Source: Oopsacas minuta
Lineage: Eukaryota; Animalia; Porifera
DNA length: 64,000 nucleotides
NCBI GenBank assembly: GCA_024704765.1
Contig: JAKMXF010000011.1
Location: forward strand, 947,973-1,011,972
Direction: 5' to 3'
How positions within the stretch are numbered: position 1 is the stretch's first letter; each line of letters begins with the position of its first letter. The notes beneath the pieces are model-generated. The model worked only from the letters and a program-made list of their open reading frames with translations. It made no database searches and was not told the origin of the DNA. Positions 1-64,000 of this stretch are shown here, piece after piece. Position numbers and translations under genes: made by a program.

Positions 1-1611
1 AGAGGTTTAACACCCTTATCCTGGGCTGCTGCTAGAGATAATCTAGACGCGGTTAATAAGCTGAAAAACGCGGAATCTAACAGCTTTGTGAGTCGAGATA
101 CATACATCACAGATTCACAAGGTAGATCCTTTATACACTGGGCAGCTATCTCTCCTCACGGTACCGTATGTCTTGAATCTCTGATACAATCAGATATCTC
201 ATCACTCCAGGATACACTAGGATGGACTCCGTTACACTACACTGCTCTAACTGGTTCACAGAAATCCTGTGAAGTTATTCTAAATGTTCTACCACGAGAT
301 AAGATAGATACACCCACTAAACGTGGCTTTTCTGCTCTACATATCGCATGTTACCATGGTAACGGTGATGTACTTGATTCTCTGTTATCTAACGGGAGTG
401 ACTATCTCTCCCCTACTCCCGAGGGCTCTTCCCCTTTAGAAGCTGTAGCTAAACTAAAGCTACACTATTCTCAGTTAGTACTAGAAACACACATCAGTCA
501 GTTGAGACGTAGTGCTACTCCAAATAACAGGGAGAAGCCTGTATGTAACACTATAACTAGTATACCTAATTATTTGCAGAGATCTCTTACTCCTACTCCT
601 CCACGCTCTCCCAAGCCTCCTTTATCTCCAAAGAAGCCTAGTACTCCATTACGTCATCATCTTAAAGCTAATACGATAGACTCCAAATCCTTAACCCGAT
701 CACTTCCTGTAGAGAGTACTCCTTTACCTGAACCAACTAATGTCTTATCAGGTCTAGAGTCTAGTGTATCTTCTCAGAAGCTGTCAGGTAGGTCTCGGCC
801 TGTTAGTGCTAAGGGTCGCATCCGTCCTGTCCAGTCTAGCAAGCGTCCTTCCTCTAATACGCCCCCTAACGGTACTATACCCCCAGAATCAAGCAGTCGT
901 CGCTCTTCCACCGCTACCCCTCCATCTCCACTACAGAAAGACGTCAATGGAATGCGTCGTACTCTCTCATACGATCTTAATCTAGACATGTCAGACCAAT
1001 TCTCTGCCATGACTCTCCCTCCTCGTCCTACAGCACCTACACCCCCTGTAGATTCAGATCCTGACTCAGTAGTAATCAGTGAGGCATCTAGTTCACCCCC
1101 TCTAGCTCCACAAGATATAGAGAGTGCTACATCTATGTTAGGACTACCTGCACAGAAGAGACCGAGTATACAGTCTATTTCTGATGTTTGGAATATGAAT
1201 GATTCAGGATTCATCAGCCCCATCACTTCAATACCGAAATCCCCCTCCGCTATAAACATGCGAAAACATCGTCCGTCATTAACTTCCCCTCATACTATGC
1301 AATATGAGTCATACAACAGATCACCTCAATCTCTTGTTGTTAACACACAGAGTTCATCTCCATACACACAAGCAATGACTCTACCAAATGCTCCACACGC
1401 TAAACGCTCTATCACCAAGAATCCTTACGATAGCATAGCTAATCCAACTCAATTCCCTTCCTCCCAGCCGTTGTTAGCAGCACGTAACAGTAATATACCC
1501 CGGTATAACAGGGCCTGGAAACCAACTAAGGAATCTCTCCCCTCTCAAAGATCTGCAATTCGAATTAACCGTACAGACGTTAGGATGTCTACTTCGCACT
1601 ATAACCATTAG
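1..1611 (+). CDS. Ankyrin-repeat protein with long Ser/Pro-rich disordered C-terminus (inversin-like layout); 5' partial
   Basis: Frame is open from base 1 (RGLTPLSWAAARDNLDAV...). Ankyrin consensus segments GRSFIHWAA, GWTPLHYTA, GFSALHIACYHGN, GSSPLEAV. Stop at 1609-1611. Confidence 0.8.
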   Translation, partial: RGLTPLSWAAARDNLDAVNKLKNAESNSFVSRDTYITDSQGRSFIHWAAISPHGTVCLESLIQSDISSLQDTLGWTPLHYTALTGSQKSCEVILNVLPRDKIDTPTKRGFSALHIACYHGNGDVLDSLLSNGSDYLSPTPEGSSPLEAVAKLKLHYSQLVLETHISQLRRSATPNNREKPVCNTITSIPNYLQRSLTPTPPRSPKPPLSPKKPSTPLRHHLKANTIDSKSLTRSLPVESTPLPEPTNVLSGLESSVSSQKLSGRSRPVSAKGRIRPVQSSKRPSSNTPPNGTIPPESSSRRSSTATPPSPLQKDVNGMRRTLSYDLNLDMSDQFSAMTLPPRPTAPTPPVDSDPDSVVISEASSSPPLAPQDIESATSMLGLPAQKRPSIQSISDVWNMNDSGFISPITSIPKSPSAINMRKHRPSLTSPHTMQYESYNRSPQSLVVNTQSSSPYTQAMTLPNAPHAKRSITKNPYDSIANPTQFPSSQPLLAARNSNIPRYNRAWKPTKESLPSQRSAIRINRTDVRMSTSHYNH

Positions 1612-1865
1612 TATCCCCACCAACAAGGAATGTTACGGTATTTTTCTATATAATTATTCGCCTCCTCTCCCATGTGTTATTCAAGTAACTATCCCACCTC
1701 TGAAATATTACCTCATGTTACTTTGCATCTGTAATTGCCAGATATTATTCATTAATTACATTTGTGTTTCTGACTTGTATAACTCATAATTGACCTAAGG
1801 CCATCTCTTATAACCACTGATATATTTACTGTTTTTAAATATTGTAATATATTTTAGTTACTCTT

Positions 1866-3269
1866 ATGGAGTTCCACCCTGTGATCCTGTGTGGAGGACA
1901 GGGTACCAAACTGTACCCATTAGCAGAACAGATGCCAAAAGCTCTCCTTGCTATCGCTAATAAACCAGTAATTTGGTATGTAATAGAGTTCTTACACAAA
2001 TACGGATTTGAAGAAGCTATTATTGTATCACAACCTACTTTCTTTGACAAGATAAAATCGTCTGTAGACACATTTATATCTGTTTATAATATTCCGATCA
2101 AACTTGAGTGTTTAAGACTTCCTTGTGATAAACTTACAGAAATGGGAACAGCTGATGCATTACGGTATATACAGCCGCATATTAAGAGTGATCTATTAAT
2201 TCTACCCTGTGATATTCTAATCGATATTCCCCTGCAACAATTCGCGAATATTCATCGTTGTTATAACTCTGCCCTTACAATACTACTAACTCCACAAATA
2301 CAAAATACGCCAGCTGATCAATCAGCTGGTGCTATGAAAACCTATAAAGCAGGTCGTGACGTAATTGCTTTAGCTGAGAAGTCTGATCGTATCTTGTTGC
2401 TACAGAATGAGAGTGATATTGATGAGAAATTATCCCTGACTAGATCTATGTTACTGAAGTATCCTTGCTTGGAGCTGAGAACAGATTTGAGAGATACACA
2501 CGTTTATCTAATGAGTAAAAGTGTATTAGATGTGCTTAATGATTCTAAAGGCAAGAAAATATCTTCTATAAAAGAAGAGTTGATTCCTTTAATCTTGCAG
2601 AAACAGCTGACTGATTATAAACTTGTGTCTACTAATCCATTAGCTACTGATTCAGCATCTGCATATAATCCTCTTAATGACCTGGAGCTACTAGCTTACC
2701 AGCTGTCAGAAACTAATAGATCAGGACGATTGGATAGAATAATGGTTAATGGAGCTATTCAGGAGATATATTATACGTATGCTTGTTATCAAATGATACT
2801 TAATAGTCCTCAGATTGCTCTACGTATTTCTACTGTACAGGACTTTATAGAGGGAAATAAGTTAATGCAGAAAGAGGCTAATAGAATGAACTTATGGCCT
2901 ATTGAAAGGGACCATGGATTGGTTCATGAGTCTGTTGAAATTACAGGGGCTGTTGAGAGGGTTGTAGGAAAGGAAACATACATTGGAGAATGTTCTAGAA
3001 TAGATGAAGGTTGTTCTCTTAAGAAGTCCATTATAGGTGTACATGTTATCCTTGGAAAAAATGTTAAAGTATCTAACTCAATTATACTAGAGAGAGTTGT
3101 CATAGAAGACAATTGTCAGATAATTAACTCTATTGTATGTAGTAGTGCTAGGATAGAGCATGGAACTGTATTGAAGGATTGTATTGTAGCAAAATCAGCT
3201 GTTATCGCTAGAGAATCAGATTTTAAAGGGGAAACACTGCTTAGAGATGAGATGGTATTTCAATTTTAG
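1866..3269 (+). CDS. EIF2B3: Translation initiation factor eIF2B gamma subunit
   Basis: N-terminal pyrophosphorylase-like domain (VILCGGQGTKLYPL...PKALLAIANKPVIWY; MGTADALR) and C-terminal left-handed beta-helix hexapeptide repeats. No HEAT/W2 domain, so gamma rather than epsilon. Confidence 0.9.
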   Translation: MEFHPVILCGGQGTKLYPLAEQMPKALLAIANKPVIWYVIEFLHKYGFEEAIIVSQPTFFDKIKSSVDTFISVYNIPIKLECLRLPCDKLTEMGTADALRYIQPHIKSDLLILPCDILIDIPLQQFANIHRCYNSALTILLTPQIQNTPADQSAGAMKTYKAGRDVIALAEKSDRILLLQNESDIDEKLSLTRSMLLKYPCLELRTDLRDTHVYLMSKSVLDVLNDSKGKKISSIKEELIPLILQKQLTDYKLVSTNPLATDSASAYNPLNDLELLAYQLSETNRSGRLDRIMVNGAIQEIYYTYACYQMILNSPQIALRISTVQDFIEGNKLMQKEANRMNLWPIERDHGLVHESVEITGAVERVVGKETYIGECSRIDEGCSLKKSIIGVHVILGKNVKVSNSIILERVVIEDNCQIINSIVCSSARIEHGTVLKDCIVAKSAVIARESDFKGETLLRDEMVFQF

Positions 3270-3431
3270 AGTTATCTGGCGTCATGAGGTAGGTTTGAAG
3301 TTCATATTTGTATTTACATTGAAATTACTTAGTTTATCAATTTGAATGCAGTTATATATTTGTTTATTATTTATATATTTGTCTTATATATTTGACATTT
3401 AATTGCTTGTTTTGATCGTTAGCATTGCCTC

Positions 3432-3935
3432 ATGGCTAGTAAACATCGGAATAGTCCATCGCTTGAAATGCAGCTGAAAAACGGACAAGTTAAAATGTTT
3501 AAGAAAGGTATTCTCCATTCCTCTTGGAAAAATAGACATCTTAAACTAAATAGGAATTATTTGCTAGTATTCGAGACACAACACACTTACCAACCTCTGG
3601 AGAGTATCATCAGAGACGAAATAAGATCAGTGAGGAAGCTAGCTGATGTAGATAACGGATTTGAAATTAAAGTTAAAGAATTCGAGTGTTACACCTTTCA
3701 ATGTATAAATCCAGATGATCTGGAGGAATGGGTAGCAGCTCTTGAGAACAGAGTTCCTATATCATCTGCTAGGTTAGACTCACAAGCTCAAGTTGCTCAA
3801 GCTGTCAGGCAAGCTGGTAAGTCAGATTTTCCCGCCCAATTTGAAGCACAACCAGCTGTGTTATACCCAGGGCTACCAGCTAGTGAAAAGCCAAATGATC
3901 AGACACAACCTCCTCCCTACAATACAATGTACTAG
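3432..3935 (+). CDS. Small PH-domain protein with C-terminal PPxY motif
   Basis: PH signature: KNGQVKMFKKGILHSSWKNRHLKL at the start and LEEWVAAL C-terminal helix. Ends QPPPYNTMY. Confidence 0.75.
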   Translation: MASKHRNSPSLEMQLKNGQVKMFKKGILHSSWKNRHLKLNRNYLLVFETQHTYQPLESIIRDEIRSVRKLADVDNGFEIKVKEFECYTFQCINPDDLEEWVAALENRVPISSARLDSQAQVAQAVRQAGKSDFPAQFEAQPAVLYPGLPASEKPNDQTQPPPYNTMY

Positions 3936-4139
3936 TATTAGAGATATAATCAATTGTTGTTTTGAATTGTTTGCTTCTGTAACTTTATGAGAAATATATT
4001 TTAATCAGATCTATGACATTGTCTACGTGCCTGCTCTATCATCCATGGTTTATCTCTGTAACAAACACCCAAATACATTTGTTAGTTCAACTTTATACCA
4101 ATACAGCATATACATGCACAATATACAAACTTAAAATAT

Positions 4140-7100
4140 TCACTTATTGTTTGATACTCCAGTAAGCATAGTCTTTCGATTATAATCTTTATACTTGTTT
4201 CTGCATACACTACACGTCAGTATATTTATCCACACTTCCCTGGCCTCTCTAACCCATACGATAGATAATGCTACTATTCCCCAACAGCAGAAGGTAGCCT
4301 CATTTAGTAAGGTCAGGAATGGAGCGTAGTAAGCTTCATAGGACGGGAAACAGCAATTAGGATTCTCATAGAAAGCTGTTATACACCAGTTATATGCAGC
4401 CTGGTATGCTTCAGTTATCTTGTAGTTAATAGAGCTGTATGTGAATTGTACTAGTATTATGAATATTAGTACTGATAGAGCTATAGAGTATATTGTCATT
4501 TGTTTGAGGAGAGATTGATACACATTTGTAGTAGATGTACTGTTAGCCATCTTCTTCTGTCTCTTGTATAGTGTCAGGCCGAGTAATATAAGCCCTGTCC
4601 CAGTGGTGAGTGAGTATACAACTCCAGGTATGTAGAATGTGAAAGCTAGACCATATTCATTCGGGAAACAGAGTATAGGGAAGGATAAGTGCGTATATCT
4701 TCTGGTAGCGGCTAATACTATTGCTATTATTAGCGCAGGTAGACCCCAGCATATTATAGACTGTAATATGTGTATCTTGACACTGTTAGCGAAGAACTTT
4801 ACTGATTTCATTGGGTATAGCAATACGAATATTATATTGAAGATATCACACATGTACCAACCCAGAAATGACAATATAAAGTAATGGTAGATTGGACCTA
4901 GAAAATTGAATGTGTTAAATTCCGGTGAATATTGGATTTTATGTTATCACTAACCTTGTATTTGACATTGTATAGTAGGATTATCTTGAGAAGTTAGGAG
5001 ATTATCATTCGAACAGAAAAATTTTCTGCGATCTACAGAGCCTATAAATATCATCAAATCTATAGGAATTCAATAATTTTATTATTTATTTTAAAAATTA
5101 GCAATCCGGTAATGGCAGCAGCCATGCACTTAGAAGGTTTACGTCGCCAGTACGCGGTAGATCGGCAAAGATGGAAATTTCTTAACGAAGAAACGAAATT
5201 CTCCAAATACGATGCTACTAAAATCGCTGAGCCACCGAAAGCTCCTCGCCGTGTCAAGACCTTCTCAGCTAACCTAAACCGGAATGTACAGGAAGTCTGG
5301 TGGCCGTTCCGTACAGAAAGACCTTACACCGGTTGTTTGAAGAAACGCCTCTCAGAAGTTGACTATTTTACTCAATGGTAACTATTCTGTATTGACAATT
5401 CGTTGTCTATCTATTTTCCTTGTATTCTATAACACCTCTATGATCTCCTTATTCTATAAATAGCCACAAATATCCTTATATTTCACGTTATTATTTCTTA
5501 ATTAGATTTTATATAATTATGAATGCTAAAACGAGAAGAAATGTTATCTTATTCAATCTCTCCACATTTGGTGTTGGTATCTGTAATGCTGTATTCAACA
5601 TATACTACGTTAAATTCTATATGGACCAGTACAAGGTTAATGCTACATACTTCTATTGGGCTCAGATTATATTCATGATATGGAATGCCCTAAATGATCC
5701 TCTACTTGCTTACCTACAAGATGTATCTAAAATTAAACTATTCCGCAGTAGAAAACTGTCTTTGTACCATGGATCATTTTGGTTGGTGGTCACGTTCTTG
5801 TTGCCATGGTACGAATGGTATGTGTTTTTACCCTTTAGTGATGAGTTGAATATTGGCATTCATTTGTGTTTCACTCTCTGCGCTTATGACACTATGTTCA
5901 CGTATATAGGATTAGCTCAATCTGCGGCATTCGCGGAATTATCACAAGTACAAGAAGTGAGTTTATTTCTTTTTTTATAACTATGGATATTACATGTTTA
6001 TTCTCTGAAGGTACGTAGAACAACAACTCTATCTCATGAGCTAACATCTCTTATTACTGCTACTTTTCTAATCGGTGTACAATACACTACAAGTCATGGG
6101 CAATCTATTCGCGGTATGCAATACACAGCTATAGCTATAGCTATAATAGGATTTATTTGTCAGCGTTATGCTAGTAATTATCTGGAACTAGATAGTGATA
6201 TGAGTCTTGAAGGAGAGAGACAGCTAGAGAGTGAGGATTGGAAAATTATTAGTATTCAAGTACTAAAGAATAAGAATTTTCTAGCATTCGTTTTCATGAA
6301 TTTTGGGCAGATTTTCCATAAGACTTTTAGCTCTAGTTTTTTCAATATATTCTCTCGTGACGTCATACCAGAAACAGCTCTTAAAAGCCACTTCATCTTG
6401 TTCTCTTCAGGAATAATGTTCTTTCTACCTCAACTAATCGTGCTGGGAGTATTCGCACCTGCTCTACCCAAAGTTGGGGCTTTCCGTATTGTTATGACGT
6501 CTCATATAATTACTATGTTTTCCCCTATTATAATATATATCCTAGGTATGCAGCATCCTTATCTTATCATCCTATACATGACTATAGATTCAGGCCTCGC
6601 TTCTGCTACGTTTTCACTATTCAATATGTTGGTAGCTGACGTCATAGACTCTGATACTGCTATGTATAACAGGAAAAAGCCAATTTCTTCCATTATATTC
6701 GGTTTGAATGCTCTGTTCACGAAACCTGCTCATTCTCTATGTCCCATGCTTGTGGTGAATATTTTAACAAGATATGGTTACCAGGAAACGGACGAAACTA
6801 AATCTTTATCTGTACAAAACGCGGAATTTCACATGCTTTGTTTGTTACCAGTTTGTATTGGGCTCTATCAGATATTGATTTGGAGTAATTATTCTCTTCG
6901 CTCTACTCACGAGAAAACTGAAGCTGACAAGACAACCATTATTTAGCTTATCCATGGTCCAGTCTTAATATCGCAATTTTCGTATTAGTAATGCTTTTGA
7001 TTATAAATACTTACCTTCCATAATCACACACACGATCAGGTATAAGGATATAATGTGAGGGAACTTCCATCTGAATATAAATTGGTAAATTGTACAGACA

Positions 7101-7436
7101 TTTTGAGCTAAATTTAATAATAATTAACAACTTACAAACTCTTACGAAATAACCATGTAGATGCCCCTATACTAGCTGCTATTAGAGTTATAAATGAGAG
7201 TATAGGAACTATTATTATGAGTATGTTGTAGTACGTCTGTCCTCCTGGGAACCACACGAGACACTCCGGTACACACTGAGTACCATTACTCACGAATGTA
7301 GACACACAAGTGAAATTTGTTGTGTTGAAACCACCTAGTAACAGTGATAGAGAAAGAATCCATCTAAATAATCTTTAAGTTAGGATTAGTATTTGTAAGC
7401 AGATTTCAATTGTATTTTAAACAATAATGATGCCAT
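4140..7436 (-). CDS. Frizzled/Smoothened-like (class F) 7TM receptor without CRD; 5 coding exons 7436-7423, 7363-7146, 7107-7015, 5059-4955, 4897-4140 (395 aa)
   Basis: GT-AG introns with matching phases give one open 1188-nt CDS: signal peptide MASLLWILSLSLLLGG, linker CVSTFVSNGTQCVPEC, TM1, RWKFPHIISLYLIVC (cf. Fz/Smo RF.YP...), DRRKFFCS...CQIQGPIYHYF (cf. Smo RREIVC...SC..YY), CWGLP in TM4, Cys-containing ECL3, GIVALSIVWVREAREVW (KTxxxW position). First exon is least certain (GTTTAA donor, CTAAC branch point). Confidence 0.75.
5112..5381 (+). CDS. Small 89-aa protein, weakly reminiscent of ciliary microtubule inner proteins of the C2orf50/CIMIP5 type; lies inside intron of the class F receptor
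   Basis: ATG-initiated ORF with coding-like GC content. The motif RQRWKFL...EPPKAPRRVKTFS resembles the W.FL...EP.K.P..V..FS pattern recalled for C2orf50. Identity unverified. Confidence 0.5.
   Translation: MAAAMHLEGLRRQYAVDRQRWKFLNEETKFSKYDATKIAEPPKAPRRVKTFSANLNRNVQEVWWPFRTERPYTGCLKKRLSEVDYFTQW
5519..6946 (+). CDS. MFSD13A: MFS transporter TMEM180/MFSD13A-like; exons 5519-5956 and 6011-6946
   Basis: Motifs YYVKFY, AQIIFMIWNALNDPLLAYLQD, FLLPW, DVIDSD, IFGLNALFTKPAHSLCPM. Phase-0 intron GTGAGT...GAAG at 5957-6010. Confidence 0.85.
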
Positions 7437-7535
7437 TTATTCTAGCACTCTTTCAATAGTCCTTTCTTAGATAAATTGGCTTGCTTTCTTATTGCATTAT
7501 ATTATCGTGTTTATTGAATGAAGGCATTTCGATAA

Positions 7536-7685
7536 CAGTCAACTCTCGTAATATCGAACTCAGATATCCGCTTATATGGAAGTCTGAAATAGTACACATA
7601 TGGTCCAAAAGTAATATAATTTTCATCAGTTTTATGGAAGTTATTGTCACTGTCCATTGAGCTTCGATATAACTGTGGTTAACTG
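7536..7685. mobile_element. MITE-like relic, Tc1/mariner-pogo type (about 150 bp)
   Basis: Imperfect terminal inverted repeats: left CAGTCAACTCTCGTAATATCGAA vs reverse complement of right end CAGTTAACCACAGTTATATCGAA (17/23). TA flank on the right, AA on the left. Confidence 0.55.
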
Positions 7686-7839
7686 TACATACGTTTAATC
7701 ATAAACTTACCTGTTGCTACTCTCCGTAATTCATCTATTGCAGTTTGTATTGTAATATTTCTTGTACAGCTCTCTGGCCTCAATATATTTGATACTGTTT
7801 CTTCACTCTAAAATACAATTATTAGCTTAAAAAGTTGAA

Positions 7840-8376
7840 ATGTTTGCACTCGCTCGAATGAAGAAAGAAGAAGCTACAGGTGTTAAAAGCGCACGAGTAG
7901 GGGACACAATCGTAATGACACTCTTAACGAAAGAAATTGCTGCTCTTGAGCAAGCACTACCCAAGACTTGCAAACTTAATTTTGTTAACAGAGACGACCT
8001 AAGACATTTCCATATCAACGTGGTACCCAAGGATGGAATGTGGAATAAAGGGAAATTCGTATTTGAAGTTGAGATACCTGTGGATTACAACATGAGTCCT
8101 CCGAAAGTGAAATGTCATACTAAAATATGGCATCCTAACATAACGGAGCAAGGAGATGTGTGTTTGAGTTTGCTCAGACAAGCTAGCTTAGACGGAACTG
8201 GATGGTCACCGGTTAGAACTCTCACGGACGTTGTTATCGGTATTGACGCACTTTTCGCAGATCTCTGCAATTTTGAGGATCCATTAAACGAAGATGCAGC
8301 TAAACAGTTCAATAACGATAAAGCAGGTTTTCAGCGTAAAGTGAACCAGTACATACAAAGATACGCTAGCTATTAA
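7840..8376 (+). CDS. UBE2F: NEDD8-conjugating enzyme UBE2F
   Basis: UBC fold with PPKVKCHTKIWHPNITEQGDVCLSLLRQASLDGTGWSPVRTL and NFEDPLN, the UBE2F-specific SLDGTGW insertion, and an N-terminal extension. Confidence 0.95.
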   Translation: MFALARMKKEEATGVKSARVGDTIVMTLLTKEIAALEQALPKTCKLNFVNRDDLRHFHINVVPKDGMWNKGKFVFEVEIPVDYNMSPPKVKCHTKIWHPNITEQGDVCLSLLRQASLDGTGWSPVRTLTDVVIGIDALFADLCNFEDPLNEDAAKQFNNDKAGFQRKVNQYIQRYASY

Positions 8377-8523
8377 GAGCTGTACTGTCTGTGTTTTGTT
8401 TGTATTAACTTATTGATTGACTTGCTAACTTTTGTTTTATATTGCATTTAAGTCACTGATTCATGCTTTGTTTGTGTTAGGCTAATTATCAGTAATAATA
8501 GTCTGCAATAATTATTGTTTGAG

Positions 8524-8916
8524 TTATTCATACAAATAAGGTAAGGTACTTACCAGTGGGTCGAGTCTGTCTAGGAAATAGTCAGCAAATGCCCAAATAA
8601 GCCATACAGAAGGTACTATGAAGACTAACCATAGAGATATAATCATTAGTGAGGATACTAGACTAGCTATTATGTTCTTCTGCTTCTTAGGGACTGTATT
8701 TTCATATCTTTGGTATACTGACTTTACTCTTTGTCGATCGAGCGGTTCATCAGATCTGTTTATTGATTCTACTTCTATAGTTGATCCATTTGTTGTAGCC
8801 CAGTTATCATATTGATAAGATACTTTATTATTGGTAACTTCTTGACTATCTCCATGTTCTTTCTCTGGATCTGTATTTGGATTAATTTCTGTCATTTCTA
8901 TCCAATATCTCCACAA
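8524..8916 (-). CDS. Hypothetical single-pass (type II-like) membrane protein; 3' end probably spliced at donor 8553
   Basis: 130-aa ORF with a hydrophilic N-terminus and one long hydrophobic segment (IIASLVSSLMIISLWLVFIVPSVWLIWAFA). Strong CTG|GTAAGT donor at 8553. Confidence 0.55.
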   Translation of the reverse strand: MWRYWIEMTEINPNTDPEKEHGDSQEVTNNKVSYQYDNWATTNGSTIEVESINRSDEPLDRQRVKSVYQRYENTVPKKQKNIIASLVSSLMIISLWLVFIVPSVWLIWAFADYFLDRLDPLVSTLPYLYE

Positions 8917-9234
8917 ACCTATTTATTACCAAATCATATAGTCTCTCAATGGCATTTAATTATCGTATTATATTTCTGTGTAAGTACAGATAAGCTATAG
9001 CATCGTATAACTGGCCTATAGAAGCAATGTGAGCAGCTATTTCCTGTATTAATAATCCTTTCGTTCGACAGCACTCCTAACTTGTGGTCAATGACCCCCC
9101 TTAGTGATCCACATGCGATAGCAGGGCATCCACAGGATATAAAATTTGGGAGCTACTGGTTAAAAGGGGTTTGGAAACGATACGATATAATACTATCGAT
9201 TTATTCATAAGCTATTTATCTATCTATCTATCTG

Positions 9235-10347
9235 ATGTATACACACGTCTGGAGCTTACTCACACTATTCAGCTACATGCTATACACCATGGATCCTGTA
9301 ACCAGCTCTCTTGTACAAATCCCCACTCATAGCTGCTTTCAGGAAGACCTTACATTTGTGTGTAGTACCAATAAGCCTGACAATACCGAGTACTTAGTTA
9401 ATCTGGTAATATCAGTTCTTCACTATCCTCCTATAGATACATCTCGTATAATACATTCAAACGCGTACACTGACTCATCAGCTGTTTATCAGAACTTAAC
9501 AATACAATCCGTATCACTATCAGAGGCTCCAGCTAGTGTAGTATGTATATCTATTGAATGGTCTAACATGACTAATACAGTTATATCAACAAGTATAGAA
9601 TCTAATGCTTCTATACTGGTAGCTCCTTATCCTGCTGATGTCACTATTCTATCCCTTAAAGTTGTGACTGAGAGTGGATTCAAACTTGCTATACAGCATA
9701 ATGGTGTAGTTCATAGAGAGGATTTACTCTCTTACGTCATTGGTATATCTGATCCCATGTCTAAGTTAAATTATTCAGTTTCTTATAACGATCTTCCTGA
9801 TGAGATATTCTCTGTTAATAACCTGTTTGACACTTGTTATAATATAGAGATTAACACTACTAATTGTATAGGTGCTACCATATACTATTCCACCAGTTTA
9901 TATCTCCCTAAATTGAGGAATGAAACTTTGACTCGTTTGTCACTAACTGAGTTTTGCTGGTACAATGAAGATGCTAGTACTATTTGCCCTGGACCTTATG
10001 ACGTAGATTTTACACAGCAAAATATGTTCACTTTCTCTCTAATAAGGAATAACAATATTGTAGCAAACATTACAGGATTCAGTACAATGTTACCGACAGA
10101 ATTCTGCTTCTTTGTACCAGAAGAATATCTCGTATTTAATCCTATATATCTCAGAATACATATAGAAGGAGTACGGTTAACTATTGATGATATAGCTATA
10201 CCTGTTGATGACGTAATACCTACATTAGCTGCTAACACAATTGTTATTATCTCAGCTAGTGTAGCTTCTGCAATTGTTATCATTTTGCTGGTGTTACTCC
10301 TGGTTGTTGTTGTGTGTGTTTTCTCTGTGATAAAGACAAGAAGATAG
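9235..10347 (+). CDS. Single-pass cell-surface protein with beta-sandwich (FN3/Ig-like) ectodomain and almost no cytoplasmic tail
   Basis: N-terminal hydrophobic leader, many N-glycosylation sequons, FN3-like pattern (...YNIEINTTNCIG), TM IVIISASVASAIVIILLVLLLVVVVCVFSVI followed by KTRR-stop. Confidence 0.65.
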   Translation: MYTHVWSLLTLFSYMLYTMDPVTSSLVQIPTHSCFQEDLTFVCSTNKPDNTEYLVNLVISVLHYPPIDTSRIIHSNAYTDSSAVYQNLTIQSVSLSEAPASVVCISIEWSNMTNTVISTSIESNASILVAPYPADVTILSLKVVTESGFKLAIQHNGVVHREDLLSYVIGISDPMSKLNYSVSYNDLPDEIFSVNNLFDTCYNIEINTTNCIGATIYYSTSLYLPKLRNETLTRLSLTEFCWYNEDASTICPGPYDVDFTQQNMFTFSLIRNNNIVANITGFSTMLPTEFCFFVPEEYLVFNPIYLRIHIEGVRLTIDDIAIPVDDVIPTLAANTIVIISASVASAIVIILLVLLLVVVVCVFSVIKTRR

Positions 10348-10511
10348 TAGATCTCATCAACTATACTACGGCTACTCGATTACTTTTATTTTTGTTTTTT
10401 CCCTTGAGTTTTGACTTTTTACTTATTAGTTAGGCTAACAATACATATTTCTATATTTTCATATGTATTATCTATTCTTAATGTTTGTATTTTGTTTGTA
10501 GGATAAATTAT

Positions 10512-11714
10512 ATGGCTGATAGGGCTCTCGATTCTGCTATAGAAGATATCAGAGGTAAATTCACTGGGTTACATAAGATCCTTACTCAGAGAGAAGATAA
10601 GCTAATCGAGATTATTAAGAGTGCACAAGCTAGTAACCTATCACATATCCGGGATCTGTTGGATATGAAGGAGTTCATATGTCAGAACATAAAGAATAAT
10701 GCTCTTATGAACAAGAAATTATATGAGAATGACCTAGAGATTGCAGAGTTAAAGTCTCAGCATGCGGAATCGATCAAACAGCTGACAGAGATATCATGGG
10801 GTGGTGTGTGTTATGACGAGCTATCTCATATTCTAGATAAAATAGATTTTAATAATAATAATGAGCTAAGTAACACCTTGAGTCATCAGTCCGATTACTC
10901 TAAGAAAATAGCTCCAATTTATCATGGAGGTGTTTGTTGTGAATCTCCTGCCCCTGATCAGCTGTCTCATCCTAATCACATAGCTATAGATGAGAAAACT
11001 CAGAATATTTACGTTTCTGATTTCAAACAGAATTGTATTGTAATATTCGATAAGAAAGCAAATATAATTTCCAAGTATAATTCTGGTATAAGATTCCCTC
11101 GTGCTATTACATGTAGAAATGATAAACTGTATTTGATCGAGAACTTACATTCTATGAGACATATACAATTCAAATCTTTTCAATTAAATCCCAGAATATC
11201 TCCAATCCCTGTTAAGAAGTTGAAATACCCCACTGATACATCTCATGTTGCAGCTTTTGATGTCTCAAAGGAAGAAGTTTGGTATATTTGCAATCAACAA
11301 TCAAACAAAGTATTTTTTCTAGAAAATTCTATTTTCTATCTTCTCTCTCCAAGCATACCATTTGAATCCCCTACCGCTCTCAAGGTATACGGTCTCATAT
11401 ACTTGCTAGAGTCTCAGAGCAAAGAGACTGCTCGTATAAGACTAATGAGTTTACAAGGAGATACCATAAGGACCATACCTCTCAATGGTGTTGTAGCATC
11501 TTTATACTTTGATGTTGATTTGGATGGTAATTTCATTATCAGCAACAGCTATCTAGATTCTATTGTTATTTTCTCTAAAGATGGCAGCATGGATCACATC
11601 ATACATTCTACTAAATCTTATTGCATTGCTTATCCTAAAGGTATAGCTGTAAGCAATGAAGGTAATATTGCTGTTATTACCAGCAATTCTAAAGGATGTC
11701 TATTGATTTTCTAG
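10512..11714 (+). CDS. Coiled-coil plus NHL/6-bladed beta-propeller protein (TRIM-NHL-like without RING/B-box)
   Basis: N-terminal heptad region, then NHL-type blades (LSHPNHIAIDEKTQNIYVSD; YPKGIAVSNEGNIAV). First ATG at 10512. Confidence 0.8.
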   Translation: MADRALDSAIEDIRGKFTGLHKILTQREDKLIEIIKSAQASNLSHIRDLLDMKEFICQNIKNNALMNKKLYENDLEIAELKSQHAESIKQLTEISWGGVCYDELSHILDKIDFNNNNELSNTLSHQSDYSKKIAPIYHGGVCCESPAPDQLSHPNHIAIDEKTQNIYVSDFKQNCIVIFDKKANIISKYNSGIRFPRAITCRNDKLYLIENLHSMRHIQFKSFQLNPRISPIPVKKLKYPTDTSHVAAFDVSKEEVWYICNQQSNKVFFLENSIFYLLSPSIPFESPTALKVYGLIYLLESQSKETARIRLMSLQGDTIRTIPLNGVVASLYFDVDLDGNFIISNSYLDSIVIFSKDGSMDHIIHSTKSYCIAYPKGIAVSNEGNIAVITSNSKGCLLIF

Positions 11715-11835
11715 GATTATATATATTGATTGATATGTATCTAGTATTCTATTTTATTGGTTACAGGTATACTATTATTCTCATGCAAATATTCGTACTC
11801 ATTTCATTTAGAACTTAGAAGTTAGTATAATTGTA

Positions 11836-12942
11836 ATGTCAGGGAAATCTCAGCCCTCAGAAACAGCTAAGCAGGACTGGATGAAGGCTAACAAGATACA
11901 AACTACATCTACAGTTGATGAATTATTCAGATATCATGCTAAGGAACAGCAGGATCTGCTCAAGAAGAAGGAATGGCAGAGTGACGTACATTACTTCCAA
12001 GAGCTAAAGATATCAGCACTAGCTCTCCTTAAGATGGTAATGCATGCACGTTCAGGAGGAAGACTAGAAGTAATGGGTATGCTACAAGGCAAGCTACTGG
12101 GTAGCACCATGGTGTGTATGGATGTATTTGCACTCCCTGTAGAAGGTACAGAGACTCGAGTTAATGCACTGGACTCAGCTTATGAATATATGTCTCAGTA
12201 TTTTACTTTCAGTAAAGAAGTGAGTTAATATACATGCCATATAATTATGTGTTGTTGTTATTAATGTGTGTGTAGGTGAGTAGACCTGAGAATTGTATTG
12301 GATGGTATCACAGCCATCCAGGATATGGCTGCTGGCTATCCGGTATTGACGTAAGTACCCAATTTACTAATCAGATGTATCAAGAACCATTTGTAGCAAT
12401 AGTTATAGATCCTACTCGTACTGCTGCTTCTGGTAAAGTACATCTAGGGGCGTTTAGGACATATCCAGAAGGTAAACACCTAATGATTCATCTCGTACAC
12501 ATATTTACACAAATACTATATAGATTATTCACCCAAAGAAGATGCGCAATCAGAATATCAAAGTATTCCTTTCGAGAAGATCGAAGATTTTGGTATTCAC
12601 TGTAAAAGATATTATCCTCTTAATGTTAGCTACTTTAAGAGCAGTCTAGATAGCAAACTACTGGATCAGCTATGGAATAAATACTGGGTTAGTACACTAA
12701 CTACAAATCCTCTAGTAGCTAATGAAGAGTATAGCTCTATACAAATATCTGATATGTCTGAGAAACTCGAGCAGATAGAACAGGTAGAACGTTCTTATAT
12801 GCATGGAGGAGTTAGAAGTAAGGAGGGAGCTGGTAAGCTAGAGAAGGCTACTAAGGACAGTAGTAAGTTGTCTATAGAGGCTATACAAGGATTGATGAGT
12901 CAGGTTCTTAAGAACCAGATATTCAGTGGTATTCCTATATAG
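11836..12942 (+). CDS. COPS5: COP9 signalosome subunit 5 (JAMM deneddylase); exons 11836-12219, 12276-12471, 12524-12942
   Basis: [40 protein letters not shown] motif [31 protein letters not shown]. Two phase-consistent GT-AG introns. Confidence 0.97.
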
Positions 12943-13090
12943 ATGTTGTTTGACTGGTAACTTCATTTTAGTTATATCTTATATGTACATAAATGTTCTA
13001 ATTCTTAGACTTGTAGAGTGGGCTATAGTGAGATAAAACTATAGAAGATCTAGCTTACATATAAATAGAATATACACTCAACTATCGTTA

Positions 13091-13159
13091 CAGTGCGACT
13101 TCAATTATCTTGACACTTTTGACAGGTCCCAACGTGTCCGTATAATCGAGTTTGCACTG
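13091..13159. mobile_element. 69-bp TA-flanked MITE, Tc1/mariner-pogo type
   Basis: TA|CAGTGCGACTTCAATTATCTTGACAC ... GTGTCCGTATAATCGAGTTTGCACTG|TA: 26-bp inverted repeats (19/26 identical), 17-bp spacer, TA on both sides. Confidence 0.65.
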
Positions 13160-13263
13160 TATATCGGAGTTCAAGGGAGCTAGATAATTAGTTTGATATA
13201 TAGCGGGTATTTCGATACATCCGTGTTGTATATAACCGTAATTGATTGTTGTATAGCATTTAT

Positions 13264-14355
13264 ATGGCAGAGAATGACATACAACGCACAGTACTTAAAG
13301 AGTACACAGATAATCCAGAATATTATACCAGAAAAATGACAAAGTTAATATCTCTAATGAAGGAATCTAAGTTCATTACAATATACACAGGAGCTGGTAT
13401 AAGCACAGCAGCTAGCATACCTGATATCAGGGGAGAACACGGGTTGGAGACTAAACAGACCCCTCTGGTAGTGCTAGGACTCAAGGAACAAGATCTAGAC
13501 TGTATTTACCCTACATACACTCACTGTGCTATAACAGAGCTGGTTGATAGAGGGGTAGTTAAGTTTGTAGCTACTTCTAATCATGATGGTTTACATCAGA
13601 AGAGTGGATTGAGTGATGAATATATTGCTGATGTGTTTGGGAATGTTTTTGTTGAGAAATGTTTGAAATGTAAAATGCTTTGGAAACGTTCTGTTGTTGT
13701 TCCTTCTCTCGGAAGGAAATGTGATGATACCAATTGTAGAGGGAGATTACAGAAAACTGGGACTAGAATGGGAGAAACTACACCTGAAGAACCTCTGAAT
13801 CGCGCTTGGGAAATCGCGAAAAAGTCTGATTTAGCTATTGTGATAGGCTCCTCTCTAACTGTGTCTCCTTTCTGTCAGTTACCATTTCTAGCTAAACAGA
13901 CAGTAATACTTAATCTACAAGACACTTCGTATGATAATAATTCTGTACTTAACATACACTGTTATTGTGACACAGCTATGAGAGATATCTGTAAGGCTTA
14001 TTCTATAGAGATTAGTCAGTTCAAAATGATTAGGAAATTCTGTCTGTATACAGACGTGACTAATGACAGATATAGTATACTAGTGACAGGAGATGCTAGT
14101 AATGAGCCGAGTGGAGTTGTGTCTGCAGTTGAAATAGAGTATGAAACAGCTGGTGGTAAGATATTGAAGGAAATGGATTCTAATCTAAAGGGAGATTTTG
14201 TTATGGAGCTTGATAATATTGCTTGTGGTATGTCTATTGTTTTTGTGTTTGTATTTAGAGAACATTTTGATTCTAAGCCTTTGAAAGAATCAGTTATTCT
14301 TCAGGAAGGTAATGTTAGGAGAGAGTTTGAGTTTGTTAAGAATATTATTTATTAA
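13264..14355 (+). CDS. Class IV (SIRT6/7-like) sirtuin with catalytic His replaced by Phe, plus an uncharacterised C-terminal domain
   Basis: TGAGISTAASIPDIRG, SNHDGLH, ADVFGNVFVEKCLKC (normally ELHGN), Zn ligands CxxC...CxxxxC, IGSSLTV, ILNLQ. Confidence 0.85.
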   Translation: MAENDIQRTVLKEYTDNPEYYTRKMTKLISLMKESKFITIYTGAGISTAASIPDIRGEHGLETKQTPLVVLGLKEQDLDCIYPTYTHCAITELVDRGVVKFVATSNHDGLHQKSGLSDEYIADVFGNVFVEKCLKCKMLWKRSVVVPSLGRKCDDTNCRGRLQKTGTRMGETTPEEPLNRAWEIAKKSDLAIVIGSSLTVSPFCQLPFLAKQTVILNLQDTSYDNNSVLNIHCYCDTAMRDICKAYSIEISQFKMIRKFCLYTDVTNDRYSILVTGDASNEPSGVVSAVEIEYETAGGKILKEMDSNLKGDFVMELDNIACGMSIVFVFVFREHFDSKPLKESVILQEGNVRREFEFVKNIIY

Positions 14356-14538
14356 TCTAAGATATATATTTGTATATTTTGTATTCTCTCTCAGGTGTTG
14401 TAAGAACTAAGTTTTCATTTGCATGTCTCTCAATGTATTTCATCAAGTTTTATTAATGTAGAGCATTGATTACTATGTTGCATTACTTAATTTTGTTCCT
14501 GTGTTTTCATAAACTACCTTACTCTTAGAAATTAGTAA

Positions 14539-15174
14539 ATGGATCCATTGTTACAGAAATACGCTAAAACTGTTCATGAAAGCTTAGAAGATGTACCAAA
14601 TGAGTTACAAGAACTAATTTCCCGTATTCGGGAGTATGACGTACAAATAACTAATATATTGACTGAAATAGAGGGTGAGGATATGAGTGGAGATAGAGCT
14701 CTCCTTTTGAATCAGGCTTATAAATATAAATCCGATTTTATGAGTGACGTAGTCAAATTGCTTGATGATAAGTTGTATAATCTTGATAGCTGTTACACAG
14801 AGGTTAAGACTGCTCCTAAACTTGTAGTTCATCATAAGGCACCGGGTGAGATTATTAACTCTGTCCCACGGGGAGATTTGCCTATAAACAAACCTGTATC
14901 TAAACACAGGAGGAAACAACCTCACAATGAGATTGTCAGAATACCTACACACAGACGAGTTAGTTCTCCCGCTATGCCATCTCCCTCTAAAGAATATCCT
15001 AATACAAATAGAGATAGCATCTGTATATGTAAAGGCAAACAATCTGATCATACTATTATATGTCATAATGATCAATGTAAAGTAGGTACTTACCATATGG
15101 CATGTGTGGGGGTTAAGAGCAGAACTGAGGGGGTGTGGTTCTGTAATTGGTGCATTCATAAAATTGATTTATAA
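14539..15174 (+). CDS. ING-family protein with divergent PHD finger
   Basis: N-terminal ING helical segment (ESLEDVPNELQELISRIREYD) and C-terminal C4HC3 PHD (CICK...CHNDQC...HMACV...WFCNWC). Confidence 0.8.
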   Translation: MDPLLQKYAKTVHESLEDVPNELQELISRIREYDVQITNILTEIEGEDMSGDRALLLNQAYKYKSDFMSDVVKLLDDKLYNLDSCYTEVKTAPKLVVHHKAPGEIINSVPRGDLPINKPVSKHRRKQPHNEIVRIPTHRRVSSPAMPSPSKEYPNTNRDSICICKGKQSDHTIICHNDQCKVGTYHMACVGVKSRTEGVWFCNWCIHKIDL

Positions 15175-15302
15175 TATCTGTATCGCAATATGTTCTAAGA
15201 TAGTTTATAGTTTCCATTTAATTACTAAACAATATAGAATCTATTCCCTCAGTAGTCTAATTTTTGTTATAACATATATAGAATAGGAGAGTGCTAATAG
15301 TA

Positions 15303-16856
15303 ATGTTTCTCCAATATTATATTGTTGTTTATATGCTCTGCATATTCTCAACCTTTGTAACATCTAAAGACACTACACTAACATACATATATCAACAAAC
15401 TTATTATCTATCTTGTGAGAGTGCTAACTCTGATTCCACATCTGTTTGGATGAAAGATAACTCTGTTCTGGAAATCATTAATGATCCTAATCTGAGTATT
15501 ACTGATACTGGTACTCTAGTATTTGATAGGTTTCAGTTCCCAGATACAGGAACTTATAACTGCCAGGATTCTGATACAACTTATATTCTTACAATTCAGT
15601 GTCCTGCTAACTCAGATCCTAATGTCCTATCAAATCAGTGTATTTGTTCTATTGGAGCTACTAGTGTTATCGATAGTGATAGTTTTAAATGTAATCTATG
15701 TCCTTACGGTGCTTACAAGTCACAACCTGGTAACCACCAATGTTTCTCATGTCCCACATCCTTAGTAACAGAGAGGGAGGGTTCCATCTCTGAGACCAGC
15801 TGTGTTTGTCCACCAGGTCATGGTATCAGTAGTTCCATGTGTGTGCCTTGTCTCGCTGATTCCTATCAGGATAAATACGAAGAAGTTCCGTGTATAGATT
15901 GTCCTGAGTATTCTGCTACTCCTCAATCTCTAGGAGAATCTGATGCCGAAGCTTTCACTAGCAGGGGTGATTGTGTGTGTTTGTATTCTCCTTATAATGC
16001 TGGTAATAATACTTGCTGGCCATTCTTTACAACCCCTACCGTAACCTTGGTAGAGACTGATACTACAGCTGTTACAATCAGCTGGAATACAGAATCATAT
16101 ACTCGAGCTGATGACGGTGCTTACAGAGGTATAATAGCAGGATACCATTTAGAAGTTTTAGAGGATAATGAACTAATGTATAACGTATTTACTCACAAAT
16201 ATACACCCATTGACTACACGCCTGGAGAAGAATACATTCTAGTAATTAATAGTCTGAGTCCTGATACAACCTATATTATTGCTGTTAATGCCTACACCAA
16301 GAGCACTGAGTTTGTAGACGGACCTCCTGGTTACCTTTCTATCACTACTGATTCTCTACCTCTAACTACCACGACCCCTCCAGTAACTACTACTACTAAA
16401 TCTCCTGGAATAATTGGGCCTACAGCTACTACAGAACCTACTACTACTACTACAGCTACAACTATATCTCACACTACTAACACACATACGGATACTACTC
16501 CTGAAACTACAGTAACTACTCCTAAACCTGCAGAAACGCCTATACTCCCTACAGCTACATATACCATTACTAAAGTACAACATACTATGATACAAGCTAC
16601 CCCTAAAGTTATAGTTAGATCAGACAGTACAGCTAGCTCCTTCCTAGCTGTTGTAGTTGTTCTATTAGCTCTGTTTATTGTAGTACTGGTAGTCCTCGTA
16701 GTAATCCGCTATTGGTACGGACGCAATAGGCGTTCCAGGAAACTGAGATACGCTAAGACTTCTGGTACGATGAAGCGTGTAGGACCTCAGCCTCGCTTTC
16801 CCGTCTACAGCAATGCTGTGTATCAAAATGGTGATACTAGTGATACTCTCATTTGA
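15303..16856 (+). CDS. Type I membrane protein: signal peptide, Ig domain, two Eph-receptor-like Cys-rich repeats, FN3, Thr-rich mucin stalk, TM, short tail
   Basis: Ig motifs LSC...VWMKD...DTGTYNC; CNLCPYGAYKSQPGNHQCFSCP and CVPCLADSYQ...CIDCP repeats; FN3 VTISW...GYHL...LSPDTTYIIAVNA; TM FLAVVVVLLALFIVVLVVLVVI. Confidence 0.85.
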   Translation: MFLQYYIVVYMLCIFSTFVTSKDTTLTYIYQQTYYLSCESANSDSTSVWMKDNSVLEIINDPNLSITDTGTLVFDRFQFPDTGTYNCQDSDTTYILTIQCPANSDPNVLSNQCICSIGATSVIDSDSFKCNLCPYGAYKSQPGNHQCFSCPTSLVTEREGSISETSCVCPPGHGISSSMCVPCLADSYQDKYEEVPCIDCPEYSATPQSLGESDAEAFTSRGDCVCLYSPYNAGNNTCWPFFTTPTVTLVETDTTAVTISWNTESYTRADDGAYRGIIAGYHLEVLEDNELMYNVFTHKYTPIDYTPGEEYILVINSLSPDTTYIIAVNAYTKSTEFVDGPPGYLSITTDSLPLTTTTPPVTTTTKSPGIIGPTATTEPTTTTTATTISHTTNTHTDTTPETTVTTPKPAETPILPTATYTITKVQHTMIQATPKVIVRSDSTASSFLAVVVVLLALFIVVLVVLVVIRYWYGRNRRSRKLRYAKTSGTMKRVGPQPRFPVYSNAVYQNGDTSDTLI

Positions 16857-17062
16857 CCCGATCTCTTATTCAATAGTTTTCCTACCCAAACTTTGTAGAC
16901 TTTTCTACTAAATTTATTATTACTTTCCATTCTTTGTTATGCAATTGAATTAGGTTACTATAGCTAATTATTGACTATGTTAATTGTGGTAAATTTATTT
17001 GCATAATATCAACCAAATTTATACTTTATATTGTAATAGAATCTGCTGGATAGATATTCGCT

Positions 17063-17929
17063 ATGTCTATAGATATTCTCAGTCAAGAACGATTTGTTCT
17101 TAGAGAAAAACAATCTAGATCTACATTACAGAACGTTAAAATTGAGACTATTGCAGAAGATTGCAGTCTTGTGAATATGGTTAATAACTTTCCAATGGAA
17201 AATGGCTACTCTACCATCAAAATAGAAAATGAAGATAGTGCCTTCTCCAATTTGGCCGGAAAATGCTCTTCATTCAATGATTCGTTTTCTTTGAAAATCG
17301 ATTCTTTCTCGTCTCATTTTATGGACGATTCTAGACCTGAAAATTCTACTTTTAAATCTGAAAGCTCACAAATAGTATGTGAAAACCCAATCAGACATTT
17401 ACCTTATTCTCAGTATTTAAACAATTTCACTCAAGTGATTAATATAAAACACTTAGATCATTTTGACATTTGTCTTAAAGGCATACACAGTACAGAGTTT
17501 GAATTAAATTCTAATTTATCTAAATATAATGATATTTCTAATGCAAATACATCGAGAATTGTCCCAACTTTCCAACGTTTCAAAGACTTAGAGATCTCAC
17601 AACTAAAAGTAGATAAATTCGCTGCACAAGTAACTGATACAACAACTAAAGTCGCTAAGAAGGATAAATTGTTAGTCAAAAAATCTAAAATAATTCAACA
17701 AAAAATTAAATTACAGAAGAAGCAGAAAAGACAGTTTATCTGCGAAACTTGTTCCGCGAAGTATTTTTACGAGCTACCTTTCATCAATCATATTTCTAAA
17801 CACATACCTACTTATGAATGTAAACATTGCAAACATTCCTATCCCACACAACGGTCTCTATCGTCACATATGCGAGTACACAATACAACGCACTATTCTA
17901 AACGCCCAACTTTAAAACGGATGAAATAA
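17063..17929 (+). CDS. C2H2 zinc-finger protein (two C-terminal fingers)
   Basis: FICETCSAKYFYELPFINHISKH and YECKHCKHSYPTQRSLSSHMRVH, preceded by a Lys-rich segment. Confidence 0.8.
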   Translation: MSIDILSQERFVLREKQSRSTLQNVKIETIAEDCSLVNMVNNFPMENGYSTIKIENEDSAFSNLAGKCSSFNDSFSLKIDSFSSHFMDDSRPENSTFKSESSQIVCENPIRHLPYSQYLNNFTQVINIKHLDHFDICLKGIHSTEFELNSNLSKYNDISNANTSRIVPTFQRFKDLEISQLKVDKFAAQVTDTTTKVAKKDKLLVKKSKIIQQKIKLQKKQKRQFICETCSAKYFYELPFINHISKHIPTYECKHCKHSYPTQRSLSSHMRVHNTTHYSKRPTLKRMK

Positions 17930-18154
17930 CCCCAAAGCCTCACTTCTGAATCAGAATTGTACTTTATTATTTCTGTAAATTTGATATCTCAGCCCTTAAT
18001 CCACTTTAATTAATATATATTGCTATTTTAAATTTATTATTAATGTAATTAATCCCATAACAACTTCATTGTTAGTCTTCCTACACATCTACTTAAGTAC
18101 TCTACTGCTAATGGATGAATAACTGGGTAACTCTAATTCCAATACTTTAAGAGT

Positions 18155-21100
18155 ATGGCAGCAAGAGAATATACAACTAACTCTACCAACACTACAACAA
18201 GCAAATCTGAAGATTCACGGGGTGAAGTTGAGATTAGAATTCTAATCTGGTATAAGGTTAACCAATGGCTTGTTGTTCTATTCTATTTGCTCGGTTTTCT
18301 AAGTCTAGGAATCCTCCTGCTGTTCTCGTACTGGTTTCCTAGAATTAAAAGTTATTTTATCGGACATCGTTGTTTTGTGAAGGACGCTACCCATGTTCTT
18401 ATCCGTGACGTAGACAATGATTGGAATATAGTTAAAATTTGCTCTGTCGATCTTGAGAACAGTGATTCACTGGTTATAAATAATTCCCAGGAAGAACATG
18501 AACACGCTAGACTCGTAGTAGAACAAACCTATCAATTCCGATATTTCATATTCCGTCAGTCTAGGTATATAGTGGATGAATTAGAAGGAGAGGCTCGTAA
18601 ACAAACAGCTTACGACGTAGGCTATACATGTGAACAAATATATGAATTAGCTGGGCAAGACACTAGCCAGTATTCAAAAGATAGAGCTAAAGTATACGGC
18701 CCTAATCTGATTGATGTGCCTGTTAAATCGTATCTCCAGTTATTTGTAGAAGAGATACTCAATCCTTTCTACATATTCCAAGTATTCAGCATTATCATAT
18801 GGGTCTTAGTTAATTACTACTATTACGCGGGAGCTGTGTTCTTAATCTCAAGCATTTCTATAGTACTCAGTCTATATCAGACGCGTAAGAATATGATACA
18901 GCTTAAGAACATGATTGCATTCTCCTGTAAAGTAACTGTACACCGTGGTAAATCTGTATACCATAATACACCCAGTAATGCCTTGTATCCTGGTGACGTC
19001 ATCGAGATACCTCGTACTGGTCTTAGGGTTCCGTGTGATTGCGTGTTAATATCCGGTAATGCTATAGTGAATGAGAGTATGTTAACGGGAGAGAGTGTCC
19101 CTGTGTTTAAGACCCCTCTCTTACATGAAGCAGAGCTATACTCTGTAACAGCTAACAAACGTCAAAATCTATTCAATGGTACTGATGTAATACAAACTAG
19201 AAATCTACCAAACTCTAAAGTACTAGCTTTTGTAATAAGAACAGGCTATAGTACTTCTAAGGGAGAACTAGTTCGATCTATTTTATACCCGAAGCCAACT
19301 AGACTACGATTCTACAAACAATCTTTAAAATTCCTAATATTCCTGATCCTATTGGGGGTAATAGGAATGTTGTATACACTAGTATACCAGGCTATTAGAG
19401 GGCAGGAACCCTTTGAAATATTCCTATTAATGTCAGACCTATTCACCACTGCTGTACCTCCATCTCTACCAGCTGCTATGACTGTTGGGATGATATATGC
19501 TCTGGCTCGGCTTAAGAAACATAGAATATATTGTATTAGTCCTCAGAGGATTAATGTGTGTGGTAAGATTAAGTGTGTGTGTTTCGATAAGACAGGTACT
19601 CTTACAGAGGATGGGTTAGATTTCTGGGGTGTGGTACCGGTAGGTAAGACCTTTGAACAGCCAGTACATAATCCCCGTAAGCTAGGTATTACACCGTTAA
19701 TCACTGCTATGTCAAGTTGTCATTCATTGACACTGATAAATAACCAGTTGGTCGGTGACTCTGTTGATATTAATATGTTTAAAGCTACAGGATGGGAGCT
19801 AGAAGAACCGCAAGATGAGACTAATAGGTTTGATTTATTGGTACCTGTTCTAGTTAGAGCTCCTTATACAGACTGTAGTTATGAAGCTGGTATATTACAT
19901 CAATATCCATTCTCTTCAGAACTACAGAGAATGAGTGTTGTAGTGAAATGCCTGAGAGATGAACAACCTGAAAACCTTATGTTATACTCTAAAGGTTCTC
20001 CTGAAATGATAGCTAGCTTATCTACACCAGATTCTATACCTAAAGATTTTAATGAAGTTCTAGCTCTATACACTAATATGGGGTTACGTGTACTAGCAAT
20101 TGGCTGTAAGGAGCTGACTATTCCCTGGCATAAAGTCAGTAGAATTCCTAGAAATGACATGGAGACAGATCTCAAGTTCTTAGGCTTATTCCTCATGCAA
20201 AATAAGCTTAAACCTATTACTACCAGTGTAATACGTGAGCTGAATACAGCTGATATACGAGTCGTCATGATAACAGGTGATAACATGTTGACAGCTGTCA
20301 ATGTAGCTCTAGAGTGTGAAGTGATACAACCACGGTCAGAAGTGTTCATAATCTCACTGAATGATACCTCCCTTAACCAAGGTATAGACAGTGATATCAT
20401 ATTTACTCCACATAATCCTGAGCTACAGCAAGCTCCTATGCTAGAAGGAAATCCTCTAACACAGCTACCTAGCACTAACTACTGTCTGGCTATTAGCGGT
20501 ACTACATTTGAGCTAATACATAGACATGCCAGTAGATACTTACTAATAGCTATACTGTTGAAGTGTGTAGTGTTTGCTAGAATGTCTCCTAAGCTTAAAT
20601 CCATTATTGTAGAAGAATTACAGAAATTAGGATATGTTGTAGCGATGTGTGGAGATGGTGCGAATGATTGCGGGGCGTTAAAAACTGCAGATGTTGGAGT
20701 AAGTCTGTCAGATTCTGAGGCTTCGGTAGCTTCACACTTCACTTCTAAGATACAAGATGTTAGCTGTATCCCTGTTGTTATTAAGGAAGGTAGAACTGCA
20801 CTAGTAACAGCATTCAGTATATTCAAATTTATGGCTTTATACTGTGTCATAGAGTTTACATCTGTAGTTATAATGTACTGGTGGTTATCAAATTTAGGAG
20901 ACTGGCAATACCTCTACATCGATCTTATTCAGGTATTCGCACTAGCTCTCGTTATGGGTTACACTAAACCTTATTCACGTCTAGCTTACAGACGACCATC
21001 TGCTAATCTTGTTAACTCAATTAACCTAATATCCTGTGGTGTACATATTCTTCTGGCTATTGGATTCCAGATATCTAGCTATATTCTTTTGAGAACTACT

Positions 21101-21607
21101 AAATGGTATGTACCAGCTAATCTCGTAGTGCTAGTGAATCCCTTTGCTGAACCTGACACAGCTAACTTCGAGAATTCTGTCGTATTCCCATTCTCTACTT
21201 TTCAGTACTTAATCATTGCATTTGTATTTTCAGTAGGTCCCCCTTATCGTAAGCCTTTCTACACGAATTTATATTTTGTCATCTGCTTCATATTCCTAAC
21301 TCTAATATCCCTGGTGTTCGCCTTCCTTCCTGGACATGACCTGAATATCCTACACCAGATATACACGTTCATACAGATAAAGTACATATACTCATGGACG
21401 TTCAAATTAGGCGTGATTCTATTCGCAGGGGTGCATCTATGTGTATCTCTCATTGTAGAGGATTTTATTATTCAGACTGAATGGTTCCGTGTTTTCGTTC
21501 ATTTCTTTCTTTGCAAAAGACGACAGAAGAACTTGTACAAACGTCTGCTGGTAGACTTGAAGAAAGGAACTGATGTGTTCAGAGATGCGGTACTAAATAT
21601 AGGATAA
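18155..21607 (+). CDS. P5B-type ATPase (ATP13A2-5 family, probable polyamine transporter), intronless
   Basis: TGES, DKTGT phosphorylation site, PPSLP in M4 (P5B PPALP type), KGSPE, TGDN, CGDGANDCGALK; acidic residues in SDLFTTAVPP and QYLYIDL retained. Confidence 0.95.
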   Translation: MAAREYTTNSTNTTTSKSEDSRGEVEIRILIWYKVNQWLVVLFYLLGFLSLGILLLFSYWFPRIKSYFIGHRCFVKDATHVLIRDVDNDWNIVKICSVDLENSDSLVINNSQEEHEHARLVVEQTYQFRYFIFRQSRYIVDELEGEARKQTAYDVGYTCEQIYELAGQDTSQYSKDRAKVYGPNLIDVPVKSYLQLFVEEILNPFYIFQVFSIIIWVLVNYYYYAGAVFLISSISIVLSLYQTRKNMIQLKNMIAFSCKVTVHRGKSVYHNTPSNALYPGDVIEIPRTGLRVPCDCVLISGNAIVNESMLTGESVPVFKTPLLHEAELYSVTANKRQNLFNGTDVIQTRNLPNSKVLAFVIRTGYSTSKGELVRSILYPKPTRLRFYKQSLKFLIFLILLGVIGMLYTLVYQAIRGQEPFEIFLLMSDLFTTAVPPSLPAAMTVGMIYALARLKKHRIYCISPQRINVCGKIKCVCFDKTGTLTEDGLDFWGVVPVGKTFEQPVHNPRKLGITPLITAMSSCHSLTLINNQLVGDSVDINMFKATGWELEEPQDETNRFDLLVPVLVRAPYTDCSYEAGILHQYPFSSELQRMSVVVKCLRDEQPENLMLYSKGSPEMIASLSTPDSIPKDFNEVLALYTNMGLRVLAIGCKELTIPWHKVSRIPRNDMETDLKFLGLFLMQNKLKPITTSVIRELNTADIRVVMITGDNMLTAVNVALECEVIQPRSEVFIISLNDTSLNQGIDSDIIFTPHNPELQQAPMLEGNPLTQLPSTNYCLAISGTTFELIHRHASRYLLIAILLKCVVFARMSPKLKSIIVEELQKLGYVVAMCGDGANDCGALKTADVGVSLSDSEASVASHFTSKIQDVSCIPVVIKEGRTALVTAFSIFKFMALYCVIEFTSVVIMYWWLSNLGDWQYLYIDLIQVFALALVMGYTKPYSRLAYRRPSANLVNSINLISCGVHILLAIGFQISSYILLRTTKWYVPANLVVLVNPFAEPDTANFENSVVFPFSTFQYLIIAFVFSVGPPYRKPFYTNLYFVICFIFLTLISLVFAFLPGHDLNILHQIYTFIQIKYIYSWTFKLGVILFAGVHLCVSLIVEDFIIQTEWFRVFVHFFLCKRRQKNLYKRLLVDLKKGTDVFRDAVLNIG

Positions 21608-21713
21608 TAGAGTGTGTAAACTTCTGCTAGCTATAATGTTATTATTTTGCTATATAACTTGTGTATTTTGCTTTATATTTAGAAAAGTCTTTATCTGGTT
21701 TATTAATAGAATA

Positions 21714-22448
21714 ATGCTACACACAGTTACACAAGGTAGAGAGGTTGTAATAGATCCTCTTACTGGGAATTCTTATTACCAGTCTTCCCACTCATCTACA
21801 ACACTAAAGTCTAATAAATCCTTATTTGATATCACTCCTATTCAAGAGAGGTCCCTTACAGAGGCTGGTACTACTCGATTAACATTAGATAATACTGCTT
21901 GTAGCAGAGAACGTAACTCTTCTGTCGTTTTAGAAACAAATAGTTTCCATTCACAACCTCTAATCACTAATTCTAAATGTTGCAAGTTCTGGTCACAAGA
22001 GTGTTTTGCGTTTTCTAAATCAGACATAAAATCAGCTGTTTTTATTAATCAAATAGATAAGAAGTTTCTTTGTTGTATACTGTCAGTTAATAATAAAGAT
22101 ATATTAGTGTTGTTTGATCAACACGCTGTACACGAGAGAATACGATTAGAGAGTTTGCTATCAGAGGTTAAGACCAATAACCAATATTCTATTCCCAATT
22201 CTCAGCTCCTAGCACTGCAATCTAAGGCTTGTCATGGAGCAATAAAGTTTGGTGATAAGCTAGATAGAAATTGTTCTATAAAGCTATTGGATTCACTAAC
22301 TAAATGCAATTTACCTTTCCAATGTGCTCACGGCCGACCTTCTATTGCTCCTCTTCTTAATATTTCAAACTCTAAACGAGAAGCAAATCCATACAGATTC
22401 GAATGCAATAAATTGAGAAAATTACATGACTTTGAAAGAAATCATTAA
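21714..22448 (+). CDS. MLH3: Truncated MLH3-like MutL C-terminal endonuclease (no ATPase domain, regulatory subdomain deleted)
   Basis: DQHAVHERIRLE (DQHA-x2-E-x4-E), KACHGAIKFGD, LPFQCAHGRPSIAPL. First ATG at 21714; a possible acceptor at 21682 may indicate a short upstream exon. Confidence 0.75.
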   Translation: MLHTVTQGREVVIDPLTGNSYYQSSHSSTTLKSNKSLFDITPIQERSLTEAGTTRLTLDNTACSRERNSSVVLETNSFHSQPLITNSKCCKFWSQECFAFSKSDIKSAVFINQIDKKFLCCILSVNNKDILVLFDQHAVHERIRLESLLSEVKTNNQYSIPNSQLLALQSKACHGAIKFGDKLDRNCSIKLLDSLTKCNLPFQCAHGRPSIAPLLNISNSKREANPYRFECNKLRKLHDFERNH

Positions 22449-22761
22449 TACAGTGTTGCAGTTTGTGCTTATTTACTTGAGATCTACATATTACGTCATC
22501 CACGTGTCTGTACTATTACCAAACAATCTGTTATTAAAACCATTAATAACTAACGTCTACTCCTCCCACTAATTTAATGTTTTGACTCCAAACTCATAAG
22601 CACCTGCTACGTAGACTGCATGGCTCATATTATAGCAGGCCATTTATTAGATTATGTCGCTATAAGTCATTAACGTTATACTTTCTATTTCAGGAAAGCT
22701 ATACCCTTGTGGCATAATATATATAGAGATTGTGCATATTACAAAATAGTTAAGTAAAAAT

Positions 22762-23982
22762 ATGAGTGCTGTAAATATCCCTATTAAACTCGACGGTAAA
22801 ACTAAGTCCCCTGGAGGTTCAAAGGTCATTCCAAAGGACAATACTCCGTCTCCTGGCTCTGAAAAGAAGTTTTCCACCACGACCTCTCAGGCTAAATCTA
22901 ATATTCCCAAATCTTCTGTAACCAAATATCAATCCTATTCAAACAGATCTCAATCTTCACATGGCAGCTTCAATAAGGATAAAGTGAATGGAGGGAAATC
23001 TGAGGATTCCCATAATATAACTAGAACACGTGATTGTAATAGTAAGACAGCTCTTGGTCATAACTCAGGATTGACAGAACGTAAAGTTTATAGTCACTCT
23101 AAAGTACCTGATAGGATAAAACATAAGAGCGTAACAAACAATAATTCCATGGAACAAGATTCCCTGACTTATTCCAGTCCTGAACCATCTCCTCCAGCTT
23201 CTCCCCCGCTTAATGAGACCAGTGATGATTCTGTTGTCGTATCGGATAACCCTGAGGAACACATGAAGGCCCCGTTTATCATAAAGAAGGCTGAACCAGA
23301 CGATAACACTCATGTACATAACCAATACGATTCAGCTTCAGATGCTCGTACACTCACACCTATTTGTTGTCACGCTACTCTCCTCGCTTCTAAGAAACGC
23401 CCCGCTAACAAGAGGCCTGGACATCTAAGGCACATGAAAACCCTCAGTGTAAATCGCATCCAAACACTCAAAGATTATTTGAGCATTTATGAAGAACGTC
23501 TAGGACGTATTAAGGCGGATCAACCTTTACTTTTGGGAGAAGCAAGGCAGGGATTAGAAGAAGTAATTACAAGAGCTACTCAGCAATGGAATGGATTGCA
23601 AACTGAAATTGATCAGCAATACGAAGAGCTAATTAAAGATACAGAATCTCATAAAGCTAGGATTATTAAGGAGCTTAAGGATTTGGAATCTTTACAGAGT
23701 GAATCTTCTACACTATACGATATTTGTGACCTGGAAGAAGATGATAATAACCTAGGAAAATGGGTATACTCTATCAAGGAGAGATATAACCAAACTCTAT
23801 CTCTCTGCGATAATACAGATGCTACAGACTTCCTACCTTCAATCTCTATTGAGAGAATTGATGAAATTAGAGCAAATTACGAATCTCAAATACTTAAGCT
23901 TACAAACACAAATCTATTGTTGGGTACTCCTGCTGTAGCTAACTCAGTATCGAAAGATATTCCACGTACGTCAACTTTATGA
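22762..23982 (+). CDS. Hypothetical protein: Ser/Lys-rich disordered N-terminus and coiled-coil C-terminus
   Basis: 406-aa ATG ORF; heptad-rich region from about IQTLKDYLSIYEERL onward. Confidence 0.7.
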   Translation: MSAVNIPIKLDGKTKSPGGSKVIPKDNTPSPGSEKKFSTTTSQAKSNIPKSSVTKYQSYSNRSQSSHGSFNKDKVNGGKSEDSHNITRTRDCNSKTALGHNSGLTERKVYSHSKVPDRIKHKSVTNNNSMEQDSLTYSSPEPSPPASPPLNETSDDSVVVSDNPEEHMKAPFIIKKAEPDDNTHVHNQYDSASDARTLTPICCHATLLASKKRPANKRPGHLRHMKTLSVNRIQTLKDYLSIYEERLGRIKADQPLLLGEARQGLEEVITRATQQWNGLQTEIDQQYEELIKDTESHKARIIKELKDLESLQSESSTLYDICDLEEDDNNLGKWVYSIKERYNQTLSLCDNTDATDFLPSISIERIDEIRANYESQILKLTNTNLLLGTPAVANSVSKDIPRTSTL

Positions 23983-25214
23983 CGTGATACATCTAATTAT
24001 AATTCTGCATATACTTTTGTGGTTATTAGTTATATGTATATTTGTTGTTATATTACCCTCTGCTAACTTTAAATTTATATAATATTGTATAATTTCTTGT
24101 ACACTGCGTCAATAGAATCTTATACTGCACTATATATGGACATTCATTGCCATATTTATCTGAAAATTATCCTATAATTATCTGCCAATTTTCCTTAATA
24201 CTCGCCGTTACTAGAACAATACTAATCGCTTCTTAGAGATTGATTTGTAATTTGTTAACAAGTGATTACTCCATGGCCTCATTACGTGCACAAGTTCATA
24301 CTCTAATCTCTGGAGTGTCTGGTTATGCACATTTTTGTGTATTCAGTCAACACCAAAATTCTCACCACGATAGCTTTTTATCACAGAATACTGTGAAAAT
24401 CTTTTGAATAAATAAGATAATATATTCTCTATATAGCTATATTAGTAATATTAATAATTTTACGTTTATGATTGTATTCAATTAATTTTCTGAGATTACT
24501 GTCGCAATGCTAACACTGCAATATACTGCATATAACGTCAATGAGATCTCTTTTATTGCAATTTTAATAAAGTAATGGGTCAGGACCCTTGTTCTAATAC
24601 TTGGTTATTCAATGGATTTTCCTTTTGATTACACATGATTATGCCTCAGTATGATATCATTTAATTTAGAGTAATCTCTTCGCGATTTTACCCCTGTGTA
24701 TGATAATAACCATTACTGCTGTATATACAGCAATAATTCTACCCTTATTCACTGACTTAACGTACATTATGCTTCATAAAGATAATGATGTTTGTATCAT
24801 GTGATTGTAAATATATTTATGATTGTATTTGCTTTTTTTCTAAATTCAAATTTCGGTTATTTATAGTTTGAGCTAATTATTTGTCCATTTTTGGAAAGTG
24901 TAAATTGCTGTATCTTCGGAAATTCTTGTCATCTAAGCGATGTTGCATGAATTTTCCCTAAACTAGTTGACCTACGTTCATAGCTACCCTATGAGTTTCA
25001 TGTTACTCACGTGTTTAATATTTTACAGATTTGTATGTACTTTCATTAGTTTCATATTTTAATTAGATAAATCCCCAGTTTTTACTGTTAATCATTACTT
25101 ACACTTGTCTCAATTACATTTATTAATAATATTCAATTCCCTTGATATGTTATCCCACAGAGACAGGCATTATGCAATACCATGACAGTACTATCACATA
25201 TGCTGTGAGGTAAT

Positions 25215-25224
25215 GGGACTTTCC
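25215..25224 (+). promoter_or_regulatory. Perfect NF-kappaB consensus site GGGACTTTCC
   Basis: Exact match in the intergenic gap about 270 bp beyond the stop codon of the death-fold adaptor gene. Function unshown. Confidence 0.3.
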
Positions 25225-25495
25225 TATCTGTGTTAATCTAAGGCTACTGTGAATCCTATTTGTATTAATGGTGAGTTAATAAGATAGAATGTGTCTCATT
25301 TTATTTTTGCATAATAATACCGTCTTAAAGCTCTTCTCATTGTGGTGTCCGTCTTAAATCATTAACAAATGAGTTATATGATTCAACTTATTAGACAAAC
25401 ACTTAAAATAGCTTAAATAAATACTTAAAGCCCATTGCCAGCTTGCTGCTACAGTTTTGCGTTTAATTATGTTTAAAATCACTACTAAATCAATT

Positions 25496-26425
25496 CTACT
25501 TTAATGCTACTCTTGAAACAGCTACTGGGAAGTTGCCTTTAACTATTCCTCTTAAGTTCGATTTGCATAGAGCTCTAGCAAATGCCAATAGACTACAGTC
25601 CTCACTCAAACTCTTCCATAGTGTTATCATCCGCACTACTTGGTCTTTCAATCTTCTTGAGTCATATTCGATTTCATCAATCTTTCCTTCTTCCAACTTG
25701 AATCCTTTCCTCGCTACTGTTTTCCATTCACGACCTATTTCACTAGCTATAACGTCAATAAATTCCGGACTAATCGGGGAGTTAACTTCCTCTGGCTCAT
25801 CTACAGGAGATTTAGATTCTGGGGTCGTGTTACCTGTGTTTATTACTTGTATTGGTCCGTTGTATGTGAGATTGTTTATTGTCATTGCACCGCCGTTAAC
25901 CTCTGCTCTGTAATTATTCTCATTAGCGAATACTTGTTTCTGGAAATTAAATTCATAAGGAGTAGAGCTGTGGCTAGGTGGGGGAGGAGGTTGGAAGGTA
26001 AATTCAGGATTCAGTGTACTTTGTCTGTAGTAATTGTTGTATTCCGAGAATTGTGCTCGTGCGAAATGAATGTTCTCATTGTTTGGGCACATTGGGTCAA
26101 CTGGTGAAGGAAAATCCATTTTCTTTGAATGATTATTTTGCTTATAAGCTAGGAGATGTTCTAGATTGTTCTCTTTAAGAAAATCAACTAATATTGGATC
26201 TTGCCAAGGGTCGAGTAGATCTTGTTTCTTGAGAATGTCAAATATATTCAGAATTGTGTATTTATCCATTTCTGAAAGTTGGGATTCACTGAAATAGATT
26301 TCGTAATATAAACTTTTTGCTATTAACCAGTTTTTAAATTGTTTCACTTGCTCGGGACTTAGCTTTCTAGAAATCTTTACTAAATAACATGAGTAGATGA
26401 AGAAAGTGTCTTGTTTGAATTCCAT
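25496..26425 (-). CDS. FADD-like adaptor: N-terminal DED-like domain, Asn-rich linker with RHIM-like motif, C-terminal death domain
   Basis: DD: FIDVIASEIGREWKTVARKGFKLEEGKIDEIEYD...LKDQVVRMITLWK...LARAL-like end. N-terminal helical domain YLVKISRKLSPEQVKQFK...IFDILKKQDLL resembles a DED. Confidence 0.75.
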   Translation of the reverse strand: MEFKQDTFFIYSCYLVKISRKLSPEQVKQFKNWLIAKSLYYEIYFSESQLSEMDKYTILNIFDILKKQDLLDPWQDPILVDFLKENNLEHLLAYKQNNHSKKMDFPSPVDPMCPNNENIHFARAQFSEYNNYYRQSTLNPEFTFQPPPPPSHSSTPYEFNFQKQVFANENNYRAEVNGGAMTINNLTYNGPIQVINTGNTTPESKSPVDEPEEVNSPISPEFIDVIASEIGREWKTVARKGFKLEEGKIDEIEYDSRRLKDQVVRMITLWKSLSEDCSLLAFARALCKSNLRGIVKGNFPVAVSRVALK

Positions 26426-28482
26426 TTGATTTGTTATTTTTCTTGATTCAATACATTGTAATGAAAATCTGAAATATCAAATTCTTGTATTTATACTCCT
26501 CCCCGACCTCCCAAAATCAAAGCGGGTAGTCTCCCTCAGGATTTATAAATAATAATCATAAATATATCCTGCACTTTCAGTATCTGTATTACATTCCTAG
26601 CATTCTCTAATACGTTAGCTATATCTATAGGGAAATATCTAGTCTAACGATCCCTATCGCTCCTATAATACAGCTACAGTTTGTCAATTAGTTCCTAATC
26701 TGTTCTAAATTATTATCTCTATATATTAAGGGAAAGTCATTTCTAATTAATTAAATAACTCAATATTCTCATCAATACGGTTGATAATAAGGGTTTAATG
26801 ATAGACATATGTCTGTGATTGCCTTTCATTTACGTGAAAATTGAATGTTTTACGAAATGATTTGGAGATTTATAAGCCCCGCTTCTAAACAGGATTTATC
26901 ATTTTATAATTATGATATTTAGCATTTCTAGAGATTTTGTATTATTGTAAAGCTATTTTATTTATTATACAGAATTATGTAATATTTGATATTTATACAA
27001 CACCTATATCGTTAATCTGTACTATGCAATATCTTTATATTGCTTACATCTTCATAAATATTATCCAACTGTTTGTATACAAATTCTTGTTTATTCCTGA
27101 TATATTCTTATTGAACAACAAACAAACAAATTAGCTATACTTGAGGACAAATTACCTCATTAATAAATGTATATTTACATGTGTTTATCATTGCAAATGC
27201 AATTATACAGAAATGTTGTATTTCTATAGAAATCTGGACATATTATTATAATGGAAATTATTCTAGCTAACCAAGCGTGTTTTAATATGTCCTCTCATCT
27301 AAATGAGTATTGTGTACTAGCAAATGTGCTGGAGCAAGTATACATAAATTTGATCAGCTGGTATCTATTGATTTGTCTTGTAACAGATTGTAGATATTTA
27401 TATATTATTTGATTTGTTATTCAAATTCTCTTACAAGATAATGTGGATAAAATGTTTGTGTTGGATGACAGCTTGAATGGAATATCAGTGAATAGCACCC
27501 TTACCGCCTGATACGAATACTGATAATATTCAGTTTTGGTTGCAACCTTGAATAAGAATATAGACAATTATGGTTAGTATCCATAGTCTAATTTTGTACT
27601 TTAATGTTTATAGAATAATAATAGCAATGTTCTATGCTATCCTATGTATCTACGTAGAGCATACACAATTTTCACATGTGTGTTAGGTTGAAACATATTA
27701 ATACATATGAAATCAGCTGTTTGTTAATAATGCGTAGGTATTTACTTTATCAACTGATATGACTATATTATTATATGTGCTATATTCGCCTATTTCATGC
27801 TACAAATACAGAGCTATTCGTCCTATGATTAAATTTATATCTCTTATATTAACATGATGTGATATTCAACAGTATTCCATAGTAAACCGCAATTTGGAAT
27901 TGGAAGATTTGTATTGGAGTTAGAACTTCTTTTTTTGTGTTTGCTGGTTTTTGAACAAGTCTAAGTCAATTTGTTCTAACCTTTAGAAAGCAGACAATTA
28001 ATATATTCTATGTCAGTCTGAATGGATACGAAGCTTAGTCGCAATATATTTTATTAACTCTGCTTATTATTTAAAATATTTAATATTATTATAATTATGG
28101 ATTATCAGGCTTGTTAGCTTATAATAGATTACTATTAGACACAACTTTTTCTTTGTAATCTTTGTTAATTGTGCAATTCTGCTAAGCAATCTCTTCTGAT
28201 TAATGATATATCTCTGTTAATATTATATATGATAATGATAATTTTCTATAAATCTTAGGTCAAAAAATTGAATTTACACGCTAATGAATAAATTAGAAAG
28301 TACATCATCACTCTACAGGATCGCTGAATTATCAAATATTATTGGAATAATACTCTTTGTTTTATTGTTTTTCGTATTCATAAACTAAGTCTCAACACGC
28401 GTGTGTGAAAATATGATTAACTGATAAACAGTTTAATTATAAATAATGCAAGGTTTTCGTGAGTGAATAAATCTTTCCCGGC

Positions 28483-28536
28483 TTACTTACTTACTTACTT
28501 ACTTAATTAATTACTTACTTACTTACTTAATTACTT
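28483..28536. repeat. Imperfect (TTAC)n / (TTAA)n microsatellite
   Basis: cttacttacttacttacttacttaattaattacttacttacttacttaattactt. Confidence 0.9.
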
Positions 28537-28662
28537 CATTAATTATTTTATTATTAATGTTGGAGTATTTAATTAAATATTAATGTATTAAAATGTATTT
28601 TCTAGAATTAACAAGTAAGGGAGTTGATACATAAATCGGTCGGTATTTTGAGATATTGTCTT

Positions 28663-28968
28663 CTATAAAATACTACATCCTTGTCCTAAAGTAAACGATT
28701 TCCCTGTCAAATTGTCAAAATAATCTTCAGATAATAACGTATTTCCACTGTAACCCCCTCTTGTAAGCAGTCTTGCTTCTAATCTAGACCCGTTTTTTAT
28801 TGAATAATCAGAAGTGTATCTGTCCTCACTCAGTAGTCTATCTCTGTGATAAAGTTCAATGAGATGAGGAGCTGTACAAATCTTGCTTTTCAATTCCTCA
28901 ATCGTGCAATCTTTTATATAAAACTCAGTTGGAATTCTCATTATCTCGACTAGTATGTAAAATCCCAT
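28663..28968 (-). CDS. Ubiquitin-like domain ending in LLTRGG followed by a 29-aa extension; may be a pseudogene remnant
   Basis: TIEELKSKI and IELYHRDRLLSEDRYTSDYSIKNGSRLEARLLTRGG align with ubiquitin TIENVKAKI and [36 protein letters not shown]. Confidence 0.6.
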   Translation of the reverse strand: MGFYILVEIMRIPTEFYIKDCTIEELKSKICTAPHLIELYHRDRLLSEDRYTSDYSIKNGSRLEARLLTRGGYSGNTLLSEDYFDNLTGKSFTLGQGCSIL

Positions 28969-30533
28969 TTCTCTTATTTGCAGTAATAGAGCCTGGTTGT
29001 GTGTACTTTGTATCTAAGTAGAATATTCTGTTTATTCTACACTCACTGGTATTTATATATACCATTCCACTAGCCATCAAATGCTGTACGTATATTATAC
29101 GAGTGCGATAATATTTTATAGACTCTCCTGTCAAGTACAGCAAATTATATTTCAATTAAAACTGGCGGAGTTGAAGCCAATTACTAATGAGTAGATTCCG
29201 TACATTAGTGATAAATTTGTGATTATAGCCAGGTGGTATTTGTCTTCTTTTGATGGCAGTAATATATGGAATTCTAATCTAAGTGACGATTGCTAAACGC
29301 TCGAATGTAACTGTCAACAAGAAATTTGCCCATTTTTGTCTGCTGTCTTGTTATCTACTTATTAACTAAGTTGATAGAAAGATTTTATCAGAATACTGGC
29401 GAATTCTTTGTAGAAAAATTGTAAAACTTCTGAATTAAGGATTATAATTATCATATCCCTACGCTAATATTTGTGTTTGTTTGATCTCGATCGACAAATA
29501 ATTGAGTTTAATTGCATATGTTTTTCCATATGTTTCTTATCTTTAAGAGGCTTACTTAAAGATATAATTAATATTCTATATAATATGACTCAAATATCTT
29601 TGCAGAAATTTCTTACTCTCATTTATTTAGAAATTTTCACAAGTCCACTCAATTTTAAACTCATTTGTTCTTACCCAGATCAAATACATTGGGTTAATAG
29701 CTTGGTAATTCTTAAAGTGCTTAGTTTCATTGAGAATACTTTTGAACTGTTTGGCTTTGTATCCCGTTGTTAGTGTTCGAATCTTCCTCACAAGGACTTG
29801 TTTCTATTAACTGATTATTTTATTTTGTTATCGTATTATTCATGACTTGTTAACTCTAAATTTCCTACATCTGATTTCATTTAGGTTTGGAGTCACAGTT
29901 TCGTTAGCTAACGAATTAATTGTGGTTGAATCATGTAAAATGGTCTTTCAAACTTCCTACGCTTAAACTCTAACGTTGATGATCAGAATTTAGTTCTGAT
30001 TACAGCTGAGGATAAAAATGTCAAATATTTGGATTCGTATGGCGACAGAGTGGTTGCATTCAAATACATTGTGAAGCCAATTTTGAATTTATTCGAATCT
30101 TTTAATTAATTGCAAATCAGTGAGATAAATCGTACAGCTAAAGGTGCTCCCATGATCGTATAGTTTTCAATAATTAGATTAGTATCGATAAAACTAAATT
30201 CCAATAAAATGTTGCCATAGGAGATAACCATTGCGGAGGCAATACATTATTTGCACTTAACTTTATCCAAATTTGCTCCAACTAATTAACTCGAAGAAAG
30301 TTCTGTAATTGAATCTCCCATTTATTTGCATGTGTTAAGCGTTTATATAAGGTTGTACATACCACGTGAACTAGCTCACACAACAGGACATACTTATTAT
30401 GTGAATGAATTTGCATATTATAATTGTGAGTATGGCAAAACTCAACATTTTCTTGATATGTTTAGTCTATAAACGCTTGTTTATTGCATTTACACTTTGC
30501 ACTTTGAATTCATTATTGGCTAATTAGCATATT

Positions 30534-32726
30534 ATGTCTGTTGTAGTTGTACAACCAGCTCCTACCATCCCTACCCAACCACAACCTATATTATCCAATG
30601 GAAATATTACCGAACATTCCCAGGATAACACAGAACAAACAAAAAGTAAACCTCTTATAGGTATCATATATCCACCCCCTGAAGTACGGAATATCATAGA
30701 CAGGACTGCTGAGTTTGTAGCTAGAAATGGACCAGCTTATGAGACTAAGGTTAGAGACTCAGAAACAGGAAATAACAAATTCAACTTTCTGCACATGACA
30801 GATCCTTACCATGCTTACTACCGTATGCGTGTGAATGGATACAAAGAAGGTAAAGTTATGCCTAGCCCTATGATGCATATAACCACAGGTTCTGCACCTA
30901 AACCCTCCATACAGACAATAAAACTGGACAGTCTGGTCCCTAAAGAACCGCCAGCTGAGTTTGAATTCCTAGCAGAGCCTCCCTCCATCTCCTCCCTGGA
31001 TTTAGACATAGTTAAACTGACTGCACAGTTTGCAGCTCAGCATGGACGCTCTTTCGTGAACAGACTGATGGATAAGGAGCAGAAAAACTATCAGTTCGAT
31101 TTCTTAAGACCACAACACAGTCTATTCACATACTTCAATAAACTGATAGAGCAATATCAAAATGTTCTTATTCCTCCAAAGAATGTTCTAGAACATTTAT
31201 CAAAAGATATCTACACTACTGATAATCTATTCGAGAGAGTTGAGAAGCGATTCCATTGGAACACATACCAGAGAAGACAGAGACGAGGAGAGGAGGAGAA
31301 GTACGAAAGAGAGAGGGTAGCTTATGCACAGATAGACTGGCATGATTTTGTTGTAGTAGAGACGATAAATTTCACTGAAGAGGAATCTGGATTCTTTCCT
31401 CCTCCCGTAACGCCCCATACATTAACCGCTAGGTTAATAGCACAGGCAAAGCATGAGGCTAGAGCTAATGCAGATGAGTTTACAGAAGTACGAGAAGTAG
31501 AGATGGAGGATGATATAGCTACTCCAGCTGAGGCTCCACCGCCCCGAGACCCTGAGCCTATTGCTCCTCCTCCTGTTATTAACACAGCTCCTCCAGTACA
31601 GGAAGGAGACATAATAATCCGATCTGATTACGATCCTAAAGCTAGACCACAGCTGCCTACAGCTGGACCTGGTGTAGACAAGTACCTTACTTCTCCTATA
31701 ACTGGGGAGATTGTTCCTTCTGAGAAAGCTACTTCTCATGTTAAGCATTTGCTGGTAGACTCTAAATGGCGTGAATCACAGAACAAATTAATTAACCAGC
31801 AGCACCAGCAGGTAGAAGTGTATGCAGAGGGTAGTCAGATTACACAAAATCTGAGAGGACTAGCTGAGAGGAGGACTGATATATTTGGATCTGAAGAGAC
31901 AGTTATAGGACGTACTATAGGAGAGGATCAGGGTCCTGAAGCTATGGCATTAGCTAGTGAGCTAGCTCAGGGAGGAGTACTTGATGATGCATTAAAAGCT
32001 CTAAAGTATACGATAGAGGAATCTCCAAAGATTGGGCCTTCTATGCCGCATAAACCTCAACAGATCTCTGCTCCAGTTAACCCTATTCCTATTCATATGC
32101 TTCCTACACACACCCCTCTACCCTTACCAAGAGCTCCTGCTATAGAGAAACGTCTCTCTGCTCCTACTCTAGCACCAGCACCTCCTCCTAGACCTATGGG
32201 AGATATCAGACAACCTTTTAGTATCCAGCAGCCTAATCCAGGTATGATACAGAGACCTACACTGTCTGGTAACTTCCCTCCTATGATAGCACCTCAGCAG
32301 TACATGCATCCACCCCCTAATCCCGAGGTCATGCATCCTAGACCCCCGCAATACCCTCCCAGTCTAGCTATGCATGATCCTATGGCTAAGAGACCAAGGA
32401 CAGAGGAGGAGATGTTGGTACATGAGGATGAGTTCATAAGGTACCATCCCGGCCCTGTCTCATTCAGAGTACAATGTCCTCAGTTACCTGAGAAACCTGA
32501 ATGGAACCTGAATGGACAGATCCTAACCATAAATCTTCCTGTAGAGGATCAGGTCTCTGTTATTAAAGCTATGATTGCCGCACAAATTGACATGCCTATA
32601 GGAAAACAGAAGCTGCAATTAGGATCTATTTTCCTGAAGGATTCTAATAGTTTAGGATTCTATAACATCAGTGAAGAGACTGTAGTACAGCTGGTTGTGA
32701 AGGAGAGGGGAGGAAGGAAGAAGTAA
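30534..32726 (+). CDS. SF3A1: Splicing factor 3A subunit 1 (Prp21)
   Basis: Two SURP modules (IYPPPEVRNIIDRTAEFVARNG; IVKLTAQFAAQHG), YAQIDWHDFVVVETI, LAERRTDIFG, C-terminal UBL ending KERGGRKK. Confidence 0.98.
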   Translation: MSVVVVQPAPTIPTQPQPILSNGNITEHSQDNTEQTKSKPLIGIIYPPPEVRNIIDRTAEFVARNGPAYETKVRDSETGNNKFNFLHMTDPYHAYYRMRVNGYKEGKVMPSPMMHITTGSAPKPSIQTIKLDSLVPKEPPAEFEFLAEPPSISSLDLDIVKLTAQFAAQHGRSFVNRLMDKEQKNYQFDFLRPQHSLFTYFNKLIEQYQNVLIPPKNVLEHLSKDIYTTDNLFERVEKRFHWNTYQRRQRRGEEEKYERERVAYAQIDWHDFVVVETINFTEEESGFFPPPVTPHTLTARLIAQAKHEARANADEFTEVREVEMEDDIATPAEAPPPRDPEPIAPPPVINTAPPVQEGDIIIRSDYDPKARPQLPTAGPGVDKYLTSPITGEIVPSEKATSHVKHLLVDSKWRESQNKLINQQHQQVEVYAEGSQITQNLRGLAERRTDIFGSEETVIGRTIGEDQGPEAMALASELAQGGVLDDALKALKYTIEESPKIGPSMPHKPQQISAPVNPIPIHMLPTHTPLPLPRAPAIEKRLSAPTLAPAPPPRPMGDIRQPFSIQQPNPGMIQRPTLSGNFPPMIAPQQYMHPPPNPEVMHPRPPQYPPSLAMHDPMAKRPRTEEEMLVHEDEFIRYHPGPVSFRVQCPQLPEKPEWNLNGQILTINLPVEDQVSVIKAMIAAQIDMPIGKQKLQLGSIFLKDSNSLGFYNISEETVVQLVVKERGGRKK

Positions 32727-32856
32727 TTTGTTAGAGCTAATTTGCTAATAAACACTTGTGACTTATTATGATAAAAAGCTGAAATTCATTGATTTATTTA
32801 ACCTTCTTTTAAAACTATTTTAATAATTCAATCTCTAACACGATATCATATAGGTA

Positions 32857-33540
32857 ATGAAATGGTACCGTGTGTATCCACTAGCTTTGATTACTGGGTC
32901 AGTAAGTGGATATTTGTATCACAAGTCAAAGGATGATGCGATTCTTAGGAGGACATTATTACAGATAACTGCGGCTTCTGTTGCTTACACTACGATTGGG
33001 TTTACTGTGACGTTTTTAATTCCGCGATTTCGTTTCGGTTGTTTTTACTATACTTTGACTGCTTTGATAACTTCTTCAAACTTTCTATTCACTCGTCAGT
33101 TCTTAATAGAGAGAGAATGGCTTTATAGAAAAAATATAAGTCCCAAACATAATTTGTATATCAACAGTGCTGCTAGTGGAGCAGAAACAGGTTTATTGCT
33201 AGAAGGAATATTAGCAGAGGGAACTGTTCTATCTACATTAAAGTCTATTGGCTACTGGTCTGCTGTAGCTCTAGTACTGCAGTACTGCTTCTTCCAAATG
33301 GAGGGATGGCGTATCAGGAAATCTCTGAGTTTACACAGTCCTGAACTATTCCCTGAATCTAAGAAGACCTGGACAGAACGAGCCATAGAATGGTTAGAAG
33401 ATATTATACTACATGATTGGGAGATTGACGTAGTCAACAAACAGAATGAAATTCTAGATTTGAGAATTATACGAGAAGTAGACAGAGTACGACAAGCTAA
33501 AACAATCTTAGAAAATAATCACATTCCTTGTGACGACTAG
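32857..33540 (+). CDS. Hypothetical multi-pass membrane protein, possibly Tim17/22/23 (PRAT) superfamily
   Basis: Several hydrophobic segments; small-residue motif INSAASGAETGLLL. Confidence 0.55.
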   Translation: MKWYRVYPLALITGSVSGYLYHKSKDDAILRRTLLQITAASVAYTTIGFTVTFLIPRFRFGCFYYTLTALITSSNFLFTRQFLIEREWLYRKNISPKHNLYINSAASGAETGLLLEGILAEGTVLSTLKSIGYWSAVALVLQYCFFQMEGWRIRKSLSLHSPELFPESKKTWTERAIEWLEDIILHDWEIDVVNKQNEILDLRIIREVDRVRQAKTILENNHIPCDD

Positions 33541-33624
33541 TGTTGTCATGCATAGATTAAGATTACATTACGATTACGAAATTATAACTTTATAAGTGTA
33601 TTATATCTTTAATTAGCTAGCAAT

Positions 33625-33945
33625 ATGACTACCAATTTGGATCTAATGACCTTGAATGAGCAGGATGAGGAGGACGCAATTCAGCATGACGTCATACACA
33701 TCCGCGTACAGCAACGTAGTGGCCGTAAACTCCTGACGACTGTACAAGGTATAGAAGAAAAATTTGATAAACGTAAACTGGTGAAATACATTAGGAAGAT
33801 ATACGCATGCAGTGGTACTGTTATAAAGCATTCTGAGTATGGAGAGGTTATGCAGTTTCAGGGAGACCAGCGTACGAAAGTAGCTGAGTTCTTGGTACAG
33901 ATAGAAATGTGTGGGAGGGGTGTTATCAAGATTCATGGTTTCTAA
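33625..33945 (+). CDS. EIF1: Translation initiation factor eIF1/SUI1 (somewhat divergent)
   Basis: IHIRVQQRSGRKLLTTVQG, YACSGTV, HSEYGEVMQFQGDQR, IKIHGF. Confidence 0.92.
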   Translation: MTTNLDLMTLNEQDEEDAIQHDVIHIRVQQRSGRKLLTTVQGIEEKFDKRKLVKYIRKIYACSGTVIKHSEYGEVMQFQGDQRTKVAEFLVQIEMCGRGVIKIHGF

Positions 33946-34055
33946 TAGTCCTGTGTGTATTTCCTGTTGAATTTAGTATTATTTGATTAGTTAATTGATT
34001 GAGTCATCATATAGATTATATTATTTGTCTCTAATTGCATAACATTAGATATTAT

Positions 34056-37000
34056 ATGTCAACATTCCCACACCCTCGCAGTGGACCACAGGATCCTCCT
34101 TTCTTGAGACAAGCTACTCACCCAAATCAAGAGAGAGATTTGAATAAATTGGACCATACTTTGTCTGCTACCAGCTACCAGAGGTCTCCAAACTTTACAA
34201 GTCCTATTTATTCAGGGGGTGGAGGATACCAGCAATCGTCTCCTGCATTTATTCACCCTCCCCCCCAGATAGATATGCCTCCTTATCGGGCGCAATATGA
34301 CGCCAGATTTCAGATGAATCAACCTTTGGTTCCTATCAGACCGTACTATCCAAATCCTCGTGATATGAATATACCATTTCCTAACTATGCTCAGAGTAAT
34401 ACACCCAATCCTTCAGGTACAGACAATTGATTATAAATTCTGTGAAAATTGAGTGTTTATGAGTAATTTGTTAGGCGCGTTTAAGTCAGCAGTTAGCTAG
34501 CAAATATTCAAATATTAAGTGTATGTTAATTGGATAGGAAGTAAGTCACTCAATTGTCTACGTTATACTTTTAGTTGTATAAACCTAAATTACATATTTA
34601 CAAAAGTAATTGTTAATTATAATCTGTGTGATACTCTAGTTGAATCTCTTCAACCTCCTGAGTTACCTCCTAAACCACGTTCTGGACAACAACAACAATT
34701 ACAGCCACCAGTACAACAAGTACAAGCTATGAATCAACAACCAGTAGTAAATGAACCTGTGATGTTACCAAGAGATACACATGAACAAGAGCCTAATCTC
34801 TTCCAGCCACCTCCCGTACCAGCTAGGCCAGGACAACAACAAACTCTGGATCCTAGGAAGTCACCTGTGTGAGTTATTATATTAATTTATGACCTAATAT
34901 TAATAAGAGTAAACACTATTTGCATATATATATTACACTATTGTAAGACTACCTTATTCATTAGAAAATACTAGGAATATTTATTCAAAAGTGTGAATAT
35001 AACCTTTACATTTCATTATGTGTCTAATTTCGCGTTTTATCATCCTGGCTGTGTTATCCATTTACTGGGGTGTCGCTGTTTCCTCGGAAGAAGAGCTCGC
35101 TCGCTCTGCCATTCCTGAAGACGCGCCAGTACAACTTGTGAAACCTGACTTTGAGCATTTAAAACTCCAAATAATAGAAGAGAATGTAGATCTACTGAAT
35201 AGCATAGAAGGTGCTGTCGCAGTAGTTGCTGTAGTGGGACCTTTTCATAGCGGAAAATCTTTTTTAATGAATCAGCTGATGGGTAAAAGTAGTGGATTCG
35301 GTATTGGCAAGTATGTAGACCCTAAAACAATGGGAATTTGGATGTGGGGGAAACCAATGTTAGCTCCATCTACTGGAGAGAATATATCAATTGTATTTCT
35401 TGATACAGAGGGGTTCTCCTCGCGAAATGTTTCCGAGTTGTATGACGCGAAAATATTCGCAGTTACTAGTCTCCTCAGTTCGTTCTTACTCTACAATTCT
35501 GTTAAAATTATAAATCAGGACGATTTGGAGTATCTCGAGTTGTTAGCTCGTAGAACGCGGTTATTCGCACTTCAGGCCCAGATAAACAAAGGTGTCTACC
35601 ATGACTCATTCGATCACGATCTGCTTAGCTTCCCTCCATTAATTTGGGTGGTGCAGGATTTCGTACAGGCGTCAAAAGCCGGTGAATCACCTACCGATTG
35701 GTTGAATAAGTTAGTCGCATCCACCATGAAGGAGAATCAAGATTTCGATCTCAGCCTCGCGGAAATTTTCGCAGATTTACAATGTCATCCTATTTTCATA
35801 CCATCTGCTGAAAAGAAAATTCTAGAAGATCTGTCTCTGGCGAAGGAATCCGATTTAACCTCTGATTTTAAAGCAGATAGAGACGCTCTGAAGCTGCGAA
35901 TAACCGCGAATATAAAACCTAAAATGAAGTACAACAGTCCTATCAGAGGTCCAGAGCTGGCTGCACTGCTTAGAGTACTAGTATCTGCGTCTAATGACGG
36001 ATCCCTTCCTGAAATACCAGGCAGATGGAAGATATTTCTTGATCAGCTCAAGATAACCTCTAAAGAGAGTTGTATTCGTTTCTATAACTCAGAGTTTGCT
36101 GTATTTAAGAATGAGACTGGTAATATTGCTCTTAATATTACAGTATTACATCTATGGCATTTGAAAACTCTAGCAAAGGCTGAAGATCTTTTCAGGAAAT
36201 TATTACTGGGATATAACGAGCTAGTGGAAGTACCGCTAAATGACCTTATCTCTAAATTGGAGAACAAATACGCACAAGAAAATGAGATAAATCTGAAAAG
36301 AATTAACTCTAAATGTATAGAGACTAAGAAACAACAGAGTATAACAGCTGAGCAAATGATGGGAGATTTAGAATTACCACAGAGAATGGAAGAGATGAGA
36401 GAATACATAGAGTTTGTTAAGAGAAAGTGTAAAAAGGATTATTGGGCAGTTGTCAATTACCTGTCAGATGTCACAGATGTTAGGAACATTTCCAATGACC
36501 TTGTGGTTGCTATCGAAGAAATTGCTGATCTATCCGTTAAAGAGAATCTAAGAACGATTAGTGAGCTATACGATACTGCGAAACAAAGAGGAATTTCTGA
36601 GTTTCGCAGTTCCACTGAGTTCAAGGATAATGAGCCAATGATTTCGCGAGAGCTAAAGAGAGTTTCAGATCTAGCAATATTACAGGCGAAAAAAGCCGCA
36701 GAAACATACGCAGATCCTTCGCTTGATAAAGGTAGTTATAAAAAGTTTTTAGAAGAATTACAAGAATCACTGGAGAAGGAAGTTATAACTCTAAAAGATA
36801 AGAATTTGGTTATTCTATCTTCTAAGTGTTTGGAAGTAATTTCTTCTCTTAAACTACAGTACATTGCAGCAACAGGATCTGATCATATACAGCTACCTTT
36901 GTTTGAAGAGAGTTTAACTGCTAGACTTAACTTGGAAGAGAATAAGATTTATAGAGAATATACAGATCATTTTAATCAGTTCACAGAGTTCAAAGAGGTC

Positions 37001-38849
37001 GGAGAGCTCCGTGATAAACTTGAGCAGGAGATCAAGCAATTGGAGGGACAGAGGGTCCAGGAGAATCTGGACGCTCTAGCTAAAGCTGTCTCCATCCCCC
37101 TGTCTAACGCAATTTCGATTGTGAAGCTTTCTGCTGCGAAATATGACACCGTTTGGGAGTTCAGGAGCTTTGTACTTAGAGTATGTAGCGTAGAGTTAGA
37201 GAAGGGCAAAGCTAAGGAATGGTCAGAGGAAATGAGATATAAAGTAATAGACCATTATATCAATACTAATGAGTTTATACAGAGGGAAATACAGGCTAGA
37301 GATGGTCTGTTCTCTACCATTAAGGGATGGATTATGCGGATACTTAGCTTAATATTTGGTTATTAGTGAATTTGTTTACTTTTAGATTGATTATTGATCA
37401 AATTACATTTCTTTAGATTAATCATTATTTGTATTTCTTTATTCATAATAGTCCCGAGAAGAAACCAACCAGCGGACGGATTAATGCATCAGATCCTAAC
37501 ATAGCTGCTCAGCTAGAAGAGATGAGTAATGATCCTGGTATTGTAACTGAAAGGTTGAAGAAGGTAGCTGAAGTTCTGTCTGCTTGGCCTAAGAAATACG
37601 AAGCAGCGATACAAGGTAAAGCTAGGAAGCTACACGAGTCTGTAATGCATGCCAATCAGGATTTGGGTTTCTTGAAGGATGAACTACAGAAAGCAAGAAT
37701 GTCTCTGCAATCTTCTCAGACAGACAACCACGATTTGAAAGGAGAGTTACAAGTACTGAGAGAAGAAAACCAGGCTATGAGACAGGTCAATAATCCATAG
37801 TTTAATTCGTAATTGTATGTATAATAAACAGTACGTATATGTAATAGGGAGGGAATGCTCCTACAGAATCATTCTTCAGTAACGAAGAGACTCAGTTATT
37901 GATTGCTGATTTGAGGAATGAAATCGTAGCTCTTAAAAGTGAAGTTCCAGACCCGAATCTATGCGACAGTCTTCGTCTCATGATTCAGTTATTAGAAGAA
38001 GACAAGAGAACTGTTCAGGTAAGATATAATTGTAGTGTAGGGAGCATTTCTTATAAATGCTATATATTGTCCATAGTACATTTTGAATGCTTTAATAATC
38101 TTTAGAATAAATATACACAAGTTAATGAGGAGCTACACTCCAGGGATAACGAGATATCTCGATTAATGAGAGACCATGAAGCTAGTGGTAACTTTATTCA
38201 AGAGGGTAGGATTGGTTTAGAGAAACAATTCAACTCTCAGCTAGCAGAATTACGCAGACAGAACAACACACTATCTCAACAGCTGGATTATTCTAATCAG
38301 AAGTTAGAGATGAGTCAGAGGAGAGATGCTACAGAGAATGAGCCTGGTCCTAGTAGAGTTGAACTCATGGTATTATAATTTATATGCTGGAATTAACTGT
38401 AGAATAATTTGCATTATATTATAGGGTGTAGTGGAAACTGCTAATAAATTTAACGATCAGTTACAATTGAAAGTTCACGAGAAAGAAGATGAGATAACTA
38501 GATTAAAGAAACTTTTAGAATCCAGTAGAGAGATTCTGACGTCTTCCTCTACTTCTAATCAGACTTACAGCCAATCTGAATCTGAAACCAGAACAAAAGA
38601 TGAAATTGTATTTCTTCGCATTCAAATCAAAAACTTGGAAAGAGAAGTTGAAGAACTGAGACAGAATCAATTTGTTAAACCTAAATCTGATGGTAGGCTA
38701 GAGAATGATTTAGCAGAAGCTAGAGAGAGAGTTAAGAAATGTGAAGGGGTTATACATGATAGAGAAATGCAGATTAGAATGTTACAGAATAATGTGAGAG
38801 AGAGAGTTCAGGAAAAAGTGATCATATAGCGTTTATTTGTTGTTTGTTG

Positions 38850-38884
<35 letters not shown>

Positions 38885-41411
38885 TTAGGAAAAGGAAGAT
38901 TTGATAGGTACACTGCTACAAGAGAAGGATACGCTAACACAACAATTAGACGATCTTAAGGTAGAGATTGATAGTCAAAAGCCTATGAAAGAAAAGGTCC
39001 TTGTACTGACTAATTGGCTAGAAGGAAGAGACAAACTTATACAAAGACTTAACGATACTATTTCCCATCTTAAAAACGAAGCTGGCATTTACCAGAGAAA
39101 TACTGAAGAGTATGACAGACGGTCACAAGAACAGGCAGAGTATGGTAATAGATGGAGACAGGAGGCTAGTAAGAGTGAACAGACAATGCTCTGGTATAAA
39201 TCTAAAGTGCAGGAATTAGAAGTTAGACTAGCAAAAGCTCCTAGCATGGATACAGCTAAAGAAGTGTATGACGTAATGGTAGAATCAATGACAAGAGATA
39301 TGAATGCTCTTAGAGTTGAAAAAGAGAAAGTGGAGAGTGTTTATAAGGCACAATGTGATCATGTACAAAAGCTGCAACAGAGTCTGAAAGATTTGAGTGT
39401 AGAATGTGCTGAGCTTAAGAACCAGAGACAGGTATACGGGCCGCACCAGTGTTTTGATATTGGAAGTGGAGCTCCGAGGTACCCTGATCCACAAACCCCA
39501 TCGTCTGGTGCTCAGAGGGAACTTGTTCAGGGGCGTGACACGGGTGTCAAATATCCTCCTCACTAACAGCCGAGTTATACCCCTAAACATGTGTAATAAT
39601 TGTAAAAGGAATTTGTGCTTCTTTTGAATTGTTTACTTTATTCTTTTATTGCTCGTTATTTTACGTAATTATTTTCTTATTTGTATTCATAGTTATTACT
39701 AATTTATTTATCAAGATTGTTAATAATACAATAGCTTATCATGTCAGTTAATACAGAGATCCCTGCTCTGCTACGAGAACTGGTAGGCAATCAAGAGCTA
39801 CAGTTCAATCGGCTCTTTAAGGAACAAGAAAATAGCAACACATATCTACGGGATGAGCTAGCTGATATGAAAACGAGATTTCAAAACATGGAAATGCAAT
39901 TAATCAGAAATAAAAATGTACAGAAAGATAACGTTACTATTAAATCCACATTGGTGGAGAACAGTGAGGCTATTCAGGTCTCTGGTGGTAGTGGTATAGA
40001 GACAGAGCTTATTGAGTTGAAGGAGAAGCACCTAGCCCTGGAAATTGATTATAGAATGCAAAAGTGTAGAATTGATGACCCTAACATATCAATAGTAGGA
40101 ACCAAGAGTAGACAATTCAGAAGTGATTCAGCTAATGCTGAGCTAGAGAGGAAGGTGGAAGAGTTAGAGAGAGAGCTCGAATTGTCTAGAAAGGAGAAAG
40201 CTGAATTAATGGTTTGTAACCTATAATCATAGCTTATATATACTTTAATATAATTACTTTTTAGACTAAACCTAATGCTAATAATGATACAGAAGAGAAA
40301 CTACAGAAAGCAGAGATACAATACTCAAATTTGGAGAATACACATAACAATCTTATGGATCAGTATAACGAAATATTCAGGAATAATACAGCCCAAGAGA
40401 AGAGGATTAGAGACTTAGAGAAAGAGCTGGATGAGTTTAAGGGTAGAGATAGAGAGAGAAATATGCGAGAGATGAATATATTGGACACTTCTATTGGAAA
40501 TGACGTAATATTATATATATAAACTATTTAATATATTCTAATGATATTATTAATGGTGTAATTCTTGTATAGCAAGCCTTCAAAATTCTCCAGCAAGAAA
40601 ACCAAATACTCCGGGTAGACCTGGAGGAAGAGAGAGCTACTAAGATAGCAATTGAGAAGAATAACCAAGTAACAATTTACGTAATCAAATTCATAAAATT
40701 TTCTTTTCTTTTAATATACATTATTTCTAGGGAAAAGATGATTTGCTTCATTCCTTACTAGAAGACAAAACTTATTTCTCTAACAAGGTAGAACTTCAGG
40801 AGAAATCTATTTCTAAGCTCAGAAGCGACCTAGAAGTAGCAGAAGCTGCACAGAGACGTTGCCACCAGTTAGAAATAGAGAATTCTGACTTAGAATTAAA
40901 CTATCAGACTAGATTGTCTGAGTATAACATAGCTATTGAGCAGAGGAATGAAATTCACAAACATTACGAACAACAAAAGGCAGAATTCTCTGAGCTGAGA
41001 ATGAGTTCTCAGACTTATGATAGAGCTATAAAGGAGAGAGATGCTAAACTAAAATCTTTGTATGAAGAGAATATACAGCTCAAAGATTCTGTAGAGAGTC
41101 ATTCTGTTACACACCAGTTCTTACAAGAAGAGCAGCTACGTATTCAGAAAGAATCTGAAGATCTACAACGAACTATTCAAAATTTGAAAACAGAATTGGA
41201 GAAGAAGAAGCAAGAAGTTAGCGATGTACGTCGTGACTTAGAAGCGCGTAAGAATCTTCACCCGACTTATACCAATCCGTACATGGGCCCCTATAACCCC
41301 TCAGGTATGTCTAGAGCTCCTTCTGGGTTTGATAGTCAAAGTTTCACCGGGAATTCATCTCAAAGTTCTGGATCTCCACCTAGATTCTCTTACAATAGCC
41401 CTGATTCCTAA
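34056..41411 (+). CDS. Large coiled-coil protein (about 1260 aa) with Pro/Gln-rich N-terminus; model exons 34056-34416, 34640-34868, 37452-37785, 37848-38018, 38106-38369, 38425-38817, 38889-39431, 39735-40211, 40265-40504, 40573-40668, 40731-41411
   Basis: All ten introns are GT-AG with matching phases (1, 2, then eight phase 0), with continuous heptad character from exon 3. The junction 34868/37452 that spans the GBP-like gene is the least certain; an alternative donor exists at 38794. Confidence 0.65.
35018..37366 (+). CDS. GBP/atlastin (GB1/RHD3-type) large GTPase with N-terminal signal peptide and long helical C-terminus, intronless
   Basis: P-loop GPFHSGKS, switch I PKTMGIW, G3 LDTEG, WVVQDF (RD motif as QD); leader MCLISRFIILAVLSIYWGVAVS. 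Confidence 0.88.
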   Translation: MCLISRFIILAVLSIYWGVAVSSEEELARSAIPEDAPVQLVKPDFEHLKLQIIEENVDLLNSIEGAVAVVAVVGPFHSGKSFLMNQLMGKSSGFGIGKYVDPKTMGIWMWGKPMLAPSTGENISIVFLDTEGFSSRNVSELYDAKIFAVTSLLSSFLLYNSVKIINQDDLEYLELLARRTRLFALQAQINKGVYHDSFDHDLLSFPPLIWVVQDFVQASKAGESPTDWLNKLVASTMKENQDFDLSLAEIFADLQCHPIFIPSAEKKILEDLSLAKESDLTSDFKADRDALKLRITANIKPKMKYNSPIRGPELAALLRVLVSASNDGSLPEIPGRWKIFLDQLKITSKESCIRFYNSEFAVFKNETGNIALNITVLHLWHLKTLAKAEDLFRKLLLGYNELVEVPLNDLISKLENKYAQENEINLKRINSKCIETKKQQSITAEQMMGDLELPQRMEEMREYIEFVKRKCKKDYWAVVNYLSDVTDVRNISNDLVVAIEEIADLSVKENLRTISELYDTAKQRGISEFRSSTEFKDNEPMISRELKRVSDLAILQAKKAAETYADPSLDKGSYKKFLEELQESLEKEVITLKDKNLVILSSKCLEVISSLKLQYIAATGSDHIQLPLFEESLTARLNLEENKIYREYTDHFNQFTEFKEVGELRDKLEQEIKQLEGQRVQENLDALAKAVSIPLSNAISIVKLSAAKYDTVWEFRSFVLRVCSVELEKGKAKEWSEEMRYKVIDHYINTNEFIQREIQARDGLFSTIKGWIMRILSLIFGY
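38838..38886. repeat. Intronic (GTT)n/(TTA)n microsatellite
   Basis: ttgttgtttgttgttgttattattattattattattattattattatttt directly before acceptor 38888. Confidence 0.85.
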
Positions 41412-41629
41412 ATGTATTTAGTATCCTTTTACTTTACTAATTGGTACATATATCATTCTAAAAAGGTTAATGCCAAACATTGCAAGGATGAATCTTTTGA
41501 AACTTTGCATAAAGAAATTCTTTGTGTAAATCGGTAACTATTATTATTCTTTTATTTTATTGGGCTATATGTATTTACTACAAGCAATAGTAATCATGCA
41601 AATACTTCACATACAGGTGTAATTAATAT

Positions 41630-42538
41630 CTAAACTAAGAGTGCCTTTATCTCTCTACAAGCTTGTATCTCTTCTTCAAGTATTTCTTGTTGATTTTCAT
41701 AGTTATTGAGTATCTGAATTAATCCGGTACTCGGCTGCTTACAAAATGCTATCGTATCTTTATTATCTGTTAAACAGCTGTAGAGAAGGGTCAAGATATG
41801 TTCATGTGTAGCATTTCTCGGCTCTTTAAGCTTGTTAATTAGAATTTCTAACATCCCTGAGCTGAGAATCTCCTCTTTCAGGGAGAAGTCCTCACTAACT
41901 AGTGTCTTTATTAGGAATACTGCTTTAGTGGCTAAGAGACTGTCCAAGTTTTCAATGAAAGGAATAATTTTATAAATTCCTTTCTCGGATTTGAATACTT
42001 GAATAGCTGGCTCGAAGCCTCGGCAGAGGCAAGATAAGGCATAAAGTACTTTCTTCTTTTCAATTTCTCCTAAGCTCTGATCACTAATTAGTGACAAGTA
42101 GATCGGTATTGGGTTTGTTTGCAAAATAATATGTTGTACTTTTGGATTATTCTGTGCTATACAAGCTAATATCTCGCAACTTTCCATTATTAGTGGTTTG
42201 TAGTTCAAACATTTAAGCATGACGTCGTGACCGCCAGTGTGCACAAAGTCCTTAGCAAGATCTAAGTCGTCCACATATGCAGTAATCCCTTCTAAAATTT
42301 CATTTATTTGTTGCATCTTATCGGTGGTTACTTCTCCTTCTATAAGTGCGCTTATTTTATCTAAATTAGTTTTCATTTCTTTACTCAAATCCGTTGCATT
42401 TGTTACGAAACTTGATAGAGCTCCTGAGAGCCATTCCTTGTTTTCCTGTCCCATTGGTTGGAACACTTCTGATGGAGGGTTTGTGTCCTCTCCTTGTGCT
42501 TGTATAGACATCTTTAAGACCTGTTGCAGTGCTGCCAT
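41630..42538 (-). CDS. HSPBP1: Hsp70 nucleotide exchange factor HSPBP1/Fes1
   Basis: LQQVLKMSI N-terminal motif, ENKEWLSGAL, VDDLDLAKDF..TGG, AQNNPKVQ, KVLYALSCLCR ARM-like repeats. First ATG at 42538. Confidence 0.9.
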   Translation of the reverse strand: MAALQQVLKMSIQAQGEDTNPPSEVFQPMGQENKEWLSGALSSFVTNATDLSKEMKTNLDKISALIEGEVTTDKMQQINEILEGITAYVDDLDLAKDFVHTGGHDVMLKCLNYKPLIMESCEILACIAQNNPKVQHIILQTNPIPIYLSLISDQSLGEIEKKKVLYALSCLCRGFEPAIQVFKSEKGIYKIIPFIENLDSLLATKAVFLIKTLVSEDFSLKEEILSSGMLEILINKLKEPRNATHEHILTLLYSCLTDNKDTIAFCKQPSTGLIQILNNYENQQEILEEEIQACREIKALLV

Positions 42539-42619
42539 AACTTGTTGTTTAGAATATTTGTATTTCAATGTTGAATACAGATTTATTGTATTGAAGTTAT
42601 ACTATTATATAATTCTATA

Positions 42620-42639
42620 GGAATCTTCTAGAATATTCT
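42620..42639. promoter_or_regulatory. Heat-shock element, four perfect inverted nGAAn pentamers, in the divergent HSPBP1/ATP5F1A promoter
   Basis: gGAAt-cTTCt-aGAAt-aTTCt; further TTC triplets at 10-bp spacing (42668, 42678, 42688). Confidence 0.75.
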
Positions 42640-42734
42640 ATTCTTTCTTAGCTAATACTCTAGTATTTTCTAATATGTTCTAGATTCTTCTCTATTAATT
42701 TACAAGTGTTTTAGCGATAATTAAAATTAGCACC

Positions 42735-44360
42735 ATGGCCTCAGGGATTCGAGTCCTACGTTCGCTCAGGCCGCTGGCCTTCCCGCGGTTTTTAGCACGC
42801 ACTACTCCGCTCTACCAACAGATCCGCCCTGCTAGCGGTGGTACTGCCGAGGTGTCATCTATCCTGGAGGAACGGATCTTAGGTCACAGCACTCGTGCAG
42901 AACTCGAGGAGACTGGGAGGGTTCTATCCATCGGAGACGGCATAGCTCGCGTGTACGGACTAAAGAACATCCAGGCAGAAGAGATGGTAGAGTTCAGTAG
43001 CGGACTGAAGGGGATGGCTCTCAATCTGGAACCTGACAATGTAGGTATTGTAGTGTTTGGAAATGATAAGCTGATCAAGGAAGGAGACGTTGTAAAGAGG
43101 ACAGGAGCTATCGTAGACGTACCTACAGGGGAGGGATTGCTGGGAAGAGTTGTCGACGCTCTAGGGACACCCATCGATGGGTTAGGACCAATCCCCTCTG
43201 ACAAACGAAGACGTGTTGGTCTAAAAGCTCCTGGTATCATTCCTCGGCGATCTGTCAACGAGCCCATGCTGACTGGCATAAAAGCTGTAGACTCATTAGT
43301 ACCGATTGGGCGAGGACAGAGGGAGCTGATTATTGGAGACAGACAGACGGGCAAAACGGCTATTGCCATTGACACAATAATCAATCAGAAACGATTCAAC
43401 GAGGGAGCTGATGAGAAGAAGAAGTTATACTGCATATATGTAGCTATTGGACAGAAGCGTAGTACAGTAGCTCAGATCGTAAAGCGATTGACAGACGCTG
43501 GAGCTATGAAATACGTCATTGTAGTATCATCCACAGCTTCTGACGCAGCTCCCTTACAATACCTAGCTCCCTATTCAGGCTGTGCTATGGGGGAGTATTT
43601 CAGAGATAACGGGAAGCATGCTCTGATTATCTATGATGATCTATCTAAACAGGCTGTAGCTTACAGACAGATGTCTCTGCTACTTAGAAGACCTCCTGGT
43701 AGAGAAGCTTATCCCGGTGATGTGTTCTATCTACACTCCAGACTCCTGGAGAGAGCTGCTAAGATGAATGATGACTATGGAGGAGGTTCTTTGACTGCTT
43801 TACCTGTTATAGAGACACAAGCTGGTGACGTATCTGCTTATATTCCTACTAATGTAATATCTATTACAGACGGACAAATATTCTTAGAGACAGAGCTCTT
43901 CTACAAAGGAATTCGTCCTGCTATAAACGTGGGTCTGTCCGTATCTCGTGTAGGATCTGCTGCTCAGACTAAATCTATGAAGCAAGTAGCCGGTACTATG
44001 AAGCTGGATCTAGCACAATACAGGGAAGTAGCAGCATTTGCTCAATTCGGATCAGATCTTGATTCTGCTACACAGAACTTATTGAATAGAGGTATGCGTC
44101 TGACAGAGCTGTTGAAACAGGGACAGTATCAACCTATGGATATTGCTGAGCAAGTAGCGGTGATATTCTCAGGGGTCAGAGGACATCTGGATAAGCTGGA
44201 TCCATCTAGGGTCACAAACTTTGAGGTTGCATTCCTACAGCACATTAGGAACACCCAGCAGAATCTGTTGGAGGAAATACGAAAGAAAGGAGAAATCTCT
44301 AAAGAGAATGAAGAAATGCTTCGAGCAGTGGTCGTAGCGTTTGTGCAGTCATTTACATAA
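42735..44360 (+). CDS. ATP5F1A: Mitochondrial ATP synthase F1 alpha subunit with transit peptide, intronless
   Basis: [10 protein letters not shown], Walker [40 protein letters not shown]; Arg-rich presequence. Confidence 0.99.
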
Positions 44361-44506
44361 ACGAACAAAATACTATAATATTTCGTATATAGGATTAGTT
44401 ATAATGATAGTTGAGTATTGATGGTTTGTATTCGACCCATTGAATCAATATAATACACTTCTATTATGTATTTATTCTTATTCTATAACACACTAGCTAG
44501 TAATTA

Positions 44507-45559
44507 ATGGCTGAGATTAATCCCCCAGAACTATTCATTGGTAGTGATGCTATTCAGCCTTTCTCACAAGAACCTGTATCTATGGCAGAGCAAGAAGCTA
44601 AACCTCAGATTATTCTCATGGGTTTACGTCGGTGCGGTAAGTCCTCGATAGCTCAGGTAGTATTTAATAAGATAACTCCTAATGGTACTGTCTTGCTGGA
44701 GAGCACTACTAAGATAGAATTCACTGACATTGAAACTAATACATTCTTGCATTACGAGCTGGTAGAGATTCCTGGACAGATGGATATATTCGAATCTACA
44801 GTACCTATGAATCATGAAGGTTTGTTCTCTAATTGTGATGCTGTTATATACATTATTGACTGCTCAGATAGTTACGAATCTGCCCTGCCGTATCTCTACC
44901 AGATTGTTACTTGTGCTCATAAAATTAATCCAAAGATTAGATTTGAAGTTTTCATACACAAAACTGATGTATTGAGACAAGATGGAGACAAGCTAGCAAT
45001 CAGACGTAGTATTTATTATAAAGTTACCAGAGATTTACAAGACTCGTGTCTTGAAGCAGTCAAACTGCATTTCTATCTAACTAGCATATACGATTATAGC
45101 ATATTCGAGGCTCTTAGCAGTGTAGTGCAGAAATTGATTCCTGAGCTGCCCACCCTTGAGAATATGCTTAATCTCCTCAATCAGAAATGTAGAATTGAAA
45201 AGTCCTATCTCTTCGACCTACACAGTAAGATATACATTGCTACTGACAGTACACCGCTTGATATAGCAATGTATGCACTGGTTTCTGACATGATCGATAC
45301 AGTACTTGATTTGGCTAATATTTATGATTCTGGTAGCGATGCTAAAGATGCTAATCTCTCATCAACTTTTGAGCTTAACAATAAATCATTCCTCTTCCTG
45401 AAAAAAGTCAATCAGTACCTGGCACTGGTAGTATTTATGACTGGAGAAGATCTGCAAGAAACCAGCGGTCTGATTGAATACAATTTCTATTTATTTAAGA
45501 AGGCGCTTGAAAATGTTTTTGAAATCAGAACGAGGAAATCTAAAGAAAAACTGCTCTAA
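44507..45559 (+). CDS. RRAGC: Rag GTPase, RagC/RagD type
   Basis: IILMGLRRCGKSSI, LESTTKI, EIPGQ, FEVFIHKTD, LTSIYDYSIFEA, SYLFD..SKIYIATDS. RagC versus RagD cannot be distinguished. Confidence 0.92.
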   Translation: MAEINPPELFIGSDAIQPFSQEPVSMAEQEAKPQIILMGLRRCGKSSIAQVVFNKITPNGTVLLESTTKIEFTDIETNTFLHYELVEIPGQMDIFESTVPMNHEGLFSNCDAVIYIIDCSDSYESALPYLYQIVTCAHKINPKIRFEVFIHKTDVLRQDGDKLAIRRSIYYKVTRDLQDSCLEAVKLHFYLTSIYDYSIFEALSSVVQKLIPELPTLENMLNLLNQKCRIEKSYLFDLHSKIYIATDSTPLDIAMYALVSDMIDTVLDLANIYDSGSDAKDANLSSTFELNNKSFLFLKKVNQYLALVVFMTGEDLQETSGLIEYNFYLFKKALENVFEIRTRKSKEKLL

Positions 45560-45746
45560 CCTTTGAACAGTTTGACCCATTAAAGCAACTTTCACAATCT
45601 TTTAAATTTGTAATGAATTGATCAGAAATCTATTTGATATGTGTTGTTTATTCGAATAACTGTTAATAGTATGAATGAATATAAGAAAGCTTATAATCCA
45701 TTAAATAATTAATAGAAATACTTCTGTTATATAATTAGTATATTAA

Positions 45747-46370
45747 ATGGCCCTCAAAGAGAATGGTAACGCTTTCATGGAAGATATTTTCAAGGTTTTG
45801 TTAGTAGGCGATTTATCGGCAGGAAAAACTAGCTTAATGCTGAGATTCACAGAAGCAAAGTTTAATCCTAAACAATCCTCTACAGTTGGTATAGACTACA
45901 AATGTAAACGATTATTTATCGGCGATGATAACTATAAACTGCAAGTGTGGGATACAGCTGGACAGGAGCGATTCCGTACATTAACAAATGCATACTATAG
46001 AGGAGCTAATGGTATTGTAATTGTGTATGATATAACTAACCAACTATCATTTGATCATTGTACTCTGTGGATAGAATCAGTGCGACAAAACGCTCCAGTT
46101 AATGCTAAAGTAATGATAGTTGGTTGTAAATCTGATCTGGAAGAGGATAGAGAAGTTAGCAGGAGTAATGGCGAGGAATTGTCAAAAGCAATCGAAGCGC
46201 AATTTTACGAATGTTCCGCTCAAACTGGTGAGAACTGTGATGAAATATTTATAGAAATTATGCAAGAAATTAAAAGGAATCGAACGAGCACAAAGGACCG
46301 ACAAGATCCGCATTATTATCAGAAAATTCATGAGCATGGGGTGAAGAATTCTGGCTGTTGTCAGAACTGA
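45747..46370 (+). CDS. Rab GTPase
   Basis: GDLSAGKTS, TVGIDY, WDTAGQERFRT, YYRGA, GCKSD, ECSA, C-terminal CCQN prenylation motif. Confidence 0.93.
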   Translation: MALKENGNAFMEDIFKVLLVGDLSAGKTSLMLRFTEAKFNPKQSSTVGIDYKCKRLFIGDDNYKLQVWDTAGQERFRTLTNAYYRGANGIVIVYDITNQLSFDHCTLWIESVRQNAPVNAKVMIVGCKSDLEEDREVSRSNGEELSKAIEAQFYECSAQTGENCDEIFIEIMQEIKRNRTSTKDRQDPHYYQKIHEHGVKNSGCCQN

Positions 46371-46509
46371 GTATCTTTTGTTTCTTTTAGAGCTGTGTTA
46401 TATTTTGTTGAATTTTATGAAAACTTTTGAATTATATGTAAAATGATGTGTAAGATGTTGTAAGCTAGTGAAATTCGATTTAATTAAATTTCTAACATCA
46501 GTTAAATAT

Positions 46510-46821
46510 TTACATGTCAATTACATCAACACAGTAAGGATTATCATCGAATAAAGTATTCCATTCTATTAAACTACAGCGTGTTTGATTCGTCAGATCA
46601 CCGCGAACTGAAAAGCAATCATTCCTCGCAAAAACTTGCCTTCTTGACCTAGATCTTCTGACAATATCTCTTCTTTTGAAGAATCTCTTTATTTGTTTAA
46701 TTGTACAAATTAGAATAATAAAACTCACGCAAACTATAATTCCGAATCCAACTACACCGACTGATACACCAATTAGAATAGAAGTAGAATTGTTGCTTGC
46801 TTCTTTAGGAAATGAACTCAT
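46510..46821 (-). CDS. Small single-pass membrane protein
   Basis: N-terminal sequon NNST, TM ILIGVSVGVVGFGIIVCVSFIILICTI, then a basic stop-transfer KQIKRFFKRR. Confidence 0.6.
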   Translation of the reverse strand: MSSFPKEASNNSTSILIGVSVGVVGFGIIVCVSFIILICTIKQIKRFFKRRDIVRRSRSRRQVFARNDCFSVRGDLTNQTRCSLIEWNTLFDDNPYCVDVIDM

Positions 46822-47138
46822 TATTTATTAATTTGTTTCTCTGAAGTTAGTTTGCTCTCTGTTGCTTTTATTCTGCTATCGGAGCTATCCTATTTCTCCT
46901 GATGACATCAACATACCTAGTGAAAATAATTACCCTATTAAATTCTTTTAACAGTAGGGTCATTACTCAAACTATGATGTTTTGTTGCCTACCTCCTTTT
47001 ATGGCGTGTTCAAACATTCCCTTCCTTTAATTAGGCTAAACCTAATTTGCTTATCGTTACTCGAATCTATTAAATAATTAATACAAATAGACACCTGACT
47101 ATTGATAGTAATTTGTAATTTATTTATTTGTCAGACAG

Positions 47139-49151
47139 ATGGCAGTAGCTAATGCCGAATTAAACATGAGACACCGACTTTTGTTGCACTTCCCTCTCGA
47201 AGTGCTATATCGCATCCTCAACTACTTAGAGCTACGAGATATCCTAGCATTTAGGAATACTTGTAAATCTTTCTACTCAATCTGTCAGTCTCCGGCAGCT
47301 TATGAACATCTGACTATAGACAGGTCAATTAATTTTAAAAACTTAACAAGAAAAAGTGATAAATCTTACTTTGCAAATACTCGATTCATTTGCTGGAAAG
47401 GATCTCCTAAAAAATTACATAATTTTTCGGATTTAAAGTTGCAAAGTTTTCCAAAACTTACTAGTCTCGATCTCTCTCATTCTCCGATTTATATGAAACA
47501 CTTATGTAAGCTGGATAACAAATTTGGATATTTAAAGAGTGTTAAATTGTGTATGAGTATGCCTCATGGTTTCTCAGGATATTCTGTGGGATTATACAAT
47601 CAACTGAAACTTGTTCTGATACACTTTCTTTCTCAATTATTACAGACAAATACAATAGAATCTGTAAGATTGTTATTCACCCTAGAAACAACTATTAGTG
47701 ACATAAGTAGTACTACCAGTGTTTCAGATTTGTGTTTGGATTTGAAACGAATGCCACGAAAAGTAATAATTGAAAATTTCGCATTATTCTGTTTTAAAGT
47801 TACGAATCCAAGTATCCTTTATTCTCAGTCGCATGGTATTGAGGAGTTTGTCATTAGGCAATCTGATAGCGGTTATGGGATCTTCACAATTCCTATTACA
47901 TTCTCTCTTCCCGCAGAATGCGATCCTTCTCCCCAAAATATCAGATCTATTTATTTGGAGCATAACACAATTCCTAAGATTATATCTATTCAAGACATGA
48001 ATTGTATAGACGAGACCAATTTCCATAGACAATATAAGGATTTGAATTATCTCCCAGAGCCATTCTTAGAATGGATAGATTATGGAAAATTGTGCTTTCT
48101 GGATTTGTCTCGCATGTCTTCTTCAGTTACAACAAAGATTAATTTGGATTTGTTATACAATTTGAGAGATTTAAATATCTTTGGACAATCTTCTATCTTG
48201 TTGCATATTTTGGATCAGGTGCATATTCGCGTTTTATTTCCTAATTTGAAAGAGCTCAATATAGGCGGCATTCAATGTTGTCAATTATTCGACAGAGTTC
48301 GTAAGCAGATCTTATGGCTATCCATCTCACAACTAACAAGTCTGAGAGCATTAACACTAACTCCTTGTATGACTCTATTACCCTCTAACTCTATATTTAA
48401 AGACAATTTTAATTCTAATGCTTATCAACCACTAAAACTCCGAAAGATGGAGACTTATGGCATTTGTGTGCCTTATTTGTTTCGATCCTGTCCATATCTA
48501 GAACGTTTTACCGTGACAGATAAGAGTCTTGTCAGATGTCAGTTATGTACTGAGGAGTATGCTAATTTGAAACAGACAAGAAAGTTTCTAAACCCAGTCT
48601 CTTCTATTACTGAATTTCCTCTCACATATTTCTCCCTCTACTACAAACAAGGAGTTATTGATAATTTTAGCACTCTTTTGTTGGAAGAGATTGCTTCTTT
48701 ACAACTCACTAATTTGACACATTTCAGCATTCAAACGAATAGAAATTTCCTTTCAAACATTCTGTGTCGATTTATTCACGATAATTCTGACCTTATTACA
48801 CTCCGAATAGACTGTTCTATGCACTTTACACCGCTCATATTCAAATCTTTAAAACTTCTCAAATATCTTGAAAACTTATTCCTCATCGGTTCTAATGCTA
48901 GCGAGCTTAATTTACTAGAAAGTGTGATTGCCGAGCAGCCGTTACTGTCTCTAGTTTGGCTGCACTTCCAGGGTTTAACAGCAAAACAAGGAAAGGAGCT
49001 ACAAACCAGATTATTGCAACTTAAACAAGTAAGAGCTGTACAGGACGACAACTTAACCGTACATTACGGCATTAGAGAATATCTCCTCCCTGATAATATG
49101 TACTCTGTAATAACTGGCTATTTGTATAGCAAGAGTGGGATTAGTAAATAG
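47139..49151 (+). CDS. F-box plus leucine-rich-repeat protein
   Basis: F-box LLHFPLEVLYRILNYLELRDILAFRNTCKSFYSIC; LRR-like segments (FPKLTSLDLSHS, FPNLKELNIGG, LTSLRALTL). Confidence 0.85.
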   Translation: MAVANAELNMRHRLLLHFPLEVLYRILNYLELRDILAFRNTCKSFYSICQSPAAYEHLTIDRSINFKNLTRKSDKSYFANTRFICWKGSPKKLHNFSDLKLQSFPKLTSLDLSHSPIYMKHLCKLDNKFGYLKSVKLCMSMPHGFSGYSVGLYNQLKLVLIHFLSQLLQTNTIESVRLLFTLETTISDISSTTSVSDLCLDLKRMPRKVIIENFALFCFKVTNPSILYSQSHGIEEFVIRQSDSGYGIFTIPITFSLPAECDPSPQNIRSIYLEHNTIPKIISIQDMNCIDETNFHRQYKDLNYLPEPFLEWIDYGKLCFLDLSRMSSSVTTKINLDLLYNLRDLNIFGQSSILLHILDQVHIRVLFPNLKELNIGGIQCCQLFDRVRKQILWLSISQLTSLRALTLTPCMTLLPSNSIFKDNFNSNAYQPLKLRKMETYGICVPYLFRSCPYLERFTVTDKSLVRCQLCTEEYANLKQTRKFLNPVSSITEFPLTYFSLYYKQGVIDNFSTLLLEEIASLQLTNLTHFSIQTNRNFLSNILCRFIHDNSDLITLRIDCSMHFTPLIFKSLKLLKYLENLFLIGSNASELNLLESVIAEQPLLSLVWLHFQGLTAKQGKELQTRLLQLKQVRAVQDDNLTVHYGIREYLLPDNMYSVITGYLYSKSGISK

Positions 49152-49553
49152 TACATTTCTGTGTATATAAGAATTGCTATTAAAGTATTGTTTCAATTTT
49201 AAGTTTAGTCTAGGTGGATAATAGTTTGAATAGTTTGTGGGTTTGAATGAGAATATGGATAACCCACGCAGCTGATTTGGTATTCTCACTCATTCCAATT
49301 CCCTCACTACCGGGTTAAACAAGGTTTGGTTAATCCAAGAATTTGGATGCTATCAACAGAATGGTTTAGTTTCTACGAATAGGTAGACCGTTACTGGTAG
49401 AGAACACCTATAAATATACCACATATGATGATCAGGTTAATTAGTACTCTCCTGCCTATCGATGCAATTAACTAACAACAACAACAACAGGTTATTTATA
49501 CTAATAAATATTTAATTATTCGTATGATATAACTAATTATAGCTAAATACATT

Positions 49554-50765
49554 TTATATCGTCACAGGATTGCTTTTACAAAGATTATCTATTTTCTTTT
49601 TATAATTATCGAATGTTTGCTTTGTTATTTGTTCTCGAATTTCGCTGAAAAACCTTTGATATTGATTAATGTTATGAATCATGAGCAAGGTAGGTAGCAG
49701 CATCTCTTTGGTGATTAGCAGATGGTGTAGATAAGCACAGGTGTACTTACTGCAGGTATAGCAGGGACATTGGGAGCTGATAGGTTGTAAATATTCTTTA
49801 AACTCTACATTGCTAATGTTTATCATAATGCTGTTTATTTGTGAATGTTCTGTTGCTTCTTGGTGATGATATATCTCGAATGGAATGTTGAGAGCTATAT
49901 TCTTGTATTTAAGCTTAGTTAGGTATGAGCCATCCAGGAGATCAGTCCCGTTAGCTATTGCTTCCAGTATCATCCTAGGACTACCTACAGAGTGTAGCAG
50001 TCTCGGTTTATCCACAGGCAACTCACCGTACACTCTTTTGAGGAGGTTAGTTAAGAGAGCCACGTCATCAGAATATGAATCTTCTCTTATTCCATTAACT
50101 GCAAATCCAGCTACAGGTCTCTGTGATACTGTTCTAGCCATAGAAACACGTTTATCTATCAAATCGCCTCCTTCCAAACTAGCGAATAGTTTTCTGTTAG
50201 AATCTTCACCGAACAAGCCAATGAGATTATCCAAATGTTGAACACTTCTATTTATAGATTTATCTGCTCGTTTGTTTGATACAGAGGATTGTAATGTATC
50301 TCCTAAACACTCGAATAAATCAGGAGCTGCCTGCTTCACAAATAATTCGTAATCTTGTACTTCTATCCTTCTTCTCCCTGCAGAGTCCCACACAGATACA
50401 GTAGATTTATCATTGAAGTGGTGAGGCATTGGATTTAGCGAATCTTGAACGGATAAATAAGTTGGAAATTCATTTAGACCTGCAAATTCTTGAATATTTT
50501 GTTCCATCTTCTTCAGACCGTAAGTGCCTGGAAATTTTATGAAATGTCCAAGAGAGATATTTAATGCTAGATTTTCATATCCCAGCATAGATTGTACAAT
50601 ATCTCTAGTCAGGTGGGGTACTGCTCCTGCGTTAGTGTAGATTAGAATTGCAGGAGTCTCTATTGTCTTTCTGTTGGGCATGCTTAATGTTCCTCTTCGA
50701 GCCAATGAACTTCCAACGTTCTCGCATACAATCGCGAATGGATTTGTCATTGATCGGTCAATCAA
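49554..50765 (-). CDS. QTRT2: Queuine tRNA-ribosyltransferase accessory subunit
   Basis: RRGTL...IETPAILIYTNAGAVPHLT, Zn site CPCYTC...YLHHLL.TKEML...LLMIHN; lacks catalytic TGT motifs (DSGG), consistent with the accessory subunit. Confidence 0.9.
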   Translation of the reverse strand: MIDRSMTNPFAIVCENVGSSLARRGTLSMPNRKTIETPAILIYTNAGAVPHLTRDIVQSMLGYENLALNISLGHFIKFPGTYGLKKMEQNIQEFAGLNEFPTYLSVQDSLNPMPHHFNDKSTVSVWDSAGRRRIEVQDYELFVKQAAPDLFECLGDTLQSSVSNKRADKSINRSVQHLDNLIGLFGEDSNRKLFASLEGGDLIDKRVSMARTVSQRPVAGFAVNGIREDSYSDDVALLTNLLKRVYGELPVDKPRLLHSVGSPRMILEAIANGTDLLDGSYLTKLKYKNIALNIPFEIYHHQEATEHSQINSIMINISNVEFKEYLQPISSQCPCYTCSKYTCAYLHHLLITKEMLLPTLLMIHNINQYQRFFSEIREQITKQTFDNYKKKIDNLCKSNPVTI

Positions 50766-51001
50766 TATGTTTAGCTAAATCATAGAGTCATATAAATTAT
50801 TTAATCCATACGTATTATCTGCTATAGGAACTGCTGAATAGCTATAGTATTCATTACCTAACTCATCATATATCATCTGACGCAGTTTACGTATTCTTGC
50901 TAAGACATTTCGTAAAGATAGCTAACAACTGTTAATACAAGACTGATATAAATCAAATTCGCCTATAAAAATCTGTTGAAATTATATCTAAAGCTGAATG
51001 A

Positions 51002-53008
51002 ATGGAATTTGACATACCAGACAAACACGCGTTCGTATTTATCGTAATTTCTAAACGATTAAGCTCAGAGAGTCTCTGCTCGCTAATGCGATTATTCGGC
51101 ATTAAATCAGAGGAGTGGGATAGGATTCGTTCGTCACAGTGCCCGCCCTTAGCTTTCTTATGCTATCTTCATTCTATCGATTTGTTGGATAAGAGTTTGC
51201 TTGAGAAACATCTGAAGAGTATTGGGGAGGTAGCTCTATCCAGATGGGTAATAGACAATTGGAATAATACTGACACTATTCCCAAAGCTAAACAGGAAGA
51301 TATTCATAACCAGGATAACAGAGCTCTCACAAATCTAGACTCAATCCTATCTTCTGATGTATTCACTCCCGGGGGTGCTTTACAGAATCGTCTATTTCTT
51401 AACGGTATTATTGAGCAGCAAATAGAACTAGAGAGACAGTCATCATCTCGTACATTTGAGTGGAGAACAACTAGCTCATCCAGTGACACCCGTAAAACTC
51501 CCATCTCTTTGCCAGACGCTACATTTCCAGACTTATCATTCGATTACAACAGCAATCCCACCAGCAGAATAGCACATCACAGAGAAGGACTACATGCTAA
51601 GTCTGAAAGGACAAACAAAATCTTGCGTACACAAAGTCAAACAGATCTCTACACATCTGTGGGAAGGAGGACTAGCTTGCATTCGAAAAAGTCCGAATGC
51701 TACCACGGAAATTTCTCTGAGATTTTCAGTTTACTGAAATCCTCGAAGGACATAAACAAGGCTATAGGTATATACTATTTGCAAGAGAAATTACAAGAAG
51801 AATTCAATGAAGATATATGTTTAAATGTGTGGTATAATGTAAATGAGTTATTTCATGGCAAGAACCAACAACTGAAATTATTCTTCTTGGATTTTTTCCG
51901 ATCCTATATAAAAGCATCGATTATATTCTTACAAGACAATCAAAAGGTGTTGGAAGAAATTCTGCTAGCTCTCTTTCAGGATTTGAGTTTGAATTATGGA
52001 GCAGCAAAGTTCAAAACTTACCGAATCCTTGACGAACTTATCCAAGAATTCTCTCCGCTTACCTTGCTTATAAGTATGACTCGTGTTATACTACAGACAA
52101 TTGAAATTACAGAAATTACAAAATCCAGTGAAGCAACGAACTTGTTGATTCTGTCTCAAGAGGTTTATTCAGATTTTCTGACTCTACTTTCACTAGAAGA
52201 TCTAGTCTCAATCCCAGAGATTAATGTGCTTGCAAGAAAATGTGTGAACCAATCACGATGTATTGATCCACTCTTACAGAAAATAGCTCAGCAAATCATT
52301 GTCAATTTCTACAATCTGCAACCAACTCTAATCTTCACTTTAGTTCGGGACTTGATGGACTACAAAGATAAACGATTCGTTAGTGAGATACTGCAAGGCC
52401 ATTTGTTAGAGGAAGATATTTCTATGGGAATACCGCGTAACCAGTCCAGCAGGAGAGAGCATCAACTTTTGCCTCCCCGATCGGTCAGTATACCAGATTT
52501 TTCTCAGTCAGAGTCATTCGAAATTATTTCTGATGATAGCGCTGTTCGTGATGAATCAAACTTTGAAAACTTTATTTTAGAAGAATTGAATGAATTTAAT
52601 ACCAAAGGTGAGATTTCTATGAAAATTCCTATGCCTACAAAGCTGACTGCTATGCGATCTTTCTTAGCTCCAGCCACACCGATAATCACCAATAGTCTCA
52701 TTAGCCACGAAGACAGCAAGTTCGTTAGTCTCATTTCTAAGAGAGATCCGAAGCGATATTTTAGCAAACGAGTTTTCGTATTTCTACGCTCGAGATTAGT
52801 GGCAGGAATTCTACGAGCAATTTTCAAGGAAGAATGTGCTACAGAGTTTTTATTGTTTCCTGCGAAACGCAACAGCTTAGCTGGCGTAGAGTTTACACAC
52901 ACGGTAGGAGACTGCGATGGAACGTACAAAGGAAAGCGAAGGTTCTTTTGCAGGGCAAACTGTGCCACTTTCCTACAATTGGAGGGAGTATTTGTGCTGA
53001 GGGACTGA
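51002..53008 (+). CDS. Multidomain protein: N-terminal DED-like death fold, central HEAT/TOG-like helices, C-terminal CYLD-type CAP-Gly
   Basis: C-terminus LAGVEFTHTVGDCDGTYKGKRRFFC resembles CAP-Gly; N-terminus ISKRLSSESLCSLMRLF...PLAFLCYLHSIDLL...HLKSIG resembles DED helices. Confidence 0.7.
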   Translation: MEFDIPDKHAFVFIVISKRLSSESLCSLMRLFGIKSEEWDRIRSSQCPPLAFLCYLHSIDLLDKSLLEKHLKSIGEVALSRWVIDNWNNTDTIPKAKQEDIHNQDNRALTNLDSILSSDVFTPGGALQNRLFLNGIIEQQIELERQSSSRTFEWRTTSSSSDTRKTPISLPDATFPDLSFDYNSNPTSRIAHHREGLHAKSERTNKILRTQSQTDLYTSVGRRTSLHSKKSECYHGNFSEIFSLLKSSKDINKAIGIYYLQEKLQEEFNEDICLNVWYNVNELFHGKNQQLKLFFLDFFRSYIKASIIFLQDNQKVLEEILLALFQDLSLNYGAAKFKTYRILDELIQEFSPLTLLISMTRVILQTIEITEITKSSEATNLLILSQEVYSDFLTLLSLEDLVSIPEINVLARKCVNQSRCIDPLLQKIAQQIIVNFYNLQPTLIFTLVRDLMDYKDKRFVSEILQGHLLEEDISMGIPRNQSSRREHQLLPPRSVSIPDFSQSESFEIISDDSAVRDESNFENFILEELNEFNTKGEISMKIPMPTKLTAMRSFLAPATPIITNSLISHEDSKFVSLISKRDPKRYFSKRVFVFLRSRLVAGILRAIFKEECATEFLLFPAKRNSLAGVEFTHTVGDCDGTYKGKRRFFCRANCATFLQLEGVFVLRD

Positions 53009-53139
53009 TATAATATTTTTGTACTGCTTGTTGTAATACTTTCATTGGCTTGTAATTTATATGTTTTTAATCAATTGTTGCATTAACTTACGTATAATTA
53101 ATAATTATTACTATTCTATACATCCAATAATAGTCAGTC

Positions 53140-54945
53140 ATGCCTAAGATGGTAAAAAAGTCTCAGAAAGATAAGAAACCTTCCAAATCTATGAGTAGTA
53201 CAAACCCAGATCGTCCGCGTACCAATCCTGGCATGCGAGATAAATCTACCATAAAACGATTGCAAATGTACAAATACGGAGGAAAGGCCATCCGTAATAA
53301 AGGCGGTAAAATTATTCAACCAGCTCCGTTTCAAAACAGAGCGAAGAGTGGAGAAATGGGACGCGTAGAACCGAACAGAAAATGGTTTGGAAATACACGC
53401 GTAATCGCACAGAATTCTCTGCAAAAGTTTCAAGAAGAAATGGGACAAGTTCGTAACGATCCTTACAAAGTGCTTATGAAACGCAGCAAACTTCCTGTCT
53501 CATTACTACAGGAGAAACGGAAACAGGCGAGAGTACACATTTTAGATACAGAGTCATTTGAGCATACATTTGGGAAGAATGCTCAGAGAAAACGGCCAAA
53601 CCTTCCCTCTAATGATCTTAGAGAATTAGTACAGACAGCAGAAAACTCAAATTCAAAGTATGATAAATTACTGGATAAGAATTTGATTGTCGAAGAACCT
53701 GAATGCAAAGAAGAAGCTATTGACATCAAATTCGCTGCAGGACAATCTCGTCGCATTTGGAATGAACTCTACAAAGTTATAGATTCATCTGACGTCATCG
53801 TACAAGTCCTAGATGCTAGGAACGCCCCAGGCACTAGATGCCACCAAGTTGAAGCTTATTTAAAAAGCCAGAAGTCTCACAAACACTTAATATTTGTGCT
53901 TAATAAATGCGATCTCGTGCCTACTTGGGTAACCAAGCATTCGATTACAACTTTGTCTAAATCTAACCCGACCATAGCATTCCATGCTTCTGTAACGAAT
54001 TCATTCGGTAAAGGATCTCTCATTCATTTGCTGAGGCAGTTTGCTAAGTTACATTTAGATCGGAAGCAAATCAGTGTAGGATTTATTGGCTATCCAAATG
54101 TAGGTAAGAGCTCTATTATAAATACACTCAGATCTAAAAAGGTATGTAAAGTAGCTCCAATCCCTGGGGAGACTAAAGTCTGGCAATATATTCGTCTAAC
54201 CAAACGAATCCATTTGATAGACTGCCCAGGTGTTGTCTATCCTGAAGGAGAGACAGAAGCTGATAAGGTTTTGAAAGGTGTTACACGTGTGGAATATCTG
54301 AAAACTCCTTCTTTCTATATTTCTGAAGTTTTAGACAGAACTACACATGCTTATATTAAAAGATTATACGGAATAAGTGAATGGAAAGATGAAGAAGAAT
54401 TCTTGGAGAAAATGGCCAAGAAAACAGGAAAGTTATTGAAAGGTGGAGAGTTTGATATTGAGACTGTTTCTAAAATGATTCTCAGTGATTGGCAGAGAGG
54501 TAAGATTCCATATTTCGTGAAACCGGAGGATCAGGACATGGAATCTAGACGGGGGGATACTTCCAAAAAGGTCACATCGGTTGCTAATAAAAGTACAGTT
54601 TCAGTGAAACAGAATTTAGATCAGATTAAACACAAGTCAGCTGATTACTCTACAATTAATTTCCAACTGATAGAACCATCTCAGAACTCAGAGACTGATG
54701 TCACTACTGATAGTGATGTGAGTAATATGAGCGTTATTGAAGAGATGAACCTTTCTGAAGAGATGAACCTTTCTGAAGTTGAGTGTGCAGTGAGTGAAGC
54801 GAAACAAGAAATGACAGGTACAGACAAAGAATTAATTAAACAATCAGAAGAGATTGTTAACAAGCGCAACAAGAAGAGGAAAGCAGGAGTACACTTCTAC
54901 TCTATGATAAGTGTTAAAAACCGCAAAAGAGTCAAACTAAATTAA
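53140..54945 (+). CDS. GNL2: Nucleolar GTP-binding protein 2 (Nog2)
   Basis: NGP1NT N-terminus ([25 protein letters not shown]), circularly permuted GTPase ([17 protein letters not shown]). Contains an 18-bp tandem duplication (EEMNLS x2) near 54738-54778. Confidence 0.97.
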
Positions 54946-55199
54946 TATTAGTTGTGATTTTACAGTTAATTTAGTGTATATTTTAGGAAATAATACATAT
55001 ACGTAGTCGCTAATTGATCTGTCACATCAATCAATTCATCAATAATGAACTACGAACATTGAAATGTTCGAATACAAAATGTATAATATTTGAGTGCATT
55101 GAAATATATAAATTACGACAATCATAGAGTGAGTACTGTCAGCAAGCAAAGAGTAATGATATTAGTGGGATAGCGTGCAAACTTATTAGAATAGACATT

Positions 55200-57688
55200 T
55201 TAATACACAATTTCATATAAGGTTGTCTTTTTATCCCCAGACCCTGTCACTATATACTTGTCGTCTTGTGATATGTCAGAACTGAGCACAGAACTGTTCT
55301 CTCGTCTGCTCACCAGCTGTTGGCCAGAGGGAGAGTGCCACAAGTTCAGCACGCTATCCTTTCCTCCTGTCAGACACCACTGAGCATCAGTTGCATATTT
55401 TAAAGTCAGAATAGATTGGGTGTGAATGTTCAATCGGAAATGTTCATCCTTTCTCAAATTTTGAACTTCGACGCTTGCATTTTCATTCCCCACGGCGAGC
55501 CAATCTCTGGAAGGGCACGCTCCCAAAGCAAATATTTGTCCGGAAAACGAGTACTCCTTGACCTTGTCCAGCTCTCTAATGTCCCAGGACTTAACTGTGT
55601 GATCTAGACCTCCTGTAAACAGTGTGTTACCGTCTGCTGATATGTCAATACTGCTGGCACCCTCTCCATGTCCGTCCACCTGTTTGATTGGTTTGAATGT
55701 CTGTGAATTCCAAATGCTAATCTTACCGTCACTTCCACAAGTAAAGAAATACTTTCCATCTTGTGACAGAGCCAGCGCGTAGTATACTGGACCACCGGAG
55801 TTGTGCTTAACCAATGGTAGAGAGCTTCCTGACTGAATATCAAATACACACAAATTAGAGAGTTCTCCTCCTACGATCAAATGGTTACGATCTGGTATCA
55901 GCTTACAGAAGCGGAGATAAGTATCTTCTTCACAATCGAGTGTATGTGCAGGCGTATTCGACTGGTTAATGTCCCATACTTTTACCGACCCCTTATCTCC
56001 CGCGAATATCTTGGAGCGCGATTGTTCAAGCCAAACAGCACACACCACTTCTTCGTGCGAGAATTCTCTGACTACTTTTAAATCTTTGGGATAGCTTCCG
56101 TTTTGTAACGGAGAGTAACTGTATGGTATAGCTGTACCGTCACTGATGAGAGTGGATGAACTCTGCTTTGGGTTTGATAAAAGGATGGAATGAGGATTCC
56201 ACCGTTGAGAAGATTGTGTGAAGGCTGACGTTCTTCCAATCCTATCTACTTGATCTGGTCTCGTGTATGACGTCATAGAGCCGTTATGCGGCGAGTCTGA
56301 AGTAACATTGAGTGAGAGTTTTAGATTGAGATCTACCTTGTTCTGTTTACTAGTAGGAGAGTCTACAGGCGAGGGATATACTCTAGAAGGATTCGATGAA
56401 GCTGAGAGAGTAAGTGTATTTGCTTTAGAAGGTTGTAGCTTTGTAGTATTAGAGAGAGGTTGGAAAGATCTGTTGCTTAAGTGAATTTTGTCTGGAGAAG
56501 GTTCATCATCATCTACAACTAATTCTGTATCACTTCTTTCCTCATCAGAGCTGTGAGGAGATATCTCCTCTCTCGCCCTCTTAGCTCGGTTGGTTAGGTT
56601 CTGAGAAGAATTCCTGGAGTTATTGGGACTCTTGTGACGTGTTTGAGTACCACTGGGGGGGCTAGTGCTCTTAGGTTCCATCAGTTCTTGCTTAATCAGA
56701 GAGGGATGTACTGGGGTCTGTATAGCCTGTAGATTAGGGGGAGGGAGTAGAGGCATGATGCAGCCTTGAGCTGTAGAGCTCAGATTGATACCGGGAGAGT
56801 TTATAATAGTTTGAGGTGGAAATCTGATAGATTGGAGGTTAGGAGGCAATAAGGGGGTAGTCTGAGCTTGTGCCATCTGTTGACCAAGCAGAGCACTCAG
56901 CTCTGATACACTAACCTAAATATCAATATGATAGTATTATTGGTGCATTGAAAATAACTTATCAGAGATTCTAATTATTAATTCGCAAAATGCTCACGAG
57001 TTATTGAAAGAGATGCCAAAATTTGTATAATCTATCTTCCTACACAATCAGTGTTTTAATGAGTGGGTTTCTAATTGTGTTAATTAGCCGCGGTGTTGGA
57101 TATAATTTAAGGTTAGTTAGTTAACATAATTAAATTTTGACAGCTTGTCCATATTCTTTGATGATTCTCAATAGTTTATGCTTAGCAGGGCTACACAATT
57201 GAGTTAATTATTGTAGAATTGAAAATCGATTAAGTACTCACCTGCTTTGCCTTGTCTAGGTTAGCCATAACATGTGCCTGCATTTCCTGAGGTAAGTGAG
57301 GGAGGTATTGGGTAACAAGATTGGTGAGTCGTTTATTTATCTCAGAAGTCTTCTGCACATCCATATTCAGTCCATAACACATCTCATAGTACATTACTTG
57401 CTGTTTTTGTAGCTCCGACTTTTCAGCTTGAAGTCTTTCAGAATCCAAACGTAGTTGCAAGTTGTGAGCTTCTAAAAGCGCGAATTGTTCGCGAATTTTA
57501 TCAAGAGGTTCGGAAATGGATGGCTTAGCAGTTTGTGAGTTAGCTTGGTGCTGTATAGAAGAAGAAGAAGTTGGAGGCGTCTGAAGTATTGGATTATGTG
57601 GGTGTGAGAATTGAGAAGCGTGCGGAATGAAATTCATCGGAGAGATTATGTTCAGTCCTGCAGGATGGGAGCCATTGATCGGCTTCAT
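55200..57688 (-). CDS. TLE: Groucho/TLE co-repressor; exons 57688-57242 and 56915-55200 (about 720 aa)
   Basis: Q domain VMYYEMCYGLN...INKRL...AKQ|VSVSELSALLGQQ across a phase-0 GTGAGT...TTTAG intron; CcN-like SDEERSDTELVVDD; WD40 HEEVVCAV...KGSVKVWDI, YLRFCKL, LFTGGLD, IVTGSGDKKTTLYEIVY. Confidence 0.93.
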
Positions 57689-59262
57689 AATATATCGTAT
57701 AGCTTGATACTTGGGGAGTAATTTGGATCTACTTTAGAGAGAAATATAGGAAAAATGAACAGAAATTAAAATTTTTTGATAGATATTGAAACTGGGCTGA
57801 ATAAATATAATAGAAAGGTTTGGAGAATAGAAGAAGCCTGCTATACTAGTATCTTATACGTGATGGATTATTGAAAATAAAGAGCCATCCAACCTCATAT
57901 TTTACTAGTTTAGGTTATTTATAGAGATATGGCAACGCATATAGTGTCTTGGTAGTCTCAGTACTAATCGGTAATCACAGGCATATCTGCGCTATCAACT
58001 GCTGTCCTACATCTCTTATACACCAAGTTAACCTGTTTGGAAATAATATAATCATAATTTATTCGTGCCAATTATAATTAATTAATTAATTAAGATATTG
58101 TATGTAACATATATTCTCAGATTACAGTTAGTTTTTGTGTAAATTGAGATTACCTAGGATTCTCACCTGCTATGACTTTGTATTGTCTGATTGTCCAGAA
58201 ACTTATTGACACCTGCCAATTGAGATTGCTCTTAACTTTGGGATAGCTCTTTAATTAATTGATTTATTGATTGCTCTTTCTCCATTTCTGCTCTATTGCT
58301 CGATACATACAAGATGCTATGCTCTGCTCTACCAGGCCATAAATAGCAAAAATGATATCGTACTGTAATTGAAATAATTAATTTAGGAGATAGAACTGCA
58401 CACAATCTGAGGCTAACGCCAAGTTGATAAAATTAGTGGACTCTTGTTAAGTTTGCGAGATTATAATTCGAACAGTTATGCGATTTGATGCGTATAAAGA
58501 CTGAGAGATATATAGAGAGAGTACCTCTAATAACCGACACTAATTGAGCAATTAGTGCAATACAGAATGTAATTAATATTAGCAAATGGTGCACTCAGGA
58601 AAGTAATTTTGCCTGTCTGAGTATAGACACAATATAACGATGAATACATTAGCATTGACTGAATAAGTGTAAATGATGTTTATGGAAGAAGGTAACCACT
58701 TAATTATGCAACTTACCTAATTTGTATGGAATTTGTATTTTATAGACATAAGACTGATTAGAGCACAGCTAAATACTGGCATAACTGACAATAAATTTAA
58801 TTAATCCTCATTAAGGAATTTTGAGCTGAATGAGGTATGTCGGACAATCAAATTACTTGCCATGTCAGTTTGTAAAGAAGCTCGCTTAATATGTGTAACA
58901 GATAGGAGAGGCTTCTAATGTTAAGAAACTGATTGGGATACCTTATAGCAGAGGATAACCGTAATAGTACAATTGCTATGGATTCATACTTAGACAGGAC
59001 AATCCAATTCTTGGAGATGGTATAGGGATTTACCAACTGACACATTATACAGTTGAACAATGAAAATCTTAATTATTTTAAACTCTTTAACAAAATAAGA
59101 CTTCAGATTAAGTCAATGAACATTAAGGTCGGATAATAGGCTAAATTGGCTATCAAACTACAAAGTAAAATAATTCAAAATGAAATTTACACACGCACAC
59201 ATACATACAAACCAATTCCGAATTACTAGTAAAATACCCTAAAAGAAATAGATACAAACTTA

Positions 59263-61494
59263 CTATACAGCCTTATTCTCTGGAATAGCTTGAAATTCCT
59301 TGTCTTGCTTTTCAGTGGTGAGATATCTATATCCAACACGAGATTCTAACTGTTTGAGCTTTAGCCACATGTCCTTGTCCACGAACCAGGGATGTTGAAG
59401 AGCTCTACTTACGTTATATCTCTTTCTAATACTAACCTCCATCAGATTGTTAACCAGATCAATAGCTGTCGGCGAAATTAGCTTCCATGGATGTGATGGG
59501 TACATGAACTCTTGATTGCTAACTTGAGACTTTATATCTTCATCCTCATTGAAAGGAAATGTCCCGCTCAGACTGACATAAGTAATAACTCCAGATGACC
59601 ACATATCCAGGGCTCTGTTGTAGCCACTACTGTCCAGTACCTCAGGTGCTACATAAGCGGGTGTTCCCACAAGGGACCTGCGGAATTGCTCAGTGTTAAT
59701 CATACGAGCATAACCAAAGTCGCATAGTTTTATTTGATATGGTATCTCCTTACTGACCAACAGTACGTTTTCAGGCTTGAGATCACAATGCACCGCATCA
59801 TGCTTGTGTAAATATCTCAGAGCAATTAGGATTTGGTAGATAATTGTTTTAGTGTTAAATTCGTCAAGACGTCCAATGGGCTGAGTTAGAATCAGTTCCA
59901 GCATATCTCCAGCTAAGCGCTCCATTACTACAAATAACATCTTCCAATTCTCAAATACTTTCTCTAGCCCAACTATACCCGGATGACTTATGCCTTGTAA
60001 GAATAGAACCTCGTTTAGTAGGGCTTGCTTCTCGTCGATAGGGAACTGAGTCTTCTCAATAGCTTTGACTGCTACTAATCTACCAGATTTCCTATTCACT
60101 CCACCGAACACAGTACCAAACTGTCCGCTGCCTAATATATCCTGATGGAATACCTGATAGAATAGGCTAATATCAAGCGTTTCAGTCTTGATGCTCGCGT
60201 CAGAGGTTGATTTTGGAACTTTGAAAGAACCACGCATTTGATGTTTATGCATTCCTCCAAATTTAGGCCTACGAGCAGGCCTGAAAGCGATAAACTCCGA
60301 TTTATTGGAAACAACTGGCGGAGGCGGTTCCTTGCTGGCTCCTTTCGACACTTGGCCGGTTGCGTGAGATTGTTCTTGCTCAGTCTCCAGAGTGAAAGGC
60401 ATTAACAGTGCATGAAATTCGTTCTCCCATTCAACCATTGATGAAAGTCCAATACCAAACTCAGCCCATTCTTTCTCCTTCAGACTTTGGAGGTTGAACA
60501 CATCTCCAGGTTTTACAGGATCCTTTGAGAAATGAATCAACTCATCTCTGCTAATCACATCCAGTCCGATGTAGTATTCCATTCCATCGCTTGTAGTCAG
60601 CAACAAACAAGGTACTGGATTGAGTTTAGAAGAACTTTGTGACGAAAACATAGCGCCGTATGGCATTATCGTTTGTATTGAAGCTAAAGGTACTTCGAAG
60701 CTGGGTTGCTTAGCGTCTGGAGTCAAGAAGAAACTTACAGATTTATAGGAGAGGCGACAGAACAGTTGTTGACGTATTGAGCATTGTTTTGTACAGAAAA
60801 TTAACCAACCCTCCTTCACATAGTTTGAGGCTTTGCTGTCTTGTTTATTTGATGCACCTAACACACCTCTACGTTGAGAAATACGGGACACTCTTGAAAA
60901 GTTATTTTTGCCCTCTCGTATATTTTGAACTTTGGGTTGAACCGTATCTCCACGGATTATTCGTCCCAACTCTTTAGTATCTAAAGGATTCGCTAGATGG
61001 AAACAAGAAATAGAATCAGGGTCCTTTATATATCCTGGAAGAAGAGATTTATCGACATTACGCTCCAAAAACACGTAAATACATTTGTCATATTTGTGAT
61101 AAGACTCCAATTGTGTGAATAACTCTGTTGTAGAGAAACGTTGAAACGATTCTTCGTAGATTGCGCCAGATTCTTTATTCATAAGAATCTGCTTTAGAGT
61201 TGGAGAGCAGATAATAAGAATAATGTTAGAATCATTTAGATGTTCAGAGTACCAGTGATGCCAGGCACCAACTGTAAATTTATTTGATTCAAAAAAGGGT
61301 TCAGAAATTGCATCAATCCTTTCCGATTCTCTCAAAGATTTCGTCACTTTGATAATCCGTTCTTTTTCTTCTTTCATCTGTGATTTATCTAGATCCATAT
61401 CTGGTTCCCTTGAAAATATTATTAGCGCTTTGTATTGGATATCCGAGTTCTCCGACGTGGCAGTAGGAGGAAGATTGTTAGAAATACTGGCCAT
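59263..61494 (-). CDS. Protein kinase D-family kinase with PH domain and N-terminal SEFIR/TIR-like domain instead of C1 domains
   Basis: PKD kinase YQVF..DILGSGQFG, HCDLKPENVLL, KLCDFGYAR, FRRSLVGTPAYVAPE, SLSGTFPFNEDEDI; PKD-type PH KEGWLIF...EVPLASI; N-terminal KALIIFS...W..WY..HL..SNIILIICSP...IYVFL...LP..I. Start taken at ATG 61494. Confidence 0.88.
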   Translation of the reverse strand: MASISNNLPPTATSENSDIQYKALIIFSREPDMDLDKSQMKEEKERIIKVTKSLRESERIDAISEPFFESNKFTVGAWHHWYSEHLNDSNIILIICSPTLKQILMNKESGAIYEESFQRFSTTELFTQLESYHKYDKCIYVFLERNVDKSLLPGYIKDPDSISCFHLANPLDTKELGRIIRGDTVQPKVQNIREGKNNFSRVSRISQRRGVLGASNKQDSKASNYVKEGWLIFCTKQCSIRQQLFCRLSYKSVSFFLTPDAKQPSFEVPLASIQTIMPYGAMFSSQSSSKLNPVPCLLLTTSDGMEYYIGLDVISRDELIHFSKDPVKPGDVFNLQSLKEKEWAEFGIGLSSMVEWENEFHALLMPFTLETEQEQSHATGQVSKGASKEPPPPVVSNKSEFIAFRPARRPKFGGMHKHQMRGSFKVPKSTSDASIKTETLDISLFYQVFHQDILGSGQFGTVFGGVNRKSGRLVAVKAIEKTQFPIDEKQALLNEVLFLQGISHPGIVGLEKVFENWKMLFVVMERLAGDMLELILTQPIGRLDEFNTKTIIYQILIALRYLHKHDAVHCDLKPENVLLVSKEIPYQIKLCDFGYARMINTEQFRRSLVGTPAYVAPEVLDSSGYNRALDMWSSGVITYVSLSGTFPFNEDEDIKSQVSNQEFMYPSHPWKLISPTAIDLVNNLMEVSIRKRYNVSRALQHPWFVDKDMWLKLKQLESRVGYRYLTTEKQDKEFQAIPENKAV

Positions 61495-62439
61495 ATGGCT
61501 AATTGGAATGAAAAATAGAGAATGAATATTCGAAATATAATACATCATAGAAATCTGTAAGAATGGAAATTCATAAACTGCAGAGATGCCAACTCTCACA
61601 AGGAATACATACATAATGGAATTGAAACAGAGAAATCTCTGAGGTTTCAAAGTAATAATGAATAACAAAGTTAGAATAATTCGTTTCTCTCAAACAAATA
61701 CACCTTAGGAAATGCACCAACACTCCAAAGGGAGGTTCTAAAAGCTACTTGAGAATGTTCTTATAGTATAAGGAAATGTTCATATAAATATAATGGATTT
61801 ATATACCCTTAAACGTAATTAGAAGATTATTGAATTATAAGATTCTCATATTCGTAAGGTTTTAGCACAATATTCTAAGAAATCTTGAGAAGTGATTGTA
61901 ATATTTAATGTTACAACAAATTGTGTTACAAATAATAGCATAAAATATATGAATAAGTCTGTGGCAGTCCTTCTGGGCTGCTGCTTAATAAATTGGTTGT
62001 GAGTAGACTCATCTGCAACACTTTGTAACTCTCCTCTCAATCACGAGAGTCGAAGGTGGTGGCACTCAAATACAGCAATTGCCCCAAATCAGTCTCAAGC
62101 GAAGTAGATGTAGAATATGACAGGAAGGGAAAGGATGGGGAAGAGGAGAAGAGATTTTAATTATTATGTTCAATTATATTCGTATATATACTTGTTGGTG
62201 AGTTGCAGGTGTCACAACATATATAGAATAAACTATAGTATTTCAGTAGTTACCAGCTGCATCAAATGAAATGTTTGTAAGGCTTGCAACACCTGCACTA
62301 GTACAAAGAGTATAAATACGAGCAATATTTACGAATTTAAATATTTCTGCTACTTCTCTCTAAGATGTCTCATTTCTTCACTCTGTTTCCTCCCTCACGC
62401 TTCCCTGCACTCTATCTATTACAGGACTACAATCTTACT

Positions 62440-62548
62440 CTCAATTCTTCACTCAACTCTGCTCAATTGTCTGACATAATTCTCTCAATTCGTCACCTAC
62501 CTCTGTTCAATTTTCTGACAGCATTCTCTCAATTCGTCACTTACCTCA
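62440..62548. repeat. Degenerate 44-bp tandem repeat, about 2.5 copies
   Basis: CTGACA(TAA/GCA)TTCTCTCAATTCGTCAC(C/T)TACCTC at 62471 and 62515, with a weaker copy upstream. Confidence 0.7.
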
Positions 62549-62820
62549 GACATTATAAATATAAATTCCTATCTAACTGAACCTAGAAACATTAGAGATG
62601 CTAAAGAAGTGATTGAAAATACAATTATAGTGTATGTTAATTGATTTTTATAATTGTTAAGAGCTTAGAATTATGGTTTGAATAATTGAAATATTATGGC
62701 ACTTATAATGCATAGGGTAGCGGAATAGTTATACTACAAAACATTCATAAAATAGATTAAACAAGTAGAACAGTAACTGCAGGTTATAAGAACATCGTCG
62801 AGAACTGGAAATAATGGCCG

Positions 62821-63058
62821 TAAAACCAGCATGTCTTATATAATAACATGTTCTTATAACCAGCATGTCTTATACGAAAACATGTTCCTAAAACCAGCAT
62901 GTCATATATACGAAGAAGTTCTTAAAACTAGCAAGTCTTATGTAAGAACATGTTCTTATGAACGGCAATTCTTATATAAGAACAAGTTCATATAGCCAGC
63001 ATGTCTTATATAAGAACATGTTCTTGTAAACAGCAATTCTTAGACTACATCAAGTTCT
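62821..63058. repeat. Minisatellite: 7 x 34-bp units (two 17-bp halves each), consensus TAAAACCAGCATGTCTTATATAAGAACATGTTCT
   Basis: Unit starts at 62821, 62855, 62889, 62923, 62957, 62991, 63025 with no indels. Confidence 0.92.
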
Positions 63059-63289
63059 TATACCAACTATGGACAGTGAAGCAGAGCGATTTGAAGTACT
63101 GAAGGCTGTAATTATGTTGAATCGTAGCTGAGAACGTTTAGCGCCTAGGGACGGATTTGTGGATCAAGGCAGTGAAGTCCCTGATGTATCTGGCATGAGT
63201 AGGCATGGACTAGTTATTAAGTGAAGGGCAGGCAGCTGAAAAAATGGGATTGTAGAAGGATCTGAGGGCTGTGAGTGGATCAGACTATT

Positions 63290-64000
63290 TACAACTGGCT
63301 AGGAAGATGGTAGAGCATGAATTTTGACAGGATTATGTGTCTAGCTTTGCGGCTGGGGGGGAAGCAGTGTATTTGAGTAGACGTTTGTGGATAGCAGTGA
63401 AGGATTTTGATGTGATTGTAGAAGAATCTGGATAGCAGTGAAGGATTGATGCGTTTTGATTCAAAGCTAGGTTATGGAGTGTCTTCTGCGTATTATAGAA
63501 GTAACCAAATGATTCAAATGGATAGCAGTGAAGGATTTTGATTTGATTGTACTATTTTTGGATCTGTATAAAGCTGTGGGTGGATGAGAGTATATAGAAC
63601 TGGCTAAGAAGATGTTAAGATGTTAGACTATGGGCTTTGCCATGATTATCTAGCCTCGGTTTGCTCAAGGGGGGGAAACAGTGTATTTGAGTAGACTTTG
63701 TGGATAGCAGTGAAGGATTTTGATGTGATTGTAGAAGAATCTGGATAGCAGTGAAGGATTGATGCGTTTTGATTCAAAGCTAGGTTATGGAGTGTCTTCT
63801 GCGTATTATAGAAGTAACCAAATGATTCAAATGGATAGCAGTGAAGGATTTTGATTTGATTGTACTATTTTTGGATCTGTATAAAGCTGTGGGTGGATGA
63901 GAGTATATAGAACTGGCTAAGAAGATGTTAAGATGTTAGACTATGGGCTTTGCCATGATTATCTAGCCTCGGTTTGCTCAAGGGGGGGAAACAGTGTATT
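63290..64000. repeat. 313-bp tandem satellite running off the window; internal sub-repeat TGGATAGCAGTGAAGGATT x3 per unit
   Basis: CAGTGTATT anchors at 63365, 63679, 63992; the two full copies are near-identical, with a diverged partial copy to the left. Confidence 0.95.

Follow-up and report, generated by a model that had tools for sequence, protein, structure and literature searches.

The minus-strand open reading frame (ORF) at positions 25496–26425 of the analyzed window probably codes for FADD as it occurs in glass sponges, an adaptor without enzymatic activity that carries a lineage-specific linker module kept by selection. The window is the whole stretch of DNA under study, 64,000 nucleotides from one contig of Oopsacas minuta. 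According to the ORF list and the sequence, the frame spans 930 bases and encodes 309 amino acids from ATG to TAG, and splicing is unnecessary. It represents a complete single-exon coding sequence for a FADD-type adaptor (309 residues plus stop) whose start and end are common to its orthologues. An N-terminal death effector domain (DED), a linker of about 120 residues, and a C-terminal death domain (DD) together give a FADD architecture. Pfam places the DED before the DD with no catalytic domain, the order that characterizes FADD-type proteins, and scans of the whole protein and of the linkers of all seven orthologues returned nothing beyond DED and Death. A feature search in the ESM Atlas placed FADD clusters nearest, with a score of only 0.82 that serves as a lead; the linker alone as a query gave no usable match there.

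The DD covers residues 220–309 (25499–25768, minus strand) and is assigned from Pfam and from sequence matches in the PDB. Pfam Death (PF00531) spans residues 223–295 with an E-value of 6.4e-9 and 36.3 bits, which passes the cutoff of 22.6. By sequence, its relatives of solved structure are the DDs of mouse FADD (2e-5), RIPK1 (1.5e-4), and THOC1 (3.9e-4). This domain is the best-kept part of the protein, with a column identity of 0.90 and a pN of 0.064. Its AlphaFold2 (AF2) model is poor, at a pLDDT of 42–63. By analogy with the FADD family, the DD would dock to a receptor or adaptor further upstream that also has a death domain.

The DED covers residues 8–98 (26132–26404, minus strand) and is identified from a weak Pfam match, an AF2 model, Foldseek, and VIA-align. 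Pfam DED (PF01335) matches residues 14–94 with an E-value of 0.025 and 15.3 bits, under the cutoff of 35.9. A profile of the seven N-termini matched no DED in the PDB, and the sequence shares only about 20% identity with FADD domains of known structure. AF2, run on the family alignment of seven sequences, gave a model of low overall quality (mean pLDDT 49), in which residues 4–95 form a six-helix bundle at a pLDDT of 70–83. Foldseek ranks the FADD DED at the top (TM-score by target 0.78, rmsd 1.8 Å), followed by the DEDs of caspase-8, cFLIP, and PEA-15. In VIA-align, the FADD DED (8yd7_L) aligns over 82 of 84 residues with an rmsd of 1.7 Å and a Z-score of 11.9, and values below about 13 are attainable between unrelated helical bundles by arrangement alone. 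The best 20 rows of the VIA-align ranking are all DEDs; PYDs come after them, then DDs, then a CARD. Taken together, full coverage, a small rmsd, a ranking led by DEDs alone, and the weak Pfam match make a DED the reasonable call for the modeled N-terminus. Where the DED carries its RxDL motif, the sponge family reads (E/D/S/R)-x-N-L at the position aligned by eye. As in the family at large, such a domain would recruit DED effectors, for example, caspase-8-like or tandem-DED proteins.

The original prediction had described this ORF as an adaptor with a DED, an intervening segment, and a DD, in part of FADD type, and this description stands. The significant Death match and the modeled DED agree with the layout, and the N-terminus models as a death fold of six helices. 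In both domains the comparison leads to FADD, whose DD is the best solved relative by sequence and whose DED is the nearest structure to the model.

Word-based searches, queried with either the protein or the alignment of the family, recovered six relatives, all from ENA assemblies, 58–70% identical and 305–309 amino acids long, and nothing outside these seven family members. One of them, P0003, is N-terminally short in the database, where the gene caller began at an internal GTG (L007, 5953–6000). Its open frame runs 16 codons further upstream to an ATG, MEKSFDYHNFSYLCFL. The gene order SF3A1, ubiquitin-like, FADD-like, unknown, MutL_C-like, and P5-ATPase is common to all. Because all share this order, the six relatives are orthologues.

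The linker between the two death folds is not uniform: its first half varies, and its last 64 residues (156–219) are kept. The variable part, at residues 99–155 (25961–26131, minus strand; 96–155 in the family alignment), is rich in Pro, Asn, and Tyr and is predicted to be disordered (pLDDT about 30). Many indels interrupt its alignment, the column identity falls to 0.39, and its pN of 0.346 is the highest in the protein. The kept part comprises an Asn/Gly-rich island at residues 156–198 (25832–25960, minus strand), recognized from the alignment, the composition, and AF2, and a Ser-Pro/acidic cluster at residues 199–219 (25769–25831, minus strand), recognized from the alignment and lying directly N-terminal to the DD.

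The island has a distinctive composition. Asn makes up 21% of its residues, compared with 5.2% in the stop-free stretches of the window, and all Gly residues of the first 219 positions fall within it. The highest strand propensity of the linker also lies here, with a peak at residues 183–197. Two invariant Asn-Gly pairs stand 12 residues apart, and each is followed by a short alternating strand (NGGAMTIN and NGPIQVIN). In the family alignment, the invariant residues are N177, G178, G179, A180, T182, I183, T187, N189, G190, and I195. The segment singled out in the original prediction, VNGGAMTINNLTYNGPIQVINTGN, corresponds to residues 176–199. It was described as an Asn-rich, beta-prone stretch between the two death folds at about 25826–25900; its position is 25829–25900, and the composition and strand propensity agree with the description.

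The neighboring cluster is composed of 29% Ser plus Thr, 24% Asp plus Glu, and 19% Pro. Its invariant residues are P202, E203, S206, P207, V208, P211, E213, S216, P217, and I218, with P220 following. We infer from this pattern that the Ser-Pro sites are candidate phosphorylation sites. Other short motifs were sought by eye in the alignment, and none of the caspase-site, TRAF2, TRAF6, LIR, or NPxY types is kept in all seven sequences. A TRAF6-like P-x-E-x-x-acidic pattern fits P0005 and P0006 only.

Codon alignments suggest that the conserved half of the linker is maintained for the protein it encodes. Column identity and pN are 0.69 and 0.158 in the island and 0.70 and 0.14 in the Ser-Pro cluster, compared with 0.57 and 0.23 in the DED. 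By these measures, purifying selection on residues 156–219 is stronger than on the DED. Synonymous differences are saturated throughout the protein (pS about 0.73) and reach 0.75 in the island. Since synonymous sites are saturated, the constraint on residues 156–219 acts on the protein. For the same reason, the island, which is kept in all six orthologues, represents more than chance composition.

Structure prediction adds limited detail. Modeled alone, a 68-residue linker stretch forms short strands at residues 175–177, 180–183, and 186–188, at a low-confidence pLDDT of about 50. Whether modeled within the entire protein or in isolation, the linker remains at a pLDDT of 30–55.

The segment had also been proposed to be RHIM-like, and this part of the prediction does not survive comparison with the known motif. 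The RHIM core is a tetrad, (V/I)-Q-(V/I/L/C)-G (PMC13506858). In both RHIMs and HET-s, the Gly at its fourth position forms a sharp turn, and mutation of this residue blocks fibrils (PMC4262963). Cryptic RHIMs are very degenerate, with cores such as ARNG, VHIG, and LHFG. In those of Imd, the PGRPs, and shrimp SRB2, the fourth-position Gly alone is absolutely conserved (PMC10268257). A regular-expression search for the tetrad found it in none of the seven sponge orthologues, and the looser x-Q-x-G occurs nowhere in any of them. The seven cores read IQVI, VQVI, VQVI, IHLI, IHLI, IHLI, and IQVAI, so that Gln is replaced by His in three and an insertion falls within the core of P0007. The fourth core position is Ile in all seven, corresponding to the invariant Ile195. 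The alternative register VNGG (176–179) gives V-x-x-G in four of the seven; P0004 has L-x-x-G, P0003 has VKNG, and P0002 is interrupted by insertions. By chance, V-x-x-G is expected 0.23 times per 100 amino acids.

Profile and database searches agree with the motif comparison. Pfam RHIM (PF12721) gave no match at E ≤ 10 to the whole protein or to any of the seven linkers, in a scan whose HMMER filters discard very weak matches. With the linker as sequence and as profile, a PDB search retrieved no RHIM chain of a RIPK, TRIF, ZBP1, or M45. Its only match was non-significant: an acetyltransferase whose left-handed beta-helix coils aligned at E 1.7. In the six frames of the window, no further copy of the motif and no RHIM tetrad occurs in a stop-free context. 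In the literature, we found no paper that connects RHIMs with sponge FADD. Judged on its primary structure, the island is neither a RHIM nor a cryptic RHIM. A conserved I-Q-V tripeptide beside Asn is insufficient for a RHIM call, and the Gly test separates this case cleanly.

The broader proposal of a FADD/RIPK1/Imd hybrid holds in its FADD part, the DED–DD arrangement. With no kinase domain and no Imd-like N-terminus in the protein, its RIPK1 and Imd parts reduce to a generic DD. A RIPK1-type protein was considered and rejected, as Pfam and the regular-expression search show a DD without the kinase domain and the RHIM tetrad. An Imd-type protein was likewise rejected; the N-terminus is a DED by the assignment above, and the sole Asp-containing candidate site (SPVD) has Glu in three of the seven sequences.

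A search for other proteins that share the island returned little beyond the family itself. The 68-residue linker profile was compared with 1.84 billion representative proteins and retrieved the family (5e-33) and three bacterial repeat proteins; at the E-value line of 0.001, the search would miss a partner with no more than about 20 residues in common. The three non-family matches are secreted bacterial repeat proteins, aligned in strand pairs of Fasciclin or other beta-rich repeats, whose E-values arise from summing four or five repeats. The best of them, P0008, is a protein of five Fasciclin domains with a T9SS tail and reaches 9e-6 with its five repeats summed. Its matched piece (residues 259–282 plus the four other repeats) consists of two paired strands with which each FAS1 match ends C-terminally, INGAAVTVEDIQTYNGVVHVID, and the sponge counterpart is VNGGAMTINNLTYNGPIHLIK. 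Homology between the island and bacterial Fasciclin was considered and set aside in favor of convergent strand-turn-strand sequence. What the match shows is a resemblance of the island to strand-turn-strand elements and no relationship between the two.

Against this background, residues 156–219 are best read as a lineage-specific third interaction or regulatory module of the adaptor. The pattern of the island is compatible with a short strand-forming peptide that would bind a partner, or itself, by strand addition. The invariant NG pairs, the peak of strand propensity, the weak AF2 strands, the bacterial strand pairs, and the non-significant beta-helix match all speak for its strand and turn character. 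Phosphorylation of the neighboring Ser-Pro sites would probably tune this binding.

Three other explanations compete with such a module. In one, the island would be a functional amyloid signaling motif, either RHIM-like in mechanism or of a new family, that forms cross-beta polymers or is templated by a receptor with a similar motif, as in RIPK1/RIPK3 or PGRP-LC/Imd. At about 25 residues, conserved, Asn/Gly-rich, strand-prone, and flanked by disorder, the island has the look of amyloid signaling motifs (PMC4262963, PMC13506858), and its two pseudo-repeats open with an invariant NG. The degeneracy of cryptic RHIMs (PMC10268257) and the V-x-x-G of VNGG (176–179) also speak for this explanation. 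Nevertheless, the tetrad is missing and the required Gly is Ile throughout the family, Gln gives way to His in three members, the core of P0007 carries an insertion, and neither Pfam nor the PDB yields a RHIM match. The V-x-x-G pattern is expected by chance at the rate given above and is broken by insertions in P0002. Motifs of this kind act in pairs of receptor and effector, whereas the profile search of 1.84 billion representatives, at its E-value line of 0.001, turned up the island in no further protein. Reports of RIPK1-type RHIM proteins begin with spiralians and lancelets and do not include cnidarians (PMC12119088), the protein already owns two polymerizing death folds, and an aggregation scale is only mildly positive. 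Overall, an amyloid signaling function appears unlikely. We give a similarly low probability to the more specific idea of a new amyloid-type assembly motif, cross-beta or beta-solenoid in form and not described before, that the island would add to the FADD linker in one of the earliest-branching animal lineages. If the amyloid explanation were true, one adaptor would combine three polymerizing modules, namely a DED filament, a DD helix, and a cross-beta core. The origin of amyloid-based immune or death signaling in animals would then lie as early as sponges and would not depend on the RHIM tetrad.

A different explanation, which we consider unlikely, treats the core (IQVI, VQVI, or IHLI) and the Ser-rich acidic tail as a SUMO-interacting or similar short linear motif, possibly phospho-regulated, that acts by strand addition. 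Its partner would be a ubiquitin-like or other globular protein. The general SUMO-interacting pattern is psi-x-psi-psi followed by a Ser/acidic tail. Six of the seven orthologues contain psi-x-psi-psi, and a conserved SSSPESKSPVDEPEE lies 4–8 residues after it. However, this pattern is expected by chance 1.33 times per 100 amino acids, is broken in P0007 (IQVAI), and is followed by Lys instead of an acidic residue. It also leaves the stronger upstream conservation (NGGAMTINNLTYNG) unexplained. It is very improbable that the stretch has no function of its own and is kept as an N-terminal extension packing on the DD or through constraint on DNA or RNA. The stretch does adjoin the DD directly, and the quality of the AF2 models is too low to argue against such packing. 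On the other side, the saturation of synonymous sites in the island (pS as elsewhere) places the constraint on the protein, AF2 yields no contact-confident fold, and Pfam Death begins only at residue 223. A lineage-specific interaction or regulatory module is our preferred reading of residues 156–219.

Comparison with known systems helps to locate the protein. FADD, including that of the sponge Amphimedon queenslandica, shares with it the N-terminal DED, the C-terminal DD, and the lack of an enzymatic domain. The linker marks the difference. In human FADD it is roughly 10–15 residues long, whereas in Oopsacas minuta it extends to about 120 residues and includes a 64-residue module detected only in the seven-member family. 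Amphimedon queenslandica FADD has been characterized as a supersaturable adaptor in DAmFRET (PMC13012725).

The RHIM proteins RIPK1, RIPK3, TRIF, and ZBP1 resemble the sponge family: a disordered region carries a short stretch that contains Asn and tends to form strands, and, as in RIPK1, it lies beside a DD. The I/V-Q-V/I tripeptide is likewise present in four of the seven sponge orthologues. In contrast to RHIM proteins, the sponge family lacks the tetrad, the Gly at position 4, the G-x-x-N that follows, an HMM match, a kinase, and, within the reach of the profile search, a second protein with the motif. RIPK1-type proteins, with kinase, tetrad, and DD, have been described from spiralians and lancelets upward but not from cnidarians (PMC12119088). 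Cryptic RHIM systems, such as Drosophila and shrimp Imd, PGRP-LC/LE, and SRB2, offer a similar likeness, as the adaptor has a DD and, separate from it, a degenerate stretch able to form strands (PMC10268257, PMC13506858). In three orthologues (IHLI), the second core residue is His, which is reminiscent of VHIG and LHFG. The families differ in that the fourth-position Gly is Ile in the sponge and that Imd has no DED. Across the seven aligned sponge sequences, no conserved caspase-cleavage site or IAP-binding motif was found.

The HET-s, PP, and BASS motifs are likewise Asn/Gly-rich pseudo-repeats with disordered flanks, and they lie at protein termini in receptor/effector gene pairs (PMC4262963, PMC7889193). 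The sponge stretch, however, is internal, was detected in one protein family only, and has a repeat of 12 instead of 21 residues.

As a hub, FADD connects death receptors with caspase-8; its existence and polymerization in sponges were already known. The new element is modest but real: a glass-sponge linker module of 64 residues under tighter selection than the DED and with no detectable relative elsewhere. If this module is a binding or self-assembly site, it would suggest that, in an animal of an early branch, the FADD node receives or sends one more signal.

The genomic surroundings of the gene are strikingly intron-poor. Between positions 18155 and 32726 of the window, six adjacent genes each consist of one uninterrupted ORF, and their order is kept in the six other assemblies. 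The ORFs encode a P5-ATPase (1150 amino acids), a MutL_C-like protein (about 245), an unknown protein (406), the FADD-like protein (309), a ubiquitin-like protein (101), and an SF3A1-like protein (730). The MutL_C-like assignment is a weak match. The 406-residue ORF (22762–23982, plus strand) and the FADD-like gene are convergent. At E ≤ 0.01 Pfam matches nothing in this ORF, which nevertheless keeps its position in all relatives; its length ranges from 387 to 440 amino acids across the assemblies. Orthologue P0005 is found on two contigs of ERZ25072730 (L004 and L005; 184 kb and 2.0 Mb), flanked by identical neighbors on each; haplotigs or a segmental duplication of recent date would probably account for the pair.

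Four sequencing runs are available for one sample, and no run is recorded as RNA. Three of them cover positions 23500–28500 evenly, and the fourth, X4, is uneven and carries TruSeq adapter remnants. In run X4, the depth of contig words is 5–14 times higher over 25489–26165 and 23579–23833. The former interval corresponds to the 3' two-thirds of the FADD-like coding sequence, and the latter lies near the 3' end of the convergent 406-residue ORF. Run X4 may represent 3'-biased RNA-seq of the same animal, and its contig depth may thus hint at transcription of the FADD-like gene.
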